A DNA stretch of 64,000 nucleotides, from positions 1,488,001 through 1,552,000 of the forward strand of contig AP026125.1 of the NCBI GenBank assembly GCA_030295235.1, read 5' to 3'. The position numbers were made by a program, and so were the translations under genes. Below the pieces are notes generated by a model that was not told where the DNA came from, did no database searches, and was given only the letters and a program-made list of their open reading frames with translations. Below are positions 1 to 64,000 of the stretch, piece by piece; the first letter of the stretch is position 1; each line of letters begins with the position of its first letter. This DNA is from Fistulifera solaris (Eukaryota).

Positions 1-990
1 GCTTTCCGTTTACTTTTTGTCGCTCTCCTCTCGGGGCCCTGGTCCTTTACCTCCAGCACTATAGTACAACCTGTCCTTGGTTTTACACCAGCGTCTTCGC
101 CAGGGCACAGCCGGACCGGAATAGCTTCGCCAGAAACGGAAACTTGTCAAGCCGTTTCTTCGTCTCAATCAGATGCAACGAACCGTCCGCCCACATGGCG
201 ACAAAAAACTTAAAAAGGGGGTCGAATCTTCTCAGTTGAATACGTATCATTTGATTTGGTCGAAAGGGGCGTGGAAGAAGTTTACGGTGGGATCCATATC
301 TTTATTTGCGGTAAATACTCTGTTTTCTTTTTTACCCTCAAGCAAATATCTTTCAGACAACTTTGGATTACTTGAGCAAATCGCAATTCGAACCGCTCTC
401 TACCTTGGCTACGGACATTGTTTTGCCTTTTTTGGCCAGTGCATGCTGTCTTCTACAGCTCTGGATCAACTTACTGGCGGGCGGCTGTGCGGGATTCAAC
501 ACGACCTTGGGGCCCGTGCGTCCTTACTTTCTCTCTATTTTATTTTTACATCACGCTGACCACTGGGCGATGGAACTCCGGAAAATGGTATTTGGTGACA
601 ATAACTCGTTGGCTGGTGGCGCTTTCGCCTGAGTTGCTGCATATCTGGAATGTTTGGAGTGAAAACAATCGTCAGCACGTCTCTTCTGACGTTTCAGCGA
701 TGCCATTCCAGGCCACTTTGAAGTTGGATATACCCACCATGGGATGTGTGGCATGTATCAACAAAATCAATTCGGCACTAAACACAGATGGTCGCATTTT
801 GGAGGCGAATTCCGAACTAAATCCGTTGGGCGCGAAAGGAGGATATGCGACTGTTCGTGTCGCGTCGCAGACACGAGAAGAGTTGGATCAGTTATGTGAG
901 AAGATTGTTCAGTCGATTGAAAAGGCGGGCTTTGAACCGTGCCGTATAGAATCGATGGACCTGGTCAAGATAGCCGATCTTCTGCAGTGA
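1..990 (+). CDS. MerT-like membrane domain + C-terminal HMA heavy-metal-binding domain protein (5' partial, frameshifted)
   Basis: Joined frames give a signal-peptide-like start (..VQPVLG-FTP..), a MerT-like segment LASACCLLQL..GFNTTLGPVRPYF and an HMA motif IPTMGCVACINKINSAL. Apparent frameshifts near 205 (A-run), ~360 and ~540 (T-runs). The start codon lies upstream of the window. Confidence 0.65.
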
Positions 991-1249
991 CGTTAAGCTA
1001 GTTTGAAGCCAATGTAGAAACATCATTTGACTAGACATGAAAATGTAAACGTCTTTGGCGGAAATCTGGAAAATCGACGATAAATGGTAAATGCCTGACA
1101 AAGTTATCTAACCGTGGTGCTTACAAAACATCAAAAGTTGTCCGTTTAGTCTTATTCATCTCACTCCCTGAGCGTATTACTTCCGAAATTTTTTAACGGT
1201 AAAGCTTCAGTCGATGGAGTAACTAAAAATTAGATTGAATCAAACACAA

Positions 1250-2625
1250 ACTGACCGAAGAAAGACGCGAAAGGCGACTTACTTAACTCATAGAAACGCG
1301 AACCCGGCTGCTGGAAATCTTAAGTTTGTATCGAGCCGCAGCTTTAGTTTGCATCAATCATTGCAAGTATAGGTCAGCGATTCCTATGATGCCGCTTCTT
1401 TCCTAAACGCAGTTTCAGCAGTTAATGTTGCAAGTTAAGAGCACATTTTGTTGACGTTTGGTATCATTTTCTTATCTTCATATTTGACGTGAACGTGAGC
1501 ATCCATTTGTGCCGATAGTCAACAAATACCAGGTACTGAGGATGACATTGCTTGCCGGTCAAAGGGGCTAGCAAGTCGAGATGCTTTGTTTGTAGCGATA
1601 AATCAACGACCAGAAACAATGTTCGCCTCTATGTGACTCCGCCATTGTGTTAGACGCTCTTCCAGTGAGGTTAACGACCGTTTCAGTCGACTATGAAGAA
1701 GTAAATGAGGATATCTAGTGCCTCAATCATCATCTTCGTCGCGATAAAGAAAGGCAGTCGATGCCCAAGAGCTGTTATCATCCTACCATAAAAGTAATTG
1801 TACAAATTTCCTCAAGCATATGTAGGCTGCATCAAGCTGGATAAAGCAGGGCAACTTGGCAAAAATAATCATTTCTCGAAAAATGATTTTAGCAAACGAC
1901 CGCCGCATCCACGATCTTATGATTGTAAAGTAGAAAACACTTCGAACAACATCAGCCCAGGAATAGATGGTTTTAGCTGAAATTGATCAGTGTGACCATT
2001 CGGAGAGGCGGCCGGTATCGGAAGCGCGTTTAGCAAAGCAGGAGGAGTCTGGCTTGGGGAGCCGTTTCGACAACATAATCTGATGCTCAACGACAAGATT
2101 ATGACCACAATATGGTTTCTTAAAGCCGTATGAAGTAGTCTCCGCAATTTATTACAATGAATGCAGTTGATTATTGTAATATATGCGAGACCTGGTCGAT
2201 CCGTCAATTAGAACGATCGACACCCAGTCACGAAAGTAGAAGGAAACGGGGCCCGAACGGCCTTTGCGTCATTTTTCGTCCCTCCATGTGTCTCATACTA
2301 TGTTCAATAGATAGGCATCCATAAATTGCAATGAAACTGGAAAGAAATCCATTTAAAAGTCATCGGTGGCCTGAAAGTGGCAACAAATGAGCCAGCGATC
2401 TTTTTCATGGGCAACCCATCAGCCATCAGCATTTTTTGGCCCAAGAACACGGTTTGGTCACAGTAGCATTATAAAGTAGAGGGTGGATAAGAGTATTTCC
2501 ATTGAGTAAAGGTGACTTCGGAGCGGTACTTGTGTTTTCAATCATGTCGCAGTGTCTTTTAAAATGTCTTCGTGAGTGCACGGACAGACTGCACCCTCTT
2601 TCAGGGCTCGTGACTAAATATTTGT
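1250..2625 (+). repeat. Decayed dispersed repeat, copy A (inverted homolog of 62630-63960)
   Basis: Collinear reverse-complement matches to the window end, e.g. ccgaacggcctttgcgtcatttttcg, gtgacttcggagcggtact, aggcatccataaattg, agctttagttt. No intact ORF. Confidence 0.8.
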
Positions 2626-2866
2626 AGATCCTCCTTCCGGGACTTGATGTTGAGCCCACAACTATACATTGTAGGTCACAGTGAGGACAGCAAAATCTTG
2701 CGTCTCGCGTTTATTTCGCAGTGTCATTTTCGGTTGAAGAGATTACCAGGTACCGTACCTGGTATTCTCTTTACGAAGATGTTCCTTCAAGGAAGGCAGG
2801 TGAAAGTAATTAGCGCTTAATGCGTCTACATAGCTGATCAGAAAGGAATCGGCTGGAGACGAAGGG

Positions 2867-4832
2867 ATGATGGTGCAACTTACTTTGATGTTGTTGCTTG
2901 TCTCGACAAAGAATGTGAAAGGATTCGTGAAACTTGAGTACCGCCCAACAATCATCGTGCCTTCCCCATTGGCTCGAAAATGGGTAAAGTCTTCTTCTGG
3001 AGTCCTTCCGCGGCCCGCTCGACACGGGTTGCTATCGGTTCGAGCAACGTCGCTACCCTTTGAATCGATCAACGTATCGACTTCAATGTATCTCGTCCGG
3101 ATCGTCTTCTTAAGAGCAATGGCTTTTGTGCATTTGGTGGCATTCTGGATAGCTTATAAGCAAAATAAAGCACTGATCGGAGATAATGGTATAACTCCGG
3201 CCCGCGAAGTGCTCGACGCTGCCGAACAAAGAGGCCGACAAAAGACACAACGTCGACTGGAGTGGCGAGAGCAGAATTACACGGAGCCTTCCATTCCTCT
3301 GCTTTCTGTACGCCGAAGAAAAGAGAAACTATTGCGGTGGATTGGGTATTTTGTTGATCGGAATCCTCGTCTTTTGCGTGTGAGGGAAGTTTTATGGGAT
3401 CGGTCCGATTCACTGGATCGACCGCTCACTACAATGTTGTGGCTTGTCAAAGATAGAGAACGCCTGAATCCTTGGCTGGATCGCATCGCCCTTACTGGGT
3501 TATTCGCGTCGGGGCTGAGTATGCTCCTTGGGGCGGCCAATGTACCTCTGGTTTTGGTGGTATGTGTTCTTGAAGCTGTTTCATGCGACCTGATTACAAC
3601 CCTTCATTTCTTACTTTTAAATTTAGCTATGGCTCTGTCAACGCTCTCTGATGGCCGTGGGCGGACCTTGGTACAGTTTCGGGTGGGAACCTCAACTCGC
3701 GGAACTTAGCTTCCATTCTCTCTTTCTGGTACCGTTTCTGTCTCTCAATCCATTACCCAAAAGGGATGTTCCCGCAGCTGTACAGTGGACGATTCGTTGG
3801 ATGCTCTTTCGTATCATGATGGGGGCTGGATTGATCAAACTCCGGAGCAAAGACAAGAAGTGGAACGATCTAAGCGCAATGGACTATTTTTACGAGACAC
3901 AGCCCGTTCCAAATCCGCTGAGCCGGTATTTTCATTGGATGCCGCGATGGTGGCACAAGGGGGAAGTTTTAGCGAATCATTTTGTGGAACTGATAGCGCC
4001 ATGGTTTCTCATCCTTCCCAGCATACCTAGGCCATGGTGCATTTGCGGTGGATTGACACAAATCGTATTTCAGCTCATTCTCATCATGGCGGGCAATCTT
4101 AGTTTTCTCAACTGGCTGACAATGGTTCCGGCAATCATGACTCTGGACGATGCTTTTTTGTCAAGAACATTCCCCCCAGCTTATCGGCAGCTAGCTTTAG
4201 AGCGAGCTACGGCTCAGGACTTATCTTTGCATACGCAAACCATCAGCCTAGTCTTCTTGATTCTTATTTTACGATTAAGTGCTCCGGTGGTGCGTAACTT
4301 ATTATCAAAACACCAGAAAATGAACTCGTCCTTCGATCCCTTGCGCCTGGTGAACACGTATGGTAATTTTGGACAAGTCACTGAAAATCGCTACGAACTG
4401 ATTGTATCGTCTTCATCGAGTCACAACGGAGAATGGAGAGAGTATGACTTCAAGGTGAAAGTAGGTAATATCTACCGGTCTCCACGATTTATATCGCCTT
4501 ACCATTATCGCCTGGATTGGGTCATGTGGATTGCTACGACAAAGACGCGAAGTCTGGACCAGTGTCTCTGGTTGTATCGTTTGTTAAGCAAATTGTTACA
4601 GCAAGATCGGGAAGTGCTTGGTCTACTCGAGAAGGATCCCTGGAAAGACACATCCGCCAAACCAAAATACATCAAGGTCGATATGTATTCGTATCGATTT
4701 CACAGGAAGCAACCCGGCGAACAAAACCCACCCTACTGGGACCGCAAATTTATTACACGCATATATCCAAAAGGGCGTTTGGCATCTTTGAAGTATCTAG
4801 AACAAAGAATAGAATTTTTGTCACGCCGATAG
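2867..4832 (+). CDS. LMF: Lipase maturation factor family protein
   Basis: Motifs LIGDNGITP, WYSFGWEPQLAE, FRIMMGAGLIK, YFYETQPVPNP, SPYHYRLDW. GT-AG intron 3560-3626 joins ORFs 2867-3709 and 3651-4832. Confidence 0.92.
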
Positions 4833-4893
4833 ACTCCATATAATAAATACTGTGAACATCACTAGCTACATTTCTAAAAGCCCGGTCACCATT

Positions 4894-5655
4894 CTAAACG
4901 GACATGAGTTCAAGAGAAGTTCCCATTCCCATGTTCATGCCATTGTATTGAGCTACAGCCTTTTTGGCAGATTCGATGTCTTCGAAGGTGACCTTTCCTT
5001 TTAGAATCATGGGGAAATCTTCATCAACGGCGCACTCAAAATCCGCCACGGCACCCAGTGACTCCAAAGTCATCCTGCAGGCAGCTTCACCCATGTTCGC
5101 CGGGAATCCACTGAATACAATAGTGGGACTATTCACCGGCGGAGGCGCATTCAGCGCCGCCTCGCACTTACGCAACAAACCTTTGTAGTCCTTTCCGTAT
5201 CGCTGAAGCGCCAAGTCCGGATTGGTGAGATACTCCGTGACAGCATTCATCGCATTATGATCATCCTTTGCTTTGAGTCCGTTGTAAAATTCGGCAAAAG
5301 CGGGCTTCGTCCACATGGCCTCTTCGAATTTGGAAGAAAACTTTTCGGGTCGTTTCTTTTCCGTGGTGCCTCCCAACTTTCCGGAAAATCGCAAGCGTAC
5401 TTCTACTAACATGAGTTTAACATCCATCTCATTCATTGCTTGACTGACTCGAATTCCTTTCTCCAAAAGCTCTTCTTCTACTTCTTCGAACGTCATTGGC
5501 TGCACATTGTTGAATTCTTGAGCGACCAGAGGATCGTTGTAGTCTAACGCCATTTTCAGTGCCGTTGCCTTGGTTCTCGGCGCAAAAGCAGCCGGAACCC
5601 AAGCATGCGACACTGTTAGTGATGCAACAACGAAAAGAGCGCTGAGTCGTACCAT
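4894..5655 (-). CDS. Plastid-targeted protein with C-terminal RRM-like domain
   Basis: ATG at 5655 gives MVRLSALFVVASLTVSHA-WVPAAFAP (bipartite signal). C-terminal IVFSGFP..GKVTFEDIESAKKAVAQYNG is RRM-like. Confidence 0.75.
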   Translation of the reverse strand: MVRLSALFVVASLTVSHAWVPAAFAPRTKATALKMALDYNDPLVAQEFNNVQPMTFEEVEEELLEKGIRVSQAMNEMDVKLMLVEVRLRFSGKLGGTTEKKRPEKFSSKFEEAMWTKPAFAEFYNGLKAKDDHNAMNAVTEYLTNPDLALQRYGKDYKGLLRKCEAALNAPPPVNSPTIVFSGFPANMGEAACRMTLESLGAVADFECAVDEDFPMILKGKVTFEDIESAKKAVAQYNGMNMGMGTSLELMSV

Positions 5656-6028
5656 GGTTGATTGTAAAAAGATTAATAAAGTTTGCAAAGAATGAAACGC
5701 GTCGTATGTCGAGCCTTGAAAAACGCGGACTGACGACGCTTTTCTGATGTGCGAGCGACTGTGCAGCTTTGTGTGGCAGTACAAGCTCCACGCGTTACAA
5801 AACTGTGTCACATGTCAGACGTCATCCGCGGACGAGAACGTGTTGATTACCGCAGCGATATTTGACGGATAGGCAAAAATAATGAGGACGACGAGCAGGG
5901 AGATTGAAAAGCAAAACGACGATTTTGATGCAGTCAAAACCAAGGTCAAAACCGCAATGAAGCAAATAATCACCCTGAAACGAAGAGAAAGGTGAAAAGA
6001 CGCGTTTGCGAACTCGTCAAAGACTAGA

Positions 6029-8999
6029 ATGCTGTATAGAATTAACGAATACTGCTGCCGGAAAAGGCGGCGAGTCATCGCATGGTGCGAACTTTTCATC
6101 ATGCTAATGCTACCGATCGTTTGCGTCTATTCTCAGGATTCGGAGGAAATTCTGGACAAAAATGCCGGTTCGCACGCGCGTCCCGTCGTTGTGGATATTC
6201 CGCAACTCGGTCGGGTACAGGGAAAGCGTCTTTCGGGTACTGACTTCTTTGGAGGCATCCCTTATGCTGCGCCTCCGGTCGGAAATCTCCGATGGGCACC
6301 TCCGGAACCGGCTGCTCCCTGGAGTCCGGCGAAACTCGACGCCTCTCACTTCGGTCCCGACTGCTGGCAAATATACGATCCTCTCATCAACCCGACAGCG
6401 GATATTGATCAAATGTCGGAGGATTGTCTGTATTTGAATGTCTTTACGCCAGCGGGGCACTCGGCACGGAATGATCGGCTACCGGTTATGGTTTGGTTAC
6501 ACGGAGGCGCGTTTCGACAAGGAGGGGCCAGGCGAGCTGAATATGACGGTCGACGTCTCGCAGAACGGGGTACGATTGTAGTCACACTCAATTATCGTCT
6601 AGGGGCTTTGGGATTTTTGGTCAGTAGTTCGGACGGTTTATTAGGGAATTTCGGCCTGATGGATCAAAGAGCGGCCTTGTTTTGGGTGAAAGAAAACATT
6701 CGATATTTTGGCGGCGATCCGGATAATGTCACTCTGTTTGGAGAGTCAGCGGGAGCTGTCATGACGCTTCTGCATCTCATGATGGATGGCGCAGGAAAAC
6801 TCTTCCATAAGGCCATCATTCAGAGTAACCCGCTGGGCTTTCAATTCAGATCAATTGTTGTTGCGGACTTTATAGGTGAAGCACTGAAACATTCCGTGGA
6901 TTGTCGTGATTTGGCTTGTTTGCGTTCCGAACGAGTTGAGGAAATAATGAGGGCGCAGTCGAGTTTGATGGGCGTACCTCGCAGTGTGGTAAGTATCAGC
7001 CTTTGCTCTTTCATTATTAAATGCCCCATTGCTCATTGATCATTCCTCTACGCTAGGGGAGACTTCTTTACATGGGCACCCACGTTAAGTGATTCTCTTA
7101 AACTTGTCGTGGGAATACCAAAGGGAGGCTTCGGGAATGGATCACCACTGAGTCGCGGCCATGACATGTTTCGCGACTTGGATTCGTGGAAGTGGCAAAT
7201 GAATAGGGATACGGCATGGGCAGCTGTAAATGTCTCCCAGCCATTGAAGAATTTGGATCTGATTCCAGATGATATTCCTATCATCATCGGAGCCAACAAG
7301 CATGAGGGTGAAATGTTTGTTCACGGGGCTTTTCCAATCACAATGTCAAAGGCAGTGTACTGGATGTTTGTGGGTGCGCTTTTTTCGCGATAGTGCTTCG
7401 CGCGTTTTACGACACTATCGTGGTTACGTGGATCAGATTGAAAGAGAAGCCCAGGAGCTTGCGCGATTGCAAATAGAGGAGGAAGAAAACCGTCAATACT
7501 ACCTTGAGAATCGGGAACAGCTCGAGAAAGAGTACCAAATGCTTCTCGACATGAATGTATCGAGTACAGATGACGTGACCGATAGACCAGGGATAGAAGA
7601 GTTCGTTGCGACCTGGTCGAGAGGAGGAAGTATAGTGAGCGATCTCGGAAACTCGAGTCGTACTTTTTTTAGTCGATTGTGGCCATTCCCTAGCAATAGC
7701 ACGTCGCTTTCTGATGAGGAAAGGTCAAGGATTCGTGACGAAAGACGAAAAGTGAGAGCTAAGGAAAAAGCATTGCGCGAAGCGGCCAAAGTTGTAGTCG
7801 ACTACCGACCTGTTATGAGCAGAATCATTGACGATTACTTATTTCGCTGTCCTGCATGGCATTTCGCTCATAAAGTGAGCCAAATTAGGTTACGAAAAGG
7901 ACACCCCAACAATGTCTACGTATATCAGTTCAGTCATTCGACACATATTCCAGGATTCAAAGAGTGCTGGGGGAAAGCATGTCATACAGCGGAAATTCCC
8001 TATGCTTTTGAAGCGATGGACATTATTCGAGCAAATTATTCTACGCTCAGTCCAATTGCTCAAACAGAAGCTCCTCAATCACCCGAATACCCGTACACTG
8101 ATTTTCTTGCCGCATATCGAGAGGCGTTACAAGCCGCCGACCGCGACGACGCAGAAGAACCTGAAGACATGGGCGATCACAATTACACCCAATCAACTAA
8201 TTTCCAGCGCATCTTGGATCATTTCTTCGGCGATTATTTCAAGGAAGACCCAGATGAAGACATTGCGAATGACATGGGAAACCGGTGGTACGCATTCGCC
8301 CGCAACGGCGATCCAAACTATTCGGAAAGCAAGGCAAAATGGAGACCATGGCGGTATGCCCTAGAAGAACAGCAACGCGACAATCAACGATTTGAGAAAG
8401 ATTTCCACAAAATTGGTAAAGAATTTGACCTGGATCACATCTTCTCACTTGAAAATATTCAGGACGATGAGTGGGACAATTCAACAAAGACGGAAGGATT
8501 TTCTTGGTCTGGGGCATTCGAGGAGCGAGTTTTTCGACGCCGGGTCCTCGACGAGCTTGGAATGGAAGTTGCAGCAGAGGACGTTTTCCAAACGATGCTT
8601 CGAAGGAAAGTAAAGCCTGGCGAAGAACAAGATTACTCTTTAACAGCCTACTATTTGGAAGTGTCACAGGTCCCAAATCTCGACAAGGAAGCCGGGAACA
8701 ACAAAGAAGGCGTCAAGCCTTGAGGCAGTTAGTTCAGATTGCTCAAGACATGAAAATTATGGGAACCGGGCTTCAAGGTGATCACCGAAGAGGGCAAACA
8801 GCTGGTTCATGGGAGGACGATTTCTTTCCACAGATTTTGGAGTTGAAATGGCCACCAGAAGATCGGTTGGTCGAACGAGACTGCACGTGCGACATGTGGG
8901 ACAGAATACGATGTAAGTACATTTACGTTGCTCGTTGCTACCTATCAAGTGGTCTCACAACACATTCTTTCACTTCGCTACGACCTAGACCGATATTAA
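6029..8999 (+). CDS. Type-B carboxylesterase / cholinesterase family
   Basis: GIPYAAPPVGNLRW, SEDCLYLNVF, WLHGGAF, catalytic GESAG, NKHEG, CHTAEIPYAF, C-terminal CDMWD. Introns ~6989-7056 and 8913-8988; frameshifts ~7080, ~7382 and ~8640. Confidence 0.88.
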
Positions 9000-9040
9000 T
9001 AATGGAAGCTCTCTAGTTAAAAAGAAAGTCACACTATTCA

Positions 9041-10651
9041 TTACAGGATTACAATTTCAGGTACATTTTCGTAGCGTTCCTTTCCTTCATCCAACATCAT
9101 CTTCATATCAATAATCTGGGGAAACATTCGCAAAACATTTGTACTCAGCGTGTTCGTTCGGAATCGAACTTCGAGGGATTTCAACTCTTTTTCGCATATC
9201 GCAAGCCGCGGAATCATTTCTTCACTGTAGCTCCGAAGTTTCTTGAGGAGAAACCCTTGATTAGCTAGAACTGCGAGATGCGAATTGTCTGGGCAGTGTT
9301 TCCATAAACCAAGATTCAATAGAGACGAGGCGTATCCTTCTAGCATCGTCCATCCGCCCTGGCGCTCGATCTCTTTCCTTACTTTAGGCGCAGTCCAGAG
9401 ACTTACGAGAAATTTACAAGCCTTTGCGGCCGCCAAGAATTTGTACGCATATTCAATCTCAGTCAATATCTGAGCGAGCTGACCGTCATCAAGCGAGATA
9501 GGAGTACCTTTCAAGTGAAAGCGAAGGTCTGGCTGTGCGAAGAATGTCTCTTTAATCAAAGGCTTCTCCAGTTTCTCGTCAAGTAAATTCTCAAGCCCAA
9601 AAAAGTTGTTGACGTGAAACAGTGCGGAGGAAACAACTGCTGATATGCAATTGTCCTCCACTGCAGCATTGTCAGCTTTAGGTGGCACTTTCATTGACAC
9701 AAATTCAGTGATTTTTGAGTACCTTGCACTCCGTTCTTCATAATGAATATCCTTAGGCGTCAAGCGAGGTGGGGCACAGTTGAAAAGTTTTCGAAGGTAA
9801 TACCGAATGCCATGGCCGAGCTTCTCTATCAAACGCCGTTCAGCAAGCAGGAGTTCGACCTCATCGTCGCGACCCATTATACGATCCAATACATTTTCGA
9901 ACTCTTTCTTATAGTCCCCCATGACTTTCTCGATACGCTTGGTGTCTTCAATCCCTACAGCCTTCGCACATTCTTCCAGCAACGAGGTATTGGACGATAT
10001 GAAATTCTCTTTCTTGTCAAGTGCTCCGAGAAAAACGATCAATTCCCTCATTTGTGAGACAGTTGTACTCATGATGACTGCATCTTTCATATCCGTCAGT
10101 GATTTCACACAAAGTACAACTTTGGTTAAGGCGTTGATTGCTTTGTGTTGATGCCCTGCTGAATTTTCTCCTTCCCGATCGACGGGCACTACCACGGACG
10201 AACAGTCGTGAGTACTGAAGGCAACTCGTCGTTTCCCTGTCTTTTTGTTGACGCCGTAAGATGGGTCTGCCGAGACAGCCTCTACTGCCACAAAGGCACG
10301 AAAAAGGTCCAGGAGGGGACTTTCATTGTAGTTATAACAACTATTATTCGACGTTAAGAAGAAAAGAGAAAAGACTGCCGGAAGGACAGCATCCTGTATA
10401 AAGTGTCGAATTCGTGAGAGGTGGGCGAATTAGGCACAAAACACTGACGTAGAGCACAAGCAAGTACTAACAAGCTGGGCCGCATCGGGGAAAAGTTCTT
10501 TTTTGCACGCGATGATTGCGTTGGCTGTAACACCATCGCCTGAAAGGGTGCCACACGACGACGCAAATAAGCGTTTGGGAGTTTTGTTCGAATCAGATGC
10601 CTCTAGAGCCTCCGCCTTGCGCTTGATGGCGCTCCTCGTTATTGCGGTCAT
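9041..10651 (-). CDS. Hypothetical protein (5' structure uncertain)
   Basis: 416-aa ORF 9041-10291 plus upstream ATG ORF 10430-10651 (MTAITRSAIKRKAE..). They must be joined through frameshifts or an intron; no recognisable domain. Confidence 0.6.
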
Positions 10652-10989
10652 TGTTTCGTGAAGAAAAGCAACTTAAAAGCAGTTAACCTGTATTTTTGCA
10701 CGAGCACAAGGGGAAAACTTGATTGTGGCTTTAAAACTCATCTTGCGAGCGCAGCGTTGTTTGTTGCTGCTTTTGCCGCGCATTTTGATCGACATGCAAA
10801 CATAATGTTGGCTTGCGCGCATACATATATTGGAACGACAACAAAAGTACACAATTTAAATAAACTATTTCCGTTGGCGCAAACCTATCTATCTAAAAAT
10901 CCAAGACAATGTCATAATAATATAAAATAATTCGTTCAGCTCAATACTGTATACTGTACAAAGTATAGTTGACTGTGGTGATAGCTACA

Positions 10990-11469
10990 CTACATCGATA
11001 AAATTCTTACAGCGCCTACGTGAAACCGGCGTAGACATTCCAAGCATTGTATCTTAACTGTTGTCTACGTTTTGAATCCGAAGTGTTTGTGAACATCGTT
11101 TGTTAGAATAGTTCAATGCCATTGGGTCATAATTTTGATGGCATTGCGTTCCAACATAATCGAAAAATGGTGTTTACCCAAGCTCCGGGTTCCCCTCTGT
11201 CGATAAATTTCCCTACGGCGCCTACGTGAAACACACGTAGAAATTCGAAGCATTGTACTTGTTGTTTTTTCAGGTTTGGTATTCCAATCAGTGTCGACTC
11301 TAGCTTAAGGTGTCTATTCAAAGATGTTCAGGAATGCTTCAATGAATTTGTTGCCTTCGAACTCGATACTTGATGAGTTCGAAATCGATAAATGTTGGGT
11401 GCTCCCTACATCGATAAAAAATCCTATGGGGTCTACTTGATTTCAGGTAGACATTCGAAGCGTTGTATC
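10990..11469. repeat. Degenerate tandem triplication, ~205-211-bp period, with conserved hairpin
   Basis: Core (CTACA)TCGATAAA..CTAC..GTAGA.ATTC.AAGC.TTGTA recurs at 10990, ~11195 and 11406. Confidence 0.75.
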
Positions 11470-11869
11470 GTCGCTCTTTTCAAAGAAGTCGATCATAATT
11501 ATTTTCAAAACAAAAACTCCGTTATTTGAGTTTGAAGGAGGGTGGTTACGAGTGATGAGTGATGGCAGCTACGGCAGATGGCACCTTTGCAAAACGCTTG
11601 AGATAAGAAAAAAGAAAGCGGGCTCGAGAAAAGGACTACACCTACTTTGTATAGTGCACGGAAATGAATGAATGATGCAGAACATTATTTAGTGAGACTT
11701 AAACGGATTTCAGTCCCGTGTTAGGGAGCGCGTGTCGTTGCGATAAAGAGTTGTGGAAATGGTCTTTATTTCATAATTACCGGTAGAGAGAAACAGAACG
11801 TAACTCCTATACTGCATTCGCTAAAAAGCACTTCGTTTTAGTGTGAACAATCTAAGTATCTGCGTGCTC

Positions 11870-13626
11870 ATGAGTCCGCCGAAGAAGCGTACCAAACTTG
11901 CCGCCGCTGCAGCCGATGCTGCTGCTGCAGCGGAGAGCTCGTTTTCGGGTGATGTCAATTTGGACAGTATTAAAGGCCTGTTCTCTGTGATAATTTCCAA
12001 GCTGAAAACCATGAACTCTGGAAGTGCGAAAGAGGACGGTACGAATCTCATGCTGTCTTTCATGAAACTAAAGGTATGGCAGAATGAACTTTTAGAGAAG
12101 CTCGACGTATCTCAAACGGAGCTGACACAGGCTGTCACAAGGAAGGAACGACAAGAGCGAGCTCTAGCAGCCTTAGTGTATGAGAAAGATCAGCTCGATC
12201 GAGAGCTTGTTCAGTGTCGAGAATTCGAATTGAAATATCTAAAACAATTAGCCGGAGAGGAGGTAGGACCCGATGGTGTCGGTGACCCAGAAACACTTGA
12301 TCAAGAAGCCCTCTTTGTAAAATACTTGAACGCAAATGTTCACGATCCGAAAGACAAGCAGAATATTATCGCAACTCTGCATCAGGAAATCACAGCTCGT
12401 GGAACTTTGGAAAGAGATCTCAAAATTAATGAGAGTCAACTAGAACGCATCAAAAAGATTTGGCCATCAATACTTCGTTCCTCAAGAGTCTCCCGGGTAA
12501 TCTGTCCGTCATCGAAAAAGCCACAATGCCATTGCAAAAATTCATGGCCCACAAAACACCGCAAGGAACACTGCCCGTTGCAAGAATGATTGGCACGGAT
12601 CGTAGACATCGTTTGGACTTGGCTCGATCGTTAAGTGGACCTCTCTATACCTTGTTCGCACAACTGCAACATTATCTGGATCGCCCCGCTAAATTAGAAT
12701 CTGCTGGCAATTCGGCTCCATCGTGCACGGAAGCTATGTCGCTGAGTATTTCGCCGGAGGATTCCACGCACAGTGAAGTTATTTTGCACATTCCGATTCC
12801 CAACATATTGAATACATCGACTGCACCAGGACAAACGAAGAAAGTGTCGATTCACTTTCGCTACTACGAGAAGCATGATATTATCACTGCGTTTGCTAGC
12901 GGTGCGAAAACAGCATTGAATCAGGAGATTCTTCTGGATGAACTTTTTCCCAATGATTATCCTGATTCGATTGCCGATACAGACGGAAAACCTTACTACT
13001 GGTGTAACTACCTTGGAGGTTTGCATGTTACTCACAAAGAGCAAGAAAATAAGAGTCTCGGGGTTGTTTTGAGAGCCCTTGAACGACGCATACGGGCCAA
13101 CGAGACGCTAAAGCATATATTACATCAGCTTGAGAGGTGCTATCTGCCACAGACTTCTGGAAAAGAGACGCCTTGTCGACTTGTGAAATTTGAAGCGATA
13201 GAGGAAGGGGAAAACAGCAAAAAAATGTCGGAAAAGACCTACACTGTGGCGTTCGTTCCAAGTAAGAGTGACTCTCAATTTATTGTCTCAGTGTGTATTC
13301 ATATGGCGCGCTATCCTTCAGTCCCTCCACGTTGGTTCCTGAGTGGCAGCCATTCGTCTACAGCCAACGACTGCAATGTATCTGATTCACCTCTTTACGA
13401 TACGCATCTGGCTTCGTTGGAACGTCATGTCAACGCAGATGGATTAGATGAGCTTTTGCAAAATAACTTGTCACCAATTGGAAACGACGAGGCAAACTAC
13501 GAATGGATTCTTCTGTACCAGCTACGATGTATCTGCGAACGCATTGCAACGATCTATAACGTTTCCCAAGCGGGTAATCGGCAGTTCAAAGGCCGCGATC
13601 ATGCTCCAATCGACACTCAAAAATAA
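11870..13626 (+). CDS. THOC5: THO complex subunit 5 (FMIP domain)
   Basis: LVYEKDQLDRELVQCREF, FLKSLPGNLSVIEKATMPLQ, LSGPLYTLF, GKPYYWCNYLGGL, YPSVPP, C-terminal FKGRDH. Frameshift in A-run ~12455. Confidence 0.85.
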
Positions 13627-13773
13627 TTCTGTTCTTAAAATATTTCAATTATTTGTTCGTAGCGTTTCTTTGTAAAAAAGTTCGGAAGGGGATGTGTGTC
13701 GTAATATACAGCTATCCCGTTTGGGTACGAGGGTCGAGCTCGCCCCACTCAGTCAGGGTAACATTGCAATAAT

Positions 13774-15464
13774 CTACATTCCGCCATCTCCAACGGCCTG
13801 GCCCTGTTTTTGTTTTTCGATAGCACGCGCCAGCTCGGAACCCTCAATCGTACCGTCCAAGTGGGTATTCGTAATTCGCTGATTCTTCTTTTCGTAGTAT
13901 CGTCGTTTCTTTGGCTTGCCATCATTGTCTTGATTAGTGCCCGTCCTACTCAACCGTGGCCGCCGCATTGTTTCTCCGGGATCCAGAAGCTTATGTTCCC
14001 GTAGCTTTTGCTCCAGTTCGTGATCAGACTTCGGAACCTCTTTGCGAGTGGCCAGATACATATCCCTGACATCCAGTGTACAACCATGACGACGCGCATG
14101 GTTATAAAGAGACAGCGCTGGAGTTGTTGCAACTTTGGCAATATCTTCCTTCGGGATCCGTTGCTGGTGCTGTTGATTGGCATGCGAATGTCCCGCTGCA
14201 GCACTCATATTGGGCCGTTTCTGAACGCTGGTAGTCGTAGAGGTCGCGATGGATTTTGCCAATGTAACCGGATTCGATGCGTGCGCGCGCGAGCCAAAAA
14301 GCTGTCCTGCCGCACCCCCGAACGCCCGTGCACCATTTTAATGAGAGTTTCTCGCGCCTTTCGAGCTTCTTGAATATTTTCGATCGTCTGAGGATGCAAA
14401 GCTGCATCCACAGGAACCTTAACGTCTGTAAATGGCCGTATATATCCATCTAACTCATTCTTTTGTCAAGCTCTTTCAACGACACGACTGACAAAGGAGC
14501 CTGTGCTCGTACCGGTTGTTCAGATAAAGGGCCTTCTTTGACCGCTGACGACACTCGAAACCACTGCCCACCAATCTGAATTGCCTCTCCTCTTCTGATT
14601 TGAGTACGGGGATCCATATCGATGTCTGCTATGTATATTTGCGGAATTATTTCATCAGCACCTCCATTTGGTGGCTGATCCTCGCTCTCGACCTTAACTG
14701 TAGCAGGATCCGAGGTATGTTCGGTGGGAGTCGATTGTTGCTTGTCTGGCATTCCATTCTCAGGAGACGTTTTGGGAGTAGGACTGACTTTGGGTTCGGG
14801 AAGCGTCAAATGAATCAGTCCATCCAATTCCACAATAAACGGCTCACCTCGCTTGATATTTAAAACAACAGCATTAGGTATCGAGCCAGTAAAACCCTCC
14901 ATATCAATAAACACGTACCGCAAACAAAGTCTTGTCACGATCCTCTCCTTTCACAGCAATAATGTCTCCCGCAGTTATGAGCGCGTTCAAATCTTCATTG
15001 ACGGTGGCGTAGGAATCTAGCAGATCACGAAAAGAAATTCCGGAAGTCATGCGATTGATTTGTGCCAGTAGTGTCGCGCGATTGCGGACGCTGGTATACT
15101 TTGCCTGATACGCGTACGTTGCCACGCGGAGTGTCGGATTTTCGGGGTCCGGAACCATCTCGACGCGGACCTTGGGGTTGCGATGTAACATTTCAACCAC
15201 TTTCTGGTTAGAATCCAAATCTAAATCAATGCCCGTTGATTTGTATATGACGTTCGTTCCTAAGCATCCCGATCCGCGGTGATCTCGAAGAAATGCCAAG
15301 ATATCGAATTGTTTCTCTAAATCGGGTTTCTTTTCTACATCAATCGATGATCGAGGTTGTGATACATCCATTCCTCCATTTTCGCTGGTCTCTTCTACTT
15401 TGAAGCTATCGCTTTCCAGCACGTGTTCCGTTCGCAAGAAATCGAAGCCATATTGATTTGACAT
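13774..15464 (-). CDS. Transcription initiation factor TFIIE beta subunit-like (frameshifted)
   Basis: Winged-helix-like YAYQAKYTSVRNRATLLAQI..GISFRDLLDSY..LITAGDII and basic C-terminus KPKKRR..RITNTHL. Spread over ORFs 14904-15515, 14450-14938, 14205-14411 and 13774-14262. Confidence 0.7.
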
Positions 15465-15879
15465 ATTAAGTTTGAATTTATGAATGAGGATGACAAACAA
15501 AGCGATTGGTATCAATGAAATGCAATCCTAAAGCTGCTCATCGAGCTTATTATTTGTGCTATACTGTACTGTAGTGGCGATGTTCATGACTTTTTGAATC
15601 AGAACTCGTAAGTCAGAAATTCCGTCTGATTCAAAGTAAATCAAATCGTATGTACTATAAACGAAAGTGTAGCATTAATCAAAGACCACGACTGCATTAT
15701 TTCAGTCATGCCGCTATAGTCTATCCTTTCGTCGTAGCGGTTCTTATCGGACCGGTGTTCGTTTTCGTGTGTTTTGACGAGACGACAAAAGAACATCATT
15801 CAACTGCGACGGAAAGATACAACAGAGGGTTGGTTCTTATACAAATTGAACAAAAGCACTAATATCAATATCGAAGAAC

Positions 15880-17561
15880 ATGGATTTACCATTTGCTGTG
15901 GAGTCAAGCGAAGAACTGCCCAATAACCACAGCGATGATGGTTCGCTCGTCACGGCATCGTCTCAAGATGACAGCACCATTCTGCAACCCTACGGCAACA
16001 GTGCTCATGAATCCTTCGCTTCTGCCTTTCTCCCCACTCGACTAATTAATGCTGTGTCGTCACAATGGAATGCGACCGTACAGCCTTCTGCAAAGCAACC
16101 GTCTACTGCGGCAGCCGCAGCGGAAATAAACGATTATGGTTATGTCAATGTTTGGGAGACAGACGAAGTGGATATTGTCGTGCCGCATGACAACGATAAC
16201 ACGCTTGATAGTACGAAGAAATCATCCACAGAGCCGATCACTATAGATTTGTTGACCTTGCTTCTCAATCCTACGACTTCAACGGATTTAAGCCGGCTCA
16301 TCACGCAAGCGAACGATGCGGTCGCACAAGGTGCGACCGCAAAGAAACGAGGTGACCTGGTGGCTGCGGTGCAGCATCAATCGCAAGCGGCAGAATACTA
16401 CTATAAGGCGGCTATGAATTGTAAGCAACAAGGATATGGTACGTTCGTTTGGCCGTGCGGTGGTGAAAAGCACATTTTTTAAAAGACTCATTTTTGTTTC
16501 ATTTTGCAACAGTCTCATTTATGAAGTCGTTGCTACTTCTCAGTCAAATTCAGGCCAAGGCAGCGGCTGCGTTGCAACAGGTACTTAAACTACCGGCCAG
16601 TGGATTGAGAGATTTGGTGCGGGGGGCATTGAAAGAAGAGTCGTCACCTGATTTGACGGAGTCCACATTTCTGGGTGTTGCTAAATCAACAAAACCACCA
16701 AGGCTATCGGCTACCAATATGACAAGCAATCCAGTCGTAAAAAAGCAAACGAAGCGTCCCGAAGAAGCCTCGGTCACATCAGACAGAGAAATGAATCCAG
16801 TGGATGAAATGCTGGCTTTAGAGCGGGAGCTTCGTGACATTGATATGACATTGGAAATGGGCCATTCTATTGCTTCTTTAGACGCTAGAAAGAGTATTCC
16901 CATTAAGATGGACGGAAGCTTTATGGTCGTGCGTTCCGCTCTACCTTCGCCTCGAGCTCGAGCTAATCGAGTACAACCGACACGCGCAAAGACGCCCCAT
17001 TACCAAGAGATTCACTCAACCCTGGACTCGTCGCAAATTTTAAGTTCGTCGGTGGCGTCCCTTGCAGCCAGCGCAGTCTTACTGTCACCTGCTCACTCCA
17101 GCAACCAATATTCACAGCAGAGTTCGCACCCTGAGAACACGAAGCAAATTATGCGTCTCATGGACAGTTTAAAGACTTTGGGGGACGAGAACGCTGCTCT
17201 CTTACGCAGGGTGGAAGATGCCGAGCGCGCGCGGATTGAAGCCAAGACGGCTCAGAAAGCTATGGAGAATTTCAAAGAAGAGTACAACGCTAAGTTCCAG
17301 TCTCTCAAACTCGCCCTCAAACGATTTCAAACAGATTATCCTTCTTGTGAAAATCCTGTCAACACGAGTGAGTTCACTAATGAGAACCACCAAAATGATC
17401 AACTCATTCGCAAATTGAAGGCCGACTTACAAAAAGAGAAAGAGCAGAGCAAGAAGAAAGATGCTGCGTTAAAGAAGTACGAGGCGTTCTACAAGGAAGT
17501 TAAAGCCAGAAGTGCCATGAAGCAAGCGCAGAGGAAACAGCAGCATCAAACGCAGAGTTGA
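15880..17561 (+). CDS. Coiled-coil protein with MIT-like helical segment
   Basis: Two ORFs joined by GT-AG intron ~16439-16512. ANDAVAQGATAKKRGDLVAAVQHQSQAAEYY is MIT-like; long coiled-coil C-terminus. Confidence 0.65.
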
Positions 17562-18305
17562 GCAGGCAAATGCAAAGAATATTCCTAACGACTCTGAATG
17601 AAAGTACAGTTAAATTACAGATTGGTACCAAATTTTCACGTGGATAAAGGTTAGCTGCAACCTTTGCTCATACAGTTTTCTGGATCGACGGAGCGCACGT
17701 CCTAAAACAGGACGAAAGATTGACATTTTTGAAGCTGAAATCTTTCTTTCTTCAACCGTCAAGTTAAATGATGCCGTACTAGTATGGTCAACGAAGCACG
17801 TATTTCAGCTCTCGAAGTTACTGCTCCAGCAAACATTTTGTAACACGCAGAACTCCGCACCAAAAATCTAAAGCAGATTAATAAGAGCTAATTCGTCGAT
17901 GTATTCGCAGCGGCTACTCAACGGCCGGTCAATACTACAGTTCGTAACCTTTTTAATAAAAACAAACTACAGGTAATATAGTTAATTTTAGCCAAGGACA
18001 GCATCGATAAGAGTACCAGCAACGATGCACCCGTAGTACAAGTAGGTGCTCTTCACTACAGGGGTAGCTTGTCTAGGTTCGGTCAAGGATAATAGTCTAT
18101 AGTGATGCGGCCATTTTATTTCACAGGCAAATGAAGGCAACACGTTTCGGGACTGCAGTTAATTTCAGTCACAGAAAAAGTCGGCTACACTCTATTCTAT
18201 ACAATGGTGCATCTGTTAGTATGTTGAGTGCCGAGACGACACCTAACAATTCCTCCATCCATTCGTCCGCATAAAAAGCCGCACAATCGCACAAAGATCG
18301 CGACC

Positions 18306-19025
18306 ATGACGAGGTCGCTGCTGTTATTTGCTTTAAGCCGTCTATCTTCGCTCAAAGAAAGCTCTCCAACTCCATTGTTACGCCCAACACTTGTTGCTCG
18401 AATGGCGGCTTTTACCGGAGAAAAGGCCTTGGTGGTCGATCCCTTTTGTTTTCGACAATTTTCGGAGAACGAAGCGAGTGCGTCATATGGTGGGACAGTA
18501 TTTCAGTTATCGATTGCGGAGTTTGAAGATATTGTGAACGCTAGATATCATGAATCGAATCTGAAAGGTGGATATGCACCATTTTGCAAACATCTTTTCG
18601 TCGAAAATGATTTTACCGACGCCGTGGTCAACGTCTTGCCTATCATCCCCGAAAACGAAAGCAAATTACGTTCCAAATACGAAGCCAGGAACGACAAAGA
18701 ACTTCCGGTTTTAACTCGATGGTTTCCTGCAGAGTTGGTGGGAAAAGATTTGCCCAAAGCCAAGTATCTGGATTTGATTCTGTACAGCCGCGAACAAATC
18801 AACAAGGAAAATGCTGCTCAAGGACGGGCCGAAAATCCCGTCACCGCGCCGTGGGGTATTGTAAGTATTAAAGCTCAAGATGCCGATCATGAACTTCCAA
18901 TGACCCCTATTACAGCGATGAGAAATGCTTTGGGGAAAGAAGAAGGCGGTTCGGGCATTCCGATCGATCGTCAACAATACATGGAAGCAGTAAATTATTG
19001 GAAGAATCATGCTACCGTTTCTTAA
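18306..19025 (+). CDS. DUF3228 family protein
   Basis: GYAPFCKHLFVEN, YEARNDKELPVLTRWF, YLDLILYSREQI, PMTPITAMRNALGKEEGGSG. Confidence 0.85.
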   Translation: MTRSLLLFALSRLSSLKESSPTPLLRPTLVARMAAFTGEKALVVDPFCFRQFSENEASASYGGTVFQLSIAEFEDIVNARYHESNLKGGYAPFCKHLFVENDFTDAVVNVLPIIPENESKLRSKYEARNDKELPVLTRWFPAELVGKDLPKAKYLDLILYSREQINKENAAQGRAENPVTAPWGIVSIKAQDADHELPMTPITAMRNALGKEEGGSGIPIDRQQYMEAVNYWKNHATVS

Positions 19026-19114
19026 AATACAACAATACGCTTCACATAGAAAAAGACGAAACCAAACTCTATATTGCTTATTTTGCAATTACGATAGTTA
19101 TACTGTCATTGTCA

Positions 19115-20614
19115 TTAGGCCGCGGACTTGTATTCTTTGATCACATCCCCCGCAATGACCAAATGTTGAATCTCACTGGTGCCTTCGTAAATTTCCGTGA
19201 TTCTTGCGTCCCGATAGTGTCGCTCGGCAGGCATGTCACTCACGTAGCCCATACCACCCAAGATTTGAATGGCCTGGTGGGCACACATAGTGGCGGCTTC
19301 CGAAGCTGCTAGCTTGGCCATGGCTGCTTCCCGCGTGTACTTTTGTTTGCTATCCTTCAACTGCGCAGCACGCCATGTCAACAAGCGCGCCGAGTCACGG
19401 GCTACTACCATGGCACTGATTTTGTTTTGAATAGACTGCAAGTTCGAAATTGGTTTGCCGAACGCGTGTCGTTCCAGCGCGTACTTGACCGCACAATCGA
19501 TCGACGCTGAAGCAATGCCCAACGCCTGTCCAGCAACACCGATACGACCACCATCAAGAGTTTGCATGGCAATTTTGAACCCTTCACCCTGCTTGCCAAT
19601 GAGGCAATCTTTGGGAATGCGTACTTGGTCCATGATCAAATTTGCTGTCGACGAGGCCCGAATGCCCAGCTTATCTTCCTTCGCACCCAACGAAAAGCCC
19701 GGACTATCCATGGGAACCACAAACGCCGAAATTCCCTTGTGTCTAGTTAAAACCAAAACGAAACACAAGGAACAGATGAGACAAACCGAGCAAAGCAAAC
19801 ATTGAGTATAGACAGCAATCGTCGTCGGACGACCACTTCGCCACACTTGCTGATGAACTCGTAATCAACTTACTTAAGACTCTTATCAGTTGTCGCAAAT
19901 ACCACTGCAGCACTTGATTCATGAGCATTTGTAATCCATGCCTTTGTTCCATTCAGAACCCATTCATCTCCTTCGAGCTTGGCCGTCGTGGATGCGGCAC
20001 CGGCATCACTACCATTGCCTGGCTCACTCAAACCGAAGCATCCCACTTTAAGGTCCCCATTGCCCGTCGTGCACTTGGCATAAGGAGCAATCCATTGTTC
20101 GTGTTGTTCCGGAGTACCGAATGCTTGAATCGGATACAAGTAGAGCGAGTTGTGGGCGCTCATAATGACTCCGACGCTGGCACATCCACGTGAAATCTCT
20201 TCCATGGCAATGGCGTAGGAGAGTGCATCTAACTCCGATCCGTTATACTCTCCAGGAATGTTGATACCCATCAAACCGAGTTCGGCCTGTGAATGTTGCA
20301 TACATATATGTAAGTCAATCGTGACGCTACAAACACGTCGATCTGCAATGGATAGACATCGCCCCGTCGTAAGTACATTGCAAGACAGACCACAGCATAC
20401 TCACCAGTTGTGCGACGGCTTCTTTAGGAAATGAGTGTTTCTTATCCCACTCATGAGCATTAGGAGCTAACTCTTCATCGGCGAACTTCCGACACATCTC
20501 GTAGATCATTCGATGCTCCTCGGGTAGCATCGAATGCGTCGTATACGACGCTCGCAGAGACGTTGCGGCTCGGCGAGCCAATTTGGAAGAAAGGGAGCGA
20601 ACTAGGAAAGCCAT
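19115..20614 (-). CDS. ACADS: Short-chain acyl-CoA dehydrogenase, mitochondrial
   Basis: Mitochondrial presequence [63 protein letters not shown]. Introns ~20287-20404 and ~19743-19873. Confidence 0.93.
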
Positions 20615-20895
20615 GACAGAATGAGTAAACGAGGTGAGTGTATAGCACTGTTCAAAGCTGGTTACAACCACTTTGATGTCGATGCGAATGCAAATTTTAG
20701 TTGTTTGGCGTCAAGAATGGGCGAAGAATAAGGAGAAGAAAAGATCGCCCGACCCGATGTCTTGATGGCGCGGAATTTTTGTGTCAGCATTTATGTAGGC
20801 AACATGTCACACCACCGTTAAAGAACATTGACGCGATAGGTTGTGTCACGTGACTGCACCTGCCACAATAAATGTCATAGTACCGGCTTTCACTG

Positions 20896-20994
20896 TTTGA
20901 GTCACGAACTTTTAGGTGGGTGCAGTCTGTCCATGCGTCCTCTGTGACATTTCAAAATCACACTGCGACACGGAAAGGTGTTGAGTGCCGTTCG
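20896..20994 (+). repeat. Partial third copy of the decayed dispersed repeat
   Basis: agtcacga..cagtctgtcc..gacattt..cacactgcgaca..aaagg..tgagt.ccg is collinear with 62635-62730. Confidence 0.7.
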
Positions 20995-21309
20995 GCAACA
21001 AGCGCTACTATTTCTTCTTAGATACACATTTCATCTACTTTTAAAGCGTATTGTACAAAACCGTGTTTTTTCAGGCCAAAATCAAGGCCAAAATGACAAG
21101 GGCATAGCACAGGATTTTTTGGCCCATCATTGCTTTTGTGCAAAAGGTGCAACTATGAAAGCCTTATGAATTCGAAGTAGTGCTTTTTGGAAGGACTTTT
21201 TAGCGCTTAAACTCAATAACAAAAAAGTCAGCCTTACATTGTTGTGGTGGCTTTTGCAGGTAGCCAGCCGAGGAAGAGGCCGGGCCAGTTGCAGTCCATC
21301 CGTTCGACG

Positions 21310-22020
21310 ATGCGTGAACTGAAGGCGTCATTTTGCACCGTAGTAATATTTGCAATGCTGTTACGAAAGGGCCTGTTTGTACACGCATTGCACAGACAAT
21401 CATTATCAGAGGTAGTACGATCTGCGAATACATGCCTTGAGCGTGTCATTTGGGAGGAAATTGTGGAGGACGACGATACTGAAGGAGAAGAACCAAATTA
21501 TAGCAAGAATGATCAGTCGAAAAGACAACTCATTTATGGCCAAGATACAACACAGACAACAACAAAAATGCACGACGAAGTGCACGAATCAACGGAGCCA
21601 CATCCTCTCAGAACTGACCGATTTCACTTACAAATCGGGTGGAGGCGGAAGCCTTGGTCAACAACGCCCGATATTAAAGAAATGAGTTTTGAATTCAATA
21701 AACAAGGCCATGTGAGATACCTGGATCCCAATAAGAATCATACGATGTCTCTTATTGGTGAATGGGATGTTACTTGCGACACATTGTGCTTTCGAATACC
21801 CTTGACTGGGGCCTCTAAAGAACGACTGGTTTTTACGGCTGATGTGAGTCTTAATCCGTTTGGGCTGCAGCCGAAACTTCTACGAGGTGTGATTCTAGAA
21901 GACAAACTACGAACTTTTGGCTATTTTCGTTTCCGAAATGTTCTGGGAACTTTTTCAGGGCAAGGAATCGGGGATGACATGGGTGATTTATCGTATCGAG
22001 GAAGAAAGAAAGCATGGTAG
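21310..22020 (+). CDS. Hypothetical signal-peptide protein
   Basis: Single ORF with hydrophobic N-terminus and a conserved-looking C-terminus (NPFGLQPKLLRGVIL..FRNVLGTFSGQGIGDD). Confidence 0.65.
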   Translation: MRELKASFCTVVIFAMLLRKGLFVHALHRQSLSEVVRSANTCLERVIWEEIVEDDDTEGEEPNYSKNDQSKRQLIYGQDTTQTTTKMHDEVHESTEPHPLRTDRFHLQIGWRRKPWSTTPDIKEMSFEFNKQGHVRYLDPNKNHTMSLIGEWDVTCDTLCFRIPLTGASKERLVFTADVSLNPFGLQPKLLRGVILEDKLRTFGYFRFRNVLGTFSGQGIGDDMGDLSYRGRKKAW

Positions 22021-22101
22021 AACGTTCCAAGTTGAAATAAGCCATTTTTTATTAAGGTTTCCAAAGTTCAATTACTTGCTTTCTTTTACGAGTATCATAT
22101 C

Positions 22102-23207
22102 CTATGTTACCCAAGCGTCGCTGGCTTGTTCCCGATCTTCTTCCCACCATGTAGTGGTCTTGTAGCCAGTACGTAGCCATTCGAGAGCCGATCCTTCGTC
22201 CTGAACTACACCTTGCTTTTTCAACTCATCGGTGAGCTGCTCTTTAAAGGTGCCGAGTGATGGCCGGATCTTATTTCCCAAGATTCGTCGGTACCTCCCT
22301 GTTCCTGTATCGAGCAGCGTTTGATACTCACCAGGGTATGTGCGGAACAAGCAACCTTGATAATTGACCATGAACGGTGGATTTGGCGTCGATCGACTGT
22401 ATTGGCGAGTTCGAAGGTAGTATACTGGCTTGATGCGAGATAGGAAGCGATCGTGTAAGTCTTTTCCCGGGAAAGCAGGCGCCCCCAAATCACCCCGTAA
22501 AATGTCGAGTTTCATGTTGTAACATACTACTGGCTTTTGTGGATCAAGGCCGTGCAGTTCCTCAATGTCTGGCAATTCTTGAGCTGAAGCGATCAAGCAA
22601 ATATACATATCCGCATCATCAACTCCTGTGACCGTTCCAGGGCTATTGCCGAATAGACTCAAAAGCAGCTGCTCGGGCTTAAAGATGCGAGTATCATCCG
22701 GATCACTTTTGCGAAGAGAGCTTATTGTTACCCCAGGATACGGATCAGTAGTTACAATCTTATCCTTGATAATATCAAGTTCAGCCTCATCGGGAAGCAT
22801 GATAGCAATTTTCTTGAGCTGAGTATCAGAGTCTTTTGTTGCTGTTAATAACCCTTTGGAAAACTCCAGAGCGAGATTAACATTTGCCTCGGCCACATCG
22901 TACGCGCTAACATCGTCCATCTCTAGAACACTGGCAGGAAGAGGGGGAAATTCAATCTCCAACAATTTGTGTCCATCCTTCAGAGCCAATCGAGTTGCTC
23001 GGATCGAATCCTGTTGCAGCTCAAAAAGGAGCTTGGTGGTGAAAGCTTCGAAGAATACTCTGTGAACTCGGCCACGCTCTCTTCCGACGGCGGGGGAATG
23101 TTGTAAACGCATGTTCGTTGCAAGCGACGCGCAGGCGTGGATGCATGCCACGCAAGGCTGAATTGGCAGTGCAGACTAAGCAACGCCCCAACAACCAATA
23201 TTTTCAT
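22102..23207 (-). CDS. LPA3: DUF1995 protein, LOW PSII ACCUMULATION 3-like, plastid-targeted
   Basis: LLEIEFPPLP, NMKLDILRGDLG, PVYYLRTRQYS, NYQGCLFRTYPG, LRTGYKTTTWWEED. Signal MKILVVGALLSLHCQFSLA-W; frameshift near ~23095. Confidence 0.85.
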
Positions 23208-23455
23208 CGTTTCCTTTGGTAATGCACGATGCGGTATATTCAAATATGATAACAAAAGGTAAAGATGAGTCGTCGACGAGTCAGAAAAATACTTCAATAC
23301 TCCGTAATAAAAAAGTTTGCGGGTTGAAAATGCCCCCAATTACGTCAGTGCGTGAACAAAACGAATCACGACTGTGAAACTCTTCCTCAGCAAGAATAAT
23401 TAGATTATTTGGCAACTATTACCGCGATCTAGCTTTCGTAAGTTATATTTTATAC

Positions 23456-24370
23456 TTATGCTTTAGTTTGGTTTGTTTGTCCTAGCGCCAAAAACAGCTG
23501 AATCGGTTCGGGCAGAGTCTTAGGGTCAATGTCATCCACATTCGAAAGTAGCTTGCACCACAAAGCAGGCGTCAAAAGAACTCTACCCAAGTGAATCTCG
23601 GTGCGCCGATAAACGGGAAGAAGTCGACGACAGAATCAATTGGAGCTTCCATATTGCGCTTTCGATACCAATATTGAGAAAGAAAGTGCACTTGTCGTAG
23701 ACCGACGATCAAATCAAAGGGGAAGAAAATAGGTAGTGTCCACCATAAAGACAAAGGTTCTTGCAGCCCTTCTTCACGATACAGTTCATTAACTCGATCG
23801 TAGAGGACAAATTGCGTATAATAAATGAACACAATCCCTAAATTCGACCAGTTCATCCCTCCCGGAAGATGTAATATGTACGCCACAGGACCTAACAAAC
23901 AGCCGTACACGAAAGGCCCCAATGTTCCATAACCACCAAGACCTTTCGGTGTCTTCCCCTCTCGTATTTCCATTTCCAGGAGCTCTTCTTCGACGGCAAA
24001 CTTGTAATAGCCATACCACAACAAGCCCGACGGCGCACTCCCGAGAATGACAAGCCACAACGGACGCGGCACTCCCGGCTCCCCCTGGCGGGGATGTGAG
24101 TTTTCCGATTACACCCTCTTCGACGTTGTTGACTGTTCGAAGCGCGATATAATCTAAAATAGCTGGAGGAACGGGCTTCTTGAAAAATTCATTGATCTGT
24201 ACGTTCCACGAGGTGCTTGCTTCAGTAGTCCGGCTAAACTCGGCATTCTCTGCCGATGTTTGAGTTGAGATCCTTTTCGGTGTACGTGACGTCGAAGGAG
24301 AAAAAGCGTTTATTTGCAGTAGAGGAAAGCACAGGGCAATGAGCCGAAGCCAGCGCTTGCCGCGCCACAT
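23456..24370 (-). CDS. Plastid-targeted membrane protein of unknown function
   Basis: Signal ..LLQINA-FSP; hydrophobic segments (PRPLWLVILGSAPSGLLWYGYYKF, GYGTLGPF). Frameshifts ~24080 and ~23575. Confidence 0.7.
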
Positions 24371-24546
24371 TCTCGGTTGTGAGAGAGGACAACTGCTTTA
24401 CCGCCCTAATCCCTCAAGCGCCTCAAGTTCGAGCGCGGAACAGTTACAAGAGAACTAAGGTTACAGAATTTATTTCTTGTCAAAGACGTCACTGAGAAGA
24501 ACCGCAAAATGGGCTTCCAGTGTTTTCGATGATAAGTAAATAAATA

Positions 24547-24567
24547 ATGATGATGATGATGATGATG
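24547..24567. repeat. (GAT)n microsatellite
   Basis: atgatgatgatgatgatgatg directly before palindrome array 1. Confidence 0.9.
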
Positions 24568-24586
24568 CAACGGAAACGCTGTGCAG

Positions 24587-25152
24587 GTTCCAGAAATCCT
24601 GTAAATCGGTGGCTTGGATTAATAAAGGAAAGAAAGAGTTAACCTTATTTCCAGAAATTATGGAAACGCTATTCTCAATATACAGAAATTACAGAAATTC
24701 TGTCATGGTCCAGGAATTCTGGACCAGTTTTTTCGAGCCTACCGATTACCGATGCTGCGCATCTTCCAGAATTTCTGAATACGGTGTTATGTTACATAAC
24801 GAAAGAGAGTGCGTGCGCTCCAGAGGTTCTGGAAACGGTGTTTCGATCATAACAAAGAAAGTGCAAATTCCAGAAAATCTGGAATCGCGATTTCGAAGAT
24901 CATACAGAAATTCTTTGATGGTCCAGAAATTCTGGACCAGTTTTTTGCGCCTACCGAAATGCTATGCAAGTTCCAGAAATTCTAGACACAGTGTTTCGGC
25001 TCCTATCAAAATGTTGTGCAAGTTTCAGAAGTTCTGGACCCGGTGTTTTCGTTCAAACGAAAGAAGGTGCAATTTCCAGAAAATTTGAAATAGATAATTC
25101 AGCTCATACAGATTTTCTGTGTTGATCCAGATAATCTGGACCAGTTTTTTCG
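24587..25152. repeat. Palindrome-core minisatellite array 1 (~11 units of ~52 bp)
   Basis: TCCAGAAATTCTGGA-like cores every ~50-54 bp, with CATACAGAAATTCTG-like half-units between. Confidence 0.9.
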
Positions 25153-25347
25153 ATAACCTTACTGGTACCGGTGCGTCGTGAAATCAGATCTCGTCCTCGT
25201 TGACACCGATGAGTCAGGAGTGTGAGAGACAGAAACGAGAACGTATCTCGAATCTCGCGTTCCATCGCATGAAAGACACTTGCTCATACCACAATAAGTC
25301 GAACCTAATCGTTTACAAGTAAATACCGACCAACGGATATTGCAACC

Positions 25348-26092
25348 ATGAAGTTTTTGTTCCTTTTGGCATCTTCATTGAGCCTTTGTGCATCATTTCA
25401 GCCGTCCTCTCATCCATCACGTCCAGCAGGCGTCGCTTCGGCCCTTCCGACGTCCGTTAAGATTTGCTCTCGACAAGATTTCTTCAAGCAGGTTACTGCT
25501 GCGGGTGTAGCTGTCGGAGTGTCTTTCATGAAACCTGAACCAGCAGCTGCGAGAGGAAGAGCTACTTTGGAAAAATCATTCGAGCGGTATGCTCCTCGCG
25601 TACGTGCCGGGGGGCAAATTTTACGCCACGGAACTTCGTGCTCTTGTCGGAAAGAACGATTGGGTGGGAATCAAGAATGCCTTGCAAGAACCCCCGGAGC
25701 GAAAGAAAGAGGATCTTGTAAAGGCCGATGCTGGTGTTGCGGCACGTGCTAAGCAAGCCGGAGGATTCTCCGACGCCCGGGTCTTGGTGGCTGCCGATCT
25801 TTTGGCGGGTTCTTTCTCGGACAACTCGATTGCTCCCAAGACGAAAAAGATGCAAGCTGCTGTTGCCGATTTACGTGAAATTGTGAAAGAAATGCAGAAG
25901 GTGTCACGACAGGCTCTTGGAGAAGAAAAGGGAGGATTGTTTGGCTTGGGGGCCAAGAAGCCGAATGAGGCCGAGCTTTCCAAAAAGATGAAAGAACTCT
26001 ACGTTAAAGGCGGAAACGCCTGGAATGAGTATGTGCTTGCGGCGAATGACGAACTGGCATTACAGTTTGAGAGATTTGAGTACATCAAATAG
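25348..26092 (+). CDS. Thylakoid-lumen-targeted helical protein (PsbQ-like)
   Basis: Signal MKFLFLLASSLSLCAS-F, Tat-like SRQDFF..hydrophobic..PAAA; helical mature part with NDWVGIKNAL. One extra G in the G-run at ~25610. Confidence 0.6.
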
Positions 26093-26283
26093 GTTTTAGG
26101 TTGTTTGAATCACACGCATGCTACAACTGCCGGCGCAAATTAACTTATCCTGCAAGCTAATCTTTCTATTTCAAGCTTCCTTCACTCTAAAAGTCAAAGA
26201 GATTTACAAGTAACCTTCCTCAATTGTATTTACTATTATTCTATATCATACTGTCGCGCTGAGCGTGATCATTCACCGGTCAC

Positions 26284-27383
26284 TTATGATTGCAAAGACA
26301 AATCGTTCTTACTTAGAGTCTTTTGCACTCCAGTAATGGCTTCGGCGCGTTCCTCCACCCAGTCGTATAATTCCTCCCGCTTCGACATAATCAGATCAGC
26401 ATGTTCTTTACGTTTACCTTCACGGACATCTTCGGCAATACCTAAAAGCATCTTCCACACGGTGCCTATTGCAATTCTCGTGCAAAAGTTCTGAAAAAGT
26501 GAGGAACCCAACCAATCTTCGGGTCGCAAAAAAGAACAAAAGTCACCAAGATCTTCTTTTCACCCTCTGGATACTCTTGCTTTGACTTGGCTAGAGCAGG
26601 ATGATCTTCGGGACATTGACGAAAGAGAAAATCAGCCACAAAGTCCATACGAGTAACCCCTTTGTCTGCAGCAGGGATGTCGTGATATTCGAAGCTTTCG
26701 TCCACGTTCAACAGCTTAGCTCCCACCCGACGCTCACTTGCGGAATCATCGTCTAACGAAAATGATAGTTTTACATCGTGAATCGTTTGCTGGTTAGTTA
26801 GAACAGATCAACTTGCACTTTTTCATTCGTATCTTACCAGCAAAACCCCAAAACATAATTTCGCGCTTGTTGAGTGGAAATGGCAAGTCCACTGTTAGTT
26901 GCACGAGCTGCTCGACTCTGCCAGCTTGTTTGATTTTCTTTGATTGTTGAATGCCGAGATGAGGAAAACTCCACTTTGGAAACCACGTTTCGTACAAATC
27001 CGTTTCATTGAGCACTGCCAGCAGCGGTACATACAGAGACGCTTCAATGACCGATTCGATGCGACACCAGAGCTTTCCGCCACTCTCTACTTTGTAATAG
27101 GTGATGAAATCACGATGTCCGTGCGACTCGCCTTGTTTCGTCCAGCCCTCGGATGCTGGAGACTCGAGCTTTTGTATACTTCTTCAATGTATATGCCCTT
27201 GCGGACGCCTTCATTGTGCATCGCTGTGAACAGGCTCGTATCTTTCACTTTGCGAAATTCGAGCAAAGCATCGTTTAGTCTGTCTTCTTTGAGATATTGT
27301 TCGGCTTGCGCCAAAATTTCGGCATCAGAACGCGCATCGTCTTTCTCAGATGCGACCTTTGCTTCAGAATCCGTATTTTTCAT
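26284..27383 (-). CDS. START/SRPBCC-like lipid-binding domain protein
   Basis: LNETDLYETWFP, TVDLPFPLNKRE, DPKIGW..; intron ~26756-26838 and several frameshifts. Confidence 0.6.
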
Positions 27384-27750
27384 CCTTTTTGTTAGCGATC
27401 GACTCGGTGTTTGAAATGAAATACAAAATTCTAGCTTTTAATAGATTCAACATGCAACCAATACCAGTACTGTAATAATCTAGTCGATCATCATTTCAAT
27501 GCAACAACGTGTCATTTTTGTTTTTGTTTTTTGCACCTTTCTTTTCGTGATTTCCCCTTGGAGAGGTGATCGTATTACAGAACGTGCTTCATGTTTTTCG
27601 TTATAGGGAACGTAAGGAGCGTGTCCGAAATAGTACCGGTACGACCACTGGACGAATTTTTTGTTTTTGCCAGAATGATTATTGCATTATTGCAACACAT
27701 TGTTCAAACTTCAAACATACCATAGACGTTCGTGTTGACGACTTGAAACG

Positions 27751-28427
27751 ATGTCGAAAGGTCATTCAGGAAGTAGAACGGGTTTTGCTACGAAAGTTCT
27801 TCTGAACATTTACGACTTGCACCCCCAAAATGAAACTCTTCACGGCGTCGGATTCGGCATTTATCACTCCGGGGTCGAGATTTCTGGAACGGAATATTCC
27901 TTCGCCAATGGAGGTATCTTTGAAATACCTCCCAAGACAGCACCGGGAGCAAAGTTTCGAGAGCAGGTGGAGATAGGGCATTTTGAAGGCGGCATGGACG
28001 AACTGAACCGAGCACTAGACTTTTTACGCGATGAATTTGGACCGGACGATTACGACGGTTTCCGCCGTAATTGCAATCACTTTTCCAACGCCTTATGTTG
28101 GAGATTAGTTCATAAGAAAATTCCGCCTTATGTGAACAGGGCCGCAGAATTGCTGGTGTGCTGTTGCGGCTGTCTTTGCCACGTCCGCGTCTAGCAGAAG
28201 GGCCCAGTTCGGATTCGAATGGCGGTTCCACTTCGCAATTTCTTTTACGGAAAAAGGACCTGTCATCCAGTATTCCCGTTTTTCAAGGCGCTGGCAACAA
28301 GCTTGGGTCGCCCTCCTCGCTTGGCTTCTTGAGCGGTAGCCAACAGCAACCAGAGGATTTAACCGACCGACGCGAGAGAGCAAGAAAAGCAGCAATGGCT
28401 CGACTTGGGAAAAGCCAACAAGACTAG
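27751..28427 (+). CDS. PPPDE/DeSI deSUMOylating isopeptidase
   Basis: VLLNIYDL, GIYHSGVEI, RNCNHFS catalytic His/Cys motifs. The C-terminal part (FQGAGNKLG..RARKAAMARL) is in another frame. Confidence 0.88.
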
Positions 28428-28816
28428 TGTGCTCGTAGTGTTCTCAATTATAAAATACAACGTCGATTGCTTGTCTTTTATTTTTCGAACCTAGCCTAGC
28501 CTATAGTCTAGTCCGGCCGAAATTCGTCCCCCTTCGTTCGCTACAGTACCCTAACCTTATTGTGAAACGCTCAACATCGATCAAAAAAATAATTGACCCC
28601 GCACACACGCTTGCTTTTGCTCGTTCCGCGTATCGTCATGGCGACGCACACCATGATAATCGGAACAAGGACTAATTGCATCTTCATTTACCCATCTACT
28701 AAGGTAGCAATACATTTGATTTGGTGCTTTCGGTGTTGAGACCGGTGATTTGTGTCCGACAGAAGAAATAACGTTCATTTTCCGTTCGCTTGTCAAGGCC
28801 AAAATTTTGGTCAATT

Positions 28817-29573
28817 ATGCTCTCCATCGTACCTATCAAAACACTCCTATTCCTCGTCTTGGCGCTCACAAAGTGTGATGCCTTTGTCCTACTGCGAAAC
28901 GGTAACGCTGCAGTCAGTCAGCGCCGACCAGTAAATTTGTTTGCTTCTTCAAAAGACACAGATCAAGAATTTTGGGCGAAACAAAAAGAACTGGTGGCGG
29001 AAATGCAAGAGAAAAGCAATCGGAATTATAAACAGGAACTCAGAGAAAAATTTGCAAAACGAAGGCTTGGACTTGTTACGGACACTGCCTATTTCGGCTT
29101 CTTCATATTTTTGTGGTGCGTGCTTCGTATTTATTATCATGCTCACCGATCTCAAATTACACTCATCTTCCATTGCTTCACGATTTAGCACTGTGGTGCA
29201 TATCTGACAATCCATTTACGGCCATTTCTTACTCATTTGGCGCTACGATGGGATTGGCTTACGCATTTGGCCTGGGTACGTGACTGATGCTGATGAATCT
29301 TTTTCGTGATACACCCCTCTCGTTGCCGTTAACTCTCATCGCCGTCAACTCCGCGCAGGCAAATATGTGGAGACCATTGGTGGCTCGGTGGATGATGTGG
29401 ACGCAGTCAAAGGTGCGGGAGTGGGAGAAGCCCGATTTGCCTTTCTGATTCTTCTGTTTATAGTTGTTGGGAAATTTCGTGCACAAGGTCTCGAGCCGAT
29501 TCCCAGTATTGCTGGGTTCTTTACGTATCAGCTTGCATCCTTGTCGCAAGGTTTGAAAGAAATAAATGACTAA
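28817..29573 (+). CDS. CGL160 / ATP synthase protein I (Atp1/UncI)-like, plastid-targeted
   Basis: Signal ..LTKCDA-FV; TM segments with AISYSFGATMGLAY, EARFAFLILLF and PSIAGFFTYQLA. Introns ~29116-29188 and ~29277-29358. Confidence 0.7.
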
Positions 29574-29714
29574 GCTCGAGTTTATGCTACTTGAGTGCTG
29601 AATATACATAGAAAACAATTTGACAGACTAATATTTGTATGTGTCATTCAATCTTTACGGAATAAGAAGCCGGGCATTCAACATCAGTCGACGAAAACTG
29701 AAACGACCTGCATT

Positions 29715-30906
29715 CTATCCCTGGTACTCAGCCATCTCACGGGCGTAACGTTCCTTATCCTCGGCAGCTTTAGTTTCCCAAATCTTCTTCTCACTGGCGG
29801 AAAGGGTCTTGAAACGCTCAGAGATCATACGAGCGATGTCACCAAAGGAAGCATCGGGGTTCTCTTCCTTCACACGAGGGCGCTCATCGATCGAGAAGAG
29901 AAAGTACGCACTCATGTTACGTTTGGGAGCACTTGGGTCCTGTGACATAATATTAATGATGAGAGACTGCAGATGTTGTACGTACACAAGCAGTTTGTGA
30001 CTTACCTTCTTGGCTTTCTTCTTACCGCCACCTCCCGTCGGATCCTCGAGAGGGACGTAATCCTTCATCTCCTCTTGGTAGCGAAACTTGTCTTGTTCTG
30101 CTTTCTTTTCCCATTTGCGCATTTCCTTTTCGGGGAGTTCTTTGTATTCACGTGCAAGAATGCGGGCCTGTCGTAAGCGGGATTGGATTCGGTCAGAAAG
30201 GTTTGAGACACGGATATAAAAATCGCACGTGACGTCATCCGTGGAACGGCTCGCCATTGACGAAAACGCAAGGCTCGTGTCAAGGGCAAAAAAAGCACGA
30301 CAATCACCGTGACGTAGAAAACCTACGGGGCTGTACGCCCTTCACCAAACGCACTTCTACCGCATGAAATTTTTGCAGCGCTTTTTTGCAGGCGAAACGC
30401 TCTCGCGATGCTATCGCGATGTTGGTCAAGCGTCGTGATGATTACGAGACTGCACTGAACGCTCACAAATTGACGAACATCGAGTCAAGCGCGACGTAAC
30501 ACTACCATGTGTGAAAACTTCACAAGCACTCATTTGCACGCCACACCCACAACGAATACGCAAATAAAACACTCGAGAAGTCATCAAATATGAAAAAATC
30601 GACATCGTTTTACTCACCAGATCGCCGAAGCTAGCTTCGGGGTTTTCTTCTTGATTCTCTGACGATTGGCCTGCGAGAAGATGAAGAACGCACTCATCGC
30701 ACGCTTGGGCTTGGAGGGGTCCTGAAGAGCAAAAAGACAAAAGCGAACATTAGCCTGAAGGTGCGGAGGAAGTCTTTTCCAAAGGATTCGTCATTCGGTC
30801 TTACCTTCCATTTCTTGGATGAGCGCTTGCGAGATCGAGGAGCTTCTTCCTCTTCCTCGTCTTCTTCTTCGTCCTCGATATCTTCTTCGTAGTCAATAGG
30901 AGCCAT
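29715..30906 (-). CDS. HMG-box protein with two boxes (HMGB/NHP6-like)
   Basis: DPSKPKRAMSAFFIFSQANR..ENPEASFGDL and DPSAPKRNMSAYFLFS..WETKAAEDKERY. Introns ~30723-30804, ~30170-30617 and ~29941-30005. Confidence 0.9.
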
Positions 30907-31688
30907 GATTAAGTTGTTTTGTTGAAAAAAGGTTGCAAGCTCTTGTCGAGACTGATTGTGCCCTCATGCCGGCAAGCTCAACATCCATTCAAAAAGGGAT
31001 CTTCTCGTGTCCGGCCTGTAGGCCTGCACTATAATTCTACGTAGAATCTTTTTCATGTCACATTTTGCGCGGCACATGCTCCTGTATCTTTAGTACTAAG
31101 ATTTACACGGCTGCCCCCGCGTGCGCCAGTTTTACGGCACGAAGTCGTGCCCGTTCTTTGGTGCGCTGGCATCTGCTCTTTGTCATTGGTGACGAAAGCG
31201 TACTCTATTCGTCAGTGTAAATAATTTTCACGTAGCTTTGTACGGTACAGTGTTGTATCAAAATTTGATTTCACGAACCATCAGAAAGCGCGAACGAATG
31301 GTTGGAGTCTTCATTTAGATCGGAAACGTCATATCTCCGTTGATAGTCGACACGCTCTCTCAACGGTTTTCCTTTTCGTCCTTTTCTGACATAAATGCAC
31401 TAACGCTGAAAAAGTACGCCGAAATATCGTTCCGAGAACCAAAATACTCCGTAATCAAGTTCGCAATAAAGAGCAAGTGCTTTGCTTGACGCGCTCGTCA
31501 GTTGTCAGTTGACGGAAAAGTTTGGTCGTCGTTTTTTTGGTCTTCTTCGAAACGAGGAAGTTCGTCACTTTGCAATCTTCTTCAACGCAGTTATGACTTG
31601 AACGAGGTGTGCGGGAACAGACTAAAAACACTCACAATCTACAACGCCTGGTTCTGACAAAGCCGCTGTTTGTTGATTTATTTTGCAG

Positions 31689-33219
31689 ATGTCTTCGACT
31701 AACGCAGAACCCGAACTTGAAAGGGAACAACACCTCGTCATCGACACGACTCCTATCATGAATGAATCGATCCGAGATGGAGCTGAAGAAGCTGACGATG
31801 AAGCTGGAACGGTTCGAACAGGTTCCTCGCAAATACGTGAAGGGACTATTGCCTCCGGTCGCTTTAACATTCTTTCGACCATGGTGGGCGGCGGTTCTCT
31901 CTCACTCCCGCTCGCCTTTCAAAAGACAGGTAACGGCTTCTTGGCTCCGGTGCTGCTGCTGATTGTAGCTTGCATGACGGAATTCTGCTTTCGAACTCTC
32001 ACAACGTCTGCGCGGACGTTATCTCCGCCGGATCACAATCGACGTGGACAAGACTCGTATGAATCTATCGCCAGTGCAGCGTTCGGTCGTAAGGCGTACG
32101 TCATGTCGACGGTTCTTGTGACAGCCATGTGCTTTTTTCGGTACAGTCGCATATGCTGTCTTGTTGCGTGATATGTTGCAGCCTATTTCGGAGTATGTTT
32201 TCGAACGGTCAACTTCGGGCCCGACTTGGGAAAACAATGTCACCATGTTGACGGTCGTCGTCTTGGTGACTCCTCTTTGTACTTTGAAGACCTTGACCGC
32301 TCTACAGCGCTTCGGGGCTTTGGGAATGTTTTCGGTTCTAGTTCTGGGCTCCTGCATTGTATATCGATCTATCGAATGCACGGCACATCACGCGGATGAC
32401 TGGAAGGCTGCCTTTCAGTGGGGACCGAACTCTTGGAGAGATGTGCTCGATGTCTTCCCCCTCTTTGTATCTTGCTACGTCTGTCATTACAACATACCAG
32501 TTGTGCACAATGAACTGCACAATCCCACAACGGCTCGAGTGGCGTGGTGGTTGAAATCGACTACATGGACGGCTACGCTATTCTATATGTTGATGGGCGT
32601 GGCAGGGTCTGCCTACGCTCCTTGCGCCGCATCGAAAGAGTTGCATGGAAATGTTCTTTTAGATTTTGACAACGATGATCCGGTAGTGATGGTGGGACGA
32701 ATGTGTCTGGCTTTGACCATCACTTTGGCATTCCCCATGCTAACGATCCCAGCGCGCGATATCGTAATACGCACTCTCTGCTCTGCTCGCACCATTTCCG
32801 CTCCGACTACTGAACTTTTGTTGGAAGAAGAAATTGATTTTGAAGAACCTTTGTTGGCCGATCATGACAATGAAGAAGGAGAAGTGGCGGAAGCAGATGA
32901 TAATCAGAAGCAGCATTCATTGGGACTCCTGCTGTTTGCTTCTATCGGGGTATTTTGGATAGCAGCCTTGCTAGCTAGTTGCGTCTCGAGCATCGACATT
33001 GTATGGGAGCTGTTGGGGAGTTCACTATCTATCTTCATGTCGTATCTCATCCCTTGTGGATCATATCTGGTTATAATTCGGATGCGACAGGTTTTCCAGA
33101 CTGAGATATCATGGAAGGATCGAATGTCGGTGATGTTTGCGTGGTTCCTGGTTTTGCTGTTCATTCCTCTCATGTTCCTGTCGTCTGCCAACGCCGTCTA
33201 CAAAGTATTTCTGCGCTAG
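31689..33219 (+). CDS. Amino acid transporter (Aa_trans / SLC38-AVT family)
   Basis: FNILSTMVGGGSLSLPLAF, YVCHYNIPVV and multiple TM helices. One extra T in the T-run at ~32135. Confidence 0.9.
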
Positions 33220-33277
33220 AGAGCGGGAGCTGAAATTAAGTCCGTAGTTAACAAAATTAGAAACTATTACATACTCT

Positions 33278-34346
33278 TCACTTGTTGGAATCGTAGTTGT
33301 AGAGTGGTATTACGTCTTTCGCAGTACAGGGTGACCGGCAGATGGGACACTCCGGTCGAACCGTTTGTACCCATTTTGCAGGCAAGTCCAGCAAAATACG
33401 TGTCCACAATCCACAGGACAGGCCGAATATGTTCGAGGTCCGTGACAAATACCACAAGTTGTTTGAGAGGAAAATGATGCATTGTTGTCTTTGGAATGAA
33501 TGTCTCGCAAACTGCCTGCTGTCGGTCGTTCATTTGTCGGGGTGTACCTGTCGCAAAAGTCAAACCACCAATGTAAAAGTTGCCGAGAAACCGAAAGAAG
33601 ACTGGTGCCTACAGCATGAGACAGGATTAGAGCACCGATCGCTCTGTATGCTGTGGGACGGTTCACCAGCCGGCCTTCTTCGCCTTGCTGGAACGTGATA
33701 CCCAAAAACCGATGCATCCATGAAGCGTATTTCCCATGCATGCAATAAAACCCCAAATGCAATCGCATTAACCATTGCAACCATGATCGCTGTGTAGTTG
33801 AATCACCAGGGGGATGATGCGGACCTTCTACATCTGAAAGAAGTGCATCACGGATCATTCGAAGAAAGGCTTGAATTCGATATTGTGATGTTGAAAATCT
33901 GCGACTGTCCTCCGCGGCTGCTACCGGACCACTATTCGTTTGTGAAGTCCTACTCGTCATGGCTGCTCTTTGCCGAAGGAAAACATCGCGTCGTGAGGCC
34001 CCTCGCAGCGACTCGGTCGATTCCTCTTCTTGTGCAGCGATTCTTTTGCTCAACGCATACGCCCCAAACGAAGTCGCGACAGACAGTGCCACCATCTTGT
34101 ACTGCCACTTATCTAATGTAACACCCGTCGCTTCCATACCAAGAGTCTTTCTTTTGGTAAGAACACGAGCAAAGCATAGAGAATCGAACTTACAGCGGCA
34201 GCAGTACCCTCATCGGACCGGCCAAACGCGTCCAAAACTTGCTGTACGAGTGTTCGACATTCATCGATGTATCTAGCGTCTTTTGCTGCCGCCAATAAAA
34301 CTTCCGGTACCAGCAGCCGATCCCTTGTTTTTTCTAAAGTTGTCAT
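33278..34346 (-). CDS. PEX10: Peroxin PEX10-like (Pex2/Pex12 N-terminal domain + RING)
   Basis: PEVLLAAAKDARY, TLGME, LHLGFYCMHGKY, RING CGIC..CGHVFCWTC..ECPICR. Frameshifts near 34155 and 33375. Confidence 0.8.
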
Positions 34347-34404
34347 ATTGAAAGAAATTAAGAATTACGTAAAGGGTGGCTTTCCAATATACTCCTTCGA
34401 ACAC

Positions 34405-34770
34405 CCAAGATTTTTTGTGTGAATGAAATGTTTACACCTGGTCCAGAATTTCTGGACCATCCCAGATATTCTGTATGAATGAAATACAATTGGTCCAGAA
34501 ATTCTGGACTACCTCAGATGTTCTGTATGAATAAAATACAACTGGTCCAGAATTTCTGGACAAGCCCAGATTTTCTGTATGGATGAAATACAATTGGTCC
34601 AGAATTTCTGGAGCACCCCAGATTTTCTGTATGAATGAAATGTTTTTAAACCGACACAGATTTTCTGTATGGATGGTCCAAAATTTCTCGAAACACCCAG
34701 AAATTCTGTATGAATGAAAAACACCCGGTCCAGCTGTTCCAGAATTTCTGGACCTCCACAGATTTTGTGC
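34405..34770. repeat. Palindrome-core minisatellite array 2 (52-bp units)
   Basis: TGGTCCAGAA(T/A)TTCTGGA at 34439, 34491, 34543 and 34595 (exact 52-bp period), followed by degenerate units. Confidence 0.92.
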
Positions 34771-34807
34771 GAACAACGACAAAAAATAATGATATTGATG
34801 TTTAGCA

Positions 34808-37294
34808 ATGACCGTCTCTATTAACAAGAATTACACATTTAAAATCACCGGCAGTGCAGCAAAATCTCGTATTGCTCCCTTACTGCCGGACAATTGGGTT
34901 GAAGGCGATACGAATGTCGATTTCTTGTGGGAAAATGCTCCACGCGCTGTTACAAAATCGTTTCGAGACGATGTGATGTGCTATTCGCATTTACCCAATG
35001 GCACGAACATTTTAGATAGTAAATGGGTTTTGGCGCGACTCTTTCAAGATGCACACTGCTTTACGGGTCTTGCTGGCTTTCAAAACTTCTGTCGTCGACA
35101 GCAGTGTTCGTCAGATGTCGTCGATGATGAGGAGTCATTTCCACAGCGTTGTCTCGATTTATTTCCGGGGTATGAAAGTACAGACATTATTACGAATTTT
35201 AGTGACTGGTGGGTCGTTAAAGATGCTTCTTCGAACGGGGCCGGAGGTATATGGGTCGTGTCGCCGCAGAATAGGTCATTCTATCAAGATGCTCGTACCA
35301 GCCCATTTGTAGAGAATCACCGATACGTTGCGCAGCCCTACGCTTGGCCTTTGGTTCTCTTTCAGGGACGAAAATGCCACGTTCGCGTCTATGGACTTGT
35401 CACGAGTGATGGAAGAGCCTTTGTTCACGACCGCGCATTCCTGCATGTCGCCAATGAAGCATTCACGGGAGAGAATATGCAAGACACAGTGCACATTACA
35501 AATTGTTGTGCGAACAGTCATGACCTCGCTCAATTTTCGGGTGAAATTTGTGCTCATTTTGGAGTTGACTCGAATCGACTGACAGCGGAAGGCGAGATCG
35601 AAATCGGTCTTGCTCGCTACAAGCAAGCAATCCACGATAAAGTAGCCCAGTTGGCGGAGCGTACTGGACCCTTTCTTAGAGGAGGGCACAGAAATGGAGG
35701 CTTTGAGTACTTGGGGCTTGACTTTATTCTCACGGGAGATGATTCGGCGTTTCTACTGGAAGTAAATGCACCTCCGTCACAAGATACTGCTACTGGACTT
35801 CCGCACGCGGAGGCGTTACACGATGCGGTTCTTCAAGATTTATTACATTTGTGGGTTTACCCCAGAGTCCTCGGTCAAGACGAGCAGCCTGGCGACTGGC
35901 AATGCGTGTATACTCCTTCAGTCGTCGAAAGTGTTCAAGCGAGTGTTGTGCCATCGAAAGCAGCAGTAGTGAATAAGATGCGATGGGCTCTACTCGAGAG
36001 GAAGTTATCAAAGGTTGAAGACATTCAGGAAACCAAGTTAATGGAAAACTCGTTTTGTGTACCTGGGATTAGAAAGCATTTTCGATACTTCCAGAATAGT
36101 AAGAGGAAACCACTTGTCTACTTTGAAAATGCGGGAGGTACTCAAGTCCCTATTTGTGTGGACAACGCTGTGCAGTCATCCTTGGCGCTTCGAGATCGCT
36201 CAATAGGGGGCAAAGCTTGCGTAGCGTCGGCACGCAACACCTTGCAACTTTTACTGGGAGCTCAAAAGTGCCGAATTTTTCTAGGAGCAAATGCCTCCCA
36301 GCTCATATCTAACTTGGCGGATGCCTATTATGACCTTCTTTCGTCTGATGACGAGCTTGTCATCAGCACAGACAATCATTTAGCAAACATCCAACCATGG
36401 GTAAAAGTTGCAACTAGATCTGGTGCAGCCATTCAGTGGTGGAATCCAATTGAAGAAGAGTTTCCTTTCCTGAATAAATCGACGCGTCTTGTGATCGTTC
36501 CTCATGCGTCCAATGTTTTAGGTGAGGTTCGCGACCTACATTCGCTTCAGCGCCACGTGCGTCGTGAGACTTGCGGACGTGCGCGGATCATTGTGGATGG
36601 AGTAGCTGCAACGCCTCATCGATTTGCCGCAGTCGATGCAAATGAGGTGGACTGGTATGTGATCAGTTGCCATAAAGTGTTTGGGCCACACATGGGTGTA
36701 TTGTGTGGGAAACCTGATGCTTTCAAGGAACTGTCCTGTCCGCTCGAATATGGTACTTTGAACTACGAGGCATGTGGAGGCATAGCTGGATTGGGTATTT
36801 ATATTTCAGCACTGGCTTCTCATCTGTCATCTCAAAGACATGACGACGATGAGTGTCTTGTTGGTAACACTTACAGTAAAGAGAAAGAAACCTTTGAAAC
36901 GGCAGTTTGTGAAGACATCGGCGCATTGTCACCCGAGCTTGTAAAGAATGCATACCGATTGATACGTCAAGTCGAACTGCCTCTCACTAAAATGCTGATT
37001 GAAGGTCTCCAGCGTTCAGCTAAAGTGTCGATCTTGGCCTCGCCGCAACAATGTTTGGACAGGCAACTACCCATAGTGAGCTTTTTGCACAGCGACCTTG
37101 ATGGTGAACTGATTGTTGAGGCCTGTCGCCGTGCTGGTATCATCTGTCGATACGATTCCTTTCTTTGCAGCGAGCGATTTATGAAACAACTAAAGTTTCA
37201 ACGAGTAGTTCGCTTTTCTCTTGTGCACTACAACACAGCAAAAGAAATTTCCTACGTGTTAAAAGTACTGCAATCGTTGGAAGGTTGGTTTTAG
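34808..37294 (+). CDS. Fusion: TTL-like ATP-grasp domain + class V PLP enzyme (cysteine desulfurase/C-S lyase-like)
   Basis: Uninterrupted 828-aa ORF. N-terminal WVVKD..GAGGIWV, GRKCHVRVY, HITN, FEYLGLDF, LLEVN; C-terminal YFENAGGTQVP, IVDGVA, SCHKVFGPHMG, VRFSLVHYNT. Confidence 0.85.
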   Translation: MTVSINKNYTFKITGSAAKSRIAPLLPDNWVEGDTNVDFLWENAPRAVTKSFRDDVMCYSHLPNGTNILDSKWVLARLFQDAHCFTGLAGFQNFCRRQQCSSDVVDDEESFPQRCLDLFPGYESTDIITNFSDWWVVKDASSNGAGGIWVVSPQNRSFYQDARTSPFVENHRYVAQPYAWPLVLFQGRKCHVRVYGLVTSDGRAFVHDRAFLHVANEAFTGENMQDTVHITNCCANSHDLAQFSGEICAHFGVDSNRLTAEGEIEIGLARYKQAIHDKVAQLAERTGPFLRGGHRNGGFEYLGLDFILTGDDSAFLLEVNAPPSQDTATGLPHAEALHDAVLQDLLHLWVYPRVLGQDEQPGDWQCVYTPSVVESVQASVVPSKAAVVNKMRWALLERKLSKVEDIQETKLMENSFCVPGIRKHFRYFQNSKRKPLVYFENAGGTQVPICVDNAVQSSLALRDRSIGGKACVASARNTLQLLLGAQKCRIFLGANASQLISNLADAYYDLLSSDDELVISTDNHLANIQPWVKVATRSGAAIQWWNPIEEEFPFLNKSTRLVIVPHASNVLGEVRDLHSLQRHVRRETCGRARIIVDGVAATPHRFAAVDANEVDWYVISCHKVFGPHMGVLCGKPDAFKELSCPLEYGTLNYEACGGIAGLGIYISALASHLSSQRHDDDECLVGNTYSKEKETFETAVCEDIGALSPELVKNAYRLIRQVELPLTKMLIEGLQRSAKVSILASPQQCLDRQLPIVSFLHSDLDGELIVEACRRAGIICRYDSFLCSERFMKQLKFQRVVRFSLVHYNTAKEISYVLKVLQSLEGWF

Positions 37295-37354
37295 AGTTTC
37301 CCGACCGTACGAAGTAGTCAATCGAAAATGTTTCTGCCGTGCCATCAAATCTAG

Positions 37355-39913
37355 CTAGCCTGTCTTTTTTACTATCACGAAAAAGTTTCCGCTTTCAAAT
37401 CCACTTTCGATCATTACTACGTTTGGTATAGACAACGCAATACTGTCTAGTTCTCCTTGACGGTAAAGGTGGCAGTATCGTTTGAAAACAACCAAGCCTT
37501 TTTCTTCATCGTAGTCAGCGTTTAACGATTTTGAGTAGACTTTCGCCGTTGTCGAGATACTTTCCTTCGGTATGCTTTCGTCCTGACTTGTATCTCTTCC
37601 TTTTCCACCATTAATTGTATCGCCTTGCAACTTCAAATGTCTCGGTTGTGCGTTGAAAGGCACGTATACATCATTAGATGCAAACCTCCGTCTGCTACCT
37701 TCCACCTGAGTCATCGCCCAAGCCTGAATGTTGATTAAGCTGCCAGGTTTGACAATTCGTACCAGCTCTTCAATGCATCGGCGGCGTCTGGATTCGTTGG
37801 AGAGATGATGCATCACAGCAATGCAAATCGCGGCATCACATGACCCTGTTCGCAACGGGACGCTCATGCAGTCTGCGACCGCGATGGCGGGCCGATTTCT
37901 CAAATGGCGACGGGGTTCACTAACCCTTCTACTCTCTGGTACACCTTCGTCGCACAAACTGGCAGCACTAGTCGCAGTCTCGAGAAGAGGTAGACTAATA
38001 TCCGTACCAATCACATACGAACCCGCTTCCCAAATAGCTGGAAAATATTTACCATCACCACAACCAACATCCGCAACAACAGACCCCGGCGGAAGCTTCT
38101 GCAAAATTGAGTTGCACCGGGCCACAGCACGCCTCTTTTTCCTCGCGTGTGATGCCATTGTGTTGCAATTGCATCATAGACGGCGTGAACGTGGTTTCGT
38201 TCGCAATCTGGGGTAGCTAATGGCGACAACAGATTTGGATTACCCCAACAAGGTGGAAATGAATGCGATTCGACACAAGCCATAGGCGAACCATTCTTAT
38301 CCAATGCTGTCCGGAGTGTCAAGCTAACTCGTGTCCTCGGCGTACGACTTCGCCGTCAATAGTGTCCGTCATACGACTGACTATCATGTGCTCCCAAGAG
38401 TACCGGGCTTCTTTTGACATCAAAAGCAAGGAACGCGGGGGAAGAAACACTTGTTTGCGGAGACCTTTCGTTTCTTCCTGAACGCAGTTAAACTCCATGA
38501 CAATACCGCTACCGAGAGATATGCTGATCAATCCGTCACCGAAAGCGGATGGTGTATCGACGTGTGACCCAATTCCTTCTCCCGGTGCGTACCGATTCAC
38601 GGTGAGTTGATTGATGGTTTTATAAGAATGTTCACCATCGTCCTCGTCGCTGAATGTCGTTCGCCGAACTCTTTCAATAACTCCAGCTACAACTTCCCAA
38701 CCACATCCTTCACGAACACTTTCCCCAAGGTATTCCTCTAATGTTTTGTCCCCACGGTCTACCGCAGGCATGGGCGGACAATCGGCTCCCGAATTGCTTC
38801 GATCCCTGAGGACATCCGCTGTGCGGTAGTCAAAGACATATCCGCAATGCTGAACCGATCTTTTACAGTGCCACCCTCCGTGGGAGTATTTTGTGCGGGA
38901 GCCCAAGGGGCGTGCGGTCCATCTAAGACAGCCAACAAAACCGCTTCCTCCTCGGGTGAAACAAAATCCGGAATAAGAACCAATCCTGGTATTTGCACAT
39001 CAGCAGTCAACGAAGTACATTCGCTACGTGATGGCTCTCCCGGTCCATCACCCCGCACTAGACGCCGTCGTGATCTTTGTGTAATGGACGCATAGTCGAG
39101 AAAAAGCATTCCACTAGTGATCGAATGTTCGGTCCCTGTAGCACCGGCCCATTTCCATTCCACTTGTTTACCTTGATATGTCGCAACAGCCTGTTGAGCT
39201 TCCTCCGCCGAACGAAACCCCAAATGACAGTACTTGGATAAACTTTTGTGATTTACAAAGACTTCCACGTCGACCGCGAAAGCAGAACGTATCGCTTGGG
39301 CTACCCAAAACGGTTCGTCCCAGTCCGCGTCGTGTTCGTTTTGTAACAAATTGGATACAAAGACAAAGCGTGTCGTCGCTCGCTCCTCTTGCAACAATGT
39401 CTCGCTTTCTCCCGGCCGCATTAATAGGCGTCGAAATTTGGGTGGGCTAGATCGCGTCCACGCTATTGTGTCGGATAATTGTGGTTGTTGTGTCAAAAGG
39501 GTTGCCTGAATGGGTCTTGAGCCAAAGTGTTCATCCAAATCGATACACTGAAAAAGACTCTGAATGGTCGTTTTTCGTTGCCGTATTACCACCAGTACGT
39601 GCAATGCTTGTAAGGGCGTTTCATAAATCAGACGTATCTTCGTAAAGGGTGCGACCGTGTCGAGCACTTCCACTTGAGTGGCGGCCATCGGAAATCCCAA
39701 AGACGCGAAATTGTGTTGAAAGACGCGTGACAAGGCCGTCTGCAGAGTTTCAACGGTCCAATAAGACTCCTGTTTTTCTTCTTGCTGTTCTCTTCCATCT
39801 CTTCTTTGTTGTTTCGGACAAAATGCACCTTGTATATGCAAGTAACCGTGCTGATCATCGCTGGGGATCGGTTCGTGCGCTAAAATCGATCGGAATGTTG
39901 CTGTTTGTGTCAT
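37355..39913 (-). CDS. ALKBH8: ALKBH8-type tRNA wobble modification enzyme (RRM + AlkB + Trm9 methyltransferase)
   Basis: IPGLVLIPDFVSPEEE, NQLTVNRYAPGEGIGSHVD, ERNHVHAVYDAIATQWHHTR, DVGCGDGKY, CIAVMHHL, RYCHLY. Frameshifts ~38860, ~38325 and ~38105. Confidence 0.88.
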
Positions 39914-40087
39914 GCTCAAAAGAGCTGTGCGGAACTTAGTTCCCTGTAAACAAATAACTTGATTGAATAAAAGGCTTTCGATAAGCAATATACAGTAAAT
40001 ACTTGTTACAATGTTGTTCTGTGTTGTCAGCTTTTGCGTTGCAAAATGCGAAATGTTGCAAATGAACGGCGATGCGCGGCGGTCCTT

Positions 40088-40370
40088 GATTCATGACTGA
40101 AACGCAGTCGTGGCAAATGTCCCTTACACTTTGGGATTATAGTAATTATTGAGAACAACGGTTTTGCGTGCTTCTTCGACGTCAAAACTGAATTTTTGCG
40201 TTCCAAATGCTGCTGAAGGTAATTGCAGTACCTGCCACATCATCCTAGCTTACCAAGTAGCAGAAAGACCGAGGGTTAGGTAGAAGCCTGTCTCGGAATA
40301 CAAAATCGATTCATGACTGAGATGCAGTCACGTTATATTTCGGTAAACCAACATTTTGATTCTATACTAT
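40088..40370. repeat. Degenerate ~220-bp tandem unit with GACTG(n5)CAGTC palindrome (related to 55162-55436)
   Basis: gattcatgactga(a/g)a(c/t)gcagtc at 40088 and 40308. Confidence 0.7.
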
Positions 40371-40467
40371 ATTTTTAGCGGAGACCGCTATAATTTGTTA
40401 TACAAGGTTGTTTTGTTTCTCTCCTTGCGTCGCAATAATAATGAACAGGGAATAACGCACCACAGAC

Positions 40468-40846
40468 GTTCCAAGATTTCTGGACCAAACACACAGGATT
40501 TCTGTATGATTGCATACAACGTTGGTCCAGAATTTCTGGACCAAACACACAGGATTTCTGTACGATTGCATACAACGATGGTCCAGAATTTCTGGACCAG
40601 ACACACAGGATTTCTGTATGATCGTACAACGATGGTCCAGAAATTCAGGACCAAATCACACAGGATTTCTGTATGATTGCATACAACGATGGTCCAGAAA
40701 TTCTGGACCAAGCACACAGGATTTCTGTATGATTGCATACAACGATGGTCCAGAAATTCTGGACCAATCACACAGGATTTCTGTATGATTGCATACAACG
40801 ATGATCCTGAATTTCTGGACCAATCACACAGGATTTCTGTATGATC
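40468..40846. repeat. Palindrome-core minisatellite array 3 (7 near-identical 54-57-bp units)
   Basis: Consensus GGTCCAGAAATTCTGGACCAAACACACAGGATTTCTGTATGATTGCATACAACGAT. Cores at 40468, 40524, 40580, 40634, 40691, 40747 and 40803. Confidence 0.95.
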
Positions 40847-40965
40847 GAACTGATGATTTTACAGTATTGCAAGTGAAAAAATGACGAAGAACAGCAATGA
40901 TGAAACCATTGTGGTAAACTCACATAATTTTGATTATTATTCAAGGTAGACCCTGTAAACCACAA

Positions 40966-42672
40966 ATGTATCGCCTGCGAATGCAAAACGCATGTATATT
41001 CGCTCAAAAGCAACAAAAATTGCAGCGAAGCAAACGACATTTCGCCGTTCGGTGTTTCACGACAACAGGAATTGACGCCTCGAGAGATCCTCTGTCGTCA
41101 TCATTTCAACAACTTGCCAATCTACACAAACCGCTACAAGAGCGTCTACTGCAATTGGGATGGAATATACCTACTGAAATTCAAGCCAAGACATGGCAAG
41201 CCGCTACCGACGGTCGAGATGTGTTGGGGCGTTCGAGAACGGGGAGTGGCAAAACGATGGCCTTTCTCTTGCCAACGCTACAACGATCCATCAATAACAA
41301 TGCAGGTATCAAACTGATTCTTTTACCGACACGAGATCTGGCGCAACAGATTGATGAACAAATCAAAATTTTGTATCCGCTGGATGAAACGATCCATAGC
41401 AATGATCATATCGTAATCGTGGGTGGTGTCGACAAACGTCGAGAATTGAGACGATGGCAAGAGACTGCACCTCAGTTCATTACAGCGACTCCGGGGCGAC
41501 TTCGCGATCATTTAGAGGGTGCCGACAACGCGTTTGTTTGTGATTATTTGCAAAATGTGGACGTACTAGTGTTAGATGAAGTCGATCAGCTTTTGGAAAT
41601 GGGATTCAAAGATGACATTGATGCTATTATCCAGCATTTGCCCCAACAACGACAGAATTTATTGTTTTCGGCGACTATTTCACCCAAAATTCAGCGAGAA
41701 CTGGTAACGCGAGGCTGGATTCATTCGAATCACTTATTTGTCGATTGTATTTCCGATGCGGCGGCGACTGAAGTACAAGATGATCCGTTCGATATGGAAC
41801 ACGATGCCGACAATAAGTTGACGACCGCCACTGCTCCCACTCTAGCGCACACACATGTATCGCAATCGCATGTCGTCCTTCCACCGCATCGTTTGGTGAC
41901 AGGGATTGCTCAAATTGTTCTCACATTACTCCAACAAGAAGACAAAAATGCCAAGATATTAGTCTTCTTTCCAACAACAAGTATGGCAATTTACTTCACT
42001 CGACTGTTTCAATGGGCACTCGGTCGACACGTATGGTCCATGCACGGACAAAAAAGTCAAATGGCGCGAAATGTGACACGGCAGGCATTTGCGGCGGCCT
42101 CGCGCGGTGTTTTGTTTACGACCGATGTGTCGGCGCGTGGTATGGATTATCCCTCGATTACCAACGTTGTACAAATCGGAGTGCCGGCTAGTCGCGATAC
42201 CTATATACATCGGCTGGGTCGCACAGGACGGGGAATGGATAGTTTGAGTGGAAAAGGATTGTTGGTGCTCTTGATGGAACAAGAAGAGAAAATAATGAAC
42301 CGGGAGTTACAAGACATGGACATTCCTTTTGATGAGAGTCTTTCGAGGTTATTAGAACGCCCGGTCTGGCCGGATTTAGAATTGGAATTGACCCAGTTCG
42401 CGCATGACATGAAACAAGGCGAACTTCCCGAAATGGTTAAGGAAGCGGAAAGTGTTTACAAGAGCTTGCTATCGATCTATCAGTTACAGTTAAAAGAAGA
42501 CACAGTAGTGGAGACTATGAATAGTTTGGCGGCCCAAATGGGTCTTTCGGGACCGCCAGTGCTGGAAGAAAACCAGGCCGCTTATTTAGGTTTGTCGAAG
42601 CACCCATTGTTAAATATTCACCGGCCATGGAAAATGGGACAGCGCTTTGATGTAGGAGGACGGAGAACATGA
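40966..42672 (+). CDS. DEAD-box RNA helicase (Mss116/RH26-like, probably organellar)
   Basis: PTEIQ, RTGSGKT, PTRDLA, TPGRL, DEVD, SAT, TDVSARGMD, YIHRLGRTGR. Confidence 0.92.
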   Translation: MYRLRMQNACIFAQKQQKLQRSKRHFAVRCFTTTGIDASRDPLSSSFQQLANLHKPLQERLLQLGWNIPTEIQAKTWQAATDGRDVLGRSRTGSGKTMAFLLPTLQRSINNNAGIKLILLPTRDLAQQIDEQIKILYPLDETIHSNDHIVIVGGVDKRRELRRWQETAPQFITATPGRLRDHLEGADNAFVCDYLQNVDVLVLDEVDQLLEMGFKDDIDAIIQHLPQQRQNLLFSATISPKIQRELVTRGWIHSNHLFVDCISDAAATEVQDDPFDMEHDADNKLTTATAPTLAHTHVSQSHVVLPPHRLVTGIAQIVLTLLQQEDKNAKILVFFPTTSMAIYFTRLFQWALGRHVWSMHGQKSQMARNVTRQAFAAASRGVLFTTDVSARGMDYPSITNVVQIGVPASRDTYIHRLGRTGRGMDSLSGKGLLVLLMEQEEKIMNRELQDMDIPFDESLSRLLERPVWPDLELELTQFAHDMKQGELPEMVKEAESVYKSLLSIYQLQLKEDTVVETMNSLAAQMGLSGPPVLEENQAAYLGLSKHPLLNIHRPWKMGQRFDVGGRRT

Positions 42673-42735
42673 TAATATTCACTCGGTGTTTTAAGGTGGG
42701 TCTCATGTGGACATTTGCCGGTAACTCATTTGTAC

Positions 42736-43935
42736 TTAAGAAATTTGCCGCCCTTCGTCATGATCTCCTTCATCGTCATCAGCTGTCTTCATTCTTTTGG
42801 CAGTAGGAGACGATGGCTCAGTTTCACACTCTCGATCTGCACTCTTAGAATCATCTCTCAGTTTCTTCTCTACCAGGATAGATTGTGGGTCGTCGAACCG
42901 TAGTTGTAGACTACCGCCTTCTTCTCTTTTCTCTTGAATCGCTGGTAAGGGAATATCCATATGAATAAATTCTTCATAATCATCTGAACCGCCACCCATG
43001 GACCAGGTCAAACGAGTCACATTTGCTTTCGCAACTTTATTGTCCGTGATGATACTGACAGGGTCGGGAGATGATCCAAAAGTCAACCCAATCTTGTTCG
43101 TGTCTTGATATCCACTCATCTTTTCTGGCATCGGGAATCGATCCACATAAAATGGCTTGTAATGCAGCCATACATTGACAAGAAATGTGACACGACGATG
43201 TCGTCGCACGGATGCTTTGCTATCTGGATTAGAATGTTGCAACTGCTGTTCCCAAAGACCCGGCGGCATCAATTCCATCGGTGCTGCATGCAAGTAACGG
43301 CCATCGAAACTAAAATGCTTGCCACGACGCGGCCAACTGATCCACGATGTCGGTGTATTGTTGGGTAGAATCCATTCTCCCGATAAACTGTGGATACGAG
43401 TGTCAGTGACAAGAGTCGGTGCTCCCAAATCGGTCAAATACGTGACCGTCGACAAATGCGGATGGATATAGGTGTTTCCACCGCACAGTATCCGAAGATC
43501 TTCATCTTTATCCCAGTGAAACGTGATTCCTGTTTCCTCTGTCATTCCCTGCATCGCATATCGCCCCGTATGTTCTGGAGAAGGACGTATTTGAACCCAC
43601 CATTCCGCACCCGCCACGGTGGAGGAATCATCGAGGGCCGTGCCTTTGACGTGATGATGAAAGACATCCAGCGCCATTTGCTCCAGAGCAAACTGAGGCT
43701 TATCATGAACACCGATCCAAAACGTTCGAGGCATGAGTCCGCTGTCGGCAATTTCACAATCGAGTAGCATGTCATCCAGTGCCGCCTCGGGAAAGTTTGC
43801 CGAGGAGGAGCGCGGTTCATAGGAATGAATGTGAATGTCTTGTGCCGTGAATGATGAATTCGTGGTAGTTCGACCTTCTTCGTCCAAGCGAAAGTTAATT
43901 TCAATTTCTTCGGGGCTTTGATGTTCTTCTGCCAT
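42736..43935 (-). CDS. 2-oxoglutarate/Fe(II) oxygenase-like protein
   Basis: GAEWWVQ, HWDKDE (HxD), STVTYL, FDGRYLH and RVTFLVNVW fit the HxD..H..R pattern. Confidence 0.7.
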   Translation of the reverse strand: MAEEHQSPEEIEINFRLDEEGRTTTNSSFTAQDIHIHSYEPRSSSANFPEAALDDMLLDCEIADSGLMPRTFWIGVHDKPQFALEQMALDVFHHHVKGTALDDSSTVAGAEWWVQIRPSPEHTGRYAMQGMTEETGITFHWDKDEDLRILCGGNTYIHPHLSTVTYLTDLGAPTLVTDTRIHSLSGEWILPNNTPTSWISWPRRGKHFSFDGRYLHAAPMELMPPGLWEQQLQHSNPDSKASVRRHRRVTFLVNVWLHYKPFYVDRFPMPEKMSGYQDTNKIGLTFGSSPDPVSIITDNKVAKANVTRLTWSMGGGSDDYEEFIHMDIPLPAIQEKREEGGSLQLRFDDPQSILVEKKLRDDSKSADRECETEPSSPTAKRMKTADDDEGDHDEGRQIS

Positions 43936-44207
43936 TTTGATAATATGTTTGTGAATGTCCAGTATCTCCTTTTCGATGAAAGGAAAGAAAAGAAAAACGA
44001 GTGGGTGTCATATCGCGTAGGCTCACTTAGAGCGGGACTGAAAATGGGTTTAGTCGTCAAAAAGTCGTCTTCTTTCTACTTCACAGTAAATTTTGCAGAA
44101 CTGTTACAAACATCGTATCGCGACTCAAAGTCTAAGTACAAAAAAGATCCAGATTTTCACATAACTCATAACCCTACTGGAGTGCGGAAGCGCGCGACGA
44201 CGATGAC

Positions 44208-44601
44208 TGTCAGATTGAGGGTCTGGACGTCAATCAGAGTGGGTTATATATCATGGATCGGGGTAGAAATACGACGTGATTGGGTTGGCTCTGTGGTTCG
44301 ATTCCACAGTACGTTAGTATTTTCAACATGGTAACGTGCAGGGTTCGAACCCTGGCGGAGTGAGTTTGTTGCCGACTCCTGTGAAGCCGGGAGGATAAAA
44401 GAATAGGGCTTGAAGCGGTCTCAAGTGAGGAGGCTGAAGGGCAAAACAGTACGATCATGATAGTATAAGGCCAGGGAGGATGTCAGATTGAGGGTCTGGA
44501 CGTCAATCAGAGTGGCTTATATATCATGGATCGGGGTAGAAATACGACGTGATTGGGTTGGCTCTGTGGTTCGATTCCACAGTACGTTAGTATTTTCAAC
44601 A
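44208..44601 (+). mobile_element. Intact non-autonomous miniature LTR retrotransposon (TRIM), 394 bp
   Basis: LTRs 44208-44328 and 44481-44601 (121 bp, TGTC..AACA, one mismatch). PBS TGGTAACGTGC at 44329; purine-rich PPT ATAAGGCCAGGGAGGA abutting the 3' LTR; TSD GATGAC at 44202-44207 and 44602-44607. Confidence 0.93.
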
Positions 44602-44698
44602 GATGACCTCGTCTTTTTTTTCTTCGTCAATATAGCTGTCGCATTTTGCATTCAATTGTCAATGTAACTGGCGCTCTATTCAATTGTAAGACGCAACA

Positions 44699-45652
44699 AT
44701 GCCATCCAATAAACGACGTAGAGCAACAGAAGGAGCCATGGTATTTCCCGTGGCCATGTTCGTCATCGGCGTAATGATTGTATTTTCGGAAGAGCCCATT
44801 ACGATGGAACGAAGTATACAAGAAGCGCAAAAACAAGTTTTAGTGCAACAAACGACTGTACAAGCACAGGGACCAATCGATCCGGTTGATTGTGAAGCAA
44901 TCACACCGAGAGAACCCGTGAATATATCGAATATGCAAAGTTACAAAGAAATACCATATCAAGTATCCTTTTCGTGGTGGGATCGTCGACTCAAACATCC
45001 ACAATTCGGAACGGCCGAAATGGAATACAATGACTCGGTACAAACCGTACAACGACTACTGCGTGATACGGAAGGTGCTTTTATTGATGTCGGTGCCAAT
45101 GCAGGTTTTATGACACAATACGGTCTCGCACTCAAGCGACCTACCTACGCGATCGAACCCATTTCCTACAATGTTGCAAAATTATGTGAAGGCTATCGAG
45201 CAAATGTTGCCAAGAAGTACGCGCTCGCAGCGACTCCATTCTTTCTTTATCACGCGGCGGCTGGGAGTGAGTACGTACCGGAAATCGCCATTACCCGACC
45301 TGCCGATGAGGTGGGATACTTTGATCAATCGTCCTTGTCCAGAGCGGCCGTTTTGCAACAAAAAGTGACCGAAGAACGAATACCACTCATCACAATTGAT
45401 TCCATCATTCCACTTTCACTACCCGTTGCAGTTCTCAAAATTGATGTGCAAGGCTACGAGTATGCTGTTCTACAAGGAGCCAAGCAACTGCTGCAACGAG
45501 AAGAACGGTATCCCGAATATGTCTTCTTTGAAGAAAGTCCGACGCACATTCAAAAAGCAGGCTTTCGCGTGGGGGCTTCACAGGAGTTTCTCGAAGAAAT
45601 GGGATACAATTGCATGAAAGATGGTGGGGATATTCTGTGTCAGAAGCTGTAA
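44699..45652 (+). CDS. FkbM-family SAM methyltransferase, membrane-anchored
   Basis: N-terminal TM; FIDVGANAG, YAIEP, LKIDVQGYEYAVLQGA. Confidence 0.88.
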   Translation: MPSNKRRRATEGAMVFPVAMFVIGVMIVFSEEPITMERSIQEAQKQVLVQQTTVQAQGPIDPVDCEAITPREPVNISNMQSYKEIPYQVSFSWWDRRLKHPQFGTAEMEYNDSVQTVQRLLRDTEGAFIDVGANAGFMTQYGLALKRPTYAIEPISYNVAKLCEGYRANVAKKYALAATPFFLYHAAAGSEYVPEIAITRPADEVGYFDQSSLSRAAVLQQKVTEERIPLITIDSIIPLSLPVAVLKIDVQGYEYAVLQGAKQLLQREERYPEYVFFEESPTHIQKAGFRVGASQEFLEEMGYNCMKDGGDILCQKL

Positions 45653-45833
45653 CTAGAATCTGCTATGTATTGTCGTCTTTGGGTCCTTTTTGCTACGAAG
45701 GGTTTGCTGCAATTTTTGAATCAACAAGAAAATAGATTTCAATTTTCTCGAGTCTCATGCAATACTCATATCTATTTTTCTCAAAAAATTAATTTGTACT
45801 ATAAACATGACACAGCAGGAAGTGATTTGTTCT

Positions 45834-47135
45834 TTAGATCAGTAACCAAGCAGCCAGATAGGCGCACGCGATGCGTCCCAAGGAAGGTAACATCGCACCA
45901 GAACTGGAGAGGGATGTCGGATTGTTGCCGGCTGTGGGCGTTGCTGCTGGTGAATCATCTGTTACAGTTCCATCATTGTCGCTGAATTGTTCCGTGTACG
46001 TGAGGATCTCGTCTGTCGCGACGAAGCAGTTGCAGGTTTCGTTAAAATCCTTTTGCCCTCCAAACACGTAAACGCTCTGAATATCGTTGTAGCCAACCGC
46101 ACTAAAGCGGAAGCGGTGACTGGGTAGATCCTCCATAAGCGTAACCCATTCATTTTCGTCTGCATGAAAGATTTCCAAGTCGTCAATTGCCAAAGTCTTT
46201 TCGCCAGGTTCCGGCGAATCCATCTCACAAATGCCAAGAACCGGACGTTCGCCGCCCATCGCAAAAATATGATCACCTAGTGCGACAAGAGCTTTATCAC
46301 CGCGACCTTGATTGAGGTCAGCAACCTGAGTCCAGGTGTCAGCAGCAAAGTCGTACTGTTCAACGCTCACCAACGGTGCACAAAACTCATCAGCAGCACC
46401 AAAGCCTCCCGTAACAATGGCTCCTGTGACAGGTGTACCGGGCAATGTGACGGCGGTGTGATCACCTCGAGGGAAAAGAAGTGGTGTTTTGTCAACAATT
46501 GTAATGGATCCGGCGCCATCTTCGGCAATTGTGAAAACATTTCCCTTGAATCCGTACGTCGCATCGTATCCCCCAGCGACATATGCTACTTCACCGTTCG
46601 TAAAGGCAACATTGTCGGAAGTCTGGTAGGCCTCAGGAAGATCGTAAGTCGCCCATGTGTTTGACGCAATATCATAGACCTAAAATAGAGTGAGATAAGA
46701 ATCACGGCAAGTTAACATCTTTTGCTTCACAAAACTTACATCAACAGTAGGCAAGAGGCCGTCCACTTCAACGTCTCTACCGCCCACCAGCCATATCTTT
46801 CCGTTCACCAAAGCAGCTCCGTGGCGGTAGCGAGCCACGGGTAGAGGAGCAAGCGTTTCGAAAGAGTTGGTGTTACGATCAAACGAGTAAAACTCCGATG
46901 AACTGGAAGAACAAACGAAGGTTGCAATCTCCTCAACGTAAACGTTGCCTTGTTCTGCATCGCAGCCTCCGGCAATGTACACGAGCTGCGAGGATTCATC
47001 GAATGAAATGGAGAAATCACTCAATGGTTTCGGCAAGCGAGCGCTCTCCAGCTTGGCGAATGTGAAGCCGACGACTTCTTCTTCGTGTGCGCACACAACT
47101 CCGAGCGATAGCAGCGAGAATAAGAGGGATCGCAT
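45834..47135 (-). CDS. Secreted / GPI-anchor-like Kelch-repeat protein
   Basis: Signal MRSLLFSLLSLGVVCA; repeats YIAGG, WLVGG, FAMGG, YVFGG; Ser/Thr linker and hydrophobic C-terminus. Intron ~46680-46739; frameshift ~46440. Confidence 0.85.
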
Positions 47136-48188
47136 GGTAACGTTTGCTTGTTGCAACGCAAAAATTTCTAGCTATTTTTGGGGCAAAAAAGAGGATTGGT
47201 TGCTGGATGAATGCAATCGAGAAGATGAGTGCGGTACGTGGCTAATTGAAGTCGGTAGGCGGTCAGACGCCCATATTAAGATTTCATACACTGTGGGCCA
47301 TACAGAATTGAAGTGCCATCTGTCTTTTTACCAGTTTTTTACAGCTTTCCATTTTCTATGGCCGTGTTGTGTGTTATTGTGTACAGTATTGTGTCTTTTT
47401 GTCTTTTGTGGCTTTCGGAGTTCGGTGTTTCACACTTCAACTCTTCGTTATTTCGATAAGGTTGTTAATGATGTAGTCTCTAGGCTCTAGGCTCTAGTCT
47501 AGCGTCTAGCGTCTAGCTAGGTTACCAGGTATTGGTAAAGCACAAGGCATAAGAGCTGTAAAAACGTCGGATTTTAGGTTAAAGGTTTTAATAAATGTCT
47601 ATTAAAAGCGCAAAGTGCGAAGTGTGTCTCGTTTTATGTTGACCATGACGACGGCACCAAGGACCATAAGGTGGACCTTGGATCTTAAATGCTTGGATCA
47701 CACGTGGCAATTGGCAATTGAGGCACGAGGCTCGAGCGGACGAGGACGAGGCACGACGATCGAAGGTCGAAGATTTAAGGTTGCAACTAGAGAGACTAGA
47801 GACAATGTTTTATGTTTTATGATTTAGGATACAGTAGACTAGACTAGAGTAGGATTCCTTGTCTAAAGTATTGTCTATTGTCTTGATGATTACTGGAACT
47901 ATTGCGATGTAACCCGTATGAATATGAAGTATGAACTATAGTACGGTACACAAATTGCTCTTGTCCCTCCTTATTTACTCTTCTAAGAGTCAACTCTCGA
48001 AATCAAAGGATGAGTTTGTTTGCTGCGAACTCACAATTGATGCTAGAGTAGTGGGTAGTGGTGCTAGGGCGACGTAAGGAAGATGGTTATGCTGGAACTG
48101 ATGCCCCTTCGAATAGAAATATTGCATATTTTATGACTGAAGTCCCGCGGCTAGTTCGTATGCATACTATAATTAAATCGTTCTCTGT

Positions 48189-49367
48189 CTATTTCTCCAT
48201 TTCAATTACCAGTGGATCATATTTGTCGTAAATGCTTTCAACATATCCCGGCGGCGGCGTCTTGCTCCCCACCACAATCTCCCAGTCTTTCAAAAACGAC
48301 ATTTTCTTTTCCGGCCCTCCTCGCGCTTTGTACTGCTCAAAGTACCATTCCGTCATGTCATCTTTCAAATTGTGCGTGGGACCACTCCATCCCAACAACT
48401 CCTTGGCTTTGTCGGGCGCGACATAGAAATCGGTGTCACGAAACGGAAACTTGGTCTTGTCAAAGAGTTCAGCATCGTAAAATTCCGTCTCATACTTTTC
48501 AATGGCAGCCGCTTTCGCACAAATGTCGGCAACGTCTTTGTACGAAACGAGTTGGTCGGTGCCGCAATTGAAGAATCGTTGTTGTTTGGCGGCATCTTCG
48601 TTGTTCAACACGGAAGCCAACAAGGAGGCGACGTCGCGAGCGTGTGTGAGACTCACCAACTGTGAGCCGTCTCCTGGAATCGGAACGGGTAATTCGCGTA
48701 CCAATCGATCCAAGAAGTAATCAAGATAATCATTCTTGTTGGCTTTGGGGCCGTAGATGTATTGCGGTCGAAAGGAGACATAGGGCAAATTCAATTCAAT
48801 CGCTTTTTGATCGAATAAATTTTGATCGGCAGTTTCTTTGACGGGCGTATCTTCTGGCATGGGAAAGACGCCTTGCGGTTTGTACATGCCGGCGGAACTG
48901 ACGTAGGTGTAAAGCGTGACATTCCACGCTGCCGCACATTCGAGCAAAGCCAACGCTCCGCCCGTCGGTTTCTTGCTATTATTATCCCAAACATAATCAA
49001 ATCGCGCATCACGTCCACCCAACATGCCTTGCATCTGAAATCGATCGCATTCGGCCGACAGCGGTGCCTTCATGATAGTGACGCCGCGCAAATCGGGAAA
49101 ATACGAACAAAATGGTTCCGCTTCATCGTCGCAGGCATCGTCTTGCAAAATAGTGACGGACGTAATTTTGGGATGATCTTGCAGTAATTGCGCTAAATGG
49201 TATCCGATTTCACCGTGTCCACCGCCTTTGTTTTGTACAATGAGAGCCGAGCTGTACAACTCCGTCGGGAACGTGCGCGTTTGAGGAACGACGAATGCGG
49301 TAGCGACGGCACTCCATCCCAGCAAAGTCAATACTTTGACGAGTGAGTTATTTGTAGATGTAATCAT
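48189..49367 (-). CDS. CSP41: Chloroplast stem-loop binding protein CSP41a-like (NAD-dependent epimerase fold)
   Basis: Signal ..AVATA-FVVP; GGGHGEIGYHLA, YVSSAGMY, SFRPQYIYG, FPFRDTDFY. Confidence 0.85.
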   Translation of the reverse strand: MITSTNNSLVKVLTLLGWSAVATAFVVPQTRTFPTELYSSALIVQNKGGGHGEIGYHLAQLLQDHPKITSVTILQDDACDDEAEPFCSYFPDLRGVTIMKAPLSAECDRFQMQGMLGGRDARFDYVWDNNSKKPTGGALALLECAAAWNVTLYTYVSSAGMYKPQGVFPMPEDTPVKETADQNLFDQKAIELNLPYVSFRPQYIYGPKANKNDYLDYFLDRLVRELPVPIPGDGSQLVSLTHARDVASLLASVLNNEDAAKQQRFFNCGTDQLVSYKDVADICAKAAAIEKYETEFYDAELFDKTKFPFRDTDFYVAPDKAKELLGWSGPTHNLKDDMTEWYFEQYKARGGPEKKMSFLKDWEIVVGSKTPPPGYVESIYDKYDPLVIEMEK

Positions 49368-49779
49368 TATATCAACCGAGCTATGCAATAAGAATGATTA
49401 ATAATTATGAAAATGATTTCGTTGCTGGCTTCATTTTTTGTTTTTTTCGTTGTCGTTTTTGGCGAGAGCGTACGTCACTCACGGGTCACTGGTGATCGTG
49501 ACTCACTGATTTTCTTCATTGAAGTTTATCGATGGCGCGAAAGACACGCACCTCAAATAAACCAAAAACCGAAGCGGCAGCATGCCAATCACCCAACAAA
49601 GAGACGGACCGTCAGCATTCCTTCCCTTCTTCCTCAACATCGACAAAGCTCTTCAAGGTGTAGTGAACGAATAGTAATATCATTCTATTGCTCAAAAAGA
49701 AGCAATAGTGATACTTTTTCTGGCTCGCACAGTTTCATTCATTCAGTTTGATCGGATTACTTCTCACACAAACATCAAG

Positions 49780-51582
49780 ATGAAAACATCAACATCGCGG
49801 TTTGCTTCTTCCGCTACTCTGTTGGTGATTCTAGCCTCTTCACTCACGATAACAAATGCATTTTCCGCCATTACGGCTTCGTCCCGTGTTTCTAAGACAA
49901 CTACAGCACTTTACGCGGAAACTGCCGAACTACTCAGTCTCCCGGCGCGTCCAGGACGTCCTTTAAAAGTTGCCATTGCCGGCGGCGGAGTCGGTGGCTT
50001 GACAGCCGCACTCTGCTGCTTGAAGAAAGGCATGGATGTAACAATCTACGAAAAGACACAAGCCTTCGCTCGCTTTGGTGGACCCATCCAATTCGCTTCG
50101 AATGCCTTGAGTACACTCAAAGAAATTGATGAGACCGTCTTTGAGCGTGTCATGGAAAAGTTCACATTCACGGGTACGCGTGTGTGTGGTATTAAGGATG
50201 GATTGCGAGCGGATGGAAGCTTTCGTATGACGGACGATAGTTGGGACTTCTTAGTCAACAAAGATGCTCCTCCGGATTGGTTTGTCAAGTTTCCTCTCAA
50301 GGTGAGTTTCGCCAAAGAATTAAAGTGTAAATTTTTTGAAAGCCACCCTTAACTGACACACATGCTGCGAAACCGATAGCAATGTGCCGATCTCTTCGGC
50401 TTACCGTATACCGGTGTCATCGATCGTCCCGACCTGCAAGAAATTCTGTTGGACGAATGCAAGAAGCGCGACGAAGGGTTCATTGAGAATGGGAATGCCG
50501 TCGTTGGTTACGAGAATTTACCCGACGGCAAAGGCGTGACCATTCAATTGCAGGATGGTTCTACCGCACACGCGGATGTTTTGATTGGAGCCGATGGAAT
50601 TTGGTCCAACGTACGTGCGCAAATGTACAAGGAAGACCGAGCGAATATTGAAGGAGCGTCGGTCCGACAGGGATGTCCCTATTCGGGATACACGGTGTTT
50701 GCCGGAGAGACCATTATGCGCAAACCAGATTATTATGATACAGGATATGTGGTATACATTGGACCCAAACGATACTTTGTGACGAGTGATGTAGGAAATG
50801 GACGTATTCAATGGTATGCGTTCTTTGCTCTGCCACCGGGCACCAAAAAAAGCCCCGAGTGGATGGGGCGGTACGGAAGGAAAGGTATCGGACGAAAATC
50901 TGGTAGAATACATCAAAGGATTGCACGAAGGATGGACGGATGAAATTATGCAGAGTCTTGGACGCAACACCACCCGAATCTGTGGAGCAGCGTGATCTGT
51001 ACGATCGTCGACCTGAACTGTTTCGAAGTTGGGCCGACGGGAACGTTGTATTGATGGGGAGACGCTGTGCACGCCATGATGCCCAACTTGGGACAAGGCG
51101 GTTGCCAAGCGATTGAAGATGCCTACGTCTTGTCGGAATTGCTCGCCAACACCAAGTCGACCGACAAACTGCCGGCGACGTTGCAAACATTCTACAATAA
51201 ACGTTTATTCCGTGTGTCGACTGTGCAGTTCATGTCGAAGCTAGCGTCAGATCTTATCATTAATGCGTTTGACACACCCTGGAGTCCACACGACAATTTA
51301 GGCAAGAGCTGGAAGAGTTACTTGACCTTCTTCTGGAAACCGATCCTTCAATATCTGATTTTCCCCGCTCAGTTCGCTTATCTTTACAGCTACCACCCGA
51401 CCGGTAATATTGCCGAGACAGCGAAAGCACTCGCAGAAACGTGGGAGACAAGACACCGCGAAGGGGCAGAAGCTGCCTTTAGTCGGGTAGAAAGAGGAGA
51501 GCAAGTCAAGGCTTCAGGTCCTTCTTTCTTTCAAAAGTTCAAAGAAAACGATAAAGTGGAGGAGAAATCTGTTGCTGTATAG
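49780..51582 (+). CDS. ZEP: Zeaxanthin epoxidase (FAD monooxygenase), plastid-targeted
   Basis: Signal ..TITNA-FSA; AIAGGGVGGL, GPIQFASNAL, GADGIWSNVR, YSGYTVF, GDAVHAMMPNLGQGGCQAIED. Intron 50302-50379; frameshifts at homopolymers ~50848 and ~51058 and one ~50960. Confidence 0.92.
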
Positions 51583-51909
51583 AAGGATACAGCATTGCTA
51601 ACTATGAATCAAAAGTATTCAAGTTGATAGTTGCTACTATATTATACGTCCTTAGTTGCTACAAGAACCTAGAAAAAGTACGACTAGACCCTAAACCGTC
51701 CTTTAAGTCGGGTTCGTAGTTTCCATGAGACTTCTCTTTGCGTTATAGTAACAATGGATTCCTTTTGAAAAACGCAAATTTGACGTACCGGTACCGTTGT
51801 TTTTCACAGAAAATGATTGCATAAACGAAAGATCTTTCTCCATCATCACACCATGAAAGTTTCGACGCAATTTGAAACATATATGACTGCGATATGATCA
51901 CTTTAAACG

Positions 51910-53212
51910 ATGATCCTCGCACAACAGTTCCTCATCCTACTGCTGAGTTTTCACGTGGAGCCCATACTCTCGTTTCAAGCCATTCAAGGCGCTAGTATGA
52001 AACACGCATGTTCCGTGCGATCGCCTCGCCTCGTGTTGCTGCAAGAGGTAACAGAAGCCAACCATTCCGAACCAGAAACGACCTTACGCTCAACGTGGAA
52101 TGTGTTTCTAGAAAATCTCTGGAAAGGAGTCACGTTACCCTTTCCGGCATTGAGAAAAACTCGTCCAGGCGTCGGATGGCAACTCGCATCCACTTTCCTT
52201 CAGCATGTCGTTGCGCGAAGGATTTCTTTGCGTGCTGGCCTATTTAGCGACCGGTATCTTAGCCTATTCGGTTGTTCTTGAAAAGTGGTCGGTAGTGGAT
52301 GCTTTATATTTTTCTTGTGTTACCTTTTCGACTGTCGGATATGGCGATCTGTGCCCGTCGACGCCTCAATCAAAACTGTTTACGTGTGTCTTTGGATTGT
52401 GTGGCATTGCCTTTCTGGGGGCGGCGATAGCCACCATTGGAGGGCGAGTCATTCAGGCTGAAGTGGAAGCCGTTCAGGAAGCTCGACAACGGTCCAAGAA
52501 GCGTTTGGCGAAATTATTCGAAGGCATGCCTGCGGTGTTGAAACGACATCGACACAAGAATCATATCGAGCAACGACAAGCAGTACACAAGGCACAAACG
52601 CGTATGCGACGAGCTCTAGTCGAATACAAAGCAGGGAGATGGGTTACCTCTATAGCACAGGTAGCCCGACGAGTGCTTCCTTCCTTATCCATTATCTTTG
52701 GAGGAAGTGCCTTGGTGCACCACTTGAACGGACACTCTCGGTGGTGGTCCCTGGATTCGATTTATCTAGGTCTCATTACGGCATCGACTATTGGCTTTGG
52801 TGATTTTTCTCCTCAGACAAAGTGGGCTCGTTTATTAGCAGTGGTGTATATACCCTTGTCGGTTGCTGCGGCAGGAGATTTGTTTTCCGGACTCGCAAAC
52901 GCGTTGCTCGTACGGCGCCAACGAGAAGTGTTCGCTCACCAGCTGGAAAAGGATTTGACAATCAAACACTTACAGGCTATGGATGTGGATGGCGACGGCA
53001 AAATCACTAGAGAAGAATACGTGCAGTTCATGCTTATCGAAATGGGCTTGGTCTCCGCAGAAGAGTTCAAAGAGCTAGCGGAACAATTCGAGCGCTTGGA
53101 TGTCACTCGATCTGGTTATCTCGACAATGATGACTTGAAGCTCATGGCTGAACTTCGGGGTGCAACGGTGAAGGGCTCGTCGGAGCATGATGAAACAGGC
53201 GGAAACAATTAA
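51910..53212 (+). CDS. Two-pore K+ channel (TPK/KCO type) with EF-hands
   Basis: Pore loops TVGYGD and TIGFGD; EF-hands DVDGDGKITREE and DVTRSGYLD. One extra A in the A-run at ~52157. Confidence 0.9.
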
Positions 53213-53447
53213 GAAACGCGAAAGTTTCTAAAGCTAAGCTACGTTTAATGGCTGTATTGAGTATTTTATTTGAGAATAGCTCTGCAAGGACTTATCAAAT
53301 GTTAACTATTACTCGTGTTTCAATGCGCAAAATAGAACGCACGACTGGTGCAACGTCATCCTATGTTCATGTTTTTTTTTCGGATGACGGTGAATTTGCG
53401 CCCGCATTTTCTTTTTCTTCACTTCAATGTTATCGTCATGAATCGTC

Positions 53448-54682
53448 ATGACCAATACCTCCTATCAAACCACTAGTCAGAAACGCAGCATCGGCAACCT
53501 GACTTCCCCCTGTCAATCCAAGAGAGAGGGTTGCAAAGTCGCTGTACTTCTTTTCGCTGTACTAGTAGCGGCAGCCGATTCATTTTCGATCACTACTGGG
53601 CCCGTTCGAGCTTCATCTGTCAATACTTTCATGTGTAGACAGGACACTACCCCTCGACGAACCCCAAATTTACAATTGGTCTTCTCGCCGACATTCAATA
53701 CGCCCCGATTCCCGATGGCTTCTCGTACGGCGGAAAACCTCGGTACTACCGACATGCTCTGCAAGTAGCGAAAGTTGCTGCGCAACACTTTCAGGACGAG
53801 CGAGTTCCTCTTGTGGTCAATTTAGGCGATATTGTGGATGGAAAATGTCAAGAAATACAAAGCGATTCGGGTGTTACGGTCGACCCAGGCCATGCGGCAG
53901 TGAGCCATGTCATGGATGCACTTTCGGCATACCAACATGGACCCATACTACATGCTTATGGAAATCACTGTTTGTACAACTTGGATCGACCTTCTTTGCA
54001 AACAAAGCTGGGAATTCCGTTTGTACAAGAACCATGTGGTGATTGGGTAGGATACTTCTCGCATTGCTTTCAAACGATTTATTGTGATAGATTCGTACGA
54101 CATTGCGAAGCATCGGAGATGTAAAACAACATCACAAAAGTACCAGCAAGCGGTAAACATTTTATCGGAAAATAATCCAAATTATCCTCATGCAGAAAAC
54201 TCTCCGGAAGGGTTAGAAGATCTGGATATGCGCTTTGTTGCCTTCAACGGTGCTGTCGGCCCTCTTCAATTGAATGGCTCAAACAACAGCTTCAAGAATG
54301 TCGCGAAAACGAAGAAACTGCCGTTATCCTTAGTCATCAACCCATTTTACCCGGATCCAGTAGTCCTGTCTGTCTGATTTGGAACTACGATCAAGTGCTC
54401 AGCATATTGAGAGCAAATGCGGACGTTGTTGCTGCATCATTTTGTGGACATGCTCACAAGGGATCGTACAAAAGAGATGACGTGAGTGGCATCCATTTTC
54501 GAGTTTTTGAAGCTGCTTTAGAAAATCTGGACAAAACATACGCGATGGTCGATTTTTATTCGGATCGTATACATGTGAGAGGATATGGCAGCTGCGAGTC
54601 TGCCGTGTACGATATGGGTCATTTACAGAGGAAGATTTCATTGATTGAAAGAGAGCAAGTTGAGCGTACGGAAAAACAATAA
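53448..54682 (+). CDS. ADPRM: Mn-dependent ADP-ribose/CDP-alcohol diphosphatase (metallophosphoesterase)
   Basis: LLADIQYA, PRYYRHAL, NLGDIVDG, GNHC, RFVAFNGAVG, CGHAH; several frameshifts. Confidence 0.82.
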
Positions 54683-55161
54683 GGACCTGAACTTCCTGTG
54701 TATAGTTGGCGCATTAATAAATCTTGCTCACCAGATACGCTCTTTAGACAAGCGAGGAATATACCTCTCGTTTACGGAGGATTTGGGACGCAATTCATCA
54801 TGATATGGTTTGAATTAACTAAAAGTACGTAATTGCTCTTTCAGAGGTGTTCTACGTATCGAAAGTAGTTCAACCGCCGTAAAACGAGCAAAACAACGGA
54901 AGGATACAGATTAAGACTAAGTCAAATAGCTAAATCATTCATGTCTCGTGATTGGAATTTAAATCTTTTGGTGAAAAACGGACAACAATTTGGGCCTATA
55001 GTAATTTTTCAATAAAAGTTTTTGAGCAATTTTGGAGCGGTCTATTTCAGAGATAGAATGCAGTTACAAACAGTTGGTATTCTACGCTTCATAATCATTA
55101 TTTTAGCTCCGACTGGGTGTATAGCATGATCATTTTTTGCCCTTGATAAAAAGAGATAAGG

Positions 55162-55436
55162 AACTGAAATTCAGTCGCGGTCTCCGTAAACCAACACAAT
55201 GATCCTATAGTGGCCCTAGAAGCCAACGACCCGGAACTTCTCGAAGGCGTTAATCAAGTTGCGTTTCAAATACAAACCGTAATCTGGAATGTATTATGAC
55301 ACCCATAGAAGTCTTTAAATTGATTATACATCTTGTGCTATCATTTGTGGCCCAGCTTGTCGCCGTTTCATTCGTTTTTCAGTGACTGAGATTCAGTCGC
55401 GGTCTCCTTGAACCTTCACATTGACCCTATAGTAAC
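55162..55436. repeat. Degenerate ~222-bp tandem unit with ACTGA(n3)TCAGTC palindrome (related to 40088-40370)
   Basis: actga(a/g)attcagtcgcggtctcc at 55163 and 55385, each followed by ..tga(t/c)cctatagt. Confidence 0.72.
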
Positions 55437-55627
55437 CTGCGCCCTGCGCAGTCGTGTTAATAAAGGTGATACACGTTCGGGCATTTTTTTTTAACTTGGT
55501 GGTGTTCGTCGCGTTAACAATCATCGCGTGTTCTGCGAGCGTGTTGAATGCGTTGCTGCATTTTTGTGCAAGAATAATAATCATTTATTTATTTATATGT
55601 CACAACTTATCAGAAGAAACTAGCACC

Positions 55628-56666
55628 ATGGACTCCTGGTTTAACATCGACTCGCTGAAAAGCTTGACGGAGAAGGTCAACGCGGAATCAATCAAGGAAT
55701 TCACCGAAAAAGTGCAGAGCGCCTTGCCCAAGATCGATGACAGTCTTATTGAGAAATTGACTTTGACCTCACCGGAATTGGCGGAGGAGAGGCGCAAAAT
55801 TGATAACGAAGAACGAGCTAAGGAGGCTTCTAGAAATTCCTTAGCTGGTTTACTGCCTTGGGAAACACGAGACCCTGACCGCGATATCTTAGTAGACGAA
55901 TGTCGTGACGCTATCCTCAAATTAAGTCGTGATCGAAGCACTTTTTCAGGTCCGTACCCAATGCCGAAGTCTAAAACCTCTGCTCAAGACAATGAGCAAG
56001 ATAAGGAATCACACGACAATAATGACCCGTCTCAAGAATCCAAAGAGAAGCTGGAAAAGTTGGAACCTCTGCCAAAACGCTTGCAAGATTTCAGCCTGGA
56101 CGCGCACGTCGGACTTATTGAGCGACTTTTGAAAGAAGACCCCAATTTGGTCAAGATGCAGATGTCGCTTTCAGGTACGCGCTTTCAATTCATGTGTCTC
56201 AGTCAGCTGCCGGCTCGACGTTCTCATCTTTTTTCTCATTGTAAACGCAACAGCCGGAGGCGAGCGTGAACGGACGTTTTGGAGAAATTATTTCTTTCAT
56301 TGTGCCTATACACGATATGAGGCGGGTCTCAGTATTGACGAAATATGGTCTGATGATCCTCCCGTTTTCGCTAGTCCGATACCGACAGATTTGCCTGGGG
56401 AGAACGACGAAGAGACGATTACATTCCAAGAGACGGTGAATGTCAAAGACATGAACGAGCCCAAGGGCGACCAACTCAAACCTGCGAGTAATGATGCAGA
56501 AAGTAGTCTATCTGACGTCGACGTACCGTTGGACCGTAATGATTTCGAAATGGTTGGCGAAACAGAATTGGATCACACTCCTTCGAATGACGGTGACGAC
56601 GATGATCTCGCGGATTATGAACTCGACGAGTTGGAGGCCGAGATTGCACGTGAACTAGAAGACTAG
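55628..56666 (+). CDS. BSD domain protein
   Basis: LLPWE, LLKEDPNLVKMQ..ERTFWRNYFFH and acidic C-terminus ELEAEIARELED. Intron ~56175-56253. Confidence 0.8.
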
Positions 56667-56793
56667 TTGCAGGACGTAGACCAATACCTTTGTATTTTAA
56701 TTGCTCGTTTTAGTTCGACATACAGGTTTAAGAGTGTGCACCTAGCGTTGATTAAAGTTTTCAGAACACATAGGTAGAGCGTAACAAAACCGA

Positions 56794-57248
56794 TTCCAGA
56801 AATTCTGGAATCGGTGGTTGCGGTCATACTAAACATCTGCGGTATTCCGAGAAATTCTAGATTCGGTGTTGCGATCACATGGAAATGCTGCGCTCGTTCC
56901 AGAAATTCTGGAATCGGTGTATGCGATGATACCGAGATCGGGTGTTGTTCCAGAAATTCTGGAATCGATATTTCCATCATACCGAGATACTGTGGCCGTT
57001 CCAGAAATCCTGGAACCGCTGTTCGAACTTTGTGGTGGTTCCAAAAGTCTGGAATCGCTGTTTTGTATCATAAGGAGTAAAGAGGCTCAGTGGTCGTTCC
57101 AGAAATTCTGGGATCATTGGAGGTTGCGATCATACAGAAATTCTGTGGATATTACAGAAATTCTGGATACGGTAGTTGATATCATACAAAAGCTGAGTTT
57201 GATTTCCAGAAAATCTGGAAATTAATGGAGGTTCCAGAATTTCTGGAA
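56794..57248. repeat. Palindrome-core minisatellite array 4 (degenerate ~51-52-bp units)
   Basis: TTCCAGAAATTCTGGAATCG-like cores recur about ten times; intervening sequence diverged but related (GATCATAC..). Confidence 0.9.
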
Positions 57249-57597
57249 GTTCTTTGCCCCGGTGCTAGGTAATGAAATAAATAATTGGCGCGAACGCCGG
57301 CCCGCGACTTGACTGGCAGACAGCAGACAGCAGACAGACGTTTAGAAGGTACCTGTACAATGTACATTATACTATCAGATTTACTGCCAAGGAGATACTA
57401 AACGGTGCCCGCGACAACCGCATCCACCACCCATCATCCAACCACACAAAAGATAGCCACCAATCGATCGATGATTTGTAACGGATACGGCAAATCAGAT
57501 TCACCTCTACTGCTGCATTTGCAATTGGAAGCGTTGTCTTTACTGACCAGACAGCGCTTAAGACCCAAGACAAGCATACTGAATACAAAGTGGCGAA

Positions 57598-59086
57598 ATG
57601 CGCTGGTCACAAATTGCTACCCGTCAAGCCTTGCGAAAGGTGACGGAATCGCCCAGAAATAGAATCCTTGCCGCTCGGGCCTTTGGCAGCCAATCCGAAA
57701 AGGATAGAGTGCGATCTCCGTGGACTATGGCTGCCGTTTTTACTGCTAGTCTTGCGGGTGCAGCTGCAGTGACTCTGTGTGAGGACCCTGCCGATAACTT
57801 TACATTCGTTCGTACCTACAGCAAATCAGGAATGGCCGATCCACTGACGAGCTTTGCCAAGTACGCGCAAAAGAAGGAACACGAAGAAAGACATTCACAG
57901 CACGACGAAGTGAAGAAGCAAGATGTGTCTGTTCAAGCTACTAGCACTGCCAACGGCGAAGGCGTGGATATGGCAGCAACTGCCAGTGCTGATACCCTAA
58001 GCGAAGGGGAAGCGAAGATTGAGGCAGAAGCCCGCAAGCTAAAGCAGCACTCTGGAGGTCTTAAGGTCTTTAGTGGAAACGGTAACATGTCCTTGTCGCT
58101 CGAGATTGCTCGCCATCTTGGCATTAATTTGGGTAAGGCCACGGTTGGAAGATTTGCCGATGGTGAAGTGAACTGCGTCATTAATGAGAATGTGCGCGGA
58201 AAGGATGTCTATATCGTACAACCCACTTGCCCGCCTGTTAACGACAACATTATGGAGCTTCTCTTAATGATATCTACGCTCCGACGTGCCAGTGCTCGCC
58301 GTATCACAGTCGTAATCCCCTATTACGGTTATGCTCGTCAGGATCGAAAAATGCAGGTAAGAAATTCGCAGCAGAAATGACAACCACAAGGGCCCAAACA
58401 AAAGACGTTAACAAATTTATTTTTAGGCGCGCGTGCCCATTTCAGCTGCCGACGTGGCCCGTTTGATGGAAGCCATGGGTGTCGACAGAGTCATTGCTGT
58501 GGATTTGCACTGCGGACAGATCCAAGGTTTCTTCGGACCTCGCGTTCCAGTCGATAATCTGGATGGGGGCATTGTGGGTCTGGACTATTTTGGCTGCAAA
58601 GATCTTCACAATCCTGTTGTCGTAAGTCCAGATGCCGGAGGTGTATATCGAGCAAAGAAGTTCAAGGAAGGTCTTGAGCAAAAGTACGAAATGAATGATG
58701 TCGGTCTTGCCATGATTGTCAAACAGCGTGCACGCGCTGGTGCTGTCGACCAGATGGACTTGGTTGGTGATGTCAAGGATTGCGATTGCATTTTGGTTGA
58801 CGACATGATTGATACGGCAGGAACGTTGTGTAAAGCAGCTGATGTCCTTATTGCCAGTGGCGCACGTCGAGTTTTCGCGTTTGCCAGTCACGGTCTTCTC
58901 AGCGGTCCAGGAAATGATCGAATTGCCAACTCAAACATAGAAGAAGTTGTGATTCTCAATACAATTCCGACTTCTCCTCAGCGAGAAGCCAATGAGAAGC
59001 TAACGGAGCTCAGCGTTGCACCCCTGTTGGCTCAAGCCATCTTCAACATTCACGCCAAGAAGAGTATCTCCGCCCTTTTCAAATAA
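57598..59086 (+). CDS. PRS: Ribose-phosphate pyrophosphokinase (PRPP synthetase) with organellar presequence
   Basis: [50 protein letters not shown]. Intron 58357-58426. Confidence 0.95.
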
Positions 59087-59207
59087 AGTATAAAATTGTG
59101 TACGTACACAGCAAGTTAATGACAATGACTTTTTCAAAGCTGGACTAGATGTTTACATGATATCTCGTTTGTCATTTCCCTTGCAATAAAATCGCATCAG
59201 TTCGATG

Positions 59208-59665
59208 ATACAGAAGTTCTGTGTGTTTGGTCCAGAAATTCTGGACCATCTTTGTTTGCAAGCATACAGAAATCCTGTTTGTTGGGTCCAGAAATTCAGG
59301 ACCACGTGTTTGCGATAAAACAGAAATTCTGCGTGTCTGGTCGAGAAATTCTGGAACTTCTGTGTTAGCGTTGATTCAGAAACTCTCTGGCATGTCCAGA
59401 AATTATGGAACATATGTGTACGGTCCAGAAATATAGAAATATCGGTGTTTGCGATCTTTTAGAATTTTTGTGGTTGTTCCAGAAATTCTGGAATGGGTGT
59501 TTGTGATCATACAGAAATCCTGTTTGATTGGTCCACAAATTCTGGACCATTCTTCTTTGCAGTCATACAGACATTCTGTGCGATTGGTCCAGAAAATCTG
59601 GACCGTAGTATTTGATTGTGATCATACAGAAATGCTGTGTGTTTGGTCCAGATATTCTGGACCAT
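59208..59665. repeat. Palindrome-core minisatellite array 5 (opposite orientation to array 3)
   Basis: CATACAGAAATCCTGT..TGGTCCAGAAATTCTGGACC units, the reverse complement of the array 3 consensus. Confidence 0.9.
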
Positions 59666-59761
59666 CATTATTTTTGTAATCGATGGAGCGTCGCGTCAAG
59701 AACAATAATAATATTTTTTCCCGTTGTCTCAAACGAGACGACGACGATTCAAAAATCAAGG

Positions 59762-61085
59762 ATGAGACTAACACTTATATTTCTAGCTTTTCTTGCTGCT
59801 CAAGGTGGTTGTTTTACGACCCGTCCCTATGACGTTTCATCTACAGTCAACCGGAAAACGGAACTGTTTGCTACCCGACGAGACGTGCTAATACAAAGCA
59901 GTGGCTTGGTTCTTGCCTCCCTGTTGTCAGGAAAGCCTGCTGTAGCTGCTGCCCCCTCGACTATACTCGTGACAGGTGCTAACTCGGGTGTCGGTCTCGA
60001 AGCTTGCAAGCGTCTTGCACAAGATGGTCATGATTTAATTCTGGCGTGTCGTACCATGGAGAAAGCGACGGCTGCTGCCAATCAACTAAAACCACTCGGC
60101 GGTGGCGGTGCTATCTTGCCAGCAGAGTGCGATCTTGCTAGTTTAAAATCAATTGATGGGTTTGTTAATAAGCTTCCAGGATTACTGGGAAGCGGCGCGA
60201 AAATTGATGCCGTCTGTTTGAATGCGGGACTGTCACGGAACACGGCGGCAAAAGACTGCGCTAGAACGGCCGACGGTTTTGAGTTGACCGGTGAGAATCG
60301 TTTCTTTGAACGTTGAACGCAACCACACAGACATGACTTGATACTCATCTTAATGCCTCTCGTCGTTTCTTTCAGTTGGAACAAATCACTTTGGACATTT
60401 TTATCTGAATCATCTAGTTCTACCTTTTGTCAATCCTAACGGAAAGATCATCGTCACTGCCAGTGGTGTTCATGACCCAGAGAGTCCTGGTGGGGCGCAA
60501 GGCGAACCTGCAGGGCTAGGTAATTTGGACGGGCTAGCTAGGCAAGGAAAGAGCTGTGAGATGATTGACGGTTCGCCTTTCAATGCAGACAAAGCGTACA
60601 AAGATAGCAAGGTACGTCGAAGACATCACCATTGCGCTATTGTTGGTGCCGTGCTCGCAAACATGAATAACTAAGTCTTCATATAGCTTTGCAACGTTCT
60701 GTTTACGCGAGAACTTCAAAGGCGGCTGGAAATGAATGCTATTACAAAAGGTATTACAGTCAACTGTTTTAATCCTGGATTGATAGTAGGCACGGGCCTC
60801 TTTCGCGACCAAAATCCAATCTTTACCAAAGTTTTCGACTTTGCGGCAACAGATCTATTTAAGGTGGGAGAAACTCCCGATTGGGGTGGCGGGTGTTTGG
60901 GTTATATGACAACCGTCGACACAAGAGGGCTCTTCTACAGTAGTGCGCCGGGCTCATCCAAATACGGCGATGCTGCTTTTGGCAACCAATTCCAACCCTT
61001 TGCAATCAGCAAAGAAGCCCAAGACGACGCAAAAGCAAGATTACTATGGGAATTAAGCGCAAGAGAGCTCGGAATTTCAGCATAG
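59762..61085 (+). CDS. Protochlorophyllide-reductase-like short-chain dehydrogenase
   Basis: TGANSGVG, DLASL, NAG, NHFGHF, AYKDSKLCN, GLFRDQNP. Introns ~60291-60375 and ~60612-60686. Confidence 0.8.
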
Positions 61086-61573
61086 ATCTACCGGATTAGC
61101 GAGCCTGAATCAACAATGATACTCAATTCGCAAGTCGCTAATTAGTCCTAGCTATTATCCTCTAAAGTGCTGCGTGTTTTATCTATATTCCTGGTTTAGC
61201 GACACAAGAACTTCGTCGAACTCCGGTCGACTAGATTGAATCAACCAGAACCACCAACCACAGAAGGTTCTTGCAAAGTGTGATATGATAGCATCTGCTA
61301 TCAAGTGCAACAACAGTGCAGTTAAAAATTTCAAAAAAATGAGCCCCAAATTTGACTCTGTCCATCAGACGGCTCGGTATTCGTAATGTACATTAGCACG
61401 GATAGAATCTAAGGCGCCCCAGCTACGGTCCCATCGATCCCTACGGTCGTATGTTTTCGAGTTTGAATGAGGCCTCGCCGTAAGCTCCCTCGTCACGTGC
61501 TCACTTTCAAGCACTCCTGAATTTGTGGCAAGTAAACGGATGATGGTTAAAAAGCTTTATGCGACAGCGGACT

Positions 61574-62410
61574 TTAATGGCTCTTTTTTGGAGTTGATGT
61601 CGCGGTTCGTTGTTGTGAAGATCGTTTCGGAGAGTCTAAGTTTCGGGGCGCCCATTTGAGATTACCTAGAACTTCATCATCGGATAAAATACGCCATTGT
61701 CCGATCTCTAAGCCCGCGAGGGTAAGATTTGCTCCGATCGAGACCCTTTGTAGTTGCATGACGCCAGATCCCAAAGCGTGAAACATTCTGCGAACTTGTC
61801 TGTTTTTACCCTCATAAATCGTCAAGGACACTTTCGTCGTCTTGTGGGTAGGGTGGCCTAGAACAGCTATATCACTGGCGGGTGCGGTAAGACCTCCGTA
61901 CTTCTCTCCAATATCAACGCCATTTTCACGAACAGTACGGATAACAATTGAATCATTGTCGTGATAGCCCATGATGACGGCTTCGTACGTTTTCCCCAGT
62001 GGACCTAGTTCGAGGCTAGTCTTCGAGCTTTTATTCGTGACATGATGAACTAGTCCACCATCATTTGTAATGAGTAGTAAACCAGTTGTATTTGCATCAA
62101 GTCGCCCCACGGCATTCCATTCGGTTGGGTTCACTCCAGTCAGTTGCTGCAACGTCTTGTTCACATCGGATGGAGACGAGGCAACGAATCCGCGCATTGA
62201 CAAAACATCTTGATAGACGTTTACACGGCCCTTCGCATCAATCTCCTCATGTGTTGTGACTACACCGGAAGGCTTATTGTACAAAAGAACAACCGTCCGT
62301 CCACTTTGTCGGATAGGGATGGCCAAGCCGAACGCATGATCACGTGATGCAAGCAGCAGACCGAGGCAAGCAATGATTATCATTCTCGACAAAGCCTTTC
62401 CAAGCAACAT
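61574..62410 (-). CDS. Pseudouridine synthase, RsuA/RluB family (signal peptide; probably plastid)
   Basis: YNKPSGVVT, VGRLDANTTGLLLITNDG, EGKNRQVRRMF, LQRVSIG. Confidence 0.9.
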   Translation of the reverse strand: MLLGKALSRMIIIACLGLLLASRDHAFGLAIPIRQSGRTVVLLYNKPSGVVTTHEEIDAKGRVNVYQDVLSMRGFVASSPSDVNKTLQQLTGVNPTEWNAVGRLDANTTGLLLITNDGGLVHHVTNKSSKTSLELGPLGKTYEAVIMGYHDNDSIVIRTVRENGVDIGEKYGGLTAPASDIAVLGHPTHKTTKVSLTIYEGKNRQVRRMFHALGSGVMQLQRVSIGANLTLAGLEIGQWRILSDDEVLGNLKWAPRNLDSPKRSSQQRTATSTPKKSH

Positions 62411-62629
62411 CTCCGATTGTGACTGTCTGGGTATCCACAATGGGAAAGAATAATTAAATGGTTTGTTTCAAGTCATAATCTTTCCCTTATTATTATTGTC
62501 ATCCTGATGAAAAACGCAAGCGGATTAATTACGAGGCGCAAAACGAAGGCACGCGACAGACACGACGAAAAAAGTCAGTAGCTTATGTACGGGAAAGTAC
62601 TTGAGTCCCGATATGCAAATGATGTTGTA

Positions 62630-63960
62630 TTATTTAGTCACGAGTCTTCTAAGAGGGCCCAGTCTGTCCGTACACCCTCGATGACATTTTGCAAACACAC
62701 TGCGACATTACAAAAAGGCGTGAGTACCGCTCCGAAGTCATCTGTACTAAACGTATGAAGTCTATTACAAAATCTACTTTGTGGCTCTACTGTTTATTAA
62801 CCGTGTTATTGGGCCAAAAAATGCTGATGGGTTATTGCCCATGAAAAAATGCTTGGCTCATTTGTTGCCATTTTCAGTCCATCGATGACCTTAAAATGAA
62901 TATCTTCTCTAGTACATGACAATTTATGGATGCCTTTCTATTAACCATATTATGAGACACTTGGAGGGTGCGAAAAATGACGCAAAGGCCGTTCGGTGCT
63001 CAATTTCCCCCTATTTTTGTGACGAGGTGTCGACCCTCTCATTGATGGATCGATCAGGTCACGGCACATATTACAATGATCGACCGCTTTCATTAGCATT
63101 CGCGGTGCTCAAATGCCTCCCTGGTTGCTTTGAAGCTCGTCAAAACATGTTTAGGTTATAACCTTGTTCTCGAGCGTCAAGTATCCGTCTTGACTCACAG
63201 TCCATGCCGACGGCTCCTTGTTCTACTTCACGCATTTCCGATATCGGCCAACTCTCTATTAAGAGCGAAGCGATCACAATTTCCCTGACAGTACACGTGG
63301 ATGGCCTACGAGCTTGGAAAGCATACAAAATCTTTTCTCTGTGTCGTTCAAGGATTGTGAACAAGGCAGTCGTTCTAGTATCATTCAGGTTTCTATCCTA
63401 TGTTGCAAGCTTATGACCTCGATAAATCTGCGTTATTCAGATTGATGCAGCTGACATGTATTCGATGGATATGTTCGAGACTACTCTTCTATGAGTGCTA
63501 CTAAAAGGGGGGGATGAAGAGTGAGGAGGTTTCAATGAAAGTAGCTGTTGCCTTGTCGTAAACGAAAGGAAGTGATTGGGTAGCCACTAACCAATCCTCG
63601 TCACGTTCGCTGTCACAAGTTCTTGCTAAAGGCAAAGCAAACAAAAAATCTACTCTATGATGGCGGAAGTATTGTCAGAGCCAAGCGTACTACACCGATA
63701 CAAACATTCGTGTCGAGTTTAGGATCATGAGGTGGGTCTCCCTGCTACTACGCAACATTGTGCACCGAATCCGATAAAAGATGCTGCTGAAAATTAAGCT
63801 CAAGCGATAAAACGACCCCATAAAATGCTAGCGCTTGTTGCAGTATCATTGCAGTGATTTTGTCTGAAAACTAAAGCTAGAGCTCAATGACAACATAAGA
63901 AATTTTGCGTCGCACTTGTTCGTTGTGCTAAGTCACCCTCTGCGTTCTTTGCCTTCCAGG
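62630..63960 (-). repeat. Decayed dispersed repeat, copy B (probably continues past the window end)
   Basis: Collinear reverse-complement homology to 1250-2625 along its whole length. Confidence 0.8.
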
Positions 63961-64000
63961 TTGCCCCAATCAGCGACGACCTCACAAGTGAAGGATTTTT

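Follow-up and report, generated by a model that had tools for sequence, protein, structure and literature searches.

The window, a 64-kb stretch of gene-dense eukaryotic DNA whose scanned ORFs gave ordinary cellular families (Pfam), carries a TRIM of 394 bp (44208-44601) between two divergent genes. Coordinates are given as positions within this window, and all features lie on the (+) strand. We found two LTRs of 121 bp each, both starting with TG and ending with CA, which are identical at 120 of 121 positions (99%, the sole difference being at LTR position 36), and an interior of 152 bp that begins with TGGTAACGTGC, ends with AGGGAGGA and has stops in all six frames. Short TG...CA LTRs, a PBS, a polypurine tract (PPT), a TSD and a short non-coding interior are all present, and this anatomy directly supports the preliminary description, which had called the element a TRIM. 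The element is a complete TRIM with the following features:

44202-44207 (+), left TSD GATGAC, which recurs at 44602-44607; an empty-site contig joins 44201 to 44602
44208-44328 (+), 5' LTR, 121 nt, TG...CA, direct repeat of 44481-44601
44245-44251 (+), TATATAT, candidate TATA box for a Pol II genomic transcript, from sequence reading
44273-44278 (+), GACGTG, proposed 5' acceptor-like strand; its partner in the minimum-free-energy fold of 44273-44316 is 44310-44315
44285-44364 (+), predicted U5-PBS-leader hairpin with arms 44285-44320 and 44328-44364, 30 bp
44286-44296 (+), A-box-like or D-arm-like motif TGGCTCTGTGG, 8 of 9 consensus positions, 2-nt overlap with the B box
44292-44308 (+), T-arm-like hairpin with a 5-bp stem and the 7-nt loop TTCGATT, from motif and hairpin scans
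44295-44305 (+), B box GGTTCGATTCC, perfect consensus match
44309-44316 (+), acceptor-3'-strand-like GTACGTT and discriminator-like A, which pair with 44332-44339
44320-44323 (+), T4 run, proposed Pol III terminator, read from the letters
44329-44339 (+), PBS TGGTAACGTGC, directly behind the 5' LTR
44339-44354 (+), perfect palindrome of 16 nt, CAGGGTTCGAACCCTG, which reads as a second B-box-like motif on either strand
44473-44480 (+), polypurine tract AGGGAGGA, the last 8 nt of the interior, abutting the 3' LTR
44481-44601 (+), 3' LTR, direct repeat with the same T-arm/acceptor string (T-stem from 44565)
44602-44607 (+), right TSD GATGAC, matching the left TSD

No second copy of the LTR or PBS was found elsewhere in the 64-kb window, and no reverse transcriptase, integrase or gag among 22 of its 24 ORFs of at least 250 aa (Pfam; the other two are the helicase and FkbM ORFs). 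The FkbM-type ORF adjoining the TRIM has relatives in metagenomes and 40% identity to a Nitzschia transcriptome record, and because of these relatives we refer to the host as diatom-like. For the neighbouring helicase, ESM Atlas resolved no further than 'Eukaryota'.

Contigs of four public sequencing runs were aligned to the window at 80% likeness, X1 and X3 being DNA and X5 a metatranscriptome; regions without cover in runs X3 and X5 were left out of the evidence. The empty site was represented by an X1 contig of 974 nt, which skips 400 nt and contains 6 ambiguous letters, and since it has one TSD copy the insertion is polymorphic and recent. Summed contig depth, which does not equal copy number, was 83-1870 in most bins over the TRIM versus 11.2 in the X1 flanks, and many loose contig ends were located at 44480/44481 and 44596-44602. 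These ends at the LTR borders are other insertion sites and solo LTRs, and the TRIM family is multicopy; both the recent mobility and the multicopy state are directly supported by the contigs. A young non-autonomous TRIM of this type would be mobilised in trans by an autonomous LTR element outside the window. Wider searches gave a metagenome scan with 3 loci for a 20-mer from the LTR 5' end, all chance matches within bacterial coding sequence, and viral-contig scans with 0 matches each for the LTR 5' end, the T-arm plus acceptor string and the PBS plus palindrome. Against 1.84 billion protein representatives, a 41-aa open frame across the LTR had 2 weak repeat-like matches (E 3e-6 and 5e-4, 37-38% identity) and no family copies of the TRIM.

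The element was also directly present in the RNA library. One X5 contig covers 44284-44568 in one piece and thereby crosses the T4 run, the entire interior and the greater part of the 3' LTR. It is 286 nt long and linear, not closed into the 304-nt cycle that was observed for an X3 DNA contig (304 nt, i.e., the 273-nt LTR-plus-interior period and a 31-mer), and it starts 33 nt behind TATATAT. Its shape fits an R-U5...U3-R transcript with R shorter than ~30 nt, which we treat as a hint, contig ends being weak evidence.

The preliminary description had proposed that the LTR end has the exact geometry of the 3' part of a tRNA, with a perfect B box in the T-loop region. Indeed, this held at every coordinate: the T-stem TGTGG (44292-44296), the T-loop TTCGATT (44297-44303) and CCACA (44304-44308) are followed by GTACGTT (44309-44315), A (44316), GTA (44317-44319), TTTT (44320-44323) and CAACA (44324-44328), the B box matches perfectly at 44295-44305, and the same string is present in the 3' LTR from 44565. 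The hairpin at 44291-44309 had a folding energy of -7.4 kcal/mol. The motif GGTTCGANNCC had 4 matches in 64 kb, all of them within the TRIM (shuffle mean 0.5; 0 of 100 shuffles reached 4). A loose T-arm hairpin (5 bp, G-U allowed, TTCRANN loop) was found 6 times in the window, twice in the TRIM, and on average 3.8 times in 300 simulated windows. Such hairpins are not rare, and therefore the strength of the observation lies in the register. Immediately after the T-stem come 8 nt that can pair, including one G-U, with positions 4-11 of the PBS and leave TGG for CCA; an arithmetic estimate puts the chance of this at ~8e-5 in one fixed register. Complementarity between LTR and PBS is 8 bp long in the encoded sequence, reaches 11 bp once CCA is added, and breaks at position 12. 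The duplex of the mimic, with CCA added in silico, and the PBS (11 bp, one G-U, as the preliminary description had claimed) had -15.7 kcal/mol, compared with -17.5 for a perfect 11-mer and -8.3 as encoded. Read in antisense, the PBS side also resembles a tRNA 3' end with CCA, in which 2 nt are missing between T-loop and acceptor; on the U5 side the geometry is canonical. We considered the palindrome that follows the PBS as an exact complement of a canonical tRNA T arm and rejected this, as it is 2 nt short.

Divergent LTR contigs had 4 substitutions together with indels in 44256-44285 and no substitution in 44292-44316, although one contig carried a 2-nt deletion at 44292. One divergent contig had an insertion inside GACGTG (44273-44278), and a separate divergent contig (record 2) aligned over 44230-44316 and ended exactly at 44316.

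When the leader RNA (44284-44400) was folded, we obtained -43.5 kcal/mol (z -3.13), a value that none of 200 shuffles equalled. The predicted fold is a long hairpin of 30 bp between 44285-44320 and 44328-44364, in which 44309-44316 and 44332-44339 form 8 bp with one G-U, a pairing found in every fold containing both segments, GGUUCGA pairs with UCGAACC of the palindrome and, further out, GCUCUGU pairs with GCGGAGU. The similarity score of the U5 arm against the reverse complement of the leader arm was reached by 0 of 2000 shuffles. In the computed leader fold the pairing probability was ~1 for 10 of the 11 PBS bases and opening the PBS by force cost ~12 kcal/mol; a conformer with local hairpins only had -24.5 kcal/mol, and the local hairpin of the palindrome (44339-44354) -7.6 kcal/mol. 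Prediction of the hairpin is thus directly supported by calculation. It lacks covariation support because all visible copies are nearly identical, and one variant copy alters A44363, which is paired in the hairpin model, without a compensating change.

These values bear on whether the match could be a coincidence, i.e., whether the LTR took up a fragment of an arbitrary tRNA type and the PBS match and hairpin are functionless and causally unlinked. An occasional tRNA-type match is to be expected when 113 Helenus families are reported from Pucciniales fungi alone (PMC10886601), and the ACGT within the matching core is self-complementary. However, the chance of a register-exact 8-nt match (~8e-5) and a complementarity that reaches far beyond the acceptor (30 bp, z -3.13) are difficult to reconcile with this explanation, which we rate as the least probable of all those considered. 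On sequence grounds we take the LTR piece and the primer of the TRIM as homologous, not coincidental; the piece would match the PBS because it is homologous to the primer tRNA species.

The piece might also be neither primer nor simple stem, but act as a protein-binding mimic that brings the RT or Gag of the partner, or a tRNA-binding factor of the host, to the PBS, or as a DNA-level TFIIIC site (insulation or targeting). The computed ensemble, in which the T arm opens to become part of the long hairpin, argues against such a role, and so does the fact that conservation is seen across near-identical copies only, whereas the perfect B box, the canonical T-arm geometry and the known tRNA mimicry beside the PBS of HIV-1 (PMC5113203, PMC5689005) are consistent with it. 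We consider this improbable.

We then compared the LTR with tRNA genes and Pol III units. ARAGORN with default settings reported 0 tRNA genes at the LTR, and no Rfam tRNA match was obtained at E<=10 with queries of 1001 nt and 161 nt, the best weak Rfam match being the T arm of the tmRNA model (10.3 bits, E 0.5). Relaxed ARAGORN called a 146-nt 'tRNA' with a 52-nt intron from 44171 to 44316; the whole LTR as an intron-bearing tRNA was rejected, as this call begins at 44171, outside the LTR. A full cloverleaf is absent, the tRNA-like parts are the T arm and the 3' acceptor strand only, and just 13 nt separate the acceptor-like 5' strand from the T-stem. Candidate A boxes were scored against the consensus TRGCNNAGTGG, with 9 specified positions. 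The best motif, TGGCTCTGTGG at 44286-44296 (8/9), overlaps the B box by 2 nt with a spacing that is not tRNA-like, and the next-best, at 44232 (7/9), lies 63 nt upstream of the B box. The same overlap is seen for TGGCT...TGG (44286-44296) and box B when the Helenus-type box A TRGCY...YGG and box B GGTTC are used for comparison. A type-2 Pol III promoter is therefore doubtful. Further, the putative Pol III transcript 44222-44323 had z +0.13, and its minimum-free-energy fold did not contain the T arm. The LTR piece looks like a tRNA with its middle deleted, and it is not a working tRNA gene.

This evidence concerns the central claim of the preliminary description, namely that the element makes its own tRNA-mimic primer: an LTR minihelix, derived from Pol III or from a longer RNA, would be cut by RNase Z behind A44316, receive CCA and prime the PBS of the element itself. 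The exact T-arm, 7-nt acceptor and discriminator geometry, without encoded CCA and with a trailer and T4 as in a tRNA gene, would fit such a primer, as would the 11-bp duplex with CCA (-15.7 vs -17.5 kcal/mol for a perfect match) and the register chance of ~8e-5. Against it, tRNA models gave no LTR match, the best A-box-like motif overlaps the B box and its alternative is a 7/9 motif 63 nt upstream, and the X5 RNA contig reads through T4 and begins at 44284, downstream of GACGTG. Nor does the folding favour it, the putative Pol III transcript having z +0.13 without a T arm. The acceptor and T minihelix with GACGTG, which had likewise been proposed, is upheld in so far as it is the minimum-free-energy fold of the 44-nt segment 44273-44316 (-11.1 kcal/mol), but it is no better than shuffles (39 of 200 equal or better; z -0.88), one divergent copy has an insertion within GACGTG, and the calculation supports GACGTG only weakly as the upstream acceptor partner. 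Judged by the leader hairpin (z -3.13) versus the minihelix (z -0.88), the LTR piece more likely folds over the PBS than serves as a home-made primer.

Primer identity can be approached through position 44338, where G of the PBS faces U44310 of the mimic. In retroviruses the PBS of progeny DNA is copied anew from the primer during the plus-strand step. LTR RNA priming would consequently give A at 44338 in many copies, and complementarity past position 11. Among the aligned contigs, in which rare variants may drop out and about two interior haplotypes are visible, we observed variants at ~12% of depth at 44353, 44354 and 44363, and none at 44338, 44310 or 44583. Since G44338 is uniform in the visible copies and the complementarity breaks at position 12, the working primer most likely carries C opposite G44338, as a host tRNA ending in GCACGUUA-CCA would. 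Such a host tRNA, ending in GCACGTTA with C opposite G44338, is the form that would fit conventional priming and support it. Reversion of mutated retroviral PBSs to the complement of the tRNA really used has been described (PMC11181671). For the self-made primer, the region 44292-44316 is free of substitutions in divergent LTR contigs (apart from the one 2-nt deletion at 44292) and record 2 ends precisely at 44316. However, the 44338/44310 G-U is uniform in visible copies, with no G>A at 44338 in the aligned contigs, although the primer should overwrite the PBS; an unmodified RNA primer should be copied well past 11 nt, whereas complementarity stops at position 12; and Kojima saw no complementarity of this kind in any Helenus family examined (PMC10886601). 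We therefore consider a minihelix primer made by RNase Z and CCA addition to be decidedly unlikely, and any working element-encoded primer, whether the LTR minihelix (RNase Z and CCA) or the 5' end of genomic RNA (cut by the RNase H of a partner), to be unlikely.

The latter form would be Tf1-like self-priming, in cis or in trans and without CCA, in which RNA of about 44284-44316 remains hybridised with the PBS and is extended from the 3'-OH that the partner's RNase H sets free by cleavage after A44316. In the Tf1 type the primer is the first 11 nt of the RNA and a long R/U5 loop is copied. If the X5 contig hints correctly at the RNA 5' end, the complementary 8-mer is located 26-33 nt from it, and the 5' 33 nt are almost wholly paired with PBS and leader, which is the layout of self-primed elements. 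In cis, however, the template would run out after just 15 nt of copying (44317-44331), and strand transfer needs RNA up to the 3' LTR end, whereas X5 stops at 44568 and is uncycled, giving R < ~30 nt as far as contig ends, which are weak evidence, can indicate. Moreover, the TGG remains unpaired, the duplex is only -8.3 kcal/mol, the PBS starts with the TGG typical of CCA-ended primers, and the G-U uniformity at 44338/44310 counts here too. Tf1/Sushi elements are known to self-prime, and among plant LTR elements a share of 12% is predicted to do so (PMC6317226); even so we regard this mechanism as very unlikely for this TRIM.

On balance we lean towards a TRIM that is primed by a host tRNA and in which a tRNA relic or mimic in U5 covers the PBS by folding into a leader hairpin. 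The U5 end would preserve or imitate the final third of a tRNA (T arm, 3' acceptor strand and discriminator), and within genomic RNA it would form no separate molecule but fold back on the PBS and leader into the ~30-bp hairpin. This hairpin may mask the PBS and organise initiation, acting like retroviral U5-leader and PAS structures, and reverse transcription would start conventionally from a host tRNA ...GCACGUUA-CCA with C, not U, opposite G44338. Two origins can be envisaged: RT may have switched template onto the co-packaged primer tRNA in minus-strand synthesis, or a tRNA-derived SINE may have inserted into the LTR, as proposed for Helenus. Priming by a host tRNA implies an A1:U72 acceptor pair, which is unusual for elongator tRNAs. 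Two further observations stand against it: the PBS side beyond position 15 is not a canonical tRNA complement, and the U5 side has perfect tRNA geometry, lacks CCA and has a short trailer and T4, like a eukaryotic tRNA gene. The second counts against host-tRNA priming because a mere pairing partner of the PBS needs no tRNA-gene features.

The preliminary description knew of no comparable element, a statement that is outdated, as Helenus TRIMs carry tRNA-like LTRs and a primer role was considered and rejected for them (PMC10886601). Helenus (Kojima 2024) comprises TRIMs with tRNA-derived LTR sequence in fungi, six animal phyla and Selaginella, and forms TRIMp3 together with Cassandra and Ajax (PMC10886601). 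Our TRIM is similar to Helenus in being a miniature non-autonomous LTR element with PBS, PPT, TSD and a tRNA-like piece with a GGTTC B box in each LTR, and its size is near that of the Selaginella family (LTR 120 bp, interior 85 bp) (PMC10886601). It differs in that no more than the 3' third of a tRNA can be recognised and the box-A-like motif overlaps box B. Recognition of the LTR by a tRNA search, which characterises Helenus, was not obtained here with ARAGORN and Rfam, the tools of that paper being tRNAscan-SE and Censor against Repbase. Stramenopiles, to which the diatom-like host belongs, do not appear in Table 1 of the Helenus paper (PMC10886601). Because the tRNA piece is partial and the Pol III promoter doubtful, our TRIM is Helenus-like only in a loose sense. 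Kojima weighed a primer role for the tRNA-like part of Helenus and rejected it because no family showed LTR-PBS complementarity (PMC10886601); unlike those families, our TRIM has 8 encoded bp (11 with CCA) and the 30-bp extended hairpin. TRIMs with tRNA-like LTRs are thus already known from Helenus, and the LTR-PBS complementarity is the new difference. In the literature searched we found no description of a tRNA-like LTR segment that is complementary to the PBS of the same element, and the PBS 10-mer had no transposon or tRNA context among the matches listed, as judged by titles and abstracts.

In plants, Cassandra TRIMs carry in their LTRs Pol III units that derive from 5S rRNA, and Pol III transcription of Cassandra has been validated (PMC10886601). 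They likewise carry a fragment of a small-RNA gene within TRIM LTRs, but it is 5S and not tRNA, no link between LTR insert and PBS is described for Cassandra, and the Pol III unit of our TRIM is putative. In Tf1/Sushi, for which self-priming is known, and in the Tcn1 and TAR lineages, for which it is predicted (PMC6317226), the RNA of the element likewise has a 5' end that is complementary to the PBS and folds back on it; their PBS is not tRNA-complementary and has no TGG start, whereas our TRIM has a loop of just 15 nt and tRNA geometry in the complementary piece. HIV-1 has a tRNA-like element that recruits LysRS (PMC5113203, PMC5689005). Its PAS and tRNA-like element resemble the structure predicted here in that structured U5 and leader occlude or present the PBS (PMC11181671) and can imitate the T or anticodon arm of the priming tRNA or form base pairs with it (PMC11181671, PMC5113203, PMC5689005). 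Unlike our TRIM, the viruses with these structures are autonomous; the HIV-1 mimic reproduces the anticodon domain, and PAS is complementary to the tRNA T arm, whereas our U5 has the same sense as the tRNA. The surroundings of the PBS in avian retroviruses are structured by U5-leader and U5-IR stems.

The TRIM described here shows LTR-PBS complementarity in exact tRNA register, and does so in a lineage, diatoms, outside the Helenus list. Since the family is young, multicopy and insertion-polymorphic, the primer question is testable. If the self-primer were true, it would be the first retrotransposon supplying its own tRNA-shaped primer, would be the case that the describer of Helenus sought and did not find, and would link tRNA-primed and self-primed retroelements. 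In the conservative reading, the element is a compact natural example of PBS masking by a U5 that copies the primer, and it may be a trace of RT template switching onto a packaged primer.

The TRIM was inserted in the common upstream region of two divergent ORFs, 42736-43935 on the reverse strand and 44699-45652 on the forward strand, and 400 of the 763 bases of intergenic space between them were occupied by the insertion. Sequence comparison with Pfam assigned one of these ORFs to no family, and the other was an FkbM-type methyltransferase. In X2, a public sequencing run labelled organism A, we found a contig that shared only about 85% identity with the left flank at 44064-44155 (14 differences in 92 nt), in which 44155 was joined to 44683, the element and its surroundings being absent. 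This element-free contig may come from a sister strain, or it may represent a homeologue or another haplotype of the locus.

Repeats and palindrome in the window:
24684-25150, intergenic tandem-repeat array
34420-34794, intergenic tandem-repeat array
56793-57257, intergenic tandem-repeat array
59197-59673, intergenic tandem-repeat array
40409-40906, 56-nt tandem repeat with at least 7 copies of 61-91% identity, immediately upstream of ORF 40930-42672 (DEAD-box helicase)
44339-44354, perfect 16-nt palindrome with the self-complementary 6-nt centre TTCGAA, directly behind the PBS of the TRIM

The four intergenic arrays consist of 51-56-nt units, each built around the palindrome GGTCCAGAAATTCTGGACC / TTCCAGAAATTCTGGAA, which resembles stacked heat-shock-element nGAAn units. 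If the palindrome behind the PBS folded as a local hairpin, its palindromic loop would be exposed, the same layout as in the kissing-loop dimerisation sites of retroviruses, where a hairpin exposes a palindromic loop. Contig comparison revealed that 44353-44354 within this palindrome were altered in one variant copy.

Two contigs of the public DNA run X1 matched the LTR over part of its length. One matched the LTR until 44238 (LTR position 31) and then departed, continuing with letters similar to the last 13 nt of the LTR and then with unrelated sequence; a shortened form of the LTR, without the TATA candidate and the tRNA-like middle, may be represented here. The other, a divergent contig 592 nt long, aligned to the LTR at 44230-44316, where it differed by 6 substitutions and the alignment contained 10 gap letters; its likeness to the LTR ended at 44316, the discriminator-like A, beyond which the contig continued unlike the LTR, and this end point suggests that the tRNA-like unit may also be present in another sequence context.
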